Source: Candidatus Uhrbacteria bacterium
GTDB lineage: Bacteria; Patescibacteriota; Patescibacteriia; UBA9934; GWF2-40-263
Direction of reading: 5' to 3'
DNA: 48,465 bases
Assembly (NCBI GenBank): GCA_016844925.1
Contig: JAERTI010000053.1
Location: 1-48,465 of the forward strand
Shown here: one piece after another, positions 1 to 48,465 of the stretch
How the letters are laid out: each line of letters opens with the position of its first letter
How positions within the stretch are numbered: the first letter of the stretch is position 1
The notes under the pieces: generated by a model
What the model saw: only the letters and a program-made list of their open reading frames with translations
The model's database searches: none
What the model was told of the DNA's origin: nothing
Program-made: the position numbers and the translations under genes

Positions 1-140
1 CTACGGACACCAACCTCGCTGTTGGTTACAAGACCTCAGGTGACGTTACAGCAAATCTCTACTGGAACATCGAGCTTCCAGCACAGGACATTTCCGGTAC
101 CTGCACAGGTACAACAACTGTTACAGCAATCGCTGCTTAA
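1..140 (+). CDS. 3' end of a secreted tandem-paralog protein (partial, truncated by window start)
   Basis: Frame from position 3 reads TDTNLAVGYKTSGDVTANLYWNIELPAQDISGTCTGTTTVTAIAA*, near-identical to the C-termini of the next three ORFs; not in the ORF track. Confidence 0.9.
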   Translation, partial: TDTNLAVGYKTSGDVTANLYWNIELPAQDISGTCTGTTTVTAIAA

Positions 141-154
141 TAAGCGCATGATAC

Positions 155-189
155 AAAGACACCTCTTTTGACAGAGGTGTCTTTTGTTT
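155..189 (+). terminator. Intrinsic terminator
   Basis: aaagacacctct-tttgac-agaggtgtcttt perfect stem followed by T-rich tail. Confidence 0.8.
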
Positions 190-278
190 ATTTAAAGGTT
201 TTGTGATGTGGGGAAAGTTTTTTCTCCCTATAAATGTTATTATGTAACGTATAGTGCTTTAGGCAACAGTGACATTTT

Positions 279-1232
279 ATGGCATCAGGAAAGACATGTT
301 CTTTGCATGCAATTCTAGGGATCGTTCTGTTTGGTGTCGCGCTGTTTGTTACGTTGTCGATGAATACTCGTGACACGCAGGCAGATGCAGTATCGACACA
401 ACTAGAGGTGACGAATAATGCTCCGACGGTTTCGGACGTGTTTATAAATAATTCGGCGTACACATTTGCCGATAGTTTTGTTGGTGGGACGATTATACTC
501 GTTGCTGGTGGCCAAAAGACCGTTCACGTCACAGGAAATGTTCGCGACACAAATGGTCGAGGAGATATTTCAAGTGTAGAGCTAAAGTTTTTTAAGACCA
601 TTATTGGCAGCGGCTGCATTTTGGATTCAAACGATTGTTACGAGGTCCAGGTGTGTTCAACACGAAATGACACGGAGGGAGACTTAGAGATTCTTGAATA
701 TGACTGTCCGGTGGATCTTGATTACTGGACGGATTCAACATCGTTGGGAGGTACTTCACCAGCCTCACATTGGACCACTAGAGTCGTGGTGACCGATAAC
801 GCAAGCGCAACAGGATCTGATACCTCAACCACGAAAGAAATCGGTACCCTTCTTGCCCTCGATATCCCTACGGCTATCGATTACGGAACGCTCAGTAAAG
901 GAGAAAGGACAACGTCTGCAAACAATCAGCACATGCTTTTAGGGCAGCGGGGGAATGACGTTGCGGATGTCGAGGTGTCTGGAGCAGATATGACATGCAC
1001 AAACACTGGTACGATTCCTTACGCGAATCAAGAATGGTCGCTTAGTGATACGGACCACTCCGCGTCAGGCTCTTATGATCTTTCAGGTACGGCCGTCGAT
1101 ACAAATATTGCCATTGGTTATAAAACGAGCACGGATGTGAGTAAGAATCTGTACTGGAATATCGAGCTTCCTGCTCAGGATGTTTCTGGAGTTTGCACGG
1201 GCACCATGACGGTTATTGCTAAGGCTGCCTAA
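279..1232 (+). CDS. Secreted two-domain beta-rich protein, tandem paralog (putative fibre/surface subunit)
   Basis: Signal peptide ending TQA, NNAPTV start of an Ig-like domain, conserved Cys, C-terminal YWNIELP...SGVCTGTMTVIAKAA. Confidence 0.85.
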   Translation: MASGKTCSLHAILGIVLFGVALFVTLSMNTRDTQADAVSTQLEVTNNAPTVSDVFINNSAYTFADSFVGGTIILVAGGQKTVHVTGNVRDTNGRGDISSVELKFFKTIIGSGCILDSNDCYEVQVCSTRNDTEGDLEILEYDCPVDLDYWTDSTSLGGTSPASHWTTRVVVTDNASATGSDTSTTKEIGTLLALDIPTAIDYGTLSKGERTTSANNQHMLLGQRGNDVADVEVSGADMTCTNTGTIPYANQEWSLSDTDHSASGSYDLSGTAVDTNIAIGYKTSTDVSKNLYWNIELPAQDVSGVCTGTMTVIAKAA

Positions 1233-1311
1233 CTCACCATCAGCAACTTTATTTATGTGAAGAGTTTGTTTAGATAGTTTAAGTAACGGAGTTAACAAGC
1301 TGTTTAATGTT

Positions 1312-2268
1312 ATGGCATCAAAAGACCTTAGTTCCTTGCACTGGATCCTCGGTGCCGCTCTTATCCTCATAGGATTGTTTGTGACAGTTTCTCTTGTGGG
1401 CACAAGTTCACAGGCCGACACGGTGAATACTCAGACCAATGTCACGAACCATTCTCCAACCGTGGAGGACGTGTTCATTAATACATCCCAATGGGCTTTT
1501 TCAGATGGATTTGGTAGTGGTACGTTGAACGTTGTGCCTGGTGGAGCTGAAACTATCTGGATCAATGGAAACGTCCGCGATCAGAATGGTGGTGGGGATA
1601 TTGATGATGTGAGTGTTGAGTTTTACAGAACGACAATGAGCACGGGTTGTGCGCCAGATTCTAACTATTGCTATACCGCAAACGGCTGTTCAACACAGAA
1701 TGATACCGAAGGAGACCTTGAGGTCCTTGAGTACTCCTGTACATTCAATCTTGATTACTGGACGGACTCAACTAGTACAGGTGGAACGGCGCCGTCTGAC
1801 GATTGGACAACCACGGTCACCGTGACAGATAACGCTGGTTCCACGGGCTCTGATTCTTCTGTGACGAAAGAAATTGGAACTACACTTTCGTTGGATATTC
1901 CAACCACCATCAATTTCGGTACCCTGAGCAAGGGGCAGAAGACGACTTCTCTGAATAATCAAACACACGTAATCACACAGCGAGGAAATGACGAGGCAGA
2001 CGTCGAGGTTTCCTCTGCTTCTGATATGACCTGCACCAACACGGGTACCATTCCTGTGGCAAACCAGGAGTGGAGTTTGACAGACGAGGATCATTCGGAT
2101 GCTTCCATGGCTGACCTCTCGGGTTCTGCGACTGATACGAACTTGGGTGTTGGCTACAAAACCTCAGGTGATGTTTCTAAAAATCTTCACTGGAATATTG
2201 AACTTCCAGCATCAGATATTTCCGGTACTTGTACGGGGACGGTTACAGTCACGGCTATTGCTGCTTAG
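1312..2268 (+). CDS. Secreted two-domain beta-rich protein, tandem paralog
   Basis: Signal peptide SLHWILG...SQA; collinear with neighbouring paralogs (NDTEGDLE, LDYWTDSTS, NQEWSL, WNIELP). Confidence 0.87.
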   Translation: MASKDLSSLHWILGAALILIGLFVTVSLVGTSSQADTVNTQTNVTNHSPTVEDVFINTSQWAFSDGFGSGTLNVVPGGAETIWINGNVRDQNGGGDIDDVSVEFYRTTMSTGCAPDSNYCYTANGCSTQNDTEGDLEVLEYSCTFNLDYWTDSTSTGGTAPSDDWTTTVTVTDNAGSTGSDSSVTKEIGTTLSLDIPTTINFGTLSKGQKTTSLNNQTHVITQRGNDEADVEVSSASDMTCTNTGTIPVANQEWSLTDEDHSDASMADLSGSATDTNLGVGYKTSGDVSKNLHWNIELPASDISGTCTGTVTVTAIAA

Positions 2269-2308
2269 TAATAAATGATCATAAAAATTTAAGAAATTTT
2301 TTAAGACT

Positions 2309-3265
2309 ATGTCTTCAAAAGATACCAATTCCTTGCACTGGATTCTCGGAGCCGCTTTGCTTCTCATTGGGCTGTTCGTTGTTGTTTCTCTTGTAGGTGT
2401 GAACTCACAAGCTGATAGCGTGAACACGCAGACCAACATTACTAATCATTCGCCAACGGTTGAGGATGTGTTCGTAAATGACGCACAATGGGTCTTTTCT
2501 CCTGGTTTTGGGGGTGGGTCAATCACTGTTGTGCCTGGTGGTCAGCGAGATGTTTGGATTAACGGAAATGTGCGTGATCAAAATGGTCGAGGAGATATTC
2601 TCGCGGTAAAAGGCCAATTTTATAAAACTACAGCAGGCGATACTTGTACTCCCGATTCAAATGACTGTTATGCAGAAAGTTCCTGCTCAACCCAGAATGA
2701 TACAGAGGGAGATCTCGAGGTTCTTGAGTATTCTTGTTTAATGAGTCTTGATTACTGGACAGATTCTACGAGTACAGGAGGTGCTTCACCTAGTACTGAC
2801 TGGACCGTGAAAGTTGAGGTTGTTGATAATGCCATGACGACTGGATCAGATTCTTCAGTAACAAAAGAAATTGAAACAACGCTTGCTCTTACTATTCCAA
2901 CAACAATTAACTTCGGTACGCTCACAAAAGGTCAGTCGACAACATCTGCTAATAATCAGCATCAGGTTATTGGGCAAAACGCGAATGATGAGGGGGATGT
3001 GGAGGTTTCGTCTGCTGCTGACATGACCTGTACGAATACAGGAACAATTCCTGTTGCTAACCAAGAGTGGTCGCTGACTGATGTCGATCATTCAGATCCA
3101 GCAGGTACCGACCTTTCGGGTTCTGCTGCGGATACGAACCTGGGTGTTGCCTACAAAACAACGGGAGATGTATCGGAGACACTCTATTGGAACATTGAGC
3201 TTCCAGCATCGAACATTTCCGGTACTTGTACGGGTACAACAACGGTTACAGCAATTGCTTCTTAA
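2309..3265 (+). CDS. Secreted two-domain beta-rich protein, tandem paralog
   Basis: Same length and motifs as 1312..2268. Confidence 0.87.
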   Translation: MSSKDTNSLHWILGAALLLIGLFVVVSLVGVNSQADSVNTQTNITNHSPTVEDVFVNDAQWVFSPGFGGGSITVVPGGQRDVWINGNVRDQNGRGDILAVKGQFYKTTAGDTCTPDSNDCYAESSCSTQNDTEGDLEVLEYSCLMSLDYWTDSTSTGGASPSTDWTVKVEVVDNAMTTGSDSSVTKEIETTLALTIPTTINFGTLTKGQSTTSANNQHQVIGQNANDEGDVEVSSAADMTCTNTGTIPVANQEWSLTDVDHSDPAGTDLSGSAADTNLGVAYKTTGDVSETLYWNIELPASNISGTCTGTTTVTAIAS

Positions 3266-3276
3266 TGCAGTGCTAC

Positions 3277-3305
3277 AAAAAACACCTCCATATGGAGGTG
3301 TTTTT
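3277..3305. terminator. Bidirectional intrinsic terminator between convergent paralog array and topA
   Basis: aaaaaacacctccatatggaggtgttttt palindrome with A and T tracts. Confidence 0.8.
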
Positions 3306-3307
3306 AG

Positions 3308-5650
3308 TTAATCTTTTTTCTTCGTCACTTTCTTTTTCTTCGTCGCCTTCTTTTTCGGTGCAGCCTTTTTCTTTGTGGCTTTCTTCTTTCTGCCACGACC
3401 AGGTCCTTTTGCTCGTTTCTTTATGAGCATTTCTATAGCGATCTCTCGAGTAATGTCTTCAGGTGCACGAGTTTTTCCAAGAGACGCGTTCGTCTCACCG
3501 TCAGTGATATACGGGCCAAAGCGACCGTGCTTCATAAGGATCTGCCCCTTGGTTGTAGGGTCCTCGCCAAACTCAGCAATCGGTGTGGCCATCTTTTTCT
3601 TCAGTGCAGCGGCTTCTTTTAAGATCACGCGAGCCTCCGCTTCACCGATTTCAGCAGGGTCATGGGGGTCTTTGATGGAAGCAGTCACTTCTCCAGCTTT
3701 GAGGTAGGGGCCAAATCGTCCCTGAGCAGCGACGATCTTTTCTCCCTCTTCTGTGACACCAACATCTCGTGGGAAAGAGAGGCACTTGAGTGCATCCTCG
3801 AGGGTCAGGCTTTCAATGTTCATGCCCTTGAGAAGTGAGGCGCTCTTGGGTTTTGGTTTCCCTGCCTCTTTGTCTTCCTTTGTGTACTCGCCGATCTGGA
3901 CGAATCCTCCGAAGCGTCCTGAGCGAACCATGATCGGTAAGCCGGACTCTTCATCTTTGCCGAGCTCTCGGTCGGGCATGATGTCTTCACGAGAGAGTTC
4001 TTTTGATTTTATTTCGAGATTTTTATGGAACGGTCCGTAGAATGCCTCTAGGGTTGGGACCCACTCAACGGTTCCTTCAGCAATCTCATCCAATGTTCGC
4101 TCCAACTTCGCCGTGAACTCATAATCAACGATTTGATCGAAGTGTTCCACCAGTAGGTCGCTCACAATCATGGCAATGTCGAGAGGGTAGAGCTTTTTGT
4201 TGTCATCACGCTCAACGTATCCACGATCGATGATGGTACCAATCGTTGGGGCATAGGTAGACGGTCGTCCAATGCCATGCTCTTCCAGAACTTTCACAAG
4301 TGTCGCATCGCTGTAACGCGCCGGTGGCTCGGTGAAGTGCTGTACGGGCACAATGGAAGTCGTGTCCACAGCATCGCCCTCGGCTAAGACAGGAAGAATC
4401 TTTTCTTTGGCGCTTTGGTAGACCTTCATAAAACCATCAAAGGCGATGGTGCTACCGTTTGCGCGGAAGATGTAGTTCTTGGCGGTCAGGTCTACGCCCG
4501 TACGGTTAAGTTGTGCAGAAGGGAGCTGAGAGGCGAGTGTTCTGCGCCAGATGAGGTCGTAGAGCTTGTAAGCTTGAGGTTCTAGGCCTGTTTGGATGGA
4601 TTCAGGGGTAACGGAGACATCTGTGGGACGAATAGCCTCGTGAGCCTCCTGGGCGCCCTTCTTCTTCGTCTTGTAGCGTTTTGGGCCTTCTGTGTACTTC
4701 TCACCAAAGGTTGAGGAGATGTACTCTTGAGCTTCACCTAAAAACTTCTCTGCAAGATTCTGAGAATCGGTACGCATATAGGTAATGCGTCCTGTCTCGT
4801 ACAGCTGCTGGGCAAAGCGCATGGTCTGCTTGGCACTAAAGCCGAGCTTGTTATTGGCATCGATTTGCAATGTGGAGGTCGTGTATGGAGCAGGGGGAGC
4901 CTTCTTTACTTGTTTCATCTCCACCTTTCCGACAGTCACCTGTGTTCCTTCAAGATCATTTACGATCTTCATGGCATCTGCCTCTGTGCCAATAGCGAGC
5001 TTCTCTAGTTTGTTTCCGTCGATGGATTTTAGCTTTGCAGGGAAGGCTGCGCCGTCTTTAGCGAATTCTCCGTCGATGGTCCAATATTCATCTACCTTAA
5101 ATGCACGACGTTCACGCTCACGTTCTACGATCAAGCGTGTAGCGATGGACTGCACACGTCCGGCACTCAAGCCGTAACGAATCTTTTGCCAAAGAAATGG
5201 AGAAAGCTCGTACCCAACAAGTCGATCGAGAATACGGCGCGCCTGCTGTGCGTTCACAAGATTCTGATCGATGGTTCGTGGCTCGGCGACAGCTTCTTCA
5301 ATGGCGTCGCGGGTGATCTCATGAAAGGTAATGCGCTTGGTCTTGGTCGGGTCCAATTTAAGAGCCTGGGCTACGTGCCAGGCGATCGCTTCTCCTTCGC
5401 GGTCTTCATCAGTAGCCAGGTAAACTTCATCAACTTCCTTCGCGGCTTTTTTCAGAGCCGAAACAGCCTTCTTTGATTTTGTTGGAATGGTGTAGGTCGG
5501 TTCAAAATTGTTCTCGACGTCCACGCCAATTTTACTTTTCGGTAAATCACGAATGTGACCGAAAGACGAAAGGACGGTGTAGTCGCCGCCCAGGTATTTT
5601 GAAATTGTTTTTGCTTTCGTCGGTGACTCGACGATGAGGAGTTTCTTCAT
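3308..5650 (-). CDS. topA: DNA topoisomerase I (type IA)
   Basis: IVESPTKAKTI Toprim start, ATDEDREGE, SAGRVQS, catalytic ITYMRTD, GIGRPSTY; C-terminal GRFGPY repeats and Lys-rich tail. Confidence 0.98.
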   Translation of the reverse strand: MKKLLIVESPTKAKTISKYLGGDYTVLSSFGHIRDLPKSKIGVDVENNFEPTYTIPTKSKKAVSALKKAAKEVDEVYLATDEDREGEAIAWHVAQALKLDPTKTKRITFHEITRDAIEEAVAEPRTIDQNLVNAQQARRILDRLVGYELSPFLWQKIRYGLSAGRVQSIATRLIVERERERRAFKVDEYWTIDGEFAKDGAAFPAKLKSIDGNKLEKLAIGTEADAMKIVNDLEGTQVTVGKVEMKQVKKAPPAPYTTSTLQIDANNKLGFSAKQTMRFAQQLYETGRITYMRTDSQNLAEKFLGEAQEYISSTFGEKYTEGPKRYKTKKKGAQEAHEAIRPTDVSVTPESIQTGLEPQAYKLYDLIWRRTLASQLPSAQLNRTGVDLTAKNYIFRANGSTIAFDGFMKVYQSAKEKILPVLAEGDAVDTTSIVPVQHFTEPPARYSDATLVKVLEEHGIGRPSTYAPTIGTIIDRGYVERDDNKKLYPLDIAMIVSDLLVEHFDQIVDYEFTAKLERTLDEIAEGTVEWVPTLEAFYGPFHKNLEIKSKELSREDIMPDRELGKDEESGLPIMVRSGRFGGFVQIGEYTKEDKEAGKPKPKSASLLKGMNIESLTLEDALKCLSFPRDVGVTEEGEKIVAAQGRFGPYLKAGEVTASIKDPHDPAEIGEAEARVILKEAAALKKKMATPIAEFGEDPTTKGQILMKHGRFGPYITDGETNASLGKTRAPEDITREIAIEMLIKKRAKGPGRGRKKKATKKKAAPKKKATKKKKVTKKKD

Positions 5651-5694
5651 GTATTCGTATTAGTAACGGCTTGGGGGAAATGCGTCAAGTTCCA

Positions 5695-6771
5695 TTACTT
5701 CTTTGAATAATAGCCCGCTCCCTCGTGCCTGATGGCGTTTTTTATTTCTAGGAGGGAGAGGAGACTGCTGACTTTTGGGGTTGGAAGACCTAGGGTTCGG
5801 ACGAGCTCGTCTAGGTGGATGGGGGTGCTACTTAGTTTGCTCAGGAGGGTTCGCTCGTCTTCGTTTGCAGGTTCGTAGGCAGGTACGGCAGGTTTTGTCG
5901 GTTCAATACCTATAATGTCCGCGACACAGGTAACAGGAGTAGCTCCAAGCTTTATAAGGTTATTTGGCCCCTCTGAGAGGGGTTCGTGGATAGAACCTGG
6001 GACCGCGTACACCTCGCGGTTGTGTTCCAGGGCGGCGCGGGCCGTGATGAGCGATCCAGACTTGAGGGCGGCTTGTGTAACGAGCGTGCCGTGGCAGATG
6101 CCGGCGATGACACGGTTACGGAACGGGAAGTGGTGTTTGAGCGGTGGGGTACCAGGAAAGAATTCAGAAATGAGAGCGCCGTCGTTTGTCAGAATTCGTG
6201 AGGCTAGGGCGCGGTTGCGTGAAGGGTAGATGCTGTCATCGTCGATGCCTGAACCTAGCACGGCTAACGTAGTACCACCGGCTGCAAGTGTTGCATCGTG
6301 GGCTACGGCATCGACGCCGTAGGCGAGTCCGCTCACAATGACAACGTTCTCGCGAGCAAGGTCTGTGACCAGGTCTTCTGTTGCACGCTTGCCATAAGGC
6401 GTGGCTTTGCGTGATCCAACGACGGCAACATGACGACGTTCTGGATCAGGAAGGGTGCCGCGGACGTATAGGACCGCAGGGGGGTCGTAAATCTCTTTGA
6501 GCAACGGTGGGTAGATTTCGTCCTTCATTGTTATCGCTTGAATGCCATGAAGCTCAAGCTTGCGCATTAGGGCGTCAGGGTCGATGTGAATGCGTTCTTG
6601 GAGAAAACGACTCGCAATTTTTGGCTCGATTCCCGCCTCAACAAGCTGACTCGCAGACGCCTCAAAAGCGGCTTGCATGTCTGGGAAGCGACGTGCAAGC
6701 CGCGCTGTTCGAATCGCGCCAAATGAACGGAAGTGTGTGAGGCCAACCCAATAGGGGAGGTCAGCTCGCAT
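5695..6771 (-). CDS. dprA: DNA-processing protein DprA/Smf
   Basis: VAVVGSR, IVSGLAYGVD, FPFRNRVIAG, SGSLITA, C-terminal winged helix; canonical adjacency to topA. Confidence 0.97.
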   Translation of the reverse strand: MRADLPYWVGLTHFRSFGAIRTARLARRFPDMQAAFEASASQLVEAGIEPKIASRFLQERIHIDPDALMRKLELHGIQAITMKDEIYPPLLKEIYDPPAVLYVRGTLPDPERRHVAVVGSRKATPYGKRATEDLVTDLARENVVIVSGLAYGVDAVAHDATLAAGGTTLAVLGSGIDDDSIYPSRNRALASRILTNDGALISEFFPGTPPLKHHFPFRNRVIAGICHGTLVTQAALKSGSLITARAALEHNREVYAVPGSIHEPLSEGPNNLIKLGATPVTCVADIIGIEPTKPAVPAYEPANEDERTLLSKLSSTPIHLDELVRTLGLPTPKVSSLLSLLEIKNAIRHEGAGYYSKK

Positions 6772-7288
6772 AGAGGGTTTCGATCACGTTGTTGATGATT
6801 TCTGGGAGAGCTTGCTGCTCCTCAGTTGTGAATTTTTGTAGAACGAACTGGTCGAGTGGAATGTCTGGATGTGAGGGGCGGCCGATGCCCACGCGAATAC
6901 GTTTTATATTTGTTCCCTTGGGAAGTGTATTCAGGATAGAGGCCATGCCACGGTGGCCAGCTGCTCCACCACCGGCTTTCACGCGTATATCGCCAAATGC
7001 AAGGTCTGCATCGTCATAGATAACGGTGACGTCCTCAATAGAAACAGGGTACTTATTCATGACGGATGCCAAGGAGCGTCCAGAGACGTTCATGAATGTC
7101 TGTGGTTTTACGAGCAGTGCACGTTGGTCACCAAGCATGCCTTCGGCAATCAGTGCCTCAACAGAGCGTTTTGATTTGAAGTTAGCCTCCATGCGATGGG
7201 CAAGTTCATCGAGCACAAGAAAGCCCACGTTGTGTCGAGTGAGTTCGTACTGTTTCCCAGGATTTCCCAGGCCGATGAACGATTGCAT
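6761..7288 (-). CDS. pth: Peptidyl-tRNA hydrolase
   Basis: GLGNPG..Y..TRHNVGF, KPQTFMNVSG, GHRG, RIRVGIGRP. Confidence 0.97.
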   Translation of the reverse strand: MQSFIGLGNPGKQYELTRHNVGFLVLDELAHRMEANFKSKRSVEALIAEGMLGDQRALLVKPQTFMNVSGRSLASVMNKYPVSIEDVTVIYDDADLAFGDIRVKAGGGAAGHRGMASILNTLPKGTNIKRIRVGIGRPSHPDIPLDQFVLQKFTTEEQQALPEIINNVIETLYAS

Positions 7289-7289
7289 A

Positions 7290-8648
7290 TTATTTTGCTA
7301 CGGAGCGCGCGAGGACAATACGGATTCGTATGGGGGTTCCCATTAAACCAAATTCTTCTCGCAGACGGTTTTCCAAAAAGCGAACATAACTCGGGTGAAG
7401 TGTGTCAGCTCGACGAGATTTGATCACGAGGTCGAATGTAGGAGGTGCTGTAGAGACTTGCTTGAGACCAAGAAGTTTTGGTGCTCGTGGCCCCTTTCCA
7501 AGTGACGGTTTGTGTTTGCGCTGAGCCTTTTGAAGGAACTCCCCTAAGGCATTTGGTGTGAGTTCAACAGAGCGACGTTCGGCAACAGCATCGATTTGAT
7601 CAAAGAGTGTTTTGACACGCTGTTTGGTCAGAGCGCTCACAAATAAGACCGGTGCCCATTTCAAAAATGGGAGAGAGGCAGCGACATAGTCGCGGTACTC
7701 GTTCATGGTATTCGTCTTCTTGTCTTCAACCAAGTCCCACTTGTTCACAACGACGATGACGGCAGAGCCGGAGTTCTTCAGGAACCCGGCGAGTGTTTTT
7801 TCTTGCGTGCCGATCGGTTCGGTGGCATCAACGACAAGTACCGTCACGTCGGCGTAGCGAACGACCCACTCATTGCGTTTCACAGCAGCCGCCTCAAGGC
7901 CGCCGGACTTGCGCACCTTTCCTTTCTTTCGCATTCCAGCCGTATCGATGAAGATATATTGCTTGTCGCGATGTTTGATGAGCGTATCGTTCGGCTCTCG
8001 TGTGGTGTGGGCGATGGGGGAGGTGATGAAACGATCTTCACCAATAATCGCGTTGAGCAATGTAGACTTTCCAACGTTTGGTTTTCCGATCACAGCCACC
8101 TTTGTTCCCACCTGCTCTTGTGGGTCTACAGGAGGCTTTCCAATGGTCTCGAGTTCCTCGTAAATCTTATCGAGCAGGTCTCCCAAACCTGTTCCTCTGG
8201 TGGCGGAAACAGCGATGGGTTCTGGGAGGCCGGGGAACTGCCACTGCTTCTCATGGATGCTGAGCTGCTCGATACGTTTCTCTGCTTTGTTTCCAACGAC
8301 GATGACAGGGCGTCCTGAGGCAGCAAACTTTTTTGCGAGCTCTTGCTCTTGAGGCATGGCACCAGACTTCAGATCGACAACAAACAGGAGTAAGTCTGCC
8401 TGGTCAATGGCGAGCTCAGCTTGTTTTTGAATATCTCGCTCAATGACGTCAGCAAGATTCACGTCCAGTCCACCAGTATCAATGAGACGAATGATCTGCC
8501 CACGCCAAAGACAATCTCCTTCATTACGGTCGCGAGTCGTGCCAGCTACATCAGAAATAAGCGCCTTTTGTTTTTCCAAAAGGCGGTTAAAAAGGGTAGA
8601 TTTTCCAACGTTTGTGCGGCCAACAAGGGCGACGGTAGGAAGGTTCAT
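7290..8648 (-). CDS. der: Ribosome biogenesis GTPase Der (EngA)
   Basis: Two GTPase domains (GRTNVGKST, GKPNVGKST; DTGG, DTAG; NKAE, NKWD) and C-terminal KH-like domain. Confidence 0.97.
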   Translation of the reverse strand: MNLPTVALVGRTNVGKSTLFNRLLEKQKALISDVAGTTRDRNEGDCLWRGQIIRLIDTGGLDVNLADVIERDIQKQAELAIDQADLLLFVVDLKSGAMPQEQELAKKFAASGRPVIVVGNKAEKRIEQLSIHEKQWQFPGLPEPIAVSATRGTGLGDLLDKIYEELETIGKPPVDPQEQVGTKVAVIGKPNVGKSTLLNAIIGEDRFITSPIAHTTREPNDTLIKHRDKQYIFIDTAGMRKKGKVRKSGGLEAAAVKRNEWVVRYADVTVLVVDATEPIGTQEKTLAGFLKNSGSAVIVVVNKWDLVEDKKTNTMNEYRDYVAASLPFLKWAPVLFVSALTKQRVKTLFDQIDAVAERRSVELTPNALGEFLQKAQRKHKPSLGKGPRAPKLLGLKQVSTAPPTFDLVIKSRRADTLHPSYVRFLENRLREEFGLMGTPIRIRIVLARSVAK

Positions 8649-8649
8649 A

Positions 8650-10302
8650 TTAGTCTAATAGGGCTAATCCAGAGGCACTCTCGCCCAGAATGATCAAAAA
8701 GTCCAGGTTTTCCTGAGTGGCGAGGTTTTCATAGTCCTCATCTGAGAACGCGATTTCCTTTGGCACGATGTCACCAGAGATCATCCAGCCAGTGGTGCTG
8801 AGCGTTACGTCTGCTTGGAGAAAGTCTCTCAGGGCCTTCAATTCTTCTGCACGTTGACCATTGGTGAGATCGTAAATAACTGTGTGCTCATAGCCGCGGG
8901 TGGCAGCATTGCCAATGCTTGTAACATCAAAGCCTTGGCCGTCCAAGAGTTGACTTGTACGGAAAGCAAGACCGGTAATGTTTGTTCCATTTTGAATTTC
9001 AACACGTACAAACTTTGGTTTCTCTTCTGGGGCATCGGCGTACTGAGGGGAGAGGAGCTCATCCTCGGTAAAAATGTTCTCTGCGATGTTTTGGAGCGGA
9101 GACCAATCATCATTCTTTGGCAGGAGTACGTACGCGCCATTGAGCACGGTCGCGTACAGCGGGGAGCTCTCTGAGGCGTCGACGACGTGGTGCACGATGC
9201 TTGTGGCATCCAGGTCCTTAAACTCTTTCGCCAGACGCACGATCTCCCAGACGTCCAGGTTCGTTGCGATGTTGGCCTGCAGGGCATCGAGCATCTTTGA
9301 GATGCGCGATGGGTTTAAGAAGGTTGAGGCGGAGAGAACTTTATCTTTCACTGCCAGGATGATTTTTTGCTGGCGCTTGGAGCGAGCAAAGTCCGAGCCC
9401 TCACCGTTGTTTCCGTGACGAGAGCGAACAAACTTGAGTGCCGTGTCGCCGTCCATGTGTGTCCATCCTTCATAGAAGGTGATGGATTCGTAGCGACAAG
9501 AGTAGTCAATAACTTCTGGTTCGTTTTCTTCCTCAAGCTTTTCTTCCAGGATGCCTTTTTCCTCTTCTTCGATTTCTAGGATTTCTGCGAGCTCTTCCAC
9601 ATCTTCTTCCTCGACATACACATTTTCTTCCTCTTCAGGTTCAGCGTAGCCACAGGTGGCAAATTCTTTTCCGTGGCTTGGGTAGCTCGCATCGGTAAAG
9701 GTGTTCTCGACATAAATATCGACACCCCCTAAGGCGTCTACAAACTCAGCAAAGCCATCAAAGTCAACACGCAGGTAGTAGTGGATCTCTTCATCAAGTA
9801 CTTCACCGATTACCTGTGAGGCGAGTGCTGGACCAGCGCCAGGCTCGTCGACCTCACCGTAGGCGTTTGCGTGATTCACTTTGCGATAGCCGTAACCAGG
9901 AATAGGAACGGTCATGTCGCGGGGGAGCGACATCATGCCGATGGCGCCGTCGGACGGCTGGTAACTGGTAAAGATGATGGTGTCGGTCAGCTGTGGACCG
10001 CTGTGGCCCTCGCCTCCAATACCCATGAGCAGAAAGTTCACTCGATCCTCTTCTTCGCCTACGAGCTCACGGTCATCCGAGCCAACAAGGTGTTTAATCG
10101 TTGAGAATAAGGAAATGCTCGGGAAGGTTCCCGAGCTATCTGATGTATCAACGACTTGGTAGGAAAAGACGGCGCCAGCAGTGGCTGCGATGATGAGAAG
10201 AACAATCAGTCCTTTTCCAAAAAAAAGAACCGGCGTTCGCTGTTTGCGGCGCGGGCGTTTGGGGGGTTCTTCGTTAAGAAGATCAATCTTATGCTTGTCC
10301 AT
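8650..10302 (-). CDS. LCP (LytR-CpsA-Psr) family glycopolymer transferase with C-terminal LytR_C domain
   Basis: One TM; LLMG, TDTII, SLPRD, VDFDGF..FVDALGGV, RSRH, SDFARSKRQQ; VEIQNGT..TGLA C-terminal domain. ATG at 10302 preferred over TTG at 10341. Confidence 0.92.
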   Translation of the reverse strand: MDKHKIDLLNEEPPKRPRRKQRTPVLFFGKGLIVLLIIAATAGAVFSYQVVDTSDSSGTFPSISLFSTIKHLVGSDDRELVGEEEDRVNFLLMGIGGEGHSGPQLTDTIIFTSYQPSDGAIGMMSLPRDMTVPIPGYGYRKVNHANAYGEVDEPGAGPALASQVIGEVLDEEIHYYLRVDFDGFAEFVDALGGVDIYVENTFTDASYPSHGKEFATCGYAEPEEEENVYVEEEDVEELAEILEIEEEEKGILEEKLEEENEPEVIDYSCRYESITFYEGWTHMDGDTALKFVRSRHGNNGEGSDFARSKRQQKIILAVKDKVLSASTFLNPSRISKMLDALQANIATNLDVWEIVRLAKEFKDLDATSIVHHVVDASESSPLYATVLNGAYVLLPKNDDWSPLQNIAENIFTEDELLSPQYADAPEEKPKFVRVEIQNGTNITGLAFRTSQLLDGQGFDVTSIGNAATRGYEHTVIYDLTNGQRAEELKALRDFLQADVTLSTTGWMISGDIVPKEIAFSDEDYENLATQENLDFLIILGESASGLALLD

Positions 10303-10447
10303 AATCAGGGGTATTGTAGCCGGATTGAAAGGAGGTTTCAAGCGTTTGGGGTTCTCTGGATAGTATTCTTCGTTTTGTTTGTTGCCTTAGACCCTTGAGT
10401 AAAGGCTGATTTTTTGATACGGTGGAAACACTTTTACGCCCTCGCCT

Positions 10448-11053
10448 ATGAATAGCCGCTTTTCGGCCTTTGAAGACAAGTTGTATAACAAGTTTGGTCC
10501 AGTCGGTGGTGCCGTTTTGGCCTTCATATTTGAGGTGGTGCAAATCGTGCTCATCTCAAGTGCCATCATCATTCCGGTTCGCTACTTCCTGATTCAGCCG
10601 TTCTATGTGAAGGGAGCGTCCATGGAACCAAATTTTTACGATCATGAATACTTGATCATCGATGAGCTCTCCTATCGATTCCGAACACCAGAGCGTGGAG
10701 AGATTGTGGTATTCCGTTACCCACGTGACCCAAGTCAGTATTTCATCAAGCGTGTTGTCGCACTTCCTGGTGAGACCATCGAGATTACTAGTGGGGAAGT
10801 GGTCATCTACAACACGGAGCATCCTAATGGTCTCAAGCTTAACGAGGAGTATTTAACCGAGACAACCAATGGTAAGGAGCGTGTCACACTTGGGCCAGAT
10901 GAGTACTACGTTCTTGGCGACAATAGAGACTCTTCGCTAGACTCACGAAGTTTTGAAGCGCTACCAATTGATAACATTATCGGACGTGTGTGGGTGCGGG
11001 GTTTGCCACTCTCACGTATCGGAACGTTCGAACTACCTGAATATAATCTCTAG
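10448..11053 (+). CDS. lepB: Signal peptidase I
   Basis: GASMEP (Ser), IKRV (Lys), GDNRDSSLDSR. Confidence 0.97.
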   Translation: MNSRFSAFEDKLYNKFGPVGGAVLAFIFEVVQIVLISSAIIIPVRYFLIQPFYVKGASMEPNFYDHEYLIIDELSYRFRTPERGEIVVFRYPRDPSQYFIKRVVALPGETIEITSGEVVIYNTEHPNGLKLNEEYLTETTNGKERVTLGPDEYYVLGDNRDSSLDSRSFEALPIDNIIGRVWVRGLPLSRIGTFELPEYNL

Positions 11054-11057
11054 ACTT

Positions 11058-12476
11058 ATGCCTGCAAAGAAAAAAGCCGAGCCAGCAAAGACGAAGAAAA
11101 AGGTGCCTGCAAAAAAGGCTTCAGCAAAAACGGAGGAAGTGCCAAAGAAGAAAGTTAAGACTCCTGAGCTGCTTCGTGGGTTCCGCGATATTCTTCCTGA
11201 TGAGCAGGGGAGGTGGAACATGGTTCGTGACGCGATTCGAAATATCGCAGAGGCATACACCTTTGATCGTATTGATCTTCCTGTTTTGGAGCGAACGGAT
11301 TTGTTTCAGCGCACGGTTGGAAAGGCAACAGATATCATTGAAAAGGAGATGTATACGTTTACCGATCCTTCTAATCGGTCGGTTGCTCTCCGTCCAGAAG
11401 CAACAGCATCAGCAGCGCGTGCGTACATTAACCATGGCATGCTTGAGCGCCCTCAGCCCGTGAAGCTTTGGTACATGGGGCCAATGTTCCGTCACGACCG
11501 TCCGCAGGCAGGTCGTTACCGTCAGTTTAACCAAGCAGGATTCGAGAGTTTTGGTGTGCATGAGCCGATCGTTGATGCACAGCTGATTGTTCTGGGTGTA
11601 CAGATTTTCAAAGATCTTGGACTCGACGTGAAGGTTGATATTAACTCGATTGGAACACCAGAGTGCCGACAGGCGTACCTCGCAGAATTAGTTGCGTACT
11701 TCCGTCAGCATCGCAGTAAGTTGTGTGATGAAGATAAGAAGCGATTGCAAAAGAATCCACTCCGCTTGCTTGATAGTAAGGATGAGACCACACGTGAGCT
11801 TCTTGATGGAGCTCCACAGATTCTGGATTGGTTGGATGAGAAGTCAAAGGAGCACTTTATGAAGGTGCTTGAGTTCATCGAAGAAGTGGAGATTCCATTT
11901 ACACTTAATCCCTACCTTGTTCGCGGACTGGATTACTACAGCCATACCGTGTTCGAGTTTTTGCCCGCTGACGACACTGGTGAGAAGGCGCAGAATGCTC
12001 TTGGGGGAGGTGGACGCTACGATGGGCTTGTTGAGCTTTTGGGAGGACGTGAAGAGACACCGGCGTGCGGATTCGCTCTCGGCATTGAGCGCATCGTGCG
12101 TGCGTTGGGAGACAAGGGAATTGATCCACCACAGCGACCGCAGCCACAAGTGTTCTTTGCCCAGCTGGGAGATGCAGCACGTCGCATTGGATTGAATCTT
12201 TATGAGGAGTTCCGTCAGGCTGGTATTCCAGTCGCCGAAGCGTTTGGTAAGAATGCCCTTAAGGCGCAGCTGGAAGCGGCGAATAAGTTGAACGTAGACC
12301 TTACGCTGATTCTGGGACAGAAAGAGGTGTTAGATGGAACCATTATTATCCGAGATATGGAGTCTGGAGCGCAGGAGATTGTGGATGTGAAGAAGGTTGT
12401 TTCTCTGGTCGAGAAAAAGCTCCGGAAAGAAGAGGGAGTTGCTCCTATTACTCAGTCTCCGGTTGTAGAGAAGTAG
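11058..12476 (+). CDS. hisS: Histidine--tRNA ligase with Lys-rich N-terminal extension
   Basis: RGFRD, LRPEAT, FRHDRPQAGRYRQF, LVRGLDYY, GGGRYDGL, anticodon domain; ATG at 11058 just after the lepB stop. Confidence 0.97.
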   Translation: MPAKKKAEPAKTKKKVPAKKASAKTEEVPKKKVKTPELLRGFRDILPDEQGRWNMVRDAIRNIAEAYTFDRIDLPVLERTDLFQRTVGKATDIIEKEMYTFTDPSNRSVALRPEATASAARAYINHGMLERPQPVKLWYMGPMFRHDRPQAGRYRQFNQAGFESFGVHEPIVDAQLIVLGVQIFKDLGLDVKVDINSIGTPECRQAYLAELVAYFRQHRSKLCDEDKKRLQKNPLRLLDSKDETTRELLDGAPQILDWLDEKSKEHFMKVLEFIEEVEIPFTLNPYLVRGLDYYSHTVFEFLPADDTGEKAQNALGGGGRYDGLVELLGGREETPACGFALGIERIVRALGDKGIDPPQRPQPQVFFAQLGDAARRIGLNLYEEFRQAGIPVAEAFGKNALKAQLEAANKLNVDLTLILGQKEVLDGTIIIRDMESGAQEIVDVKKVVSLVEKKLRKEEGVAPITQSPVVEK

Positions 12477-12491
12477 GTGGGGACGAATCGG

Positions 12492-12520
12492 TTGACAAAA
12501 ATGCCGAAATTGAGCAAAAT
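12492..12520 (+). promoter_or_regulatory. Sigma70 promoter for rpsU
   Basis: TTGACA-17 nt-CAAAAT; AAGGAG SD before GTG at 12562. Confidence 0.7.
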
Positions 12521-12561
12521 CCCCCTGTCTTATTAAAAACCCTTTAGAAAGGAGTAAAACT

Positions 12562-12807
12562 GTGATTAAAGTAAAGCGTAAAAAAGGCGAGAGTTTCGAG
12601 AGCGTGTACCGTCGTTTTGGTCGTCGTGTGCAGCAAAGCGGTAACATGCTTCAGGCTCGAAAGCTACGATTCCACACAGCTGAGCCGAATAAGAACAAGA
12701 TGCGCGCTAGCGCTCTTCGCCGTATGACGGTTACCGCCAAGCGTGAGTACCTCATGCGTATCGGTCAGCTCGTTGAAACACGTCGCAATCGCCGACGCCG
12801 AAGGTAA
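12562..12807 (+). CDS. rpsU: 30S ribosomal protein S21
   Basis: VKRKKGESFES..RRF, basic 81 aa, canonical position upstream of yqeY. Confidence 0.88.
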   Translation: MIKVKRKKGESFESVYRRFGRRVQQSGNMLQARKLRFHTAEPNKNKMRASALRRMTVTAKREYLMRIGQLVETRRNRRRRR

Positions 12808-12812
12808 ATTCT

Positions 12813-13577
12813 ATGTCCCTGTCTGAACAGATTACATCAGACATGAAAGAGGCCATGAAGGCCAAAAACAGCGCAACGCTATCCACGTTGCGTTTGTTGC
12901 GTAGTGCCATCAAGAACAAGGCCATTGATCTTCGTCATGATCTTTCTGACGATGAGGTGCAGGCTGTGATCAAGTCACAGGTAAAACAGCTGAAGGACTC
13001 TATCGAGTCGTTCAAGGAAGGTGGTCGTGATGAGATGGTGCAAGATCTTCAGGCTGAGCTTGAGGTGCTGGGCGCATACCTCCCAGAAGAGATGGGGGAT
13101 GAGGAGCTTGAATCTGTCGTGAAGGGTGCGGTAGAAGCATCTGGTGCAAGTTCAAAAGCTGAGATGGGTATGGCCATGGGCGCTGCCATGAAGGCAGTAG
13201 CTGGTCGAGCTGATGGGAATCGTGTGAAGGCGATTGTTATGAAGCTTCTTCCCTCACTCGCGCTCGTGCTTGCCGGAACGTTCACGCACACAACATCAGC
13301 CCTGGCAGCCATTCCACTGGATTCAGAATTGGGCAGCATCGGGTTCTCTGCGGACTTCATGGTAATGGGACTTCGAGCCTTTCGTGTCATTATTCTCTGG
13401 TTCGGGATCGCTGCGATTGTAAACATTTTGAACGGAGGATTTCAGTACATGACATCTTCCATGCGTGACAAATCTCATGAGATAGCCATGGGTAAGATCA
13501 CCATGGGGTTGTTTGCCACAATAATCGTCGCAGCAATGTTTGCTTCCGTCACGATTATCTTGCAACAAATCGGATAG
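12813..13577 (+). CDS. yqeY: GatB/YqeY domain protein fused to a C-terminal VirB2/TrbC-like pilin domain
   Basis: aa1-146 typical YqeY (DMKEAMKAK..LRLL, YLP, MGAAM..VAGRADG); then signal-like MKLLPSLALVLAG...ALA and a two-TM ILNGGFQYMTS motif. Confidence 0.85.
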   Translation: MSLSEQITSDMKEAMKAKNSATLSTLRLLRSAIKNKAIDLRHDLSDDEVQAVIKSQVKQLKDSIESFKEGGRDEMVQDLQAELEVLGAYLPEEMGDEELESVVKGAVEASGASSKAEMGMAMGAAMKAVAGRADGNRVKAIVMKLLPSLALVLAGTFTHTTSALAAIPLDSELGSIGFSADFMVMGLRAFRVIILWFGIAAIVNILNGGFQYMTSSMRDKSHEIAMGKITMGLFATIIVAAMFASVTIILQQIG

Positions 13578-13586
13578 TGAAAAAAT

Positions 13587-13615
13587 AAAAACAGATTCGT
13601 AAGAGTCTGTTTTTT
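13587..13615 (+). terminator. Intrinsic terminator
   Basis: aaaaacagattc-gtaa-gagtctgtttttt. Confidence 0.75.
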
Positions 13616-13687
13616 CATATCCACAGTTTTACCTGCTCGTTTATGGGTACATGCGGTACAATAGGTGCACGCAAAGGCGTATTACAC

Positions 13688-15610
13688 ATGCGACGCCTGA
13701 TGACCCATACAAGGCACCCCGTTTTCTCTCGCGCGGCCACATTTGCCGTAGTGAGTTTTTGTGTTTTACTCCTCTGGTTCCTTGGGGCAAAAGAGGTTGC
13801 TGCACAAACGGCTTTTGAACGGTTTGGCGATGCGACGACACTTTCTCAAGATCCAATCGGGATCATCATTGCGCGTGTCATTCGGGTGTTCCTCGGTTTG
13901 ACGGGTGTTATCCTAACCGCGTTGGTGGTCTATGCAGGTTACCTGTACATGACGGCACAGGGGGTTCCAGCTCAGATTGAGAAAGCAAAGAACATCATCA
14001 AAAATGCCGTCATTGGTTTGGTTATTATATTCTCTTCATTTGCGATTACTACCTGGATTTTGAATGCCCTTCTAGATGCCACATACACTGGCAGTGTTGA
14101 AGCTGTTGCGGATAGTTATTCTGAGCCGTTTAGCACAGCACTAGGTGCAGGTGTGCTTGAGGATCATTACCCAGAACGGAACGCTTCAGATATTCCGCGG
14201 AATACCAATATTTTTGTCACGTTTAAGGAGGCGATTGAAGTTTCTAGCATTATTAAGGATTACGATACAGATCCAACGTCCACTGACTTGAACTTAGACA
14301 GTGTTCTTATCTACCCGACGGAAGATGGAGTCGGATCAGCACTTGCCACAGACGCCGTTCAAGTTTCCGTCACGGACGATCACGAGATTTTCGTATTTGA
14401 CCCGGTTGATTATCTTGGGAATGCAGAGACGGATACAAACTACACAGTCGTATTAACCTCTAATATTGAGACAGAGGATGGCGATCCTGCCTTCACGGGT
14501 TCGTCAGTGAGTGGGTATGATTGGACCTTTGAGGTTTCAACAGAAATCGACTTGACCCCACCGTATGTCGTGTCAGTTGTACCTGCCGCCGAGTCAGAAG
14601 AGCCGCGTAATATAACGATCGAGATCAACTTTTCGGAAGCAATGAATCCTATTGCTGTAACGGGAACCTATGACGGGTCAACGGAGCTCTTTTCAAATCT
14701 TACGGCCATTGCTGAAACGAGTGGTCAAGTAAATGGCACCTGGGAAATTTCAAATGGATACAAGACCGTCGGATTCACAACAACAGATGCCTGTGGGGAA
14801 GATCCATGTGGTGACATTATTTACTGTCTCCCAGGGGAAGAGGAGATCGACGTGACGGTGAAGGCGGCTACGATTAACGAGGATGATCCACCACAAGCTG
14901 CTATTGGAAGTCCGCTTTACGATGGTGCAGCCGATGCAGCGAGCAACTCGCTTGATGGTGACAATGACGAGGTTGCTTGTGGATCAGATTCAAACACGAT
15001 TACCTGTCCTGATGGCGACGATAACGACAACTACGAGTGGAGTTTTGAGACGACAGATGAGATCGAAGACACGGTTCCGTACATCACAGCGCATTATCCC
15101 GATATCAGCGAGGGGGAGATTGATCAGACAGATCCAGTAGCGGTCTCTTTCAACGGGTACCTAAAGTCCTCAACAGTTAACACGAGCTCAGTATCGCTTT
15201 GGCCAGATCCGTACTACGGCATGTGGTTCAATGTGCGTAAGACCGATGATTACGATGAGGATGGCACATTAGATTCGTCAGATTTTGATGGTGATGGTAT
15301 TGAGGAGTTCTTTAATACAGTCATGATTCAGCACCCAACGTTTGTGAGTACTGATGAGGGTGGTTGGGACTACTGGCCTGTGCTGACAAACGATATCAAG
15401 AGCACGTATCAAATCTGCATGTTCCCAGCGATGGATGAACTCAGTTGTGGTGATCCAGATGACCCACCACCAATACGATCTTCCTCCGCGCCATGGTGTT
15501 GTGAGGGCCGTCCAGGTACAAGTGAGTGTCAGACGGACGCACAGTCACTGCTGCCAACGCCGTCTGAGGGTGACATCGTTCTCCCAAATAATATCGAAAC
15601 CGCACTTTAG
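13688..15610 (+). CDS. VirB2/TrbC-like pilin domain plus two Ig-like (Big_5-type) domains; surface protein
   Basis: Signal peptide (VAA/Q), VYAGYLYMTAQG...[15 protein letters not shown] pilin motif, P-N-x-P-R-N...F...Y..W.F.T Ig repeats; start placed downstream of TACAAT at 13657. Confidence 0.85.
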   Translation: MRRLMTHTRHPVFSRAATFAVVSFCVLLLWFLGAKEVAAQTAFERFGDATTLSQDPIGIIIARVIRVFLGLTGVILTALVVYAGYLYMTAQGVPAQIEKAKNIIKNAVIGLVIIFSSFAITTWILNALLDATYTGSVEAVADSYSEPFSTALGAGVLEDHYPERNASDIPRNTNIFVTFKEAIEVSSIIKDYDTDPTSTDLNLDSVLIYPTEDGVGSALATDAVQVSVTDDHEIFVFDPVDYLGNAETDTNYTVVLTSNIETEDGDPAFTGSSVSGYDWTFEVSTEIDLTPPYVVSVVPAAESEEPRNITIEINFSEAMNPIAVTGTYDGSTELFSNLTAIAETSGQVNGTWEISNGYKTVGFTTTDACGEDPCGDIIYCLPGEEEIDVTVKAATINEDDPPQAAIGSPLYDGAADAASNSLDGDNDEVACGSDSNTITCPDGDDNDNYEWSFETTDEIEDTVPYITAHYPDISEGEIDQTDPVAVSFNGYLKSSTVNTSSVSLWPDPYYGMWFNVRKTDDYDEDGTLDSSDFDGDGIEEFFNTVMIQHPTFVSTDEGGWDYWPVLTNDIKSTYQICMFPAMDELSCGDPDDPPPIRSSSAPWCCEGRPGTSECQTDAQSLLPTPSEGDIVLPNNIETAL

Positions 15611-15613
15611 TAC

Positions 15614-18600
15614 ATGAAACGTTTCCATTTCCCACGTCTAGCCGGCTTCTTGCTGGCGCTGACCATCAGCGCTGGCCTTGTCTTTGCGCCGCCGGTAATG
15701 GCTCAGACAGTGGATTTTGAAGCGTTTGCAACGGCCGCAGGGTTCTCTACAGATGCGGACGTCACGGTCATTATTGCGAGGTTGATTCGAACGGCCATTT
15801 CTCTTGTGGGGGTGATTGCTGTTGTGCTGATTATCATCGGAGGCTTTAAATTCATCACTGCCGCTGGTGACCCCACAAAAGTTCAGTCTGCCAAACGAAC
15901 GATCATGAATGCGGTGATTGGTTTGGTGATTGTGTTTGCTTCCTTTGCGATCACACAGTTTATTTTGAATGCGCTTGTTGATGCGACGGGGGGTACGGTG
16001 ACTGGCACCTCATCGAGCTACACCTCAACTTCAACATCAAGTACTACGAGTTCACAGTTTTATCTAAGTTCTTTGAACAATGAATGTTCAGAGGCGTTAA
16101 AGAACTTGCAGTTACAATTTGTCTTTTCCAGGAGTGTTGATGCTTCATCAACAGCGCTTGGTATTTTGGTTCAGGATGATGGGGCGGATGTTGATGGCAC
16201 CTTTGATATTTCTGGAAGATCGGTGACGTTTACGCCAAATCAAGTTTGTCCAGAGGACTCCTCGCAATATTGTTTTGATGCATCAACCGACTACACGGTG
16301 GACGTTGTCTCTGGAGTTTTGGTGTCCACCTCCGGCGCAGACCTTGTTTGTACAGATGCCTATCCGTGTAATTTCTCGTTTACAACAGGAACGGAAATTG
16401 ACACAGAGGGACCCACCATGGAGATCGATGATCCAGAAGACGGAGATTCCGTCTATCAAGATGGCGACCCTACAAAGCTTTGGGCAAATACAACGGATGA
16501 CACAGGTGTATCGACCGTTGATTTTTACGTTGTTACAGGTGACTCAGCTATCTACACGGCAGGAACAGACTTCTCAACCGAAGGCGTGCTTACTGGCGGC
16601 GATGCGGTAAATACGTTCTTTACGGACGATGCTGAAGAGTGGGACACAACAGGATACGTGACGAACCAGGAGTATCGTATTTGGGGAAAGGCCTATGACT
16701 GTGCAGGTAACACGGCCACTGCAGGTAGAATTGAAATTGTATTGCGTGCCGCAAACTGTAATAACGCCACTATTGATACAGAACTTGGGGAGGAGGAGTT
16801 GAACTGTGGTGGGGACTCAGACAGTGAGTATTACTGTGGTGCTTGTGCTGGGGCTGCTTGTGAAGAAGATTCCGACTGCTCTAGTGGTGAGTGTGTAGAT
16901 GGTGTCTGTGTTGATCGTGTAAAGATCACAGACATGTCACCTGGTGATGGTGCTGAAGGGAACCTTGTGACCATTGAAGGAGCTTCTTTTGGAAGTACGC
17001 CTGGAACGGTGACGTTCTTGGGTGGTGATGGGGATGATGACGATGTTGATACGAGTGCTTACACGTGTAATGCAGAGGTGCAGTGGTCTGACACAGAGAT
17101 TATTGTCGAGATTCCTACGGGGGCCGTAGATGGATATATCGCGGTAACGACAGCAGACGGGGATACGGACACGACCAATGATGACTATGGTCCGAACATG
17201 GCTGAGTTTGATGTAAATGCGATTGTTCGCTCTGGTATCTGTCAGCTCTCGCCCGATAGCGGAGAGCCAGAGACGTCCGTGGGTGTTTACGGAATTGGAT
17301 TTGGGTCATCTCAGGGAACATCGGAATTTCTCTTTGGGTCATACACCCCAGGAACATACATTTCATGGGCTGATGAAGAGTATATTGAGGTGTCCGTGCC
17401 AAATGTGAACAGCGGTGTCTACAAGGGGCAGGTCATAACAGGGGATTACGTTTGTATTGACTCCGGTGGAACATCCACAGGAGTCACTTGTAGCGAGGAC
17501 AGTGACTGTAATACTGATGGTGGCGAGAGTTGTGCGACTGGTTGGTGCTCAGAAACTCTTCATTACTGTGAAGAGGATGACGACTGTGGTGATGATGACG
17601 GGACCTGCGAGTCCATCATTGTCGGCTCTAATAGGGTGAGTTACACCATTGAAGATATTGACGCAGATGTCACGCCGGTCATTTCATCTATCGATAGCGG
17701 GTGGACGGCCTGTGAGGGTGGTTTTAATGCTGGTGATCGTTGTTCTGATGATGATGATTGTGGGGCGGGAACATGTGAGGACGCTGGAGATACTGGTCCG
17801 CCAGGGCAGTACATCACGATTTACGGAACGGGATTCGGTACGACAGAAGGACTCGTTTGGTTTGAGAACCAAGACTCAGGTGTCTATGCCTTAGGTGATA
17901 CGGAGTTCCCAGATGTGTGTGGGGACGATTTTTGGCATTCCACGTCAATCACGGTGAAGGTGCCGGAGGAGTACAATACAGACTCTCCGACGGCTGTTGA
18001 TTTTGATGAGTATAATTTGACGGTTGAGCGACCTGATGGCGGTGAGTCTGACGCCGTCGATTTTGAAATTTTGGATGACACCCCTGGGCCATCTGCTTGT
18101 CGCATCACCCCATCGGCTGGTCCTGCTGGTACAAGTGTCACGATTTACGGTGAGAACTTTGGTGACAGTGGTGACGTTGAGTTTTATTCAGAGGAAACCG
18201 CTTCTGTAGGCGATTGGGATAACGATGAGCTGAGTTACGTTATTGTTCCTTCTGCGGCTCTTACGGGTCCTGTGGCAGCGACAGAAGACACAAGTGGTTA
18301 TAGTTCAAACTCGTTGAATTTTTCTGTAGGCGACTGTCGTGAAGACGCAACGCTTTGTTCTGAGGCTGAGGCTTGCTGTGCAGATGGTTCCTGTTCCTCA
18401 AGTTGTCCTGCATCAACCGAAGTCTCCAGTCATTACGCCTACAAAATCTCCACGGGCATTACACCGCTGGTTCCTGAGGTGGTGATTCAGTGTTCTGATA
18501 GTGCGAAGTCTCCATCCCCATGGGAGGGTTGGAGTGACCCAGAGGACATTTGTATCGATGCAAACATCCGCGCAGATTTCACTCTCGCTATTGATCCGAC

Positions 18601-21600
18601 AACGTTGAACGGATCGACGGTTGTGGTGGAGCGTTGTGATACAGAAGATGGAGAAGGGGGCTGTACGGAAGCTGGGTGGAGTACCGTGGATTCGACAGAT
18701 TTCTCGTTTGTCCGCACGGATACAACCGTTATTTTGCAACCAGTTAGTTTCCTCGCGCAAGATACGTTGTACCAGGTAACGCTTGATGGTGATGGCACGC
18801 TTCCAGACATTCAAGCGACAGCGGCTGCCGGTGGCGGATATCTCGACGGGAATTTTAGTTGGCAGTTCCGCACACGTGAGAGCACGGACCAGTGTGAGGT
18901 CGGCGATGTATTGATTACGCCTAATGAGCATACTGCCACAGAAGTTGGAACCATTTCTTACTACGCTTCGCTTGTTGCTGCGGGTGACAGCTGTGTCACC
19001 ATTTCTTGTAGTGGTTATGAGCTTGAGTGGGATGCTGATAGTTCTGCAGCCACGATTCCAACAGAGGAGCCTGGAGTAGGTATTTGCGATAACACGGTGG
19101 TGGCGGTATCAGAAACGCCAGCTGAGACTCCTGTGATTATTTCTGCTGAGGTAGATGCCGAAGGAACACCATCGGGCGATGGGGATCTTTATATCAATTT
19201 TGTTGATCCTGAAGTTGAGGACTACTTCCCAGACTGTTCCACAGCCTGTATCAACGCGTTGCCGTATGCAGAGTTCAACGTCGCCATGGATGACAGTTTT
19301 ACCTATGGTGCAAGTGGCAACATTCGTATGGCTGAGTGTCCTGACTCACTCTGTCATATAGATGAGATCGATTACGATGCCGTGGATTTTGTGAGCTCAG
19401 CGTCCTATTCAGATACAACACACATACTTTCTATCGTCTTCAATTACGAGGAGACTATGGAAGCGAATACCTGGTACCGAGTATGGATCGATGGGGAGGT
19501 TGAGTCAGCTACAGGAGTAGCACTTGAGGAGTCTGGGTCAAACTACGGCACCGAAGCAAACCTTTATTTTGAAGATGACTTCTCTTGGAAGTTTAAGACC
19601 AAGGACTCAGATGTCACCTGTGATATCGATTCGGTTTCTGTGAATCCGTCCTTGATCAACATGAGTTACATCGGCGAGCGTGCAGAGTTTGATGCGACAG
19701 CTGTCGGTGAACCAGATGACTGTTCGGCAAGCGGGCAAGCACTACAGGCAGGTGACTACACATGGGACGCGTGGACAGCGACGGATAATCCCGACACGAT
19801 TACACCTGCCAGCGGAACGTCTACGACACAAGAAAACATTGTGGCCTACATGGTTGCTGACGGCGCCATCGATCTCACGGATGAGATTCCTGCGTACTGC
19901 ACAACCTCTTGTTTGTACGCCGGTGCACCGGTAACAGAGTTTGACGCAGTTTGTGGAGATAATAGCGTTGATACAGGAGAAGACTGTGATGACGGAAATG
20001 ATGCTAATGGCGACGGTTGTTCATCCACCTGTCTTTATGAGACGGATGAGGTGAGTCAGTGTGCACAGGAGTGTTCTGGATCTGGAGCGACATGTACATC
20101 AGATAGCTCCTGTGAGGAAACGTGTGAGAGCGCAACATGCTCAAGCGCCTCTGACGTTGGGAATGCTTGTACGGCTGATGAAGATTGTGACAGTGGTAGT
20201 TGTGGTGACGAGGCGACCTGTGAAGATTACGAGGATGCAGACAACGAATGTTCCAGCAACGACGCCTGTTCAGGTTCCTGTGTTGGAGAGTGTTCTCTCA
20301 CAGGAAGTAGTTGTTCAGGACCTGACACAGACTGTTCTTACTCCAGTGGTGATACCTGTGACATCACGGGTATTGGCTGTTGTGGTGATGGAACCCTCAA
20401 TGCAGGGAACTTTGAAGAATGTGACGACGGCAACCTCTCCAGTGGCGATGGCTGTTCATCAAGTTGCCAGAACGAAGGATCTTCATCTGTTGGCGCTGCC
20501 TGTGGGGATGGATCACGTGATTACAACCCGAGCCAGGGTGGAGAAGATTGTGATGATGGCAACAATGTTAGCGGTGATGGCTGTTCAAGGCAGTGTTTGA
20601 ACGAGGGGTCTACCTCTGATGAAGATGCGTACTCCAGCTGTGGAGACGGATTCATTGGCCTAGGTGAAGAGTGTGACGATGGGACAACGGATGGACTCGA
20701 TGGCGTCATGGAAGACGGTGATGGTTGTTCTGTTGCTTGTTTGAACGAAGGTTCATTATCTATTGGTGCGACATGTGGAAATGGAAGTCGTGATTACACA
20801 CCTATTGAAGGAGGGGAGGATTGTGATGATGGAAATACAGAGAACGGCGACGGTTGTTCATCTGACTGTTTGAATGAAGGCGCCTCTTACAACAATACGA
20901 TTATTTCGTTCTGTGGCGATGGAGACATTACCTGGCTTGAGGCCCGGGGAGGTGAGGAATGTGACGCTCCTACCACCGCAACGTATGTCAACGGCGATTA
21001 CGCTGTAAGTGTCGTGGCAACAGGTGCACCGATGGAGGTGGATTCAGCAACATCACTTGCAACCTCTGATATTTCTGTGACAGCCGAAGATGAAACAGGG
21101 ACAGCCAATCTTCAGCTCGAATGTTCTTGTACGATGGACTACATGTGTTCTACAGATGGATCACTTGGTTGTGGTGATTCTGGTTGTTGTGTGCCACGTC
21201 CTGAATATGGAACGATCAATCCAGCAGATAATACGTCTGCACCTGGTGATGGTCACTGTCGAAACACGGCTGTGTGGGTTGAGTTTACGGAAGACATGAA
21301 TGAGCTGACCTTTGATGAGAGTGTGGATGAAAATGATGATGGGGTGATTTCAGATGACGAGTTTGATGCAAATCTTTATCTTGATCTTGTCGAGCTAGAA
21401 GGATCAGAGGTGACAAGCGCAACGTGTCCGACAGACGATGGGTACGTTGGAGTTTCGTTTGCCATGGAGGACCAGCCAATCTTGGTTCGCGCCTGGAGCT
21501 GGTTGAAGCGAACCGTACTTGGATTCTTTGGTCGCACAGCGGTTGCTTCAGATGCCTACGGTTGTTACGTCCCTGTCACCTACGAGACCATGCGTGTTGA

Positions 21601-24600
21601 TAGCGATGGTGACAGCGCGATTGATTCCATGCGTGTGTATCTCCGTTACAGTACGCTTCTTGAGGAGGATGCAGAATACCGACTTGTGATGCTTGGAGAT
21701 GATGAGGATGAGGATACGTTGCACGAAGGGCTCATCAGCGCGTACGGAGGGGCACTCTGTATCGGTACGGCATGTTCCGACGATGAGGCCACGCAGAGCT
21801 TCTATGTCGGCGAAGAGATTTGTGAGCTTGATGAAGTGGTGACAGAGGACCAAGGTGACATCACGGCAGCATCCTATGAGGATGCAAGTTCGGGATTGTT
21901 TACATCTGCTGACGAGGTGCATCAATTCCTTGCAACGCCATACACGATTCGTTCTAGTGGTGTCCGAGAGGAGATTACAGAGCTTCCATTGGCGTATGAA
22001 TGGGAATGGAGCTGGATTTCAACGTCGACGAGCAATACACCAACAGATGATGACGTGGTTGAAGTTGTGGCGGATGTTGATGCGGTAACAGCGCAATTCC
22101 AAAGTGCCGGACTGAACGGGGTTGATGTGGCTCTGGCAACGGCAACGATTACAACGGATGAGCTTTTTGAAACATCAACGGCTGGTTCCACAGTGACCGG
22201 TCCGGAAGATGTCACAGCATTGCTTTGTGAGAACGTCTGGCCTGCCACAGACTCCAGTCTTGGATTCCCGTATGTTGAGGATGATCTGCCAAGTTACTTC
22301 TCGTTCTATTACTGTCGCGATGCAGGTGAAGAGGGGACAGACGATGACCTTCCTGCCTTAAACGATCCAATCGAAGTTGCTTCACTTTCGTCATCTGGAA
22401 TCACGAAGGAGTTGATCTTCCAGGTGGATGGTACGAGTGATGCTATTGGTGTGCGTGTGATTCCGAACGAGGAATACCTCTCACCAAGTGCTTGGGTAGA
22501 GGAGCAGGGATTCACGGGGTCTTTTACGGAAACAACACTCGATGGCTACCAAGCTGTGATGGCTGGAACCACGTACTACGTAGCAGCGGCCAATGAATAC
22601 CAATCAACGCTGTATCCAAATATCTACGTTATTTCTTACAACGAAGATGCTGGTGATGAGGCGTCTGAGATCTTTGCACTGATCATGGATACCTTTGTTT
22701 TCAATGCTAATGACGATGATGTTGAAGATGTGGCCTTGTGTCGTTATGGATCATCGGATTACACGACAGACGAAGATGGAAGCTATATTTCTTGTGAGTA
22801 CGAGAGTGATTGTTACGAGGCCTGTGAGGATGGAAGTTGTTCTCATGATGCCGAGGATATTGATTGTGTAAATGACAAAGGAAAGCTCACCCGTGACATG
22901 AAGCGTCTTACGGATGTGACAGACATGATTGCGGTGATCGATGCCTATGGCGAGGACAACATGCACTGTTCCGTCACCAAGGGGCAGAGCTGTGATGAGG
23001 ATGACGATTGTCCTGGTACGGAGGAGTGTCTCGAGGGATATCCAGAGATTCAGACGGGAACCTTTATTCCTTCGCTCACTAATTCGATTTGGGGTTCCTG
23101 GAATAGTGAGCTGAGCAACGCCCTGGGCTCAACACTTCCAACCGATCCAATCAACGAGTTCTTCCAGTGTGACGAAGAGGGCTATGACGAAGCATCTTGT
23201 TGGAACGGGGAGTCTGGTACATTCATGTGTCCAGATGATTCTCATTTGTACAGCTATCAAAGTGTTGGTGGTGAGGCGTACATGCTCTATGCGCAGCTCG
23301 AGATCGCAGGTGAGCGTACATGGGCCTACGATATTGACATGAGTAGCACGGATAATGTCACGGTTACGGTTGAATATCCCTATCGTCACGCCCCATCAAG
23401 TTCGCTTACCATTCAAGACGGATTCGATCGTACAGCAGACTTCTGTGACGGTGACGCGATTGGAGAGGATGTGATCTGTGGTGATGGTATTCAGGGTGTT
23501 GGTGAAGCTTGTGAGCTTGGTGATACAGACGTTGAGCTTTGTGACTATGACGGCGATGGAACAGCAGACGATGGCCAGGTCACCGTTTCTTGCTATAAGG
23601 ACTCGACTGACCAATGTGTCATGCAGACAGCCTCAGAGGCAGAAACAGAAGGGGCTGAGTGTTTCCCATTTGAGTGTGGAAACGGTGTCATCGATGGTGA
23701 TGAAGAGTGTGATGACGGATCACTCAACGGTACCTATGGATTCTGTGGTGATGATTGTACCTACGACGACGCCTACTATTGTGGAGACGGATACCTTGCC
23801 GGTGGTGAGGAGTGTGACTGTGGAACCACATCCAACTTCAGCACCCTCGCTTCTGACACCTGGGCGGTTGCTGTTGGAACTTGTGATGTATCGAACGGAC
23901 AATACTCATCAGATATCGATCTTTCGTGTGCGTACAACTGTACGGCTCCAGGATTGGCTTGTGGCGATGAGGTCGTGAACGGTTCTGAGGAGTGTGATGG
24001 AGACTACGAAGAGTATGCCGGCGCGCTGTGTGACGATGGTTCTGGTACCGAATGTGTTTCAGATGATGATTGCGATTCTGGGGTCACATGTGGAGGGTCA
24101 GCCACCTATGATGCTTGTGGTATTGGAGATGTCTGTGCAGATTACGAAGATGCAGGAGACGCGTGTACTGATGGCACAGATTGCGATTCAGGATCTTGTA
24201 CAAATGACACCTGTGATGGTGCCAGTGATGTGGGTGTTGCCTGTGATTCCACATCAACGCTTGGAACCTACATTTATTCTTCCGGTGTGTGTGAGTCGCA
24301 TACGTGCCCAGACTTTGATTACGAACTCTTCCGTTATCGAACTTGTGCTGGACCAACGGATTCTAACGCCTGTGAATGGAATACTTGGCAGGATTGTGTT
24401 GGTGGTACACAGCAGTGTGGAAACGGTGAGGTTGAGGGGACCGAAGCTTGTGACGACGGAAATGGATCAAACAATGATGAATGTACAAATAACTGTGAGC
24501 TCAATGTCTGTGGCGATGATCACGTGAATGTTGGTGTAGAGAGTTGTGATGATGGCGATGACAACGGTGAGGAGTGTGAAGCGGGCTATGAGAGCTCTTG

Positions 24601-26380
24601 TACCTACTGTACGACCACCTGTCAGTACCAGGTTCGCTCTGGTGGATACTGTGGTGATCAGGAGGTGAATGGAAATGAGGTGTGTGACGGGGCGTATTCA
24701 ACAGAGTTTATGTACTACGATGCAGGTGTTCGTGAGATAAGTGGGACTTGTGATGAATATGACGTGGATACAAAGACCGTTAGTGACCTTGATGATGATG
24801 GAGTTGATGAGACGTTTTCATGCCGATGGATTGGAGTCTGTAATGGCGGAAGTGAAAACGGTGATTACTGTACGCTCGACTACGCATCCTATGTGGTTCT
24901 TGGAACCATCGGTGATCTTAACTCTGGTTCTGATCGCAACAGCTGTGGCTCAGACGGAGAGTGTGTTCCACCTGTCTGTGCCGGTGATTGTGGATCTTCG
25001 TGTCCTATTAGTTTCGAGACAACTAGCTTGCTTGTACAGAGCGAGCTTGAGGGGGCTGAGCCGACAGGATCCATCGATTTGTACAGTTACCAGAATGACG
25101 AAGGAGCTTCTCCTGACAACGGTGTGATTTACGTACCTGCGTGTACGGTGGCAACATCTCTCGTGGCTGATATCGATGACGAAGAAGTGGTTCTTCCAGA
25201 TGTAGACATTGTCTTTGTGACGGACTTGTCTGGTTCTATGGATTGGGATCCTGATAGAAATGATTACTGTGAAGGTGGAAGTAATGATGGGGATTCATGT
25301 TCAGCGCATAGCGAGTGTGGATCCACGACCTATTCTTGTAGTAGTGGATACTGTACAGGCGGGATTTTCAACGGTGATGAATGTTCATCAAGCGCTGATT
25401 GTCCTGAATATGCTTGTTCGGAATACGGGGCACCTGTTGGAGAACGTCGAATTGATTTCGTTGTAGACGCAACAAAGGATGCCATTCAAGATCTGTATGA
25501 TGCCTATGATCTTTCATCTGCCGAGATGCAGGTTGGGTTGGTGTCCTACTCAACAAATTTTGAAAGTAGTGCTTCAGCGTTCTGTGACTATGGTGGATCA
25601 ACGGCTCCGTCTCGTGACGGTGCCTGGATGGATACGTATTCTGACGACGGAGTGGGGCTGCTGAGTGATTCATGGGAGAATTCAGTTGTTGCTTATGTGG
25701 ATGCGTACACGGCTTGTGTGGAAAGAGGTTCTGGTGGAACAACGACTTATTCTGGTGTTGATAGGGCGCTTACGGGTCTATCAGCTTCAACGGCGGATGT
25801 GAAGATTGTGGTGCTTCTTTCTGATGGGGACCCATCTTATAGTGCGGATTTCTACCTCTCAGGTGACGGCGATACGTGTACTGAGGAGACCTCAAGCTAC
25901 CAGGGTTCTTGGACAGGAGTGGAAGCCTGTGTGGCTGATATTGCAGATGATTTCATGGAAGATAATTCTTACTCAGACATCATCTTCTATTCAGCGGCCG
26001 TAACGACCGATGATGACCTCAAGGGATACATGGCCCACATGTCGAGTAATGAATGTGCTTGGGACGATATCGAGGATGAGGATGACTGTGAGGGGAACTA
26101 TGCCTTCGCGGCGGAAACGGCTGATGAAATTACGGAGATGTACGCAGCTATTGTGAACTCTATTTTGGGAACGAACGTAGCGCTCTCGGCTGAGAATAAT
26201 GACAACGAGATCATTACAACGATTGGAGAAGTGCTCCCTGGTGGAAGCACCACGCTCCCATTCCCAGATGAGTTTGTCTGTCAGTCCTCTGAGCAGACGC
26301 TACCACTGCGTCATGAATTCTACGGAAGTGGCTACATGACCTTCGATGACATTACACTCACTTACTGTCCGTACGAGTAA
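15614..26380 (+). CDS. Giant (3588 aa) acidic Cys-rich multidomain surface protein/adhesin
   Basis: Signal peptide, pilin motif [13 protein letters not shown]...[11 protein letters not shown], Big_5-type Ig, IPT/TIG (SP..G..G..VTI.G..FG), CGDG..EECDDGN...DGCS..C repeats, GspG/pilin-like segment, VWA with MIDAS (DLSGS, T, SDG). Confidence 0.92.
19940..20970 (+). repeat. Coding tandem Cys-rich repeats (Myxococcus-type/DUF4215-like), cluster 1
   Basis: Repeated CGDG/CGNG...EE/EDCDDGN...GDGCS..CLNEG units; two RDY(N/T)[10 protein letters not shown] copies. Confidence 0.85.
23470..24700 (+). repeat. Coding Cys-rich repeats, cluster 2
   Basis: CGDG..GEAC, CGNG..EECDDG, CGDE..EECDG, CGNG..EACDDGN, CGDQ..EVCDG. 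Confidence 0.8.
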
Positions 26381-26381
26381 T

Positions 26382-27155
26382 ATGGATTTGAACGATTACC
26401 CAACCGAGCGAAACATTCCGTGGAAGCCAGTGGCTCTAGGTGCCGGCGCTCTGGTTTTGGTTGTTGTGTTGATTGTCGTTCTCCTGCGGGTGTTTGGTGG
26501 GGGAGCGGAAGAGGTGATTTTGATTCCACGTGGTGAGGCAGATGTAGAAGAGTTGTCTGTGGGTGAGATTACACAGCTGGCCGAAGAGCAGCAGTCGGCA
26601 GATGTGTGTGAGTATCTAGATGATGAGCAGGAAAAAGATAATTGTTACTGGGGTGTTGCCAAGGAGAGCGCGGATGCGTCCTATTGTCAGAGCATGGTGA
26701 GCAATGCGGATCGGTGTCATGACAGTGTGTACTTGAGCCTGGCACTCGAGAAAAGTGATTGGGCCTACTGCGCCGAGATGATTGACGGTACACGACGTAC
26801 GCAGTGTGCGGAGCTATTTGCTTCGCCCGTGACTGATGAGCGATGTGAACCAGGGAGTCAGCGCTGTGAAGATCTCGATCAGTTAGCAAGAGCGATTGAG
26901 GCAGCTGACATCGAGCTCTGTAGTCCAATTGAAGACGGGTCCCTGTATGAAGATTGTCTTGTGGGAGTTGAGGATGTCTTGCTAGAAGTCGGCACGCCAG
27001 ACCCAGATGAAGATGCTGACGGTGATGGACTGACGCTTGCTGAAGAGCAACAGTATGGAACCGATCCGAACGATCCTGATACTGACGGTGATGGGTACTC
27101 CGATGGCGACGAGGTTGCTTCCGGATATAACCCTACCGGATCAGGTTCTCTCTAA
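26382..27155 (+). CDS. Membrane-anchored protein with spaced Cys repeats and C-terminal DxDGDG (thrombospondin type 3-like, Ca-binding) repeats
   Basis: IPWKP then TM; C-x9-10-C repeats; [33 protein letters not shown]; ATG 1 nt after the giant gene stop. Confidence 0.85.
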
Positions 27156-27194
27156 ATTCAACGATCAACTGCCAACTACATAATCTTTCTCTCT

Positions 27195-28010
<816 letters not shown>

Positions 28011-28014
28011 CATC

Positions 28015-29100
28015 ATGTTCGACAAAAAGAAAAAACAAATCGAAAAGCCCACCGCCGTAGAGGCGCAGGCTCAAGCAACACCCTCAGGACCCGAGGCGCG
28101 CGTCTTTACGATGCCTGAGCGCTATAGGCATGGTGCAGAGGGAAAAATGCATGAGCCAGAGAAAAAGAAGAAATCAAAAGCTCAGGTTGAAGTAAAAGCC
28201 CCTGCCGCCCCATCAGCACCGCCACCTCCACCAAAACCGAAAACTCCTGCCAAAAAGGGCAGGAGCACGAAATTGATTGTTATTGGTGGTCTTATCGGAA
28301 TTATTATTTTGGCTCTTGGGGGATGGTTTGCGCTTACACTTGTTGCAGAGCCTGAACCGGTTGTCGTAGTAAGGGAAGAACCTGAGGAACCAGAAGAGCC
28401 TCAGGTTGTCGAAACAGAGGAACCGGAGGAGCCAGAGGAACCAGAGGAGCCTGTAGAGCCAGAGGGAGATCCGTTTGCTACGGAGGTGACTCCTGGTGTG
28501 GACTCAGACTCTGACGGACTCTCAGACACGGAGGAGGATCTTGTGTATGAGACGAACTCACGACTTCCAGATACAGACGCGGATGGGTTCTTGGATGGCA
28601 ATGAGGTGTTCCATCGCTATAACCCAAATGGAACAGCACCGGGAACGTTGATCGAGTCAGGATTAGTGGTGCTCTACCAAGGGCAGGCTGGTTTAGAGCT
28701 CTTCGAGTTTAGCTACCCGACGGTATTTGAAATGGAGGAGATCGATGGTGAAATTGTGTTGGATGCGCAAACTGGAGAAGGGTTTAGGATCACGTTTGAG
28801 GAAAAGGCTGTGGCAGTGGATCTTGTTGATTGGGTAGAGCAAGAAGTGGGTCTTGAGGACTATGTTGAAGATACGACCAAGACAGGACTCCCGCTTGTTC
28901 AGTCCAACAACTTACTTGTTGCCTATATTGACTTAGGGTCTGCCGTACTCGTGTTTAACTACGATACCGGGATTAAGGCGCGCGTCGACTATCTCCAGAC
29001 ACTCAAGATGATGATCAACTCGGTTGAGCTTGTGGGAGCTGTGGCGGTTGACGAAACATTCTCTGAGCCCGTCGAGGTGGTGGACGAGACGGCGCTATGA
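28015..29100 (+). CDS. Membrane-anchored protein with EEP linker, DxDxDG repeats and C-terminal globular domain
   Basis: Lys/Pro-rich N-terminus, TM, EEPEEP, DSDSDGLSD..E, PDTDADGFLDGNEV...YNP; ATG at 28015 after upstream stop. Confidence 0.83.
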   Translation: MFDKKKKQIEKPTAVEAQAQATPSGPEARVFTMPERYRHGAEGKMHEPEKKKKSKAQVEVKAPAAPSAPPPPPKPKTPAKKGRSTKLIVIGGLIGIIILALGGWFALTLVAEPEPVVVVREEPEEPEEPQVVETEEPEEPEEPEEPVEPEGDPFATEVTPGVDSDSDGLSDTEEDLVYETNSRLPDTDADGFLDGNEVFHRYNPNGTAPGTLIESGLVVLYQGQAGLELFEFSYPTVFEMEEIDGEIVLDAQTGEGFRITFEEKAVAVDLVDWVEQEVGLEDYVEDTTKTGLPLVQSNNLLVAYIDLGSAVLVFNYDTGIKARVDYLQTLKMMINSVELVGAVAVDETFSEPVEVVDETAL

Positions 29101-29531
29101 TTCGCGTCGAACTGAACCAGTCTCGACTCCGTGGTGGACAACGTATCCCCCGGGCAGTTCTTGAACGAACGTTGCGAGCGACATCAAGGGCTCTGGGCTC
29201 GCCAGAGGCGACGATCTCTGTCGCCTTCATCTCTCCTGCACAGATGCGCAAGCTGAATAAAGCATGGAGAGGAAAAGATCGAGTCACTGACGTGCTTTCG
29301 TTCGAGCTGGATGAAGGAGAGGTAAAAGGGGAGGTGCTCATGAGTTATGAGCAAGCTGTTAAACAAGCAAAAGAGGTTGGGCACAGTACTCGAGACGAAA
29401 TAGTGTTTCTTCTCGTGCACGGCATTCTTCATGTCTTTGGTTATGACCACGAGCGCCCAGTCGACAAAAAGAAGATGTTTCCACTGCAGGAAAAAATACT
29501 GACGTCACTTGATATTGACCCGCGGCTATGA
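29097..29531 (+). CDS. ybeY: rRNA maturation endoribonuclease YbeY
   Basis: LNKAWRGKDRVTDVLSF, HGILHVFGYDH. Confidence 0.96.
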   Translation: MIRVELNQSRLRGGQRIPRAVLERTLRATSRALGSPEATISVAFISPAQMRKLNKAWRGKDRVTDVLSFELDEGEVKGEVLMSYEQAVKQAKEVGHSTRDEIVFLLVHGILHVFGYDHERPVDKKKMFPLQEKILTSLDIDPRL

Positions 29532-29905
29532 TGACACCCCGTCAACTTGTAAAAAGTGTGAGACACGCCCTTCGAGGTGTGCGTGTTGTGTTTGTCCATG
29601 AGCAAAGTTTCCGTATTCAAGTTTTGGCTGCAGCTGTTGTTGTGACATTAGCAGCGACTTTGGGGGTCACGCGGAATGAGTGGATTGTCTTATTGCTTTT
29701 GATCGCTGCGGTGCTTAGTCTTGAGCTCATGAATTCTATTATCGAGAGGTTGGCAGATGCGTTTAAGCCACGTATTCACCCCATTGTGAAAGATGTGAAG
29801 GATATTATGGCTGGAACAGTACTGATTGTTTCGATGATTGCGGCTATTATAGGTTTGGCTATTTTCTGCCCGTATTTGGCTCCGCTTGTGGGTCTGACTG
29901 CTTAA
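29528..29905 (+). CDS. dgkA: Diacylglycerol/undecaprenol kinase family protein
   Basis: ELMNSIIERLAD, KDVKDIMAG, three TMs, canonical position after ybeY. Confidence 0.9.
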   Translation: MMTPRQLVKSVRHALRGVRVVFVHEQSFRIQVLAAAVVVTLAATLGVTRNEWIVLLLLIAAVLSLELMNSIIERLADAFKPRIHPIVKDVKDIMAGTVLIVSMIAAIIGLAIFCPYLAPLVGLTA

Positions 29906-29923
29906 AGTTATACTGGTTTTACT

Positions 29924-31183
29924 ATGTCTGAGGAGATTTACACAGGATTAGATGTTGGGACCTACGCTGTACGTGCGGCCGTGGGTAAACTCGTCCCATC
30001 CCCAGAGGGGGGAGAACAGATGCATATTATTGGTGCCGTAGAGGTAGCTTCTTCTGGTGTCAGCAAAGGAACCATTACCAATCTTGAAGACGCTGTCTCA
30101 AGTGTTTCTCGCGCCCTTGAACAAGCTGAGCGTATTACCGGAGTACCCTTGAACAAAGCTTGGGTAGGTATCAATGGAAGTCACATTATCTCCCAGGAGT
30201 CTCGAGGGGTTGTGGGCGTTGGGCGCTCAGACGGCGAGATTCGTGATGAAGATGTTGAGCGTGCTATCGAGGCAGCAAGGACCGTTGCTACACCAACGAA
30301 CTATGAGATTATTCACGTGATCCCAAAAAGTTTTACGGTTGATGGGCAACGTGGAGTAAAAGATCCCGTGGGCATGAATGGGATCCGTTTAGAGGTAGAT
30401 GCGTTGATTATCCAGGGTCTGGGATCTCAGATTAAGAATCTTACGAAGGCGGTCTATCGAACGGGGCTCGATATCGAAGATCTCGTCTTCTCTATTCTTG
30501 CGACGTCTGAGGCGGTTGTTTCTCAGCGCCAGAAGGAATTGGGAGTGTGTGTGGTAAATATCGGTGCCGCAACGACAAACCTCGTGGTCTATGAGGAGGG
30601 CGATGTTCTCCACACGGCCGTGTTGCCTATTGGGTCAGACCACGTGACATCAGACATCGCTATTGGACTGAGAACATCTATCGACGTGGCAGAGCAGGTA
30701 AAGCTCCATCACGCGACCTGTCTGCCAAGTGACGTGCAAAAGAAAGAAGAGATTAATCTTGGTGAGCTAGGAGCGCCGGAAGAGGAGATTGTTGGACGAA
30801 AGTTTGTGGCTGATATTACCGAGGCTCGTGTACAGGAGATCTTTGAACATGTTGATCGTGAGCTGAAAAAAATTGACCGCTCAGGCATGTTGCCAGCTGG
30901 TGTGATTCTCACCGGTGGGGGAGCAAAGCTTAGCGGGATCATGGACGCAGCAAAGTCATCGCTCCGCCTCCCGGTCTCATTGGGAACACCTATCGGAGTG
31001 ACATCGGTGATCGATCGTGTGAACGATCCTTCTATGAGTACGGCCATGGGACTTGTTCTCTGGGGACATCACATCCGGGGTGCCTCTGGAGGAGGGAAGT
31101 TCGGTAACCTGTTTGGGAAAATTGGTGACATGGAAAAAATTGGCTCAGGTTTGAAAAAAATCTTCAAATCACTGAAACCGTAA
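29924..31183 (+). CDS. ftsA: Cell division protein FtsA
   Basis: GLDVGT, DPVGMNG.RLE, IGSDHVTSDIA, GVILTGGGA, C-terminal amphipathic helix. Confidence 0.97.
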   Translation: MSEEIYTGLDVGTYAVRAAVGKLVPSPEGGEQMHIIGAVEVASSGVSKGTITNLEDAVSSVSRALEQAERITGVPLNKAWVGINGSHIISQESRGVVGVGRSDGEIRDEDVERAIEAARTVATPTNYEIIHVIPKSFTVDGQRGVKDPVGMNGIRLEVDALIIQGLGSQIKNLTKAVYRTGLDIEDLVFSILATSEAVVSQRQKELGVCVVNIGAATTNLVVYEEGDVLHTAVLPIGSDHVTSDIAIGLRTSIDVAEQVKLHHATCLPSDVQKKEEINLGELGAPEEEIVGRKFVADITEARVQEIFEHVDRELKKIDRSGMLPAGVILTGGGAKLSGIMDAAKSSLRLPVSLGTPIGVTSVIDRVNDPSMSTAMGLVLWGHHIRGASGGGKFGNLFGKIGDMEKIGSGLKKIFKSLKP

Positions 31184-31191
31184 TTGAGATG

Positions 31192-31221
31192 AAAAAAGAA
31201 GATATCCACATCTTCTTTTTT
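31192..31221 (+). terminator. Hairpin/terminator between ftsA and ftsZ
   Basis: aaaaaagaagat-atccac-atcttctttttt. Confidence 0.6.
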
Positions 31222-31227
31222 GTTATC

Positions 31228-31255
31228 TTGACGATGGGCTGGCGAATGCTAAAGT
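31228..31255 (+). promoter_or_regulatory. Putative ftsZ promoter
   Basis: TTGACG-16 nt-TAAAGT with TG extended -10. Confidence 0.5.
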
Positions 31256-31347
31256 GTGGATGATTTTTGTGCTCAGTAAAGCCAATTTTGAGCACTAGAG
31301 TTGTTCAAGGGGGGATCTAACCCATTATCGGTGAACACCAAATTTCT

Positions 31348-32574
31348 ATGGCGCAAGTTAAACCAGACATCGAGACGTTCGCAAAGATCAAGGTCGTTGG
31401 AATTGGGGGTGGAGGAGGAGCAGCTGTAAACCGGATGATCTCCGATAACATAAAGGGCGTTGAATTCACGGTGGTAAACACGGATGTACAGGCGTTGAAT
31501 CAGAACCTCGCTCCACGGAAGATTCCTATTGGAAAAACGATTACACGTGGACTGGGAGCTGGTATGAATCCAGAGGTCGGTTCTCGTGCCGCTGAAGAAA
31601 ATCAGAATGAGATTCGTGAGGCCGTGCAGGGAGCTGACATGGTGTTCCTTACCTGTGGTCTCGGTGGGGGAACAGGAACGGGTGCGATCCCTGAGGTGGC
31701 AAAGCTTGCTAAGGACATCGGCGCTCTGACCGTAGCGGTTGTTACCAAGCCGTTTACCTTCGAGGGAGCACAGCGCCGCCGCATCGCTGATGAGGGATTT
31801 GATCGACTGCTCCAACATGTCGACGCCATCATCACGATCCCAAACGATCGCGTATTGCAGATTATTGATAAGAAGACTTCCCTCATGGATGCCTTCACGG
31901 TCGTAGATGACGTGCTTAGGCAGGGTGTACAGGGAATCGCTGAGTTGATCACGGTTCCTGGGCTCATCAACGTCGACTACGCTGACGTAAAGGCCATTAT
32001 GGAAAATTCCGGTTCGGCCCTGATGGGTATTGGGCGAGCCAGTGGGGAGAATCGTGCCGTCGAGGCTGCTAAGCAGGCTATTGCTTCTCCGCTCTTGGAA
32101 CTCTCTATCGATGGGGCCAAGGGAATCCTCTTTACCATTACCGGTGGAACGGATCTGGGAATGCATGAGGTGGCTGAGGCGGCCAAGGTGATTACCAGTT
32201 CTGCAGATGAGGATGCGAAAGTCATCTTTGGTGCCAACATTGACGAAAGCATGAGTGAAGAGGTGCGTATTACCGTTGTGGCTACAGGATTCGACTCCCG
32301 TGAGCGTCGCACAAAGGCTCCTGGTACCGTGGAGGTTCAGGCACAGGGTAGCTGGTCGCCAAACAACTTCCTGCGTGTGCGTGAGGAAGAAAAGACACCT
32401 GTCGCCAAAAAACCAAAGGTGAATTTCCAGGCAAGACCTATCGAGAGGGAGCCTGTTGCGGTGAAACCTGCGCCAACACCAAAGCCGATTAAACGCTCTA
32501 TTCCAACACCTGCACCAAAGCAGGAAGAAGATGAAATCGAGATTCCAGCCTTCATTCGAAAGAAGATGATGTAA
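31348..32574 (+). CDS. ftsZ: Cell division protein FtsZ
   Basis: GIGGGG, GGGTGTG tubulin signature, INVDYADV, C-terminal [10 protein letters not shown]. Confidence 0.99.
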
Positions 32575-32579
32575 TTAAG

Positions 32580-32608
32580 AAAAACAGGAGTCACCACTCC
32601 TGTTTTTT
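32580..32608 (+). terminator. Intrinsic terminator after ftsZ
   Basis: aaaaacaggagt-cacc-actcctgtttttt. Confidence 0.8.
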
Positions 32609-32655
32609 GGTATAATAGCCCGCGTAATGCAACGTGTAATAGCTTTTTTCGATGT

Positions 32656-33132
32656 ATGTATTGTGCCGTGTGTAATCACAAAGATACAAAAGTTGTTGAC
32701 TCACGCGTGTCCTCTGACGGAGCCAGTGTGCGTCGTCGACGTGAATGTGAAAAGTGTGATTTTCGCTTTTCAACGTTTGAGGAGGTGGAGTTATTGGATT
32801 TAACGATTGTAAAAGAAGATGGCCGTCGTGAATCGTATGACCGAGAAAAGCTTACGCGCGGTCTCGTGAGATCACTCCAAAAGCGTCCGTACACAGATCT
32901 ACGTTTTCAAAAACTCGTTCATAAGATTGAGCGTGATATTCAAAAAAAGAGACGTGGGCAGCTAACCTCACAAGAGCTTGGGGAGATTGTGATGAAGCAT
33001 CTCAAGACCTTCGATAAGGTGGCCTACATTCGTTTCGCATCTGTCTATCGTTCGTTTGAGGATGTTGAGACATTCCAAAATGAGCTCAAGAAATTGACGC
33101 CCAAGAAACGGGTAGCTAGATCCAAAAAGTAA
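32656..33132 (+). CDS. nrdR: Transcriptional repressor NrdR
   Basis: CxxC...VVDSR...RRRRECEKC..RFSTFE, ATP cone, VAYIRFASVYR. Confidence 0.98.
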   Translation: MYCAVCNHKDTKVVDSRVSSDGASVRRRRECEKCDFRFSTFEEVELLDLTIVKEDGRRESYDREKLTRGLVRSLQKRPYTDLRFQKLVHKIERDIQKKRRGQLTSQELGEIVMKHLKTFDKVAYIRFASVYRSFEDVETFQNELKKLTPKKRVARSKK

Positions 33133-33138
33133 CGCTCT

Positions 33139-34353
33139 ATGTCAGAATCGAATTCATCTCGTGAACAAACGTTCATGGTCATCGCCGTAACCCTGGCCGC
33201 GCTTGCCGGTGCGGTTTCTGGTGCTGCATCGGCATTTTTGCTCACGGGCATGTTTGACGTCTCATTAGATACAACGATGAACACACCGGTGTCCGAGCAA
33301 GTAATGGAATCGAGAATTGTCGAATTGATTGAAGAGGAGAGTGCGACCATTGCGGTGGTGGAGCGTGTCACGCCGGCCGTGGTAAGTATTGTGGTGAAGA
33401 AACAACGAGGAGATGTGGACACGGGCTTTTTCTTTAGTCCGTTTTTGTATCCAGAATCATCAGACCAGGATCCAACAGAGCTTATCGAGGTGTCTAGCGG
33501 AACAGGATTTTTTGTCAGTGAAGATGGATACCTGTTGACTAATCGTCACGTGGTGGACGAGTTGGATGCCAGCTACTTTGTTGTTAATAACGACGGTGAA
33601 GAACTTCCGGCCGAATTGATCGACATTGATCCGTTTCATGACATTGCGGTACTGAGTGTTGAGGGGGAAGGGTTCCCCGCGGTGACCCTTGGAGATTCAG
33701 GTGCGTTGCAGATTGGTCAGACGGTGATCGCTATTGGAAATACGCTTTCTGAATTTCGGAACACGGTTACTAAGGGAGTGGTCTCAGGGATCAATCGACG
33801 TGTGACAGCAGGGAATGCCTATAATACAGAAATTATCGATGAGGCTATCCAGACAGACGCAGCGATTAATCCAGGCAACTCTGGCGGACCGTTGATTAAC
33901 CTGCTTGGTGAGGTTATTGGAATGAATACGGCCGTGAGCTACGAGGGGGAATCTGTGGGGTTTGCTATCCCAATCAATGAAGCCAAGCGTGCGGTGGAAG
34001 ATGTAAAAACGTATGGACGCATTGTGCGGCCGTGGCTTGGGGTCCGTTATGTGCTTGTGGAAGCCGAGCAGCAAGAGGGAGAAGAAGTTGTCTATGAGGT
34101 AGGGGCTTTGATTGTTGCTGGTGAGCAACCTGGTGAAACTGGCGTTGTCGAAGGTTCGCCCGCTTATCTCGCAGGATTGTTAGATGGCGATATCATTACT
34201 GCCGTAGGTGGCGTGATGTTGTCAGAGGATAATGCGCTTGCGGAGCTTATCAGTGCGTATCACCCAGACGACGTGGTTGAGATAACGGTTTTGCGTGACG
34301 GCGTTGAGTTTGTCTTTAATGTAACGTTAGCTGAGTATGGCGAAACAGAATAA
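33139..34353 (+). CDS. htrA: HtrA/DegP-family serine protease with one PDZ domain
   Basis: N-terminal TM, TNRHV, DIAV, QTDAAINPGNSGGPL, PWLGV PDZ. Confidence 0.95.
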   Translation: MSESNSSREQTFMVIAVTLAALAGAVSGAASAFLLTGMFDVSLDTTMNTPVSEQVMESRIVELIEEESATIAVVERVTPAVVSIVVKKQRGDVDTGFFFSPFLYPESSDQDPTELIEVSSGTGFFVSEDGYLLTNRHVVDELDASYFVVNNDGEELPAELIDIDPFHDIAVLSVEGEGFPAVTLGDSGALQIGQTVIAIGNTLSEFRNTVTKGVVSGINRRVTAGNAYNTEIIDEAIQTDAAINPGNSGGPLINLLGEVIGMNTAVSYEGESVGFAIPINEAKRAVEDVKTYGRIVRPWLGVRYVLVEAEQQEGEEVVYEVGALIVAGEQPGETGVVEGSPAYLAGLLDGDIITAVGGVMLSEDNALAELISAYHPDDVVEITVLRDGVEFVFNVTLAEYGETE

Positions 34354-35749
34354 ACGAACACGCGTTGTCTGCACCATTGGTCCCTCTAGTGCCAAGCCGA
34401 CGACTTTGCAAAACATGATGCGTGCAGGTATGGATGTGGCGCGTTTAAATTTTTCACATGCAACTCACAAGGATCACAAACGGCTGATTCGTTTGGTTCG
34501 ATCAGCAGCTCGTGAGGTGGGGAAGCATGTGACGATCATTGGAGATCTTCAGGGGCCAAAGATTCGTTTAGGAAAATTACCTGAGGAAGGAGTGGATCTG
34601 AAAACGGGTTCCAGTGTAACGTTCTCAACGTCCACGAAGGTATATGCCGGTGGGGCTCTGCCAGTGACATATGCGGGTTTGCATAAGGATGTGAAAAAGG
34701 GAGAGCGGTTTTTGATTGATGACGGCCTCTTGGAGCTGAGAGTCGAGCGTGTCCAAGGCAAAACTATTCATGCCAAGGTGGTTACAGGTGGAAAGGTGAC
34801 GTCCCATAAGGGAATGAACTTTCCTGATTCAACACTGAGAGTGAGTGCCATTACAAAAAAGGATCGAGAGGATGCGCGATTTGGTGTCGCACAGGGAGTT
34901 GATTGGATTGCCTTGAGTTTTGTGACAAGTGCGAAGGATGTTCGGGCCCTCAAACGATTGATCAAAAGTGAGACACCAGTTGGTCAGACACCTGCACGTG
35001 TGATTGTGAAGATTGAGAAACCTACAGCGGTCAAGCAGTTTGATGAGATTCTCAACGCCGCAGACGGCGTGATGATTGCGCGAGGAGACTTGGGAATCGA
35101 GATTGATGCTGAGGAGGTGCCCATTGTGCAGAAGCAGATGATTGAAAAATGTCGTTTGGTTGGTAAGCCTGTGGTGGTAGCTACGCAGATGATGGACTCC
35201 ATGATTCGTAACCCACGTCCAACACGTGCAGAAGTCTCTGATGTGGCTAATGCGGTGTTTGATCATACGGATGGCGTGATGCTTTCTGGGGAGACGGCCA
35301 CTGGACGATTTCCTCTCAAGACGGTCAAGATGATGTCGAAGATTGTGCGGGAGGCCGAGGGTTCCGAATACGACAACGTTGCGTTGGTGTACCACGAGCA
35401 TACGGGTCCAGGAGTGTCTGTGGCGCATGCAATAAGCTTACTGGCCGCCGATGGTGAAATTCAGGGTGTGCTAGTAGCTCACGCGTTGGCCCCATGGGCA
35501 GAGGGCGTACTCCGTGCACATCCTGAGATTCCACTGTTTCTTGCGACGGCAACGACACGCGAGGCGCGGCAGGTGGCAATGCATTGGAGTGCGATCCCAT
35601 TTGTTATGAAGGTGCAGCGAGAGTCAACGTTTGTGGCTTCAGCGTTGCGTCGATTAAAGAAACAACGTTTGATCAAAAAAGGCATGACGCTCGCGGTAGT
35701 CATGGGACAACGTCATGAAAAAAGATTCGATCTGATTACCGTGCAATAA
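34337..35749 (+). CDS. pyk: Pyruvate kinase
   Basis: CTIGP, RLNFSH, DLQGPKIR, IARGDLG, ATQMMDSM..NPRPTRAE, MLSGETA. Confidence 0.97.
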   Translation: MAKQNKRTRVVCTIGPSSAKPTTLQNMMRAGMDVARLNFSHATHKDHKRLIRLVRSAAREVGKHVTIIGDLQGPKIRLGKLPEEGVDLKTGSSVTFSTSTKVYAGGALPVTYAGLHKDVKKGERFLIDDGLLELRVERVQGKTIHAKVVTGGKVTSHKGMNFPDSTLRVSAITKKDREDARFGVAQGVDWIALSFVTSAKDVRALKRLIKSETPVGQTPARVIVKIEKPTAVKQFDEILNAADGVMIARGDLGIEIDAEEVPIVQKQMIEKCRLVGKPVVVATQMMDSMIRNPRPTRAEVSDVANAVFDHTDGVMLSGETATGRFPLKTVKMMSKIVREAEGSEYDNVALVYHEHTGPGVSVAHAISLLAADGEIQGVLVAHALAPWAEGVLRAHPEIPLFLATATTREARQVAMHWSAIPFVMKVQRESTFVASALRRLKKQRLIKKGMTLAVVMGQRHEKRFDLITVQ

Positions 35750-35782
35750 AAAATCGCCCTCTGCACAGTGGCATTGGGCGGT
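35748..35782 (-). terminator. Terminator for the GC-rich orphan gene (convergent with pyk)
   Basis: Minus strand accgccc...gggcgatttttt. Confidence 0.55.
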
Positions 35783-35800
35783 CGAGCGAGTCGACGCGTG

Positions 35801-36094
35801 TCAGGCGCTGAGGAGGGCCTCGGCCTGCGAGATGATCTCGGTGTGGTCACCGATGGAGCGCCAGTCGATGTTGGCGTCGCGGAGAGTCCTGGCCATCTTG
35901 CCGAGGTTGGCCATGTTGATCTCGCCCTGGAACTGCTCCCAGGCTGCGCGGCGGGACTCCGGGGAGTCTCCCATGGCGTAGAGCTCGATGAGGACGTAGC
36001 GCCCGGAGCGCTTGTCGTCGAAGTCGAGGGGGTCCTTGCGGCGAATCACGGGCTTCTGCTTCTGCTTCGGATCGGCGGTTCTGAGCTCGGGCAC
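35801..36094 (-). CDS. Hypothetical protein, GC-rich orphan
   Basis: GC-rich third positions in this frame; GGAG 6 nt before GTG at 36094; own promoter TTGACT-17-TAGTAT at ~36181-36209 (minus). Confidence 0.65.
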   Translation of the reverse strand: MPELRTADPKQKQKPVIRRKDPLDFDDKRSGRYVLIELYAMGDSPESRRAAWEQFQGEINMANLGKMARTLRDANIDWRSIGDHTEIISQAEALLSA

Positions 36095-36210
36095 GAGCAA
36101 CTCCAGCTAAGATTGAGGGGAGGTTCTGGGAAGAAGAAATGGACGTCAAGCTGACCCCTCATGTCAGCCCGATAAGAATGATACTAGAGATCTTTTTCTT
36201 AAAAGTCAAT

Positions 36211-36237
36211 AAAACCAGGGTCATGACCCTGGTTTTT
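36211..36237. terminator. Palindromic terminator
   Basis: aaaaccagggtcatgaccctggttttt. Confidence 0.75.
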
Positions 36238-36258
36238 GGTTCTTTTAGCTGTGGATGT

Positions 36259-36747
36259 TTACGGATTGAGCACCGTCTCGTTTTCGTCGAGGAGCTCTGT
36301 TGCCGTGCGGCCCGTGTACTCTTGATCTGAAATGAACCATCGTTCACAGGTGGGTTCAAGGCAGGCTTGTAGGGCGATGGTGTACTCCGTGTCAGGTGTA
36401 AGATCAGAGAGGTCGAGACTCACTCGGTCATGTTCACCGGCTTCTGTGCGAGTGAAGTCTGAGGTTGGGTCACTAATGGTGATGAGAAAGTGATTATATT
36501 TTTTCTCGGGCTGTGACCACTCTGCTCGTAGGTACGTTGATGATCCCACGGTCTCACCATCGATCTCTTGTGGCTGAAAGGGAAGAATGCTGATTTGAGC
36601 GTCGAATGTTTCAGAGGCACCTTCGTAGAGGTGTGTGTGAAATTTGCCCGTAGAGTCAACGGCAGGTGGGCGTGCACCGAGCCAGATAAGGTAGCCAATG
36701 AGTCCGATAAGGATCACGATAACGAAAATGCGAAGAGGTTTGTTCAT
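36259..36747 (-). CDS. Membrane-anchored fibronectin type III-like protein
   Basis: N-terminal TM; W..P, LSDLTPDTEYTIALQAC FN3 signature. Confidence 0.75.
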   Translation of the reverse strand: MNKPLRIFVIVILIGLIGYLIWLGARPPAVDSTGKFHTHLYEGASETFDAQISILPFQPQEIDGETVGSSTYLRAEWSQPEKKYNHFLITISDPTSDFTRTEAGEHDRVSLDLSDLTPDTEYTIALQACLEPTCERWFISDQEYTGRTATELLDENETVLNP

Positions 36748-36786
36748 ATGTTCAACATCCTAACATACAAGAAAGAAATGTCTGAC

Positions 36787-36815
36787 TTGACGAGGGTGGG
36801 GGCTATCGTTATGCT
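36787..36815 (+). promoter_or_regulatory. Sigma70 promoter of leader peptide/GNAT transcript
   Basis: TTGACG-17 nt-TATGCT. Confidence 0.7.
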
Positions 36816-36825
36816 TTAACCAGCT

Positions 36826-36873
36826 ATGACAAGCCTGATTCACAACACAGCTTGGTGGCACGGTCTCCGTTAG
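36826..36873 (+). CDS. TrpL-like attenuator leader peptide MTSLIHNTAWWHGLR
   Basis: 15-codon ORF with tandem TGG TGG at codons 10-11, between a promoter and a terminator. Confidence 0.78.
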   Translation: MTSLIHNTAWWHGLR

Positions 36874-36930
36874 GAAGGCCGATGGATTTGTTTATTGCAA
36901 ACCGCCCTTGGTCTTCCAGGGGCGGTTTTT
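36861..36930 (+). promoter_or_regulatory. Transcription attenuator (1:2 pause hairpin, 2:3 antiterminator, 3:4 terminator)
   Basis: cggtctcc pairs with ggaaggccg; ggaaggccga pairs with ttggtcttcc; aaaccgcccttgg-tctt-ccaggggcggttttt terminator. Confidence 0.78.
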
Positions 36931-36999
36931 GGTTGGGAGCGCGTTTTGATGGGTCGAGATGCGCTCCCGGGCAACAACTTCCCCGGAAAGGAGAACGCT

Positions 37000-37653
37000 A
37001 TGTTCAGGGATGCTCTTGAGGGAACTGGGGCGTTTGATCCGCCTACGGACAAGGAACGGACGCAGCGTACGCTGCAGTACATCTGGTGTCGTCCTGCGCT
37101 TGATGAGGTGGTGGCTCTGACGGCTGCTGCTCTTCATCGGGAAGTGGACGATGTGCTGACGCAGGATGTCTACGAGCACCTCGACCAGGCCGATGAGATG
37201 CTGAGTGTCTACCAGGGTTCGACGTTGGTCGGTTACATGCTGCTGACATTCCCCCTTGAGGGGCTCGTCTACATCGCCGGCACGATGGTCGACCCAAAGT
37301 TCCATGGCGTCGGCATCAAGGCACGGGCGACGCAGGTGGTCATGAACAGGCACAGCGACCGACGCTACTTCGCCGGCCGCACGCAGTCGTCCATCGTCTG
37401 GGCGAGTGTGACTCGTTCGGCCAAGGTCGTGCTGCCAAGCACGCAGGGGAGGGAGGTCGAGTCCGAGATGGTCGAGATGCGTCAGCGTCTCGTCGAGGGG
37501 CTCGGCATGGACGACGCCATCCACGAAGGATTCTACGGCGGGCCGCTCTACGGTGAGAAGCCCACGCACCGCGACGAAGCGGTGCAGGCCTGGTGGGACA
37601 CCTTCATCAACTTCGAGCGCGGGGACGCCGTGCTCTACATTGCGAGGCTCTAA
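37000..37653 (+). CDS. GNAT-fold acyltransferase-like protein, GC-rich
   Basis: LVGY, YIAGTMVDPKFHGVGI resembles GNAT motif A (V.P..R/H.G.G); AAGGAG SD before ATG at 37000. Confidence 0.75.
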   Translation: MFRDALEGTGAFDPPTDKERTQRTLQYIWCRPALDEVVALTAAALHREVDDVLTQDVYEHLDQADEMLSVYQGSTLVGYMLLTFPLEGLVYIAGTMVDPKFHGVGIKARATQVVMNRHSDRRYFAGRTQSSIVWASVTRSAKVVLPSTQGREVESEMVEMRQRLVEGLGMDDAIHEGFYGGPLYGEKPTHRDEAVQAWWDTFINFERGDAVLYIARL

Positions 37654-37663
37654 GTGGGGCCCT

Positions 37664-37696
37664 GCCGACCAGTACGCAACTGGTCGGTTTTTATTT
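37664..37696 (+). terminator. Intrinsic terminator after GNAT gene
   Basis: gccgaccagt-acgca-actggtcggt-ttttattt. Confidence 0.8.
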
Positions 37697-37945
37697 GTCT
37701 GTGAGCAGATCGAGATCTATATTGAGCAATTCGATCCGGTCGGTGAGAAGTTTCTTTGCATCCATGACTCCTTTTTCGAACAAAGGTCTTCCAAGGAGCT
37801 GTAGGTGAAAATCTAAAATCTCTTCTGCAGCAATCAGGCCCATATCCATATCATGATTCTTCTTAAAGAACGTCTGGATGTGTTCAATCGCGTTTGTTCG
37901 CTGCTTGTCTGACAGGGGATCAAAACCTCGTTTTTGCTTGTTCAT
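37691..37945 (-). CDS. DUF2164-like small protein
   Basis: IQTFF....D.D.GLIAAEEILDF....LG...FEKGV.DA pattern. Confidence 0.75.
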   Translation of the reverse strand: MNKQKRGFDPLSDKQRTNAIEHIQTFFKKNHDMDMGLIAAEEILDFHLQLLGRPLFEKGVMDAKKLLTDRIELLNIDLDLLTDK

Positions 37946-38018
37946 AGGTAATCAGAACGATTTGTTAGGCTAACTTTAACACAAAAGACACGGTTACTTT
38001 TTGATGATCCACACCCCC

Positions 38019-38047
38019 TTGCACCTCCTAGAACCCTATGTTATTAT
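38019..38047 (+). promoter_or_regulatory. tRNA promoter
   Basis: TTGCAC-17 nt-TATTAT with TG extended -10. Confidence 0.55.
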
Positions 38048-38074
38048 TTTCGCGCTACAGCAAGTAAACACCTT

Positions 38075-38151
38075 GGACCGGTGGTGTAGCTGGTTAACAC
38101 GTCGCCCTGTCACGGCGAAGATCGCGGGTTCGAATCCCGTCCGGTCCGCCA
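38075..38151 (+). tRNA. tRNA-Asp(GTC)
   Basis: Acceptor GGACCGG/CCGGTCC, anticodon arm tcgcc-ctGTCac-ggcga, GGTTCGAATCC T-arm, encoded CCA. Confidence 0.98.
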
Positions 38152-38187
38152 CGTAAAAACACTGACTTCGGTCAGTGTTTTTACGTG
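38150..38187. terminator. Palindromic terminator after tRNA (copy 1 of 33-bp repeat)
   Basis: cacgtaaaaacactgac-ttcg-gtcagtgtttttacgtg. Confidence 0.85.
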
Positions 38188-38216
38188 CCACGTGGTCGAC
38201 CTGCCCGTTATGTCGA

Positions 38217-38340
38217 CTTTACGTGGCTGTGTCTATGTAGAACGTCAGTGTTCACGTGGCACAGCCATTTTGCACCATTTTCATGTACCGCCTTTACGTG
38301 GCTGTATCTATGAGAACGTCAGTGTTCACGTGGCAAGCCA
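38217..38340 (+). repeat. Two ~45-50 bp direct repeats, each an imperfect hairpin
   Basis: ctttacgtggctgtgtctatgtagaacgtcagtgttcacgtggca (38217-38261) vs ctttacgtggctgtatctatgagaacgtcagtgttcacgtggca (38292-38335). Confidence 0.88.
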
Positions 38341-38360
38341 ACAAGTTTACAATTGCTGAT

Positions 38361-38618
38361 ATGTTCTACGTTTACGTTCTTGAAAGTGAAAGCTCCGGCA
38401 AATGGTACATCGGTTATTCTTCTGGTTTAAGAAAGAGAATCCAAAGACACAATCAAAGTGGAAACGTCTCAACAGCCAATCGTGGGCCATGGGCACTTAT
38501 TTATTACGAAGCTTATATAGATAAACAAGATGCGCTGGGAAGAGAGAAGTTTTTAAAAAGCGGTTCAGGTTGGAGATTCTTGAAGAAACAGATGAGACAC
38601 TACCTTAATTCTGGGTGA
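38361..38618 (+). CDS. Small GIY-YIG nuclease family protein
   Basis: FYVYVL...WYIGYS..L.KRI.RHN, PWALIYYE, A..RE.FLKSG.G. Confidence 0.92.
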   Translation: MFYVYVLESESSGKWYIGYSSGLRKRIQRHNQSGNVSTANRGPWALIYYEAYIDKQDALGREKFLKSGSGWRFLKKQMRHYLNSG

Positions 38619-38719
38619 TATAGATTTTTGCAAAAGAAATAGCGCACCCACGATCAGCGGAGCCTCACACGAGTGAGCCATTTCCGCTGCGCGAGTGCGC
38701 GAGCATGTCCCGGTTGGGA

Positions 38720-38989
38720 CTACTGGATGAATTCCTGCCAGGCCGGATGATCCTCGGGGATCTCCCAGACCGGGGCGTAGACCATGCCGGTTTGGATGGT
38801 TTCGCCGGTGTCGATGAACTCTCCGCTCTCCAGAGCCTCTGCGGCGAGTGCCTGGTTCTCGGACCAGTTCTTGACCGCGAAGCGTCTCTCGGGGAGCTCA
38901 GTGGACTCACTGGTGACCGTGCTCAGGCGAGCTCTGTCGAACATCACCATCAGCGCCTGGTTTGTGTAGCGTCCGATTCTCGTTCTCAT
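38720..38989 (-). CDS. Hypothetical protein, GC-rich orphan
   Basis: ATG with GGGA upstream, GC-rich codon usage, upstream TTGACA on minus strand (39072-39077), downstream hairpin. Confidence 0.6.
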   Translation of the reverse strand: MRTRIGRYTNQALMVMFDRARLSTVTSESTELPERRFAVKNWSENQALAAEALESGEFIDTGETIQTGMVYAPVWEIPEDHPAWQEFIQ

Positions 38990-39241
38990 GTTGATCCCAT
39001 GTGTGGAGGGGGTGGAAGCTGTGAACTAAACGAGTTTACAGACCACCCACTAAATCAGAAAAAATGCTTTTTGTCAATCCAAACACCCAAAAACAGGCCG
39101 TTTCAGGACTGCCTTCTGGAGCTGTATGGCGTTTTGTTTATAGACAAACCATCTTCCAACCCGTTCAACTACGCCCGTCTGAAAACCTTCACAGCAAGTG
39201 AAGGTTTTTTTGATATCTTTCTAATTTCTCGTCAATAAATA

Positions 39242-39270
39242 TTGACAAAAAGCCATTTTTATGATAGTTT
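39242..39270 (+). promoter_or_regulatory. Sigma70 promoter
   Basis: TTGACA-17 nt-TAGTTT with TG. Confidence 0.65.
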
Positions 39271-39308
39271 TGCGCGTCGCAACCCCGCGGCCCCATAGTG
39301 GAGTGCGC

Positions 39309-39599
39309 ATGACCACCCGTCCCTTCCCGACCGTTCAGAGCATCCTCGACGCCTGTACCCAACACGAACACGCCTTCGTTGGCATGGCTGTCCAACGTGC
39401 TGCCGCTGCCCTCATCGAGCAGGGCAAGTTCAAGGCCGATGACGAACCGACCACCGACATCCTGATCCAGATCTACACCTGGATCGGGAAGAGTGCTATG
39501 GCCGATTCGGATCTGCTGATGCTCTCGATGGTCCACCAGACCGGCCAGCCCCTCGACGACGCCATGAACTACGTGCAGGGCCTCGCTCGGGCAGCCTGA
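39309..39599 (+). CDS. Hypothetical helical protein, GC-rich orphan
   Basis: GGAG SD 5 nt before ATG at 39309, GC-rich third positions, own promoter and downstream hairpin. Confidence 0.7.
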   Translation: MTTRPFPTVQSILDACTQHEHAFVGMAVQRAAAALIEQGKFKADDEPTTDILIQIYTWIGKSAMADSDLLMLSMVHQTGQPLDDAMNYVQGLARAA

Positions 39600-39714
39600 G
39601 CCAAGTCACAACCTCGCCGCTCACCCAGAGTCGCCACACGGGCTGCTCATCTCTGGTGGGCGGTTTCGTGTTTTAGTAGGCAAAATGTCTTCCCATCCGT
39701 TCCACGACGCCCCG

Positions 39715-39747
39715 CAAAAAACCTTCGTTTTACACGGAGGTTTTTTG
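39715..39747. terminator. Bidirectional terminator
   Basis: caaaaaaccttcgt-tttac-acggaggttttttg. Confidence 0.7.
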
Positions 39748-39764
39748 ATACTACGATAGGCCAT

Positions 39765-40118
39765 ATGGCGAAACATAGAATCTATACAACCAGCTTCGCA
39801 AGTGTCTACCCTCATTACATTACGAAGGCAAAGAAAAAGGGACGCACGAAAGAGGAGGTGGATGAGATCATTTGTTGGCTTACAGGGTATTCCCAGAGGG
39901 AATTAGAATCCCAAATCAAAAAGGAAACGGATTTTGAAACGTTCTTTGATAAAGCGCCAGAGCTTAACCCTTCACGGCGATTGATCAAAGGAGTGATCTG
40001 TGGGATCAGGGTGGAGGATATGGAACAATCAACCATGAAAGAAATTCGCTATCTAGATAAGTTGATCGATGAGTTGGCAAGGGGGAAGGACATGGAAAAC
40101 ATTTTGCGAAAACCATAA
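39765..40118 (+). CDS. DUF2200 family protein
   Basis: [50 protein letters not shown]. Confidence 0.9.
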
Positions 40119-40143
40119 CCATCAAGTTAATCAGCTTTTTCAC

Positions 40144-40947
40144 ATGAAAGTCATCTCTCTCAATTGCTACGCGGGTATTGTGTATGAACCCCTTCTTGAT
40201 TTTATTCGAGAACATGGGCCAAGCACGGACATTTTTTGTTTTCAAGAAATGGTATCAAGTACTACCTCCGGCAAAATGCTACCGACTGGCGCACGCTCAA
40301 ATCTTTTGCAAGAAATCTTGAAGCTATTACCTGAACATCAGGGGAGCTTTTCAGGAATGCAGGATGGATTCGATACTCAGGAGATTCATGGGGAAGATTT
40401 CTGTTTTGGAGTAGCGATGGTTTGGAAAAAAGATCTGCAGGTCGTTCAGCAAAAAGATTTTTTTATCTATCGTGGAAAGAATCAGCTTGTAGGCAAAGAT
40501 TGGTCAACGCTGGGTTCCACGGCACTTGTTGTGCAGTTTAAGATAGATGGGGGATTATTGACGGTATGTAGTGCTCATGGAACATCGTATCCATCAGATA
40601 AGCTGGATTCACCTGAAAGGATTATGCAATCGCAAAAAATACTTGATGAGGTGGGGGGCTTGGAAGGGGAAAAGATTATCATGGGGGATTTTAACCTCTT
40701 TCCAGAGACGGAAAGCATAAGGTTGTTTGAGAAGGCGGGTTTTAAGAATCTTGTCGTTGATCACGGAATTCAAACAACACGTGGCTCTCATATGCGTGTG
40801 TTATTTCCAGAATATGAAACGGGAAAATATGGATTTCAGGAATTTGCTGATTACACCTTCACTTCACCTGGCATCGATGTTAACCAGTTTCAAGTTCCAG
40901 ATGTACCAATTTCTGATCATCTCCCAATGATACTTGTGACAAAGTAA
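40144..40947 (+). CDS. Endonuclease/exonuclease/phosphatase family protein
   Basis: ISLN, FCFQE, GDFN, DY.F, SDHLP. Confidence 0.92.
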   Translation: MKVISLNCYAGIVYEPLLDFIREHGPSTDIFCFQEMVSSTTSGKMLPTGARSNLLQEILKLLPEHQGSFSGMQDGFDTQEIHGEDFCFGVAMVWKKDLQVVQQKDFFIYRGKNQLVGKDWSTLGSTALVVQFKIDGGLLTVCSAHGTSYPSDKLDSPERIMQSQKILDEVGGLEGEKIIMGDFNLFPETESIRLFEKAGFKNLVVDHGIQTTRGSHMRVLFPEYETGKYGFQEFADYTFTSPGIDVNQFQVPDVPISDHLPMILVTK

Positions 40948-40965
40948 CGATTGTTTCCCTCTATC

Positions 40966-40998
40966 TAAAAACACTGACTTCGGTCAGTGTTTTTACGT
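40966..40998. repeat. Copy 2 of the 33-bp tRNA-proximal terminator
   Basis: taaaaacactgacttcggtcagtgtttttacgt identical to 38154-38186; lies between convergent genes. Confidence 0.9.
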
Positions 40999-41020
40999 TA
41001 TGAAACTAACCGGTGTCCGT

Positions 41021-41407
41021 TTATTCCGTTGTTGCTCCGTCAAAGTGCTCCTCTACCTCGTCTGCCTTCGTTGCATGCACAGTGCCGTCTTTGTGTTCTG
41101 GTGGGGAATAGACGGAGTAGAGCTTGAGCTCTTCTGTGCCGGTGTTGGTCACGTTGTGCTCAGTCCCAGCAGGGATCACGATGGCGAAGTCGTCTTTGAC
41201 CTCGTGTTCGACGCCGTCCAGAATCACTTCTGCACTCCCTTGTTCGATGCGGATGAATTGGTCGAGTTCGTGGGTCTCCATGCCGATCTCGTCTCCTGGC
41301 TGGAGGTTCATCAGGACAAGCTGGCTCTTCTTGGTGGTGTAGAGCACTCGCCGGTAGTCCTTATTGTTAAGCGTCGCCTCCTCGATGTTTGTAATATAGC
41401 CTTTCAT
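41021..41407 (-). CDS. Cupin domain protein
   Basis: QLVLM.L.PG.EIG.ETH..DQF.RIE.G, IPAGT.HNV.N, KLYS.Y.PP.H. Confidence 0.92.
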   Translation of the reverse strand: MKGYITNIEEATLNNKDYRRVLYTTKKSQLVLMNLQPGDEIGMETHELDQFIRIEQGSAEVILDGVEHEVKDDFAIVIPAGTEHNVTNTGTEELKLYSVYSPPEHKDGTVHATKADEVEEHFDGATTE

Positions 41408-41442
41408 AGAAGTGTTATCTATCTGTTACCTCAGTAGTATAC

Positions 41443-41472
41443 ACAAATAAAAATCACCCGGCTGGCGGGTGA
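41443..41472 (-). terminator. Terminator, copy 1 of 30-bp repeat
   Basis: Minus strand tcacccgccagccgggtgatttttatttgt. Confidence 0.82.
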
Positions 41473-41519
41473 AGAAGCGGTTGTGTAGGAGCCGCTCGTC
41501 AAGCTTAGTCTTTTCGGGA

Positions 41520-41861
41520 CTATTCCTTGCTGATCTGAATAATGCCGATCGACTGTGTGTAAGCCGGAAAGGTGCCCATGCGCATGCCGTGGTACGACAC
41601 GTTGCCAATCAAACCGTGCTCAGGGTCTTCCTTGAAGACAATTTGCACCTGATCCTTGTGGTGCGCTGGGTGCACGTAGATGCTTCCGCCTGCTGAGCGG
41701 ATTAGCGTGATCGTCGGGGGTGGGGGCGCCACACTGACCAAACCGGCCTCGGCCATCTTCAGGGCTTGTCCTCCGCAGTATGGGCAAATCGTTGCCGCTG
41801 CATGTTCTCCGCACAGGACTTCACCTCTGCACTCGTCAGAGTTACAGATCTTGATCTTCAC
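41520..41861 (-). CDS. Hypothetical Cys-cluster (putative Zn-binding) protein
   Basis: C..C..C..H..CPYCGG N-terminus; own promoter TTGACA-17-TACCTT at ~41916-41944 (minus). Confidence 0.62.
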   Translation of the reverse strand: MKIKICNSDECRGEVLCGEHAAATICPYCGGQALKMAEAGLVSVAPPPPTITLIRSAGGSIYVHPAHHKDQVQIVFKEDPEHGLIGNVSYHGMRMGTFPAYTQSIGIIQISKE

Positions 41862-41954
41862 ACAGGATCTCAGCTTTGGGCTTTCGCTTGGTTAAGCTCT
41901 GCATTGAGCGACTACAAGGTAGTCAACAATGGCGCTTTTGTCAATGGGTTAATG

Positions 41955-41984
41955 ACAAATAAAAATCACCCGGCTGGCGGGTGA
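41955..41984 (-). terminator. Terminator, copy 2 of 30-bp repeat
   Basis: Identical to 41443-41472. Confidence 0.82.
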
Positions 41985-42020
41985 GACGAGAACGGCTACG
42001 TAGAAGCTGTTCTGCTGTGT

Positions 42021-42647
42021 CTAGCGCGGAGCCCCCAGGCGGAGGCGGCGGTCGACGTTGGCGATGGTGGCCATCAGGACGTTGAGGGCCTCGACGGCAG
42101 CGGTGAGCTGCGGAGGGATCCGGTCCAGCTGGTCCATGACGGACGGGTCTCCGTCCATGGCCGCGACCGTGATCTGCGCGTGGCTCTCCTTGATCTGCTC
42201 GAAGATCGCATCGGCGGTCAGGCGCAGGACCTCGATGCCGTTGGTCCACATGGCGACCTTGAGGGCGGGGGTCATGAACTTCGCCAGGTCGGTGTAGCTG
42301 ATGCGCAGGGCCTCGACGGCGCCGTGCGCTCGGAGCGTGGCGCTCCGCTGACGGGTCGGGTCCAGGATGGCCAGCTCGCCGATCAGGTTGCCGACGTCGG
42401 TGATGGGCGGTACGTTGGGGACGGAGTCCACGCGGATGGAACCGCTGGCGAGCACCCAGCACTCGTCGGCGTCGAGCGAGCGCATCTGGCAGATGACGTC
42501 CGACTGCTTCCAGCTGACCGGCGTCGCGCGCTCGGCCATCTCTACGAGCGTTGCCTCATCGAGGTGCTGCCCGAACAGAGAGAGCTTCAGGAGCTCGGTG
42601 CGGGTCGCGAGATCGCCGAGGGTTTCGGCGGTGAAGGACTGGTCCAT
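42021..42647 (-). CDS. Cyclic-nucleotide-binding domain protein with C-terminal helical region, GC-rich
   Basis: LFG.HL, W...DVIC, VLASGSIRV, GELAILD...RSATLRA phosphate-binding cassette; GGAG SD before ATG at 42647. Confidence 0.85.
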   Translation of the reverse strand: MDQSFTAETLGDLATRTELLKLSLFGQHLDEATLVEMAERATPVSWKQSDVICQMRSLDADECWVLASGSIRVDSVPNVPPITDVGNLIGELAILDPTRQRSATLRAHGAVEALRISYTDLAKFMTPALKVAMWTNGIEVLRLTADAIFEQIKESHAQITVAAMDGDPSVMDQLDRIPPQLTAAVEALNVLMATIANVDRRLRLGAPR

Positions 42648-42872
42648 GGACAATCTCCGGGTCCAGGGTTTATAGATGAGCCGTTGCGTCGATTGCTCGT
42701 CGCGCGCGCACCGTAGCAGGGCGGTGACACCCTGACAAGCTATTCTGTTGTTCGTTACTGACAAAAATGCCTAGATTTGAGGTATTTTGGCTAAAAAAAC
42801 TAATGCCGCATCCCCGTTTTGAAGCCCGTTGCTTCAGGGGTTGCGGCCACGAAGGCGTCTAAATTGTTGAAA

Positions 42873-43241
42873 CTATCTGCGTGTAAACACTCCAGATTCA
42901 TAGTCCCACTTGAAGGTGATGCTTGCGTTGATGTCACCTTCTTCTTTTCCTGCAGCGCGACCAGCGTCGCTTACGTACGCCACTCTTGAGAACACACCCA
43001 GAACGATGGTGTTCGGATCGGTCGTCGACGGCACCACCTTGATGATGCATTCGTCCTCGATGTTCCCAATACCACACGTTCCTTCGGTGGCATTCATTAT
43101 TTGGATCATGAGATCCTCAGCGGTCGTCTTGTCACAGGTCTCGGTAGCCGGTGCGCTGTTGTGTGCATTGTCCGGCGCCAGCTGTATCGTGCACCCCGTG
43201 AGGGTGAGTAGAGCTGGGATGATCAGCAGTGATCGTCGCAT
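42873..43241 (-). CDS. Putative lipoprotein
   Basis: LTGC lipobox; AGGAGG SD; promoter TTGACA-17-TATAAA at ~43265-43293 (minus). Confidence 0.75.
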   Translation of the reverse strand: MRRSLLIIPALLTLTGCTIQLAPDNAHNSAPATETCDKTTAEDLMIQIMNATEGTCGIGNIEDECIIKVVPSTTDPNTIVLGVFSRVAYVSDAGRAAGKEEGDINASITFKWDYESGVFTRR

Positions 43242-43321
43242 GTAACCTCCTTGGGCGACACGTATTTATACGCCAATTTTGCATTATTGTCAATCCTGGT
43301 ATGATGACGTCGATTGAGATC

Positions 43322-43612
43322 ATGAAGAAAATTCATTCAAAAGGAAACGTTTGGAAATACGCTGCCGACACGGGGGCGTGGTTTTTTGTTACGTTGGATC
43401 CGGCTGCTCGAGAGGCCTTTGACTGCCGCAAAGGGAAGCGATGTGGATGGGGGCAGGTGGCTGTGAGGGTCACGCTGGGTAACACGGTCTGGAAGACATC
43501 GGTGTTTCCCGATAAGAGGCATGGCTATGTCCTGCCGCTCAAAGCGCAGATTCGGAAAAAAGAGGGGATTAAAAAAGACGACATGATCGAAGTAATACTT
43601 GAAATGATATGA
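43322..43612 (+). CDS. DUF1905 domain protein
   Basis: W.Y....AWFFV, GWGQV.V.VT.G...WKTSVFP, YVLPLKA.IRKKEG. Confidence 0.85.
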   Translation: MKKIHSKGNVWKYAADTGAWFFVTLDPAAREAFDCRKGKRCGWGQVAVRVTLGNTVWKTSVFPDKRHGYVLPLKAQIRKKEGIKKDDMIEVILEMI

Positions 43613-44337
43613 GCGCACTTGAAATAAAACAGCTGACAAAAAAATACGACGACACGGTGGCCGTCGATGGTCTTGATCTCACCATTAAGCGAGGAGAGTT
43701 CTTTGGGCTTCTTGGTCCTAATGGGGCAGGGAAGAGTACAACGATTAAATGCATAACAGGCATCGCACAGTTTGATCAGGGGAGCATTACGGTGATGGGG
43801 CATGATGTGCAGAAGGATTACCAGGCCGCACGTGCAACCATTGGGCTTTCACCGCAGGAGTTTAATGCCGATATCTTCGCACCAATCGAAAAGATCCTCG
43901 ATTACGTTGGTGGGTACTTTGGCATGGCTAAGGGGTTGCGAGAGAAACGCATTGAGGAAGTGATTAAACAGTTTGGGCTCGAAGAGCATCGAGGGAAGCC
44001 GTTTGGAAAACTCTCTGGTGGGCTCAAGCGCCGGCTGATTCTGGCACGTGCGCTCATGCACGATCCTGACATTCTTATTCTGGATGAGCCAACGGCCGGG
44101 ATCGACGTTGAACAGCGACATGCGCTTTGGGACCACTTAAGAGACTTACACAAAGCAGGAAAGACCATCATTCTCACCTCTCACTATCTAGAAGAAGTGG
44201 AGAAGTTGTGTGACCGTGTGGTGGTGATTAATAAAGGAAAGAAGATTGCTGACTGGGATAAAGCTCACTTCACCAAAGGGGAGAATAATCTTGAAAAAGC
44301 GTACCTTGAGCTTACGCGTAACGATCTGCAGGTATGA
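43609..44337 (+). CDS. ABC-2 type transporter ATP-binding protein (YadG-like)
   Basis: GPNGAGKST, LSGG, ILDEPT, SHY. Confidence 0.95.
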   Translation: MSALEIKQLTKKYDDTVAVDGLDLTIKRGEFFGLLGPNGAGKSTTIKCITGIAQFDQGSITVMGHDVQKDYQAARATIGLSPQEFNADIFAPIEKILDYVGGYFGMAKGLREKRIEEVIKQFGLEEHRGKPFGKLSGGLKRRLILARALMHDPDILILDEPTAGIDVEQRHALWDHLRDLHKAGKTIILTSHYLEEVEKLCDRVVVINKGKKIADWDKAHFTKGENNLEKAYLELTRNDLQV

Positions 44338-45095
44338 ACATGATTCGACTCACAACGGTTTCTCGACGCGAGATTCAGCGCTTCCTGCGTATCCCGATTC
44401 AGACATTGGTATCCCCATGGATCTCAGCAACGCTGTATATTCTGGTTTTCGGTGTGATTGTCGGGAGCCGAATCGACTTTCTTGAAGGGATCGACTACAT
44501 CGATTTTGTCTTCCCAGGTATCCTCATGCTCCAGCTCATCGGTGGGGCCGTGGGGCAGAGTTCGTCATCGCTGTACTTCCAGCGTTGGACGCATGTGATT
44601 GACGAGATGCTTTCCTCGCCGCTTTCTTATGCCGAGATGATTTTTGGATACATTATCGGGGCTGTTGCTCGCGCCCTGGCAGTCGGCATGGGAATCTATG
44701 TAATCGCCCTGTTGTTTACAGATGCGACACCTGACCATGTGTTTGCGTTTCTTTTTTACCTTGTGACGATTGCGATTATCTTCTCACTCATTGGACTCAT
44801 CATTGGTCTCTGGGCGGAGAAGTTTGAGCATCTGAACGTCCTGCAGTCATTTGTCATCACGCCACTCATTTATGTAGGAGGCGTCTTCAACTCCATCGAC
44901 ATGCTTCCCGAGTCCATGCAGGGGATTGCGCGCTTGAATCCCTTTTTCTACATGGTCGATGGCCTGCGCTACTCAATGATCTCGTATTCCGAGAGTCCGC
45001 TTGTTGCTGGTGCTGTGGGGCTTGTTACCGTCGCTGTTGTGTTGTTCCTGACGGTGTGGACACTCTTCCATCGCGGGTGGAAGCTGCGAGCCTAG
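44334..45095 (+). CDS. ABC-2 type transporter permease (YadH-like)
   Basis: Six TMs, RE..RF.R...QT...P, NP..YMVDG.RY; ATGA overlap with the ATPase. Confidence 0.93.
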   Translation: MNMIRLTTVSRREIQRFLRIPIQTLVSPWISATLYILVFGVIVGSRIDFLEGIDYIDFVFPGILMLQLIGGAVGQSSSSLYFQRWTHVIDEMLSSPLSYAEMIFGYIIGAVARALAVGMGIYVIALLFTDATPDHVFAFLFYLVTIAIIFSLIGLIIGLWAEKFEHLNVLQSFVITPLIYVGGVFNSIDMLPESMQGIARLNPFFYMVDGLRYSMISYSESPLVAGAVGLVTVAVVLFLTVWTLFHRGWKLRA

Positions 45096-45589
45096 AGTTC
45101 TTCTTTAATAATTTTCTCAATGAGCGCTTCAGGTTCCAGTCGAACCTTTAAGCCGCTCTCCAGTATGGTGTCGAACGTTGTGTGATGTGGTCGCACAACG
45201 TTTTTGAATTGAACACCTTTTGATTCAAGATCGCTGACAAGTGTTTCGATCGAATCTTGCTTAGGATAGATCTCGATGTGATCGAATCCGCTGACTTGAG
45301 AGTTGTTGGGTTTTTGATCAGATAGTTCCAAAAACCAAATATCTCCTAGTGAAGTTTTCAGTGGTTGGAGGAATTTAATGTAAGCAATAGGTCGACCTGC
45401 TATAGGGGATTGATGAATGTAGCTTGAATACGTTTCAAATAGAGTTCTGAGATATTCGAACTCTTCTCGGGAGCCGCATTTGTAACAAATGTGATCAGCA
45501 GTTGCTTGGGGTGTTGTGCTGGCGACCCAGGCGTCAAAAAATGTGACAGCTTTTTCTGCATCTAAGCGAAATGAATCGTAGGACATCAT
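45092..45589 (-). CDS. YecM-like VOC/glyoxalase-fold metalloprotein
   Basis: DHICY, I.GRPI, LEL, GFDHIE. Confidence 0.8.
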   Translation of the reverse strand: MMSYDSFRLDAEKAVTFFDAWVASTTPQATADHICYKCGSREEFEYLRTLFETYSSYIHQSPIAGRPIAYIKFLQPLKTSLGDIWFLELSDQKPNNSQVSGFDHIEIYPKQDSIETLVSDLESKGVQFKNVVRPHHTTFDTILESGLKVRLEPEALIEKIIKEEL

Positions 45590-45612
45590 ATGAAGTCTAT
45601 TCTACCTTGTAA

Positions 45613-45638
45613 CAAAAAACCCTGCTGTGGAGCAGGGG
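45613..45638 (-). terminator. Terminator of the dehydrogenase gene
   Basis: Minus strand ccctgct-ccac-agcaggg-ttttttg. Confidence 0.75.
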
Positions 45639-45655
45639 AGCGATCCGTGTGATCG

Positions 45656-46663
45656 CTAGAGGTTGGTCAGCAGGTGGCTGACGTAACCGCTCGTGCTCAG
45701 CGTGCCGCCGGGGAGGTCCCGGGTGCGGTGACGCTTGAGGGTCTCGATGACGCCGAAGCGGAGTGCCTGGGCCAGCTCGAGGTGGCCGACGTGCTCGAGC
45801 AGCATGGCGCCCGAGAGGATCAGGGCCGTGGGGTTGGCCTTGCCCTGGCCGGCGATGTCGTCGGCGCTACCGTGGACGGACTCGAACAGAGCGATCTTGT
45901 CGCCGATGTTGGCGCCGGGGGCGACACCCAGCCCACCGATCACGCCGGCGCACAGGTCCGAGAGGATGTCTGCGAACATGTTCTCGGACACGATCACACC
46001 GAACTGCTGCGGTCGCATCACCAGCTGCATGGCCATGGCGTCGACCAGCAGGTGGTCCGCCTTGATTCCGTCGTACTGCGCCGCCACGGTCTCGAAGGCG
46101 TCCGTGTAGGCGCGTCCCCAGACCTTGTGGATGTTGCGCTTGGTCACCAGGGTCACGCGCCCGATGCCGGCCTCACGTGCGTGGTTGAACGCTCGCAGGG
46201 CGAGGCGATGCATGGCCTCTTCGGTGAAGTGTGCCACCAGGCGCACCTCGCGCGTGCCTACGGGACCCACGGACTCCTCGGAGCAGGCGTAGAGCCCCTC
46301 GGTGTTCTGCCGGTACAGGACGAGGTTGACGTTCTGACTCGTGCCGGGCAAGCCGACCGAGACGGCCGGGCGCACGCCCGCGTACAGGTCCAGCTGCTGG
46401 CGCAGACGGACGTTGACGCTCTTGAAACCGCCACCACCGGGGGTGTTGGTCGGGCCCTTGATCGCCAGGCCGACCTGACGGATCAGGTCCAGGGTCTCCT
46501 CGGGGAGCTCGTTGCCGGTCTCTTCCAGGCAAGCGAGTCCCGCCTTGGCCTTGATCCAGTCGATCTTGCCTCCGGTCATGTGGTCCAGCACCTGACGTGT
46601 GGCCTCCATGACCTCCGGCCCGATGCCGTCGCCGTCGATGTACACAATCCGCAGTCTGTTCAT
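45656..46663 (-). CDS. Isocitrate/isopropylmalate dehydrogenase family, probably NAD-dependent (homo)isocitrate dehydrogenase; GC-rich
   Basis: GDGIGPEV, KGP, SVNVRLR, RQNTEGLY, NMFADILSDL, FESVHGSADDIAG, ANP; AGGAG SD; promoter TAGACA-17-TATAAC. Confidence 0.93.
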   Translation of the reverse strand: MNRLRIVYIDGDGIGPEVMEATRQVLDHMTGGKIDWIKAKAGLACLEETGNELPEETLDLIRQVGLAIKGPTNTPGGGGFKSVNVRLRQQLDLYAGVRPAVSVGLPGTSQNVNLVLYRQNTEGLYACSEESVGPVGTREVRLVAHFTEEAMHRLALRAFNHAREAGIGRVTLVTKRNIHKVWGRAYTDAFETVAAQYDGIKADHLLVDAMAMQLVMRPQQFGVIVSENMFADILSDLCAGVIGGLGVAPGANIGDKIALFESVHGSADDIAGQGKANPTALILSGAMLLEHVGHLELAQALRFGVIETLKRHRTRDLPGGTLSTSGYVSHLLTNL

Positions 46664-46727
46664 GTTGTTCTCCTGTGCCCCTCGTGCGGGGATGGAGGTT
46701 ATAACAAACGATTTCGATCTTGTCTAG

Positions 46728-46763
46728 AAATAAAAACCCCAGCGTTGTGCTGGGGTTTTCTTT
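46728..46763. terminator. Bidirectional terminator
   Basis: aaaaccccagc-gttgt-gctggggtttt. Confidence 0.75.
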
Positions 46764-46773
46764 GGTGGGAAGT

Positions 46774-47373
46774 TTATTTCCAAGTAAGGCTCTCAAGTGC
46801 AGCTGCTGCCGCTTCTTCGCCATCTGGATGTTGATAGGAGATGCGAATCGAGACGAGGCGGTCATCATGGATGTAGGAGTCACCGGGCCACCCAAGCTCG
46901 GTATAACGTCCTATTCCTTTACGGACAGATTCGTCTGCAAGGGTGGTTTCCTCGACGGACGCATGGTTGTTTTCAAGTTCTCGTGAGAGATAGTCATCGT
47001 TGAGTCGAATATCCAGGGAGAAGGCATTTGTGTCGTAGGTGGCCTCTACTCCAGGGCTGTCCTGGGGAACAAAGTTTCGAATAACGATTCGCTCAGAACT
47101 TGTGTCTGTGTCTTGATCAGCGTCTACGGTGATGATGAACTCATCTGTTTCAATAACGTCCTCACCAAGTTCATTTATCGTTATAGGTATGTCTGGTTCA
47201 AATTCTGGTGGTTGGTAATCAGCGGGGATTGGATCCAGTGTTTCGAAGATGCTCTCTGAGAGAACGGGATAGTCAGTTTCGCCAGATTCTTGGGTGACAT
47301 TACGTTCACAACCAGCACCTAGAAACAAGGCTGACAATGTGAGAATGGCGAGCCCAGCAAGTTTCTTATTCAT
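46774..47373 (-). CDS. Putative lipoprotein
   Basis: MNKK..hydrophobic..LGAGC lipobox; acidic mature domain. Confidence 0.78.
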   Translation of the reverse strand: MNKKLAGLAILTLSALFLGAGCERNVTQESGETDYPVLSESIFETLDPIPADYQPPEFEPDIPITINELGEDVIETDEFIITVDADQDTDTSSERIVIRNFVPQDSPGVEATYDTNAFSLDIRLNDDYLSRELENNHASVEETTLADESVRKGIGRYTELGWPGDSYIHDDRLVSIRISYQHPDGEEAAAAALESLTWK

Positions 47374-47378
47374 AGAAA

Positions 47379-48134
47379 TTATTTACGAGATCGCTTTTTC
47401 TTTTTTTGTTTTGGTGGAGGTCCTGGATCGAGTCCAACGAGCTTCTTTAGCTGCCTCACCTCACTCTCGGTCAGATGGCGCCAGTTTCCAACAGGGTAGC
47501 TCATAGGGATCTTAAGGGTTCCTACGCGTGTACGCTGAAGGGTGATGACGTCGTAACCTAGGGCTTCACACATGCGACGAATCTGTCGATTGCGTCCTTC
47601 GCGCAGAATGATGGCGAATTTGTAGGGGCCAAGCTGGCGAACTTTTGATGGGAGTGTTCGTCCGTCATCGAGGACAACACCGTTCTGCCAGCGGCCAATG
47701 TCGATTTTTTCGATTGGGCGGTCTACGCGTACCACGTACTCTTTTTCGTGTTCATAACGAGGGTGCATGAGGCGGTTTGAAAGAATGCCATCGTTTGTAA
47801 GCAAAAGGAGTCCTTCCGTTTTTACATCAAGACGGCCAACAGGGAAGATACGCTCGGGGTAGTCGAGCAGATCGATAATGTTGTCCTTCTTTCTTGTGTC
47901 GGTGGTAACAATGACCCCTGAAGGTTTATTCACCAAGAGGTAGATTTTCTTTGGTGGTTTTTTCCGGTCTCGTCCTTCAACGCGAACATCGTCGCCAGGG
48001 TTCACTTTTGATCCAAGGGTGGCGAGCTCATCGTTGATGAACACTTTCCCTTTTTCAATCAAACGATCAGCTTCTCTGCGGGAGCAGTAGCCGTGTGTAG
48101 AAAGGTATTTGTTAATGCGGATGGGTTCAGACAT
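47379..48134 (-). CDS. rluF: RsuA-family rRNA pseudouridine synthase (RluF/RluB-like) with S4 domain
   Basis: RINKYLS..G.CSRREAD, FPVGRLD catalytic Asp, EGRNRQIRRMCE; family call is firm, RluF versus RluB is not. Confidence 0.82.
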   Translation of the reverse strand: MSEPIRINKYLSTHGYCSRREADRLIEKGKVFINDELATLGSKVNPGDDVRVEGRDRKKPPKKIYLLVNKPSGVIVTTDTRKKDNIIDLLDYPERIFPVGRLDVKTEGLLLLTNDGILSNRLMHPRYEHEKEYVVRVDRPIEKIDIGRWQNGVVLDDGRTLPSKVRQLGPYKFAIILREGRNRQIRRMCEALGYDVITLQRTRVGTLKIPMSYPVGNWRHLTESEVRQLKKLVGLDPGPPPKQKKKKRSRK

Positions 48135-48230
48135 ATCGGGGGTAGGGTATAGGGGAAACCGTTTAGCGTCTAGTCTTAGGGGTTTTTGAAAGAAAAATGA
48201 CGCTCGGGGAGCGTCGGACGCGAAGTTGCG

Positions 48231-48465
48231 TCAGCGGGTCGGCGTGGAGCCGTCGGTGCACAGGCCGGTGAGGGCGTCGGGCGTCGAGGCGTCCGCGCAG
48301 GTGGGGGGCCTCAGGCCGGTCTTGAGCTTGTCGGCGGTCACGTTGACCTTGAGCCCGGAGCTCATGTCCACGTCCAGGCCTTCGGCGTCGATGCCGTCGC
48401 TGAACATCTCCACGAGGCCGGTGAACAGCGTCTCGTTGTTCTGGCCCGTCGGCGTCGTGGTGAAG
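48231..48465 (-). CDS. 3' end of a GC-rich hypothetical protein (partial, runs off window)
   Basis: Frame is open to the window edge (FTTTPTGQNNETLFTGLVEMFSDG...); followed by two hairpins and a T tract at 48190-48232. Confidence 0.7.
   Translation of the reverse strand, partial: FTTTPTGQNNETLFTGLVEMFSDGIDAEGLDVDMSSGLKVNVTADKLKTGLRPPTCADASTPDALTGLCTDGSTPTR

Follow-up and report, generated by a model that had tools for sequence, protein, structure and literature searches.

Results

A giant gene and the domains of its product

The window, that is, the whole 48,465-nucleotide stretch of a Candidatus Uhrbacteria contig that was analysed, contains a giant open reading frame (Table 1), the product of which comprises 192 Cys, 716 Asp plus Glu and 87 Lys plus Arg residues. 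The genes flanking it on this contig (C53) encode HisRS, YqeY, FtsA and FtsZ, together with other surface proteins. Near its N-terminus the giant protein matches PF18895, the Pfam family of VirB2-like type IV secretion pilins, with E 6.7e-10 and a score of 39.3 bits (cut-off 26.6); in a genome-wide scan the same match reached 46.6 bits. An earlier note on this DNA, made from the letters alone, had suggested that a single polypeptide would carry both a VirB2-like module and one resembling a type IV pilin, and the Pfam result bears out the first of these. The NCBIfam model NF045849 scored 39.3 bits, below its cut-off of 40. The hairpin described by PF18895 is presumed to be the membrane anchor of the giant protein. 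PF18895 is found in ten open reading frames of the genome, of which five are small genes arranged in an array on contig C36, and a 655-residue open reading frame directly upstream of the giant gene also bears this domain.

Several repeats were also assigned with Pfam and NCBIfam. Among the Ig-like repeats, TIG and Big_5 were significant and Big_7 fell below its own cut-off, while acidic, Cys-rich repeats of the myxo_disulf type (TIGR02232) were found in eight stretches (E 5.4e-21). Toward the C-terminus lies a VWA-like region, for which the evidence from PF00092 is marginal (24.3 bits where the cut-off is 23.8, E 4.1e-5, with no single stretch passing alone). Its MIDAS-like motif reads D-L-S-G-S.

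Table 1. Features of the giant gene in the window, with the basis of each assignment. Residue numbers preceded by aa refer to the giant protein; those in the last column attached to C, D, E, H, S, W or Y refer to the domain or its models.
Feature	Position	Strand	Basis
Giant open reading frame, 3588 aa	15614..26380	+	Translation of open frame
VirB2-like T4SS_pilin hairpin (PF18895), N-terminal, after a signal-peptide-like start	15764..15964	+	Pfam; aa 52-117
Mog1/PsbP-like alpha-beta-alpha domain, aa ~2207-2367, upstream of head	22232..22714	+	Present in aligned relatives
Acidic, Cys-rich linker, aa ~2368-2419, where pilin alpha1-N would sit	22715..22870	+	Sequence; model pLDDT 50-69 over first 30 residues
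Pilin-head-like domain, aa ~2420-2588	22871..23377	+	AF2 models, VIA alignments, hhalign; contains 22880-23302
Long helix, equivalent of pilin alpha1-C, aa 2420-2448	22871..22957	+	AF2 (H25-53); VIA alignments from pilin residue ~25
First Cys-rich insertion, between helix and Y-P motif	22961..23035	+	Four invariant Cys: C57, C65, C71, C77 (alignment A1)
Alpha-beta-loop helix with invariant S-x-W-x-S-W, then L-P-x-D-P-x-N	23093..23155	+	AF2 (H99-109); invariant S96, W98, S100, W101, D116
Second Cys-rich insertion, ahead of beta-hairpin	23168..23230	+	C124, C134, C144 of domain
Beta-hairpin with Y-x-Y ... L-E motif	23249..23296	+	AF2 (E151-156, E160-166); invariant Y151, E168
Third sheet strand, aa 2582-2587	23357..23374	+	AF2 models (E187-192; E384-389)
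VWA-like region, approximate limits	25196..26053	+	PF00092; D-x-S-x-S MIDAS-like motif at aa 3204

A stalkless domain with the motifs of a pilin head

The earlier note had placed a pilin-like head at positions 22880-23302. On the plus strand this interval encodes residues 2423-2563 of the giant protein, and its translation is identical to the string read at that time, Cys module included. The interval does lie within the domain as now delimited, but its right boundary is too short, since the structural models extend to about 23377 and include a third strand of the sheet. The long helix at the start of the domain carries the motif R-D-x-x-R-x-x-D, common to true pilins, and the motif L-P-x-D-P-x-N, which follows the loop helix, is aligned by hhalign with the L-P-x-D-P of T2SSG-class pilins. 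No prepilin motif or class III signal peptide was found before the domain; the helix is preceded instead by the acidic, Cys-rich linker. A regular-expression scan of 150 listed homologues likewise detected no class III motif adjoining the domain, and yielded only four chance matches elsewhere in these proteins.

The homologues were obtained with HMMER, using residues 2410-2600 as the query against 1.84 billion representative sequences. At E<=1e-3 this search returned 945 proteins, of which 365 also passed E<=1e-10. Among the 150 that were listed, the majority are 2000-4200 residues long and have the domain roughly two thirds into the chain (residues ~2000-3300). The others are shorter, down to 193 residues, and several of them begin in the middle of the domain and resemble fragments from contig ends. 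Alignment of 43 domain segments (A1; mean column identity 40%) identified sixteen positions as invariant and another thirteen as nearly so. Among the invariant columns are all four Cys in the first insertion, the proline of the Y-P motif, the S-x-W-x-S-W signature, the aspartate of L-P-x-D-P, another two Cys, and the Y and E of the hairpin. Because Cys residues are among these columns, the Cys modules are to be regarded as features of the family.

The first Cys-rich piece is an insertion, as had been proposed from the sequence of this one protein, because several natural members of the family lack it (P0142, P0090, P0148, P0152, P0109 and seven genomic loci), and in these the helix runs directly into G-x-Y-P. 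Cys insertions also differ in length from one relative to another. This variability, together with the location of the head amid many Ig-like and Cys-knot repeats, is what would be expected if the domain were a pilin relic retained solely to link parts of the stalk rigidly through its disulfide bracing, and if it bound nothing itself. We consider a pure spacer unlikely. The conserved positions of A1 include the exposed-type aromatics of S-x-W-x-S-W, and the head differs from the repeated units of the stalk in being present once per protein and paired, in the aligned relatives, with the Mog1/PsbP-like domain.

The A1 profile was also used to look for a stand-alone pilin with this head among proteins of 87-350 residues. 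There was a single match, P0152, which we rejected as a stand-alone pilin: this protein of 325 residues possesses no prepilin motif and consists of a transmembrane start followed by only two domains, the Mog1/PsbP-like domain and then the head.

Profile-profile comparison with type IV pilins

Direct family searches did not identify the domain. With the domain fragment, Pfam returned only a noise match at E<=1, and neither Pfam nor NCBIfam, applied to this fragment and to the whole giant protein, reported a pilin family for the stretch. PF08334 (T2SSG) in particular gave no match to the giant protein at E<=1 and no candidate across the 1.57-Mb genome. At the permissive level of E<=10 no pilin family was reported by Pfam for any of 43 family members, or for 11 naturally occurring variants that lack the first Cys insertion. 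The family-search matches were limited to weak ones with Cys-knot families such as WAP, EB and Dickkopf_N. Sequences from the PDB, searched by phmmer with the single sequence and also with two family profiles, yielded no meaningful match. In a pairwise BLASTP comparison the domain was not significantly similar to the major pilin of the same genome (E 0.22), and a plain HMM of nine T2SSG-type pilins, run over this genome, found five true pilins and missed the domain. Foldseek searches with the structural models found no pilin. The direct T2SSG or pilin hit by which the earlier note had proposed to judge its reading was therefore not obtained from Pfam, NCBIfam or the PDB sequences.

A different picture emerged when profiles were compared with profiles. 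Eleven PF08334-positive open reading frames were available from 7 of 151 Patescibacteria genomes, and nine of the pilins were aligned (A5). The domain alignment A1 matched A5 in hhalign with a probability of 96.8% (E 2.3e-10, score 67.8), and an alignment of seven relatives without the first Cys insertion (A4) did so with 96.9% (E 1.8e-10, score 67.4), over 67 columns in each case. These columns span the R-D-x-x-R-x-x-D helix, Y-P, the alpha-beta loop and L-P-x-D-P, in the order found in pilins. With reversed alignments the probability dropped to 0.2%, and in 30 column shuffles the highest values were 3.2% and 0.7%, with maximal scores of 21.3 and 16.8. Because the true values are far above those of the shuffled and reversed controls, the resemblance to pilins exceeds what can be attributed to chance, and the comparison with the nine pilins places the domain in profile-level homology with bona fide members of PF08334. 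The C-terminal hairpin gave no confident hhalign alignment to pilins, even in greedy mode (mact 0.01).

The pilins of the same genome were examined in a similar way. An HMM built from A1 was run against 15,222 open-frame segments from this genome and ranked the major pilin, encoded on contig C38, first after the giant protein itself (E 0.027). With 33 relatives of this major pilin (A2), A1 aligned at 90.2% (E 1.5e-6) over 24 columns of the helix and A4 at 87.1% over 35 columns, extending to Y-P; the maximum among the reversed and 30 column-shuffled controls was 4.3%. Proteins closely related to the major pilin come with source labels that read Candidatus Uhrbacteria or Patescibacteria.

Predicted fold of the head and its pairing with a second domain

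An AF2 model based on A1 (pLDDT 86.7, pTM 0.81) contains a 29-residue helix and three strands, together with the Cys knot and a short helix in the loop. The arrangement predicted is that of the pilin fold, in which the C-terminal half of a long alpha1 helix lies on an antiparallel beta-sheet. In VIA alignments of the listed pilin rows the helix of the domain begins at about pilin residue 25, and among the best 50 of 48,161 chains the only ones that match this domain are of the pilin type. The ESM Atlas offered weak leads (scores 0.77-0.83), the only named families among them being T2SSG and N_methyl (0.77-0.80). A pilin-like predicted fold was the other result on which the earlier note had made its reading depend, and this is what the AF2 models show. 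Its central suggestion, a head of the pilin or pseudopilin type that lacks the hydrophobic N-terminus, is consequently upheld by the profile-profile homology to the T2SSG class together with the predicted fold.

It may be asked whether the likeness is convergent, with a helix packed on a small sheet and a short helical motif having arisen by chance or from the needs of packing, in the absence of common ancestry with pilins. This seems quite improbable. The profile-profile match extends over 67 columns in pilin order with a score three times that of the best of 30 shuffles, and the agreement of the helix with the listed pilins from residue ~25, the exclusive matching of pilin-type chains among the best 50 and the two families named in the ESM Atlas leads all argue against it.

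Ahead of the head, the aligned relatives share a conserved domain of about 170 residues. Its predicted fold is of the Mog1/PsbP-like type, with alpha-beta-alpha layers sandwiched around an antiparallel sheet. A two-domain alignment of 29 sequences, built from genome loci (A3), was submitted to AF2, and the resulting model of 396 residues (pLDDT 89.3, pTM 0.88) has the head tightly packed with the Mog1/PsbP-like domain. The confidence of this model implies that the two domains would be held in a fixed arrangement. Neither a description of this two-domain module nor any pairing of a Mog1/PsbP-like fold with a pilin head was found in searches of the freely accessible literature.

Distribution of the module and the pilus genes of the genome

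The earlier note had called for a survey of giant proteins in the candidate phyla radiation. Of 201 genomes sampled from the class to which the window belongs, 178 contain the two-domain module (168 of the 181 high-quality ones), and most of the listed matches are in open frames of ~1900-4900 residues. Shorter frames, down to 321 residues, also carry it and may have been cut at contig ends. A phylum-wide sample of 301 genomes contained the module in 18, all but one of which belong to the same class. Eleven full-length relatives were compared in their architecture. PF18895 is N-terminal in ten at E<=1e-3, six of these exceeding 26.6 bits; a VWA domain is clear in four; and TIG, Big_5 and DUF4215 are found in most. 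A second stalkless PF08334 head was noticed in another genome, in an unrelated open reading frame of 384 residues (L045), where it follows an ordinary transmembrane anchor. This hints that reuse of the pilin head is not unique to the present family and is perhaps a wider theme in the phylum.

The genome contains six prepilin-type open reading frames (PF07963), of which five exceed the cut-off, and two PilB-type ATPases. The major pilin is one of these six, and the giant gene is not among them. These type IV pilus genes are located on contigs C38 and C43, not adjoining the giant gene, which is not encoded with assembly genes of the pilus (PilB, PilC, PilD or minor pilins).

These data bear on the proposal of the earlier note that the head could dock the giant adhesin on the tip of a type IV pilus. 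In a fuller form of this proposal a stalkless head would mimic the pilin-pilin contact and bind to the tip or shaft of the cell's own pilus, which would then present or move the adhesin. The pilin derivation of the domain, the full pilus set in the genome and the helix motif, which is nearest to that of the genome's own major pilin, are consistent with such an association. We regard docking as very unlikely for the following reasons. The head lacks alpha1-N, which according to PMC8179133 is the part that holds pilins in the filament or tip. The pilus genes and the giant gene are on different contigs. The giant protein presumably has an anchor of its own in the VirB2-like hairpin, and in the predicted structure (pTM 0.88) the head is packed on the Mog1/PsbP-like domain. 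A broader version would make the module a coupling device by which a protein with a VirB2-like anchor engages the type IV pilus, or pilin-binding partners on a host cell, through its pilin-mimicking head, so that extension and retraction of the pilus would deploy or tension the 3400-residue adhesin during episymbiotic attachment. We find this highly improbable; if it were true, it would amount to a lineage-defining mechanism of attachment, given the presence of the module in most of the genomes sampled from the class.

Discussion

As a whole, these results favor the conclusion that residues ~2420-2588 are a true derivative of the GspG/T2SSG-class pilin head, exapted as a structural or binding module of a giant adhesin, and we assign to this reading a probability of roughly 60%. 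A head of the GspG class would have been captured, braced with Cys knots of the disulfide type, fused to a Mog1/PsbP-like domain and fixed in a giant surface protein. In the course of these events it would have kept the architecture of the head, namely the alpha1-C helix, the alpha-beta loop and the three-stranded sheet, while its class III signal peptide and its hydrophobic alpha1-N would have disappeared. Head and Mog1/PsbP-like domain would now behave as one rigid two-domain module. The giant protein would be exported and then retained in the membrane through the VirB2-like hairpin at its N-terminus, from which a chain of about 3400 residues would be projected, carrying the Ig-like domains, the Cys-knot repeats, the two-domain module and the putative VWA/MIDAS domain. 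Without alpha1-N the head could not be extracted from the membrane or polymerised by the type IV pilus machinery, and it would therefore act as a module of the adhesin and not as a pilus subunit.

The comparisons presented above establish the homology, conservation and architecture of the module, and also its fold to the extent that predicted structures can do so. The domain content further suggests that the protein is located at the cell surface, that it serves as an adhesin and that the conserved loop is functional. A role in adhesion is likely because of the Ig-like, Cys-repeat and VWA content, because cultivated Patescibacteria are epibiotic and because a role in attachment has been proposed for large Cys-rich proteins of the candidate phyla radiation (PMC4736985). 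Within the head, the S-x-W-P-S-W / L-P-x-D-P-x-N loop is the part most likely to form a functional surface or the interface between the two domains.

As it stands, this is a gain in annotation for a class-wide giant protein and not a new mechanism. Two previously unannotated domains of this surface protein acquire a name and boundaries, and residues ~2200-2600 provide a defined module for structural and binding studies. Cultivated members of the Patescibacteria live attached to host microbes (PMC11623550, PMC11665869). The attachment proteins of the phylum are largely unannotated. The head could be recognised only by comparison of profiles and of folds, which means that standard HMM libraries miss such heads.

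Comparison with known systems

The upstream domain may be compared with proteins of Mog1/PsbP-like fold, such as BT_1490 (3hlz), LpqN (6e5d), cyanobacterial and plant PsbP, MTC28, Tsi3 and DcrB; sequence similarity to any of these is not detectable.

Large, Cys-rich exported proteins have been described in Peribacteria. They average 1655 residues, show weak similarity to the Cys-rich repeats of Myxococcus and have a proposed role in attachment; the part of PMC4736985 that was available mentions no pilin-like module in them. The giant protein is likewise large and very Cys-rich and, judging from its domains, is probably also exported.

VirB2-like type IV secretion pilins of Patescibacteria (PF18895, PF04956) are described in the available text of PMC12102498 as small pilins and arrays, with no giant fusions. 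The point in common is that the N-terminal 120 residues of the giant protein match PF18895, and the genome also has the array on C36. In contrast to these small pilins, the hairpin of the giant protein bears an ectodomain of about 3400 residues.

The nearest relatives of the head are the GspG/T2SSG-class pilins and pseudopilins (PF08334), including EpsG (4lw9), PulG (5wda) and the pilins of Patescibacteria. Type IV pilins and pseudopilins are defined, according to PMC8179133, by their class III signal peptide. In the giant protein the head possesses neither this peptide nor alpha1-N and is internal, beginning at about residue 2420 of 3588. To judge from its sequence, the domain is therefore not a type IV pilin, a class for which the N-terminal stalk is the defining trait. 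It differs from the nine aligned pilins of A5 in its invariant S-x-W-P-S-W loop, which they lack, and in its two Cys-rich insertions, and it stays below a match to the PF08334 model.

Modular type IV pilins, such as PilB of Streptococcus sanguinis, combine a pilin module with a VWA module, as outlined in PMC8179133. In these proteins, by the same account, the pilin module is N-terminal, bears a class III signal peptide and the IPR012902 motif and is polymerised into the pilus, and the functional modules follow it. Modular pilins and the giant protein are alike in carrying a pilin-fold module in one polypeptide with a VWA/MIDAS module, which in the giant protein is putative, and both are thought to be adhesive. 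In the giant protein, however, the pilin-like module lies within the chain, lacks both the stalk and the IPR012902 motif, and the N-terminus is occupied by PF18895. Thus, while the known modular pilins add modules to a complete pilin, the reverse appears to have happened here, with the head alone built into a giant protein that is not a pilin.

A second stalkless pilin head

The 384-residue open frame of L045, a locus from another Patescibacteria genome, is a second, unrelated instance of a stalkless pilin head in this group. It begins with an ordinary N-terminal transmembrane segment, followed by a middle region and then by a C-terminal stretch that PF08334 matches directly (E 6.3e-8), and it has no class III signal peptide. 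In the giant protein, the Mog1/PsbP-like domain that precedes the pilin-like head has no Pfam family, despite its conservation across the class. Strong conservation is likewise seen in the C-x-N-P-W-P motif and in the F-S-F-Y-Y-C-R-D stretch that immediately precedes it.

Features in the giant gene, around it and at other loci
Feature	Position	Strand	Content or context
Three tandem ORFs, 317-318 aa each	window 279-3265	+	
655-aa ORF, immediately 5' of giant gene	window 13643-15610	+	PF18895 + Big_5
Mog1/PsbP-like domain	window 22232-22714	+	
Three ORFs, immediately 3' of giant gene	window 26346-29100	+	269, 271, 370 aa
481-aa prepilin-like ORF, outside window	G000:C43:78241-79686	+	within T4P minor-pilin cluster
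Five small PF18895 (VirB2-like) genes, 135-267 aa, outside window	G000:C36:95369-97738	-	PF18895
384-aa open frame	L045:1432-2583	-	genome G336

Neighboring genes, and pilin-type genes elsewhere

The upstream 655-residue ORF begins, as the giant protein does, with a T4SS_pilin hairpin, here followed by Ig-like domains, so that two presumed VirB2-anchored surface proteins are encoded in tandem. The first downstream ORF and the 3' end of the giant ORF share 35 bases. Of the three downstream products, those of 269 and 271 residues contain bacterial thrombospondin type 3 repeats, and the 370-residue one has no Pfam match. All three ORFs near the window start likewise lack a Pfam match, and they appear from their equal lengths to be paralogues.

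Elsewhere in the genome, PF07963 scores 18.8 bits, under the cut-off, on the 481-residue ORF, which looks like a modular minor pilin because its C-terminal part is long and repetitive. The five-gene PF18895 array resembles the VirB2 arrays of Patescibacteria described in PMC12102498.

What the first reader, a model, noticed from the sequence alone, without database searches (positions are those of the whole stretch)
36787..37696. Complete Trp-type ribosome-dependent attenuator controlling an orphan GNAT-fold gene
Seen: promoter TTGACG-17-TATGCT; a nearly leaderless 15-codon ORF MTSLIHNTAWWHGLR (36826-36873) with tandem Trp codons; mutually exclusive hairpins 1:2 (cggtctcc/ggaaggccg), 2:3 (ggaaggccga/ttggtcttcc) and a 3:4 terminator with T tract; then SD and a GNAT-like CDS with its own terminator. 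Established: this is the trpL architecture that normally precedes trp biosynthesis or transport genes, and CPR generally lack amino acid biosynthesis. Inference: a stand-alone acyltransferase is induced when charged tRNA-Trp is scarce. It may be a starvation or host-status sensor, or a Trp/indole-handling enzyme of unknown function.
Basis: partly seen in the sequence, partly recalled or inferred. Interest (0 to 1): 0.88.

Follow-up and report, generated by a model that had tools for sequence, protein, structure and literature searches.

The report
Tryptophan-sensing attenuator before GNAT gene
A tiny tryptophan-rich leader gene and switchable RNA hairpins in front of an acetyltransferase-like gene look like a genuine tryptophan-shortage switch in a small bacterium that cannot make tryptophan, which points to a still unknown way of coping with tryptophan scarcity.

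Summary
Comparative evidence makes this a real tryptophan switch. I grouped 57 related loci plus the window into 46 non-redundant clusters. Of these, 26 have a Trp-Trp-type leader ORF within 300 nt upstream; shuffles give 1.0 ± 1.0. Six have a T-box whose specifier reads UGG, and five of those six have a UGGC bulge that fits the G discriminator of tRNA-Trp. Sixteen have a TrpR-family gene just upstream. In other genomes the gene is followed by an AstE/AspA-type or M20 deacylase and often by trpS. In this genome the matching deacylase sits beside the only TrpR-family gene, on another contig. The genome is 97.7% complete and gave no trpA, trpB or trpC match. So the gene is not really an orphan. 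It belongs to a rare CPR tryptophan-responsive module whose chemistry is unknown. Weak points are that column-wise covariation of the antiterminator is not significant and that no RNA data exist. My verdict is a known mechanism with a new target and lineage, and high interest.

The parts
36787..36815 (+). sigma-70-like promoter (-35 at 36787-36792, 17-nt spacer, -10 at 36810-36815)
   Evidence: The consensus scan gives 9 of 12 matches. Equivalent hexamers lie at the same distance from the leader ATG in close relatives, read by eye. Function is inferred.
36826..36873 (+). 15-codon leader ORF with tandem Trp codons at 36853-36858 (codons 10-11) and stop TAG at 36871-36873
   Evidence: The same length and Trp position occur in 9 of the 10 closest relatives (L033 has 16 codons, L002 a single Trp).
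36861..36881 (+). Hairpin 1:2 (anti-antiterminator). Region 1 lies inside the last leader codons and region 2 starts at the last base of the stop codon.
   Evidence: MFE folds. Cognate region 1 x region 2 duplexes average -12.0 against -9.2 kcal/mol for non-cognate pairs, and 6 of 20000 permutations reach that.
36873..36917 (+). Antiterminator 2:3: 36873-36882 pairs with 36908-36917 (10 pairs, 2 of them G-U) and overlaps the terminator's 5' arm, loop and first two bases of its 3' arm
   Evidence: Constrained folds of 11 leaders and the duplex test, 1 of 20000 permutations. The column test is not significant.
36899..36930 (+). Intrinsic terminator 3:4 (13-nt arms, 4-nt loop, T5)
   Evidence: core hairpin -19.8 kcal/mol.
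36966..36993 (+). Conserved non-coding block with a 5-bp hairpin (36968-36972 with 36982-36986) directly before the SD AAGGAG (36988-36993)
   Evidence: The block is shared with L002 but differs in length by 1 nt, so it is not coding (read by eye). Its role is unknown.
37000..37653 (+). 217-aa GNAT-fold protein of a rare CPR family (conserved motifs include RTQS and YGGPLYG)
   Evidence: Pfam PF00583 scores E 0.006, below its cut-off. The AF2 model has pLDDT 91.8. It matches many GNAT structures at Z 12-14.
37664..37688 (+). Terminator of the CDS, so the gene is monocistronic here; the next gene is convergent
   Evidence: 10 pairs, 6 of them GC, T-rich tail; convergent ORF at 37691-37945, DUF2164.

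Best explanation
This is a ribosome-mediated transcription attenuator that senses charged tRNA-Trp. Transcription starts a few bases before the leader ATG. When Trp-tRNA is plentiful, the ribosome reaches the stop codon at 36871-36873 and covers region 2, so the terminator (36899-36930) forms and transcription stops. If no ribosome is loaded, hairpin 1:2 holds region 2 and the terminator also forms. When Trp-tRNA is scarce, the ribosome stalls on the two TGG codons (36853-36858) and covers region 1. Region 2 is then free to pair with region 3, the terminator cannot form, and the GNAT-fold gene is transcribed. The gene belongs to a rare CPR module that answers to tryptophan supply. Its other parts are an AstE/AspA-type (or M20) N-acyl-amino-acid deacylase, often trpS, and often a TrpR-family regulator. 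In this genome the module is split: the GNAT gene sits behind the attenuator on C53, and the TrpR-family gene plus deacylase sit on C43. What is shown: the sequence architecture, its recurrence, and its replacement by Trp T-boxes. What is inferred: Trp-dependent read-through, and that the GNAT and the deacylase act on tryptophan or a close derivative or analogue to raise usable L-Trp. I give the role in Trp handling about 0.35-0.4; the exact reaction is unknown.
For: Architecture. In 11 close leaders the ORF length, the Trp position and the distance to the stop are kept. Constrained folds give 1:2 plus the terminator when the RNA is free, 2:3 when the ribosome is stalled, and the terminator when the ribosome is at the stop. 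Cognate duplexes beat non-cognate ones for all three helices, with 6, 1 and 0 of 20000 permutations reaching the cognate mean. The region-2 base at alignment column 69 (window 36879) changes together with its partner in region 1 (AU 4, GC 3, GU 2) and in region 3 (CG 3, UA 3, UG 3). Register is specific: 75.5% of cells pair at slide 0 against 38-65% at other slides. Recurrence: 26 of 46 clusters have a leader ORF with clustered Trp codons (WW, WxW or WxxW) within 300 nt; shuffles give 1.0 ± 1.0 with a maximum of 5, and other 300-nt windows give 26 of 1178. A terminator follows in 21 of 26. In 19 of 22 testable leaders the 'stalled' nascent RNA folds better than all but at most 15 of 300 shuffles. 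Independent Trp sensors on the same gene family: T-box matches occur in 6 of 46 clusters (32-63 bits, E 7e-4 to 8e-12). UGG is the only triplet shared at the specifier position. The bulge reads UGGC in 5 of 6, and in the window's genome tRNA-Trp has discriminator G, Leu and Met have A, and Thr has U, which matches the UGGA of its thrS T-box. trpS (TIGR00233, above cut-off) lies in the same gene string in L017, L022, L034, L037 and L056. The CM of the leader hits the window's genome once, at this site. A genome-wide scan found no other convincing Trp leader. No trpA, trpB or trpC match was found in a genome that is 97.7% complete.
Against: No expression, termination or Trp-response data exist, and no RNA run holds the locus. 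Column-wise covariation is weak. For 1:2 plus 3:4, 9 of 500 shuffles reach the observed pairing and 29 of 500 reach the covariation score. For the antiterminator, 436 of 500 and 333 of 500 shuffles do. Part of this is a ±1 misalignment of three rows and an invariant GGAAG/CUUCC core. In one search the number of terminator-arm bases engaged by upstream sequence exceeded shuffles clearly in only 4 of 22 leaders (window: 159 of 300 shuffles as high). The duplex test could be helped by correlated base composition. The nearest syntenic relative, L002, has one Trp codon. No Rfam Trp leader matched. The T-box hits are all below Rfam's gathering score of 93, and cmscan's own columns would read UUG in L015. 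The TrpR-family neighbour is not Trp-specific by itself, because B. subtilis YerC is a histidine repressor (PMC9413887, passages). Four of 46 clusters show no device. The protein itself has 4 Trp in 217 residues, including a WW pair.
Confidence: 0.82

Rival explanations
1. The hardware is the same, but the physiological trigger and purpose differ. The leader reports blocked tRNA-Trp charging caused by a TrpRS inhibitor or a Trp antimetabolite from neighbours or the host. The GNAT protein would then be a detoxifying N-acetyltransferase, as for phosphinothricin, tabtoxin or methionine sulfoximine, and the deacylase would rescue L-Trp that was acetylated by mistake.
For: Tabtoxin-resistance and phosphinothricin/ArsN acetyltransferases are among the best structural matches (Z 11-13.4). 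Inducible antibiotic-resistant TrpRS genes behind Trp leaders are known in Streptomyces (recalled, not checked here). The patchy distribution, 5 of 401 genomes, and a CDS GC above its flanks in 14 of 14 loci fit an accessory, mobile trait.
Against: The structural matches are generic GNATs with tied Z scores. The coupling to a deacylase and to the housekeeping-type trpS is not typical of resistance cassettes. No antibiotic or mobility genes were seen nearby.
Confidence: 0.15
2. The GNAT protein is a protein (N-alpha or lysine) acetyltransferase that retunes translation or TrpRS under Trp starvation. Its link to the deacylase would reflect only shared regulation, with the deacylase or peptidase freeing Trp from peptides.
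For: RimI and archaeal Ard1 are the top VIA-align matches (Z 13.8 and 13.3). One source names a homologue 'RimI-like'.
Against: Those Z scores tie with small-molecule GNATs. The family has its own invariant polar residues (D56, H60, R127, T128, Q129, S130, Y179, Y184, D200), which suggests a defined small ligand. A GNAT-M20 fusion (P0141) and chorismate mutase-GNAT fusions (P0166, P0182) in the wider family point to small-molecule amino-acid chemistry.
Confidence: 0.12
3. It is a chance small ORF in front of an ordinary terminator, for example an insulator after the divergent upstream gene, and has no regulatory role.
For: Small ORFs with WW are common: 250 in the genome. Promoter-like hexamers are weak evidence.
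Against: Only 5 of those 250 are followed by a terminator, and the one other candidate examined (C36) lies inside a gene. The ORF plus terminator recurs upstream of the same gene family at 26 of 46 clusters against about 1 expected. The upstream gene is on the other strand and reads away from this site.
Confidence: 0.03
4. The leader transcript or peptide acts mainly in trans, like rnTrpL/peTrpL of Sinorhizobium, or control acts on translation through the conserved hairpin before the SD rather than on termination.
For: A conserved non-coding hairpin abuts the SD (36968-36986). A 37-nt imperfect inverted repeat links the terminator's 3' side to the SD region. Attenuator-derived sRNAs are known (PMC6614838 and PMC7298713, abstracts from the listing).
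Against: The CM finds no second copy or obvious target logic in the genome. The terminator with its T run is kept in most leaders. These roles would add to attenuation rather than replace it.
Confidence: 0.05

Closest known systems
E. coli trpL-type ribosome-mediated attenuator (Rfam Trp leader)
   Same: A short leader ORF with two adjacent Trp codons, three mutually exclusive helices (1:2, 2:3, 3:4), and an intrinsic terminator before the regulated gene. The geometry is the same: stalling covers region 1, and a ribosome at the stop covers region 2.
   Different: No Rfam leader family matched, even at E up to 10. The leader is nearly leaderless and has no SD. It controls a GNAT-fold gene, not trp biosynthesis, in a genome with no trpA, trpB or trpC match. 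The lineage is CPR/Patescibacteria.
Leaderless polycysteine short-ORF attenuators of mycobacteria (bioRxiv 10.1101/834739; title and abstract seen in the listing)
   Same: A leaderless or nearly leaderless short ORF, rich in one amino acid, serves as an amino-acid-responsive attenuator of downstream genes.
   Different: Cysteine rather than tryptophan, and Actinobacteria. The targets there are cysteine-related operons. I did not read their mechanism in detail.
B. subtilis rtpA(yczA)-ycbK T-box, which senses uncharged tRNA-Trp (PMC10327191 abstract; reference in PMC2494555)
   Same: A tRNA-Trp charging signal drives a gene that is not a trp biosynthetic enzyme. Relatives of the window's gene use a Trp T-box in the same position.
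   Different: The product there is anti-TRAP, a regulator of TRAP. Here it is a GNAT-fold enzyme family with a deacylase partner, and I did not look for TRAP.
Acyl-protection or acyl-cycle pairs of a GNAT acyltransferase with an M20 or AstE/AspA deacylase, such as the N-succinylamino-acid racemase D-to-L pathway, ArgA/ArgE, EctA/DoeB and aminoacylase 3 on N-acetyl aromatic amino acids (all recalled from memory, not checked in papers here)
   Same: A GNAT gene is adjacent to, and in P0141 fused with, an N-acyl-amino-acid hydrolase. Two unrelated hydrolase families, AstE/AspA and M20, occupy the same operon slot.
   Different: No third conserved gene such as a racemase is seen in the operons. 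The only MR_MLE-type hit in the genome is a weak match in a 421-aa frame that I did not follow. The substrate is unknown.
TrpR / YerC-YecD (HisR) repressor family
   Same: A PF01371 gene lies directly upstream on the same strand in 16 of 46 clusters. The window genome's only copy, a TIGR02531 match, sits beside the matching deacylase.
   Different: The effector is unknown. YerC of B. subtilis is a histidine repressor (PMC9413887, passages read), so Trp specificity is not established here.

Membership tests
Ribosome-mediated amino-acid attenuator (trpL class) | Short translated leader ORF with clustered codons of the sensed amino acid | tested here: met
   The ORF has 15 codons with TGG TGG at codons 10-11. 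It recurs in 26 of 46 clusters against 1.0 ± 1.0 in shuffles. Translation itself was not shown.
Ribosome-mediated amino-acid attenuator (trpL class) | Intrinsic terminator between the leader and the regulated gene | tested here: met
   The stem is 36899-36928 with a T5 run, and the core hairpin is -19.8 kcal/mol. A terminator follows in 21 of 26 leaders.
Ribosome-mediated amino-acid attenuator (trpL class) | Mutually exclusive antiterminator and anti-antiterminator helices placed so that stalling frees region 2 | tested here: inconclusive
   Constrained folds and geometry fit in 11 of 11 close leaders, and the duplex permutation tests are positive. The column-wise covariation of 2:3 is not above shuffles, at 436 of 500. 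Terminator-arm engagement is above shuffles in only 4 of 22.
Ribosome-mediated amino-acid attenuator (trpL class) | Read-through rises when the cognate charged tRNA is scarce | not testable with these tools
   This needs reporter or in vitro assays. No RNA run is listed for the locus.
Rfam Trp leader family | Match to the curated covariance model | tested here: not met
   No leader family appears among the 8 matches listed at E up to 10 for 36700-37100 or at gathering score over the window.
GNAT (GCN5-related N-acetyltransferase) superfamily | GNAT fold | tested here: met
   The AF2 model has pLDDT 91.8. Foldseek gives probability 1.00 to many GNATs. VIA-align gives Z 11-13.8 over residues 20-217.
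GNAT (GCN5-related N-acetyltransferase) superfamily | Sequence match to PF00583 and the acyl-CoA pyrophosphate-binding loop (Q/R-x-x-G-x-G/A; the motif is recalled) | tested here: inconclusive
   PF00583 scores E 0.006 and 17.3 bits, below its cut-off of 20.7. Several homologues pass it. A loop of that type follows strand 4 in the alignment, consensus QGxGIKA and HGVGIKA in the window. Activity was not tested.
T-box riboswitch with Trp specifier (in relatives, not in the window) | T-box model match, UGG specifier, and a bulge base complementary to the tRNA-Trp discriminator | tested here: inconclusive
   RF00230 matches in 6 clusters score 32-63 bits, all below the gathering score of 93. The genome's own thrS T-box also scores only 38.8. 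UGG is shared by all six. The bulge reads UGGC in 5 of 6, against tRNA-Trp G73 in the window's genome. The tRNAs of those other genomes were not examined.
AstE/AspA zinc deacylase (partner gene, in other loci and on C43) | PF24827 match with the metal and catalytic residues kept | tested here: met
   PF24827 matches 21 of 36 downstream neighbours. H11, E14, H87, R54 and E143 (numbering of the C43 copy) are invariant or nearly so in 19 aligned sequences, one of which (L042) is an outlier that does not belong. Assigning these residues as zinc ligands is recalled from aspartoacylase.

The most novel reading that the evidence does not exclude
CPR bacteria that cannot synthesise tryptophan carry an unrecognised two-enzyme route that turns some tryptophan derivative, isomer or analogue into usable L-Trp, or removes a competitor of TrpRS. 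The route is a dedicated GNAT acyltransferase plus an AstE/AspA or M20 N-acyl-amino-acid deacylase. It is switched on by uncharged tRNA-Trp through three interchangeable sensors: a leader-peptide attenuator, a T-box and a TrpR-family repressor. It would be a new Trp-salvage pathway, and the first defined amino-acid starvation regulon in this radiation.
Probability: 0.3. Interest if true: 0.85.

Novelty: new variant of a known kind. Interest (0 to 1): 0.7.

Why it matters
CPR/Patescibacteria are thought to live off other cells and to have few regulatory circuits, and almost nothing is known about how they sense nutrients. Here a textbook attenuator, Trp T-boxes and TrpR-family genes all converge on one rare, uncharacterised GNAT family with a deacylase partner, in genomes without trp biosynthesis. 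That yields a concrete, testable regulon and a candidate for a new tryptophan-handling reaction. It also shows that leaderless leader-peptide attenuation exists in this radiation. Full-text searches for such a description found none.

Tried and rejected
Rfam found no known leader. At gathering score over the window it found only tRNA-Asp. At E up to 10 over 36700-37100 it gave only sub-threshold chance-level hits such as PyrR at 21.9 bits against 54.

A PDB sequence search with the family profile gave nothing below E 0.17. NCBIfam gave only a weak acetyltransferase hit (E 0.008). The ESM Atlas gave only generic GNAT clusters.

A search for longer fused forms among 8000 candidates found none. 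I first thought L045/L046 encoded a TrpR-GNAT fusion. Translation shows a stop between the two genes, so I rejected that.

Complex prediction for the GNAT protein with the C43 deacylase returned 'no answer' (score 0.00). It is no evidence either way.

The look-up of sequencing runs listed no RNA holder.

The second genome-wide candidate leader, on C36, lies inside a 306-aa ORF near its 3' end and was rejected.

I looked for a shared operator between the window's promoter, the C43 TrpR-family promoter and the trpS upstream region. No common inverted repeat turned up, and I did not pursue it.

On the racemase (NSAR-type) idea, the only MR_MLE_C hit in the genome is 36.6 bits in a 421-aa frame. 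I did not follow it, and it does not support the idea.

RNAalifold on the MAFFT alignment recovered only part of the terminator. The column-based pair counts gave weak or no covariation signal, and I report them as such.

Literature searches on CPR or Patescibacteria with attenuator, leader peptide or T-box plus tryptophan or acetyltransferase, and on N-acetyltryptophan deacetylase or aspartoacylase, found no description of this system. Supplementary files were not consulted.

Rows dropped before the tally were L026, L057, L058, L061, L065-L070 and L072. Their matches are partial or lack upstream sequence. That left 57 of 68 fetched loci, plus the window.
Full report
**Observation.** A sigma-70-like site (TTGACG, 17 nt, TATGCT) lies at 36787-36815. 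An ATG at 36826 opens a 15-codon ORF that ends at TAG 36871-36873 and has TGG TGG at 36853-36858. The -10 hexamer ends 10 nt before the ATG with no SD in between, so the leader is probably translated from a leaderless or nearly leaderless mRNA (an inference).

The RNA 36815-36945 folds at -51 kcal/mol, z -3.35, and 0 of 200 shuffles fold as well. The fold has a 1:2 hairpin (36861-36881) and a terminator (36899-36928 plus T5). With the ribosome footprint masked at the Trp codons and the 3' terminator arm not yet made, region 2 (36873-36882) pairs with region 3 (36908-36917). With the ribosome at the stop codon, only the terminator remains.

An SD (36988-36993) precedes the ATG at 37000 of a 217-aa CDS that ends at 37653. 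A second terminator (37664-37688) follows, and then a convergent DUF2164 gene. The public gene call uses ATG 36949. Homologues, including one that shares the first residues after 37000, support 37000.

**The protein.** Pfam gives only a sub-threshold GNAT hit (E 0.006). An AlphaFold2 model built on 25 sequences is confident (pLDDT 91.8) and is a GNAT fold. Its matches to many GNAT structures are tied (Z 11-13.8), and none stands out.

The family is small and specific. It has 42 relatives in the 90% clusters. In a 1.84-billion-protein library it has 532, 214 and 50 representatives at E 1e-3, 1e-10 and 1e-30. It was found in 5 of 401 sampled genomes of the phylum. Named records are Uhrbacteria, Parcubacteria, Saccharibacteria and similar CPR groups.

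Invariant polar residues and motifs such as RTQS and YGGPLYG persist in distant members. One of these is fused to an M20 peptidase (P0141), and two are fused to chorismate mutase (P0166, P0182).

**Comparative test of the leader.** I fetched 25 genome loci and 43 metagenome loci. I kept the 57 that have the gene start and upstream DNA, added the window, and clustered them at 90% identity into 46 clusters.
- Twenty-six clusters have an ATG-started ORF of 8-45 codons with clustered Trp codons (WW, WxW or WxxW) within 300 nt upstream. Dinucleotide shuffles give 1.0 ± 1.0 (maximum 5), and other windows of the same loci give 26 of 1178.
- A terminator follows in 21 of 26 by a strict scan. The looser scan adds L004, L017 and L040.
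- In the 11 closest leaders the ORF has 15 codons (16 in L033), Trp at codons 10-11 (one Trp in L002), and the same three-state folding.
- A covariance model of these leaders finds more distant ones upstream of homologues, such as L039, L064 and L013. It finds exactly one site in the window's 1.57-Mb genome.
- A generic genome scan found 250 small ORFs with WW or WxW. Five are followed by a terminator. Only the window's site is convincing; the one other candidate examined (C36) lies inside a gene.

**How strong is the structural evidence?** The results are mixed, and I give both sides.

In favour:
- Cognate region pairs give lower duplex energies than non-cognate ones for 1:2 (-12.0 against -9.2), 2:3 (-16.0 against -12.7) and 3:4 (-17.7 against -10.2 kcal/mol). 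Of 20000 permutations, 6, 1 and 0 reach the cognate mean.
- One region-2 position (window 36879) changes together with its partner in both alternative helices.
- Pairing is register-specific.
- In 19 of 22 leaders the stalled-state RNA folds better than all but at most 15 of 300 shuffles.

Against:
- Column-wise counts are marginal for 1:2 plus 3:4, where 9 of 500 and 29 of 500 shuffles reach the observed values.
- They are null for the antiterminator, at 436 of 500.
- The number of terminator-arm bases engaged is above shuffles in only 4 of 22 leaders.
- Three rows are misaligned by one column and the helix core is invariant, which blunts the column tests. The weakness still stands.

**Independent tryptophan sensors on the same gene.** Six clusters have a T-box instead of, or in L016 before, a leader ORF. 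These match RF00230 at 32-63 bits, E 7e-4 to 8e-12. All are below the gathering score, as is the genome's own thrS T-box at 38.8 bits.

UGG is the only triplet common to the specifier position in all six. In L016 the preceding base is A, which excludes a UUG reading. cmscan's columns alone would read UUG in L015.

The T-box bulge reads UGGC in five clusters and UGGU in one. In the window's genome tRNA-Trp has discriminator G, tRNA-Leu and tRNA-Met have A, and tRNA-Thr has U, which matches the UGGA of its thrS T-box. This argues for tRNA-Trp.

Sixteen clusters have a PF01371 (TrpR-family) gene directly upstream on the same strand, seven of them together with a Trp leader. This family includes the histidine repressor YerC/HisR (PMC9413887), so I do not count it as Trp-specific on its own. 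Forty of 46 clusters have at least one device. Of the other six, L002 and L025 have single-Trp versions, and L011, L037, L044 and L059 have none that I recognised.

**Context and likely role.** I scanned 36 downstream co-oriented neighbours, chosen from the 41 listed after dropping five duplicates. Twenty-one are AstE/AspA-type deacylases, three are M20 peptidases, and two are class-I W/Y synthetases. Further down the same strings, trpS (TIGR00233, above cut-off) occurs in L017, L022, L034, L037 and L056. In two of the four other phylum genomes that carry the GNAT gene, the deacylase directly follows it.

The window's genome lacks that adjacency. Its only TrpR-family gene (C43) is followed by a terminator and then by a 233-aa AstE/AspA-like gene. 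That gene matches the GNAT-linked deacylases better than the genome's second paralogue does. Putative metal and catalytic residues are conserved.

The genome gave no trpA, trpB or trpC match, has trpS, and is 97.7% complete. So a Trp auxotroph keeps a Trp-charging sensor on a GNAT enzyme whose usual partner hydrolyses N-acyl amino acids. Two unrelated hydrolase families fill that slot, and a GNAT-M20 fusion exists. My best guess is an acylation/deacylation pair that works on Trp or a close derivative or analogue. This is inference, and I hold it at about 0.35-0.4. Detoxification of a Trp antimetabolite and protein acetylation are live rivals.

**Comparison and novelty.** Mechanistically this is the trpL design, but it is not a member of the Rfam leader families. 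It shares the leaderless start with the mycobacterial cysteine attenuators (listing). It shares the logic of 'uncharged tRNA-Trp induces a non-biosynthetic gene' with the B. subtilis anti-TRAP T-box (listing). Full-text searches found no description of Trp attenuators, or of this module, in CPR. I rate it a new variant of a known kind, with high interest. Three sensor types converge on an uncharacterised enzyme pair in organisms that cannot make tryptophan.

**Limits.** There are no expression data. The complex prediction gave no verdict. Supplements of papers were not consulted.

Noticed in passing
window 37000-37653, and the homologous CDS in L002, L004-L007, L010, L012, L013, L015, L017, L021, L022 and L025: The GNAT CDS is richer in G+C than the rest of its locus in 14 of 14 loci examined. 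In the window it is 0.62, with GC3 0.79, against 0.50 for the rest of the window and 0.53 for the genome. This is unexplained. It could reflect horizontal spread or codon selection.
   Followed up: partly
window 36966-36993, and the same block in L002 before its start codon: A conserved non-coding block holds a 5-bp hairpin that abuts the SD. Its length differs by 1 nt between the two loci, so it is not coding. A 37-nt imperfect inverted repeat (36913-36949 with 36954-36990) links the terminator's 3' side to this region.
   Followed up: no
L027 1477-1850 (G000 contig C43): The genome's only TrpR-family (YerC/YecD-type) gene ends with three His codons shortly before its stop. A terminator-like hairpin with a T run follows it, ahead of the AstE/AspA-like gene. 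In L019, L041, L051 and L053 the TrpR-family ORF's own tail carries a Trp codon just before a terminator. This may be attenuation that uses the regulator's ORF as the leader.
   Followed up: no
L016 2579-3000: A reduced T-box (43 bits) is followed by a leader ORF with two WW pairs before the GNAT homologue. That would be two Trp sensors in tandem.
   Followed up: partly
L029 1501-1712 (G000 contig C55): A T-box (38.8 bits, ACC specifier, UGGA bulge) lies upstream of thrS in the window's genome. CPR T-boxes score well below Rfam's gathering threshold.
   Followed up: partly
proteins P0141, P0166 and P0182 (distant family members): P0141 is a GNAT-M20 peptidase fusion. P0166 and P0182 are chorismate mutase (CM_2)-GNAT fusions. 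All three keep the family motifs. Their organisms and contexts could not be looked up.
   Followed up: partly
L008, L009 and L045, upstream of the TrpR-family gene: A shared sequence with an inverted repeat sits between the promoter-like region and the TrpR-family start codon. I read it by eye. It is a candidate operator.
   Followed up: no
window 38075-38151 and 38256-38618: tRNA-Asp (GTC) is followed by a GIY-YIG domain ORF. A tRNA also lies downstream of the GNAT gene in L002, L004 and L005, and a similar small ORF lies on the opposite strand upstream. Local synteny is therefore conserved.
   Followed up: no
window 42001-42500 and 45501-46500: Further G+C-rich patches (0.62-0.68) stand out against a background of about 0.50.
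   Followed up: no
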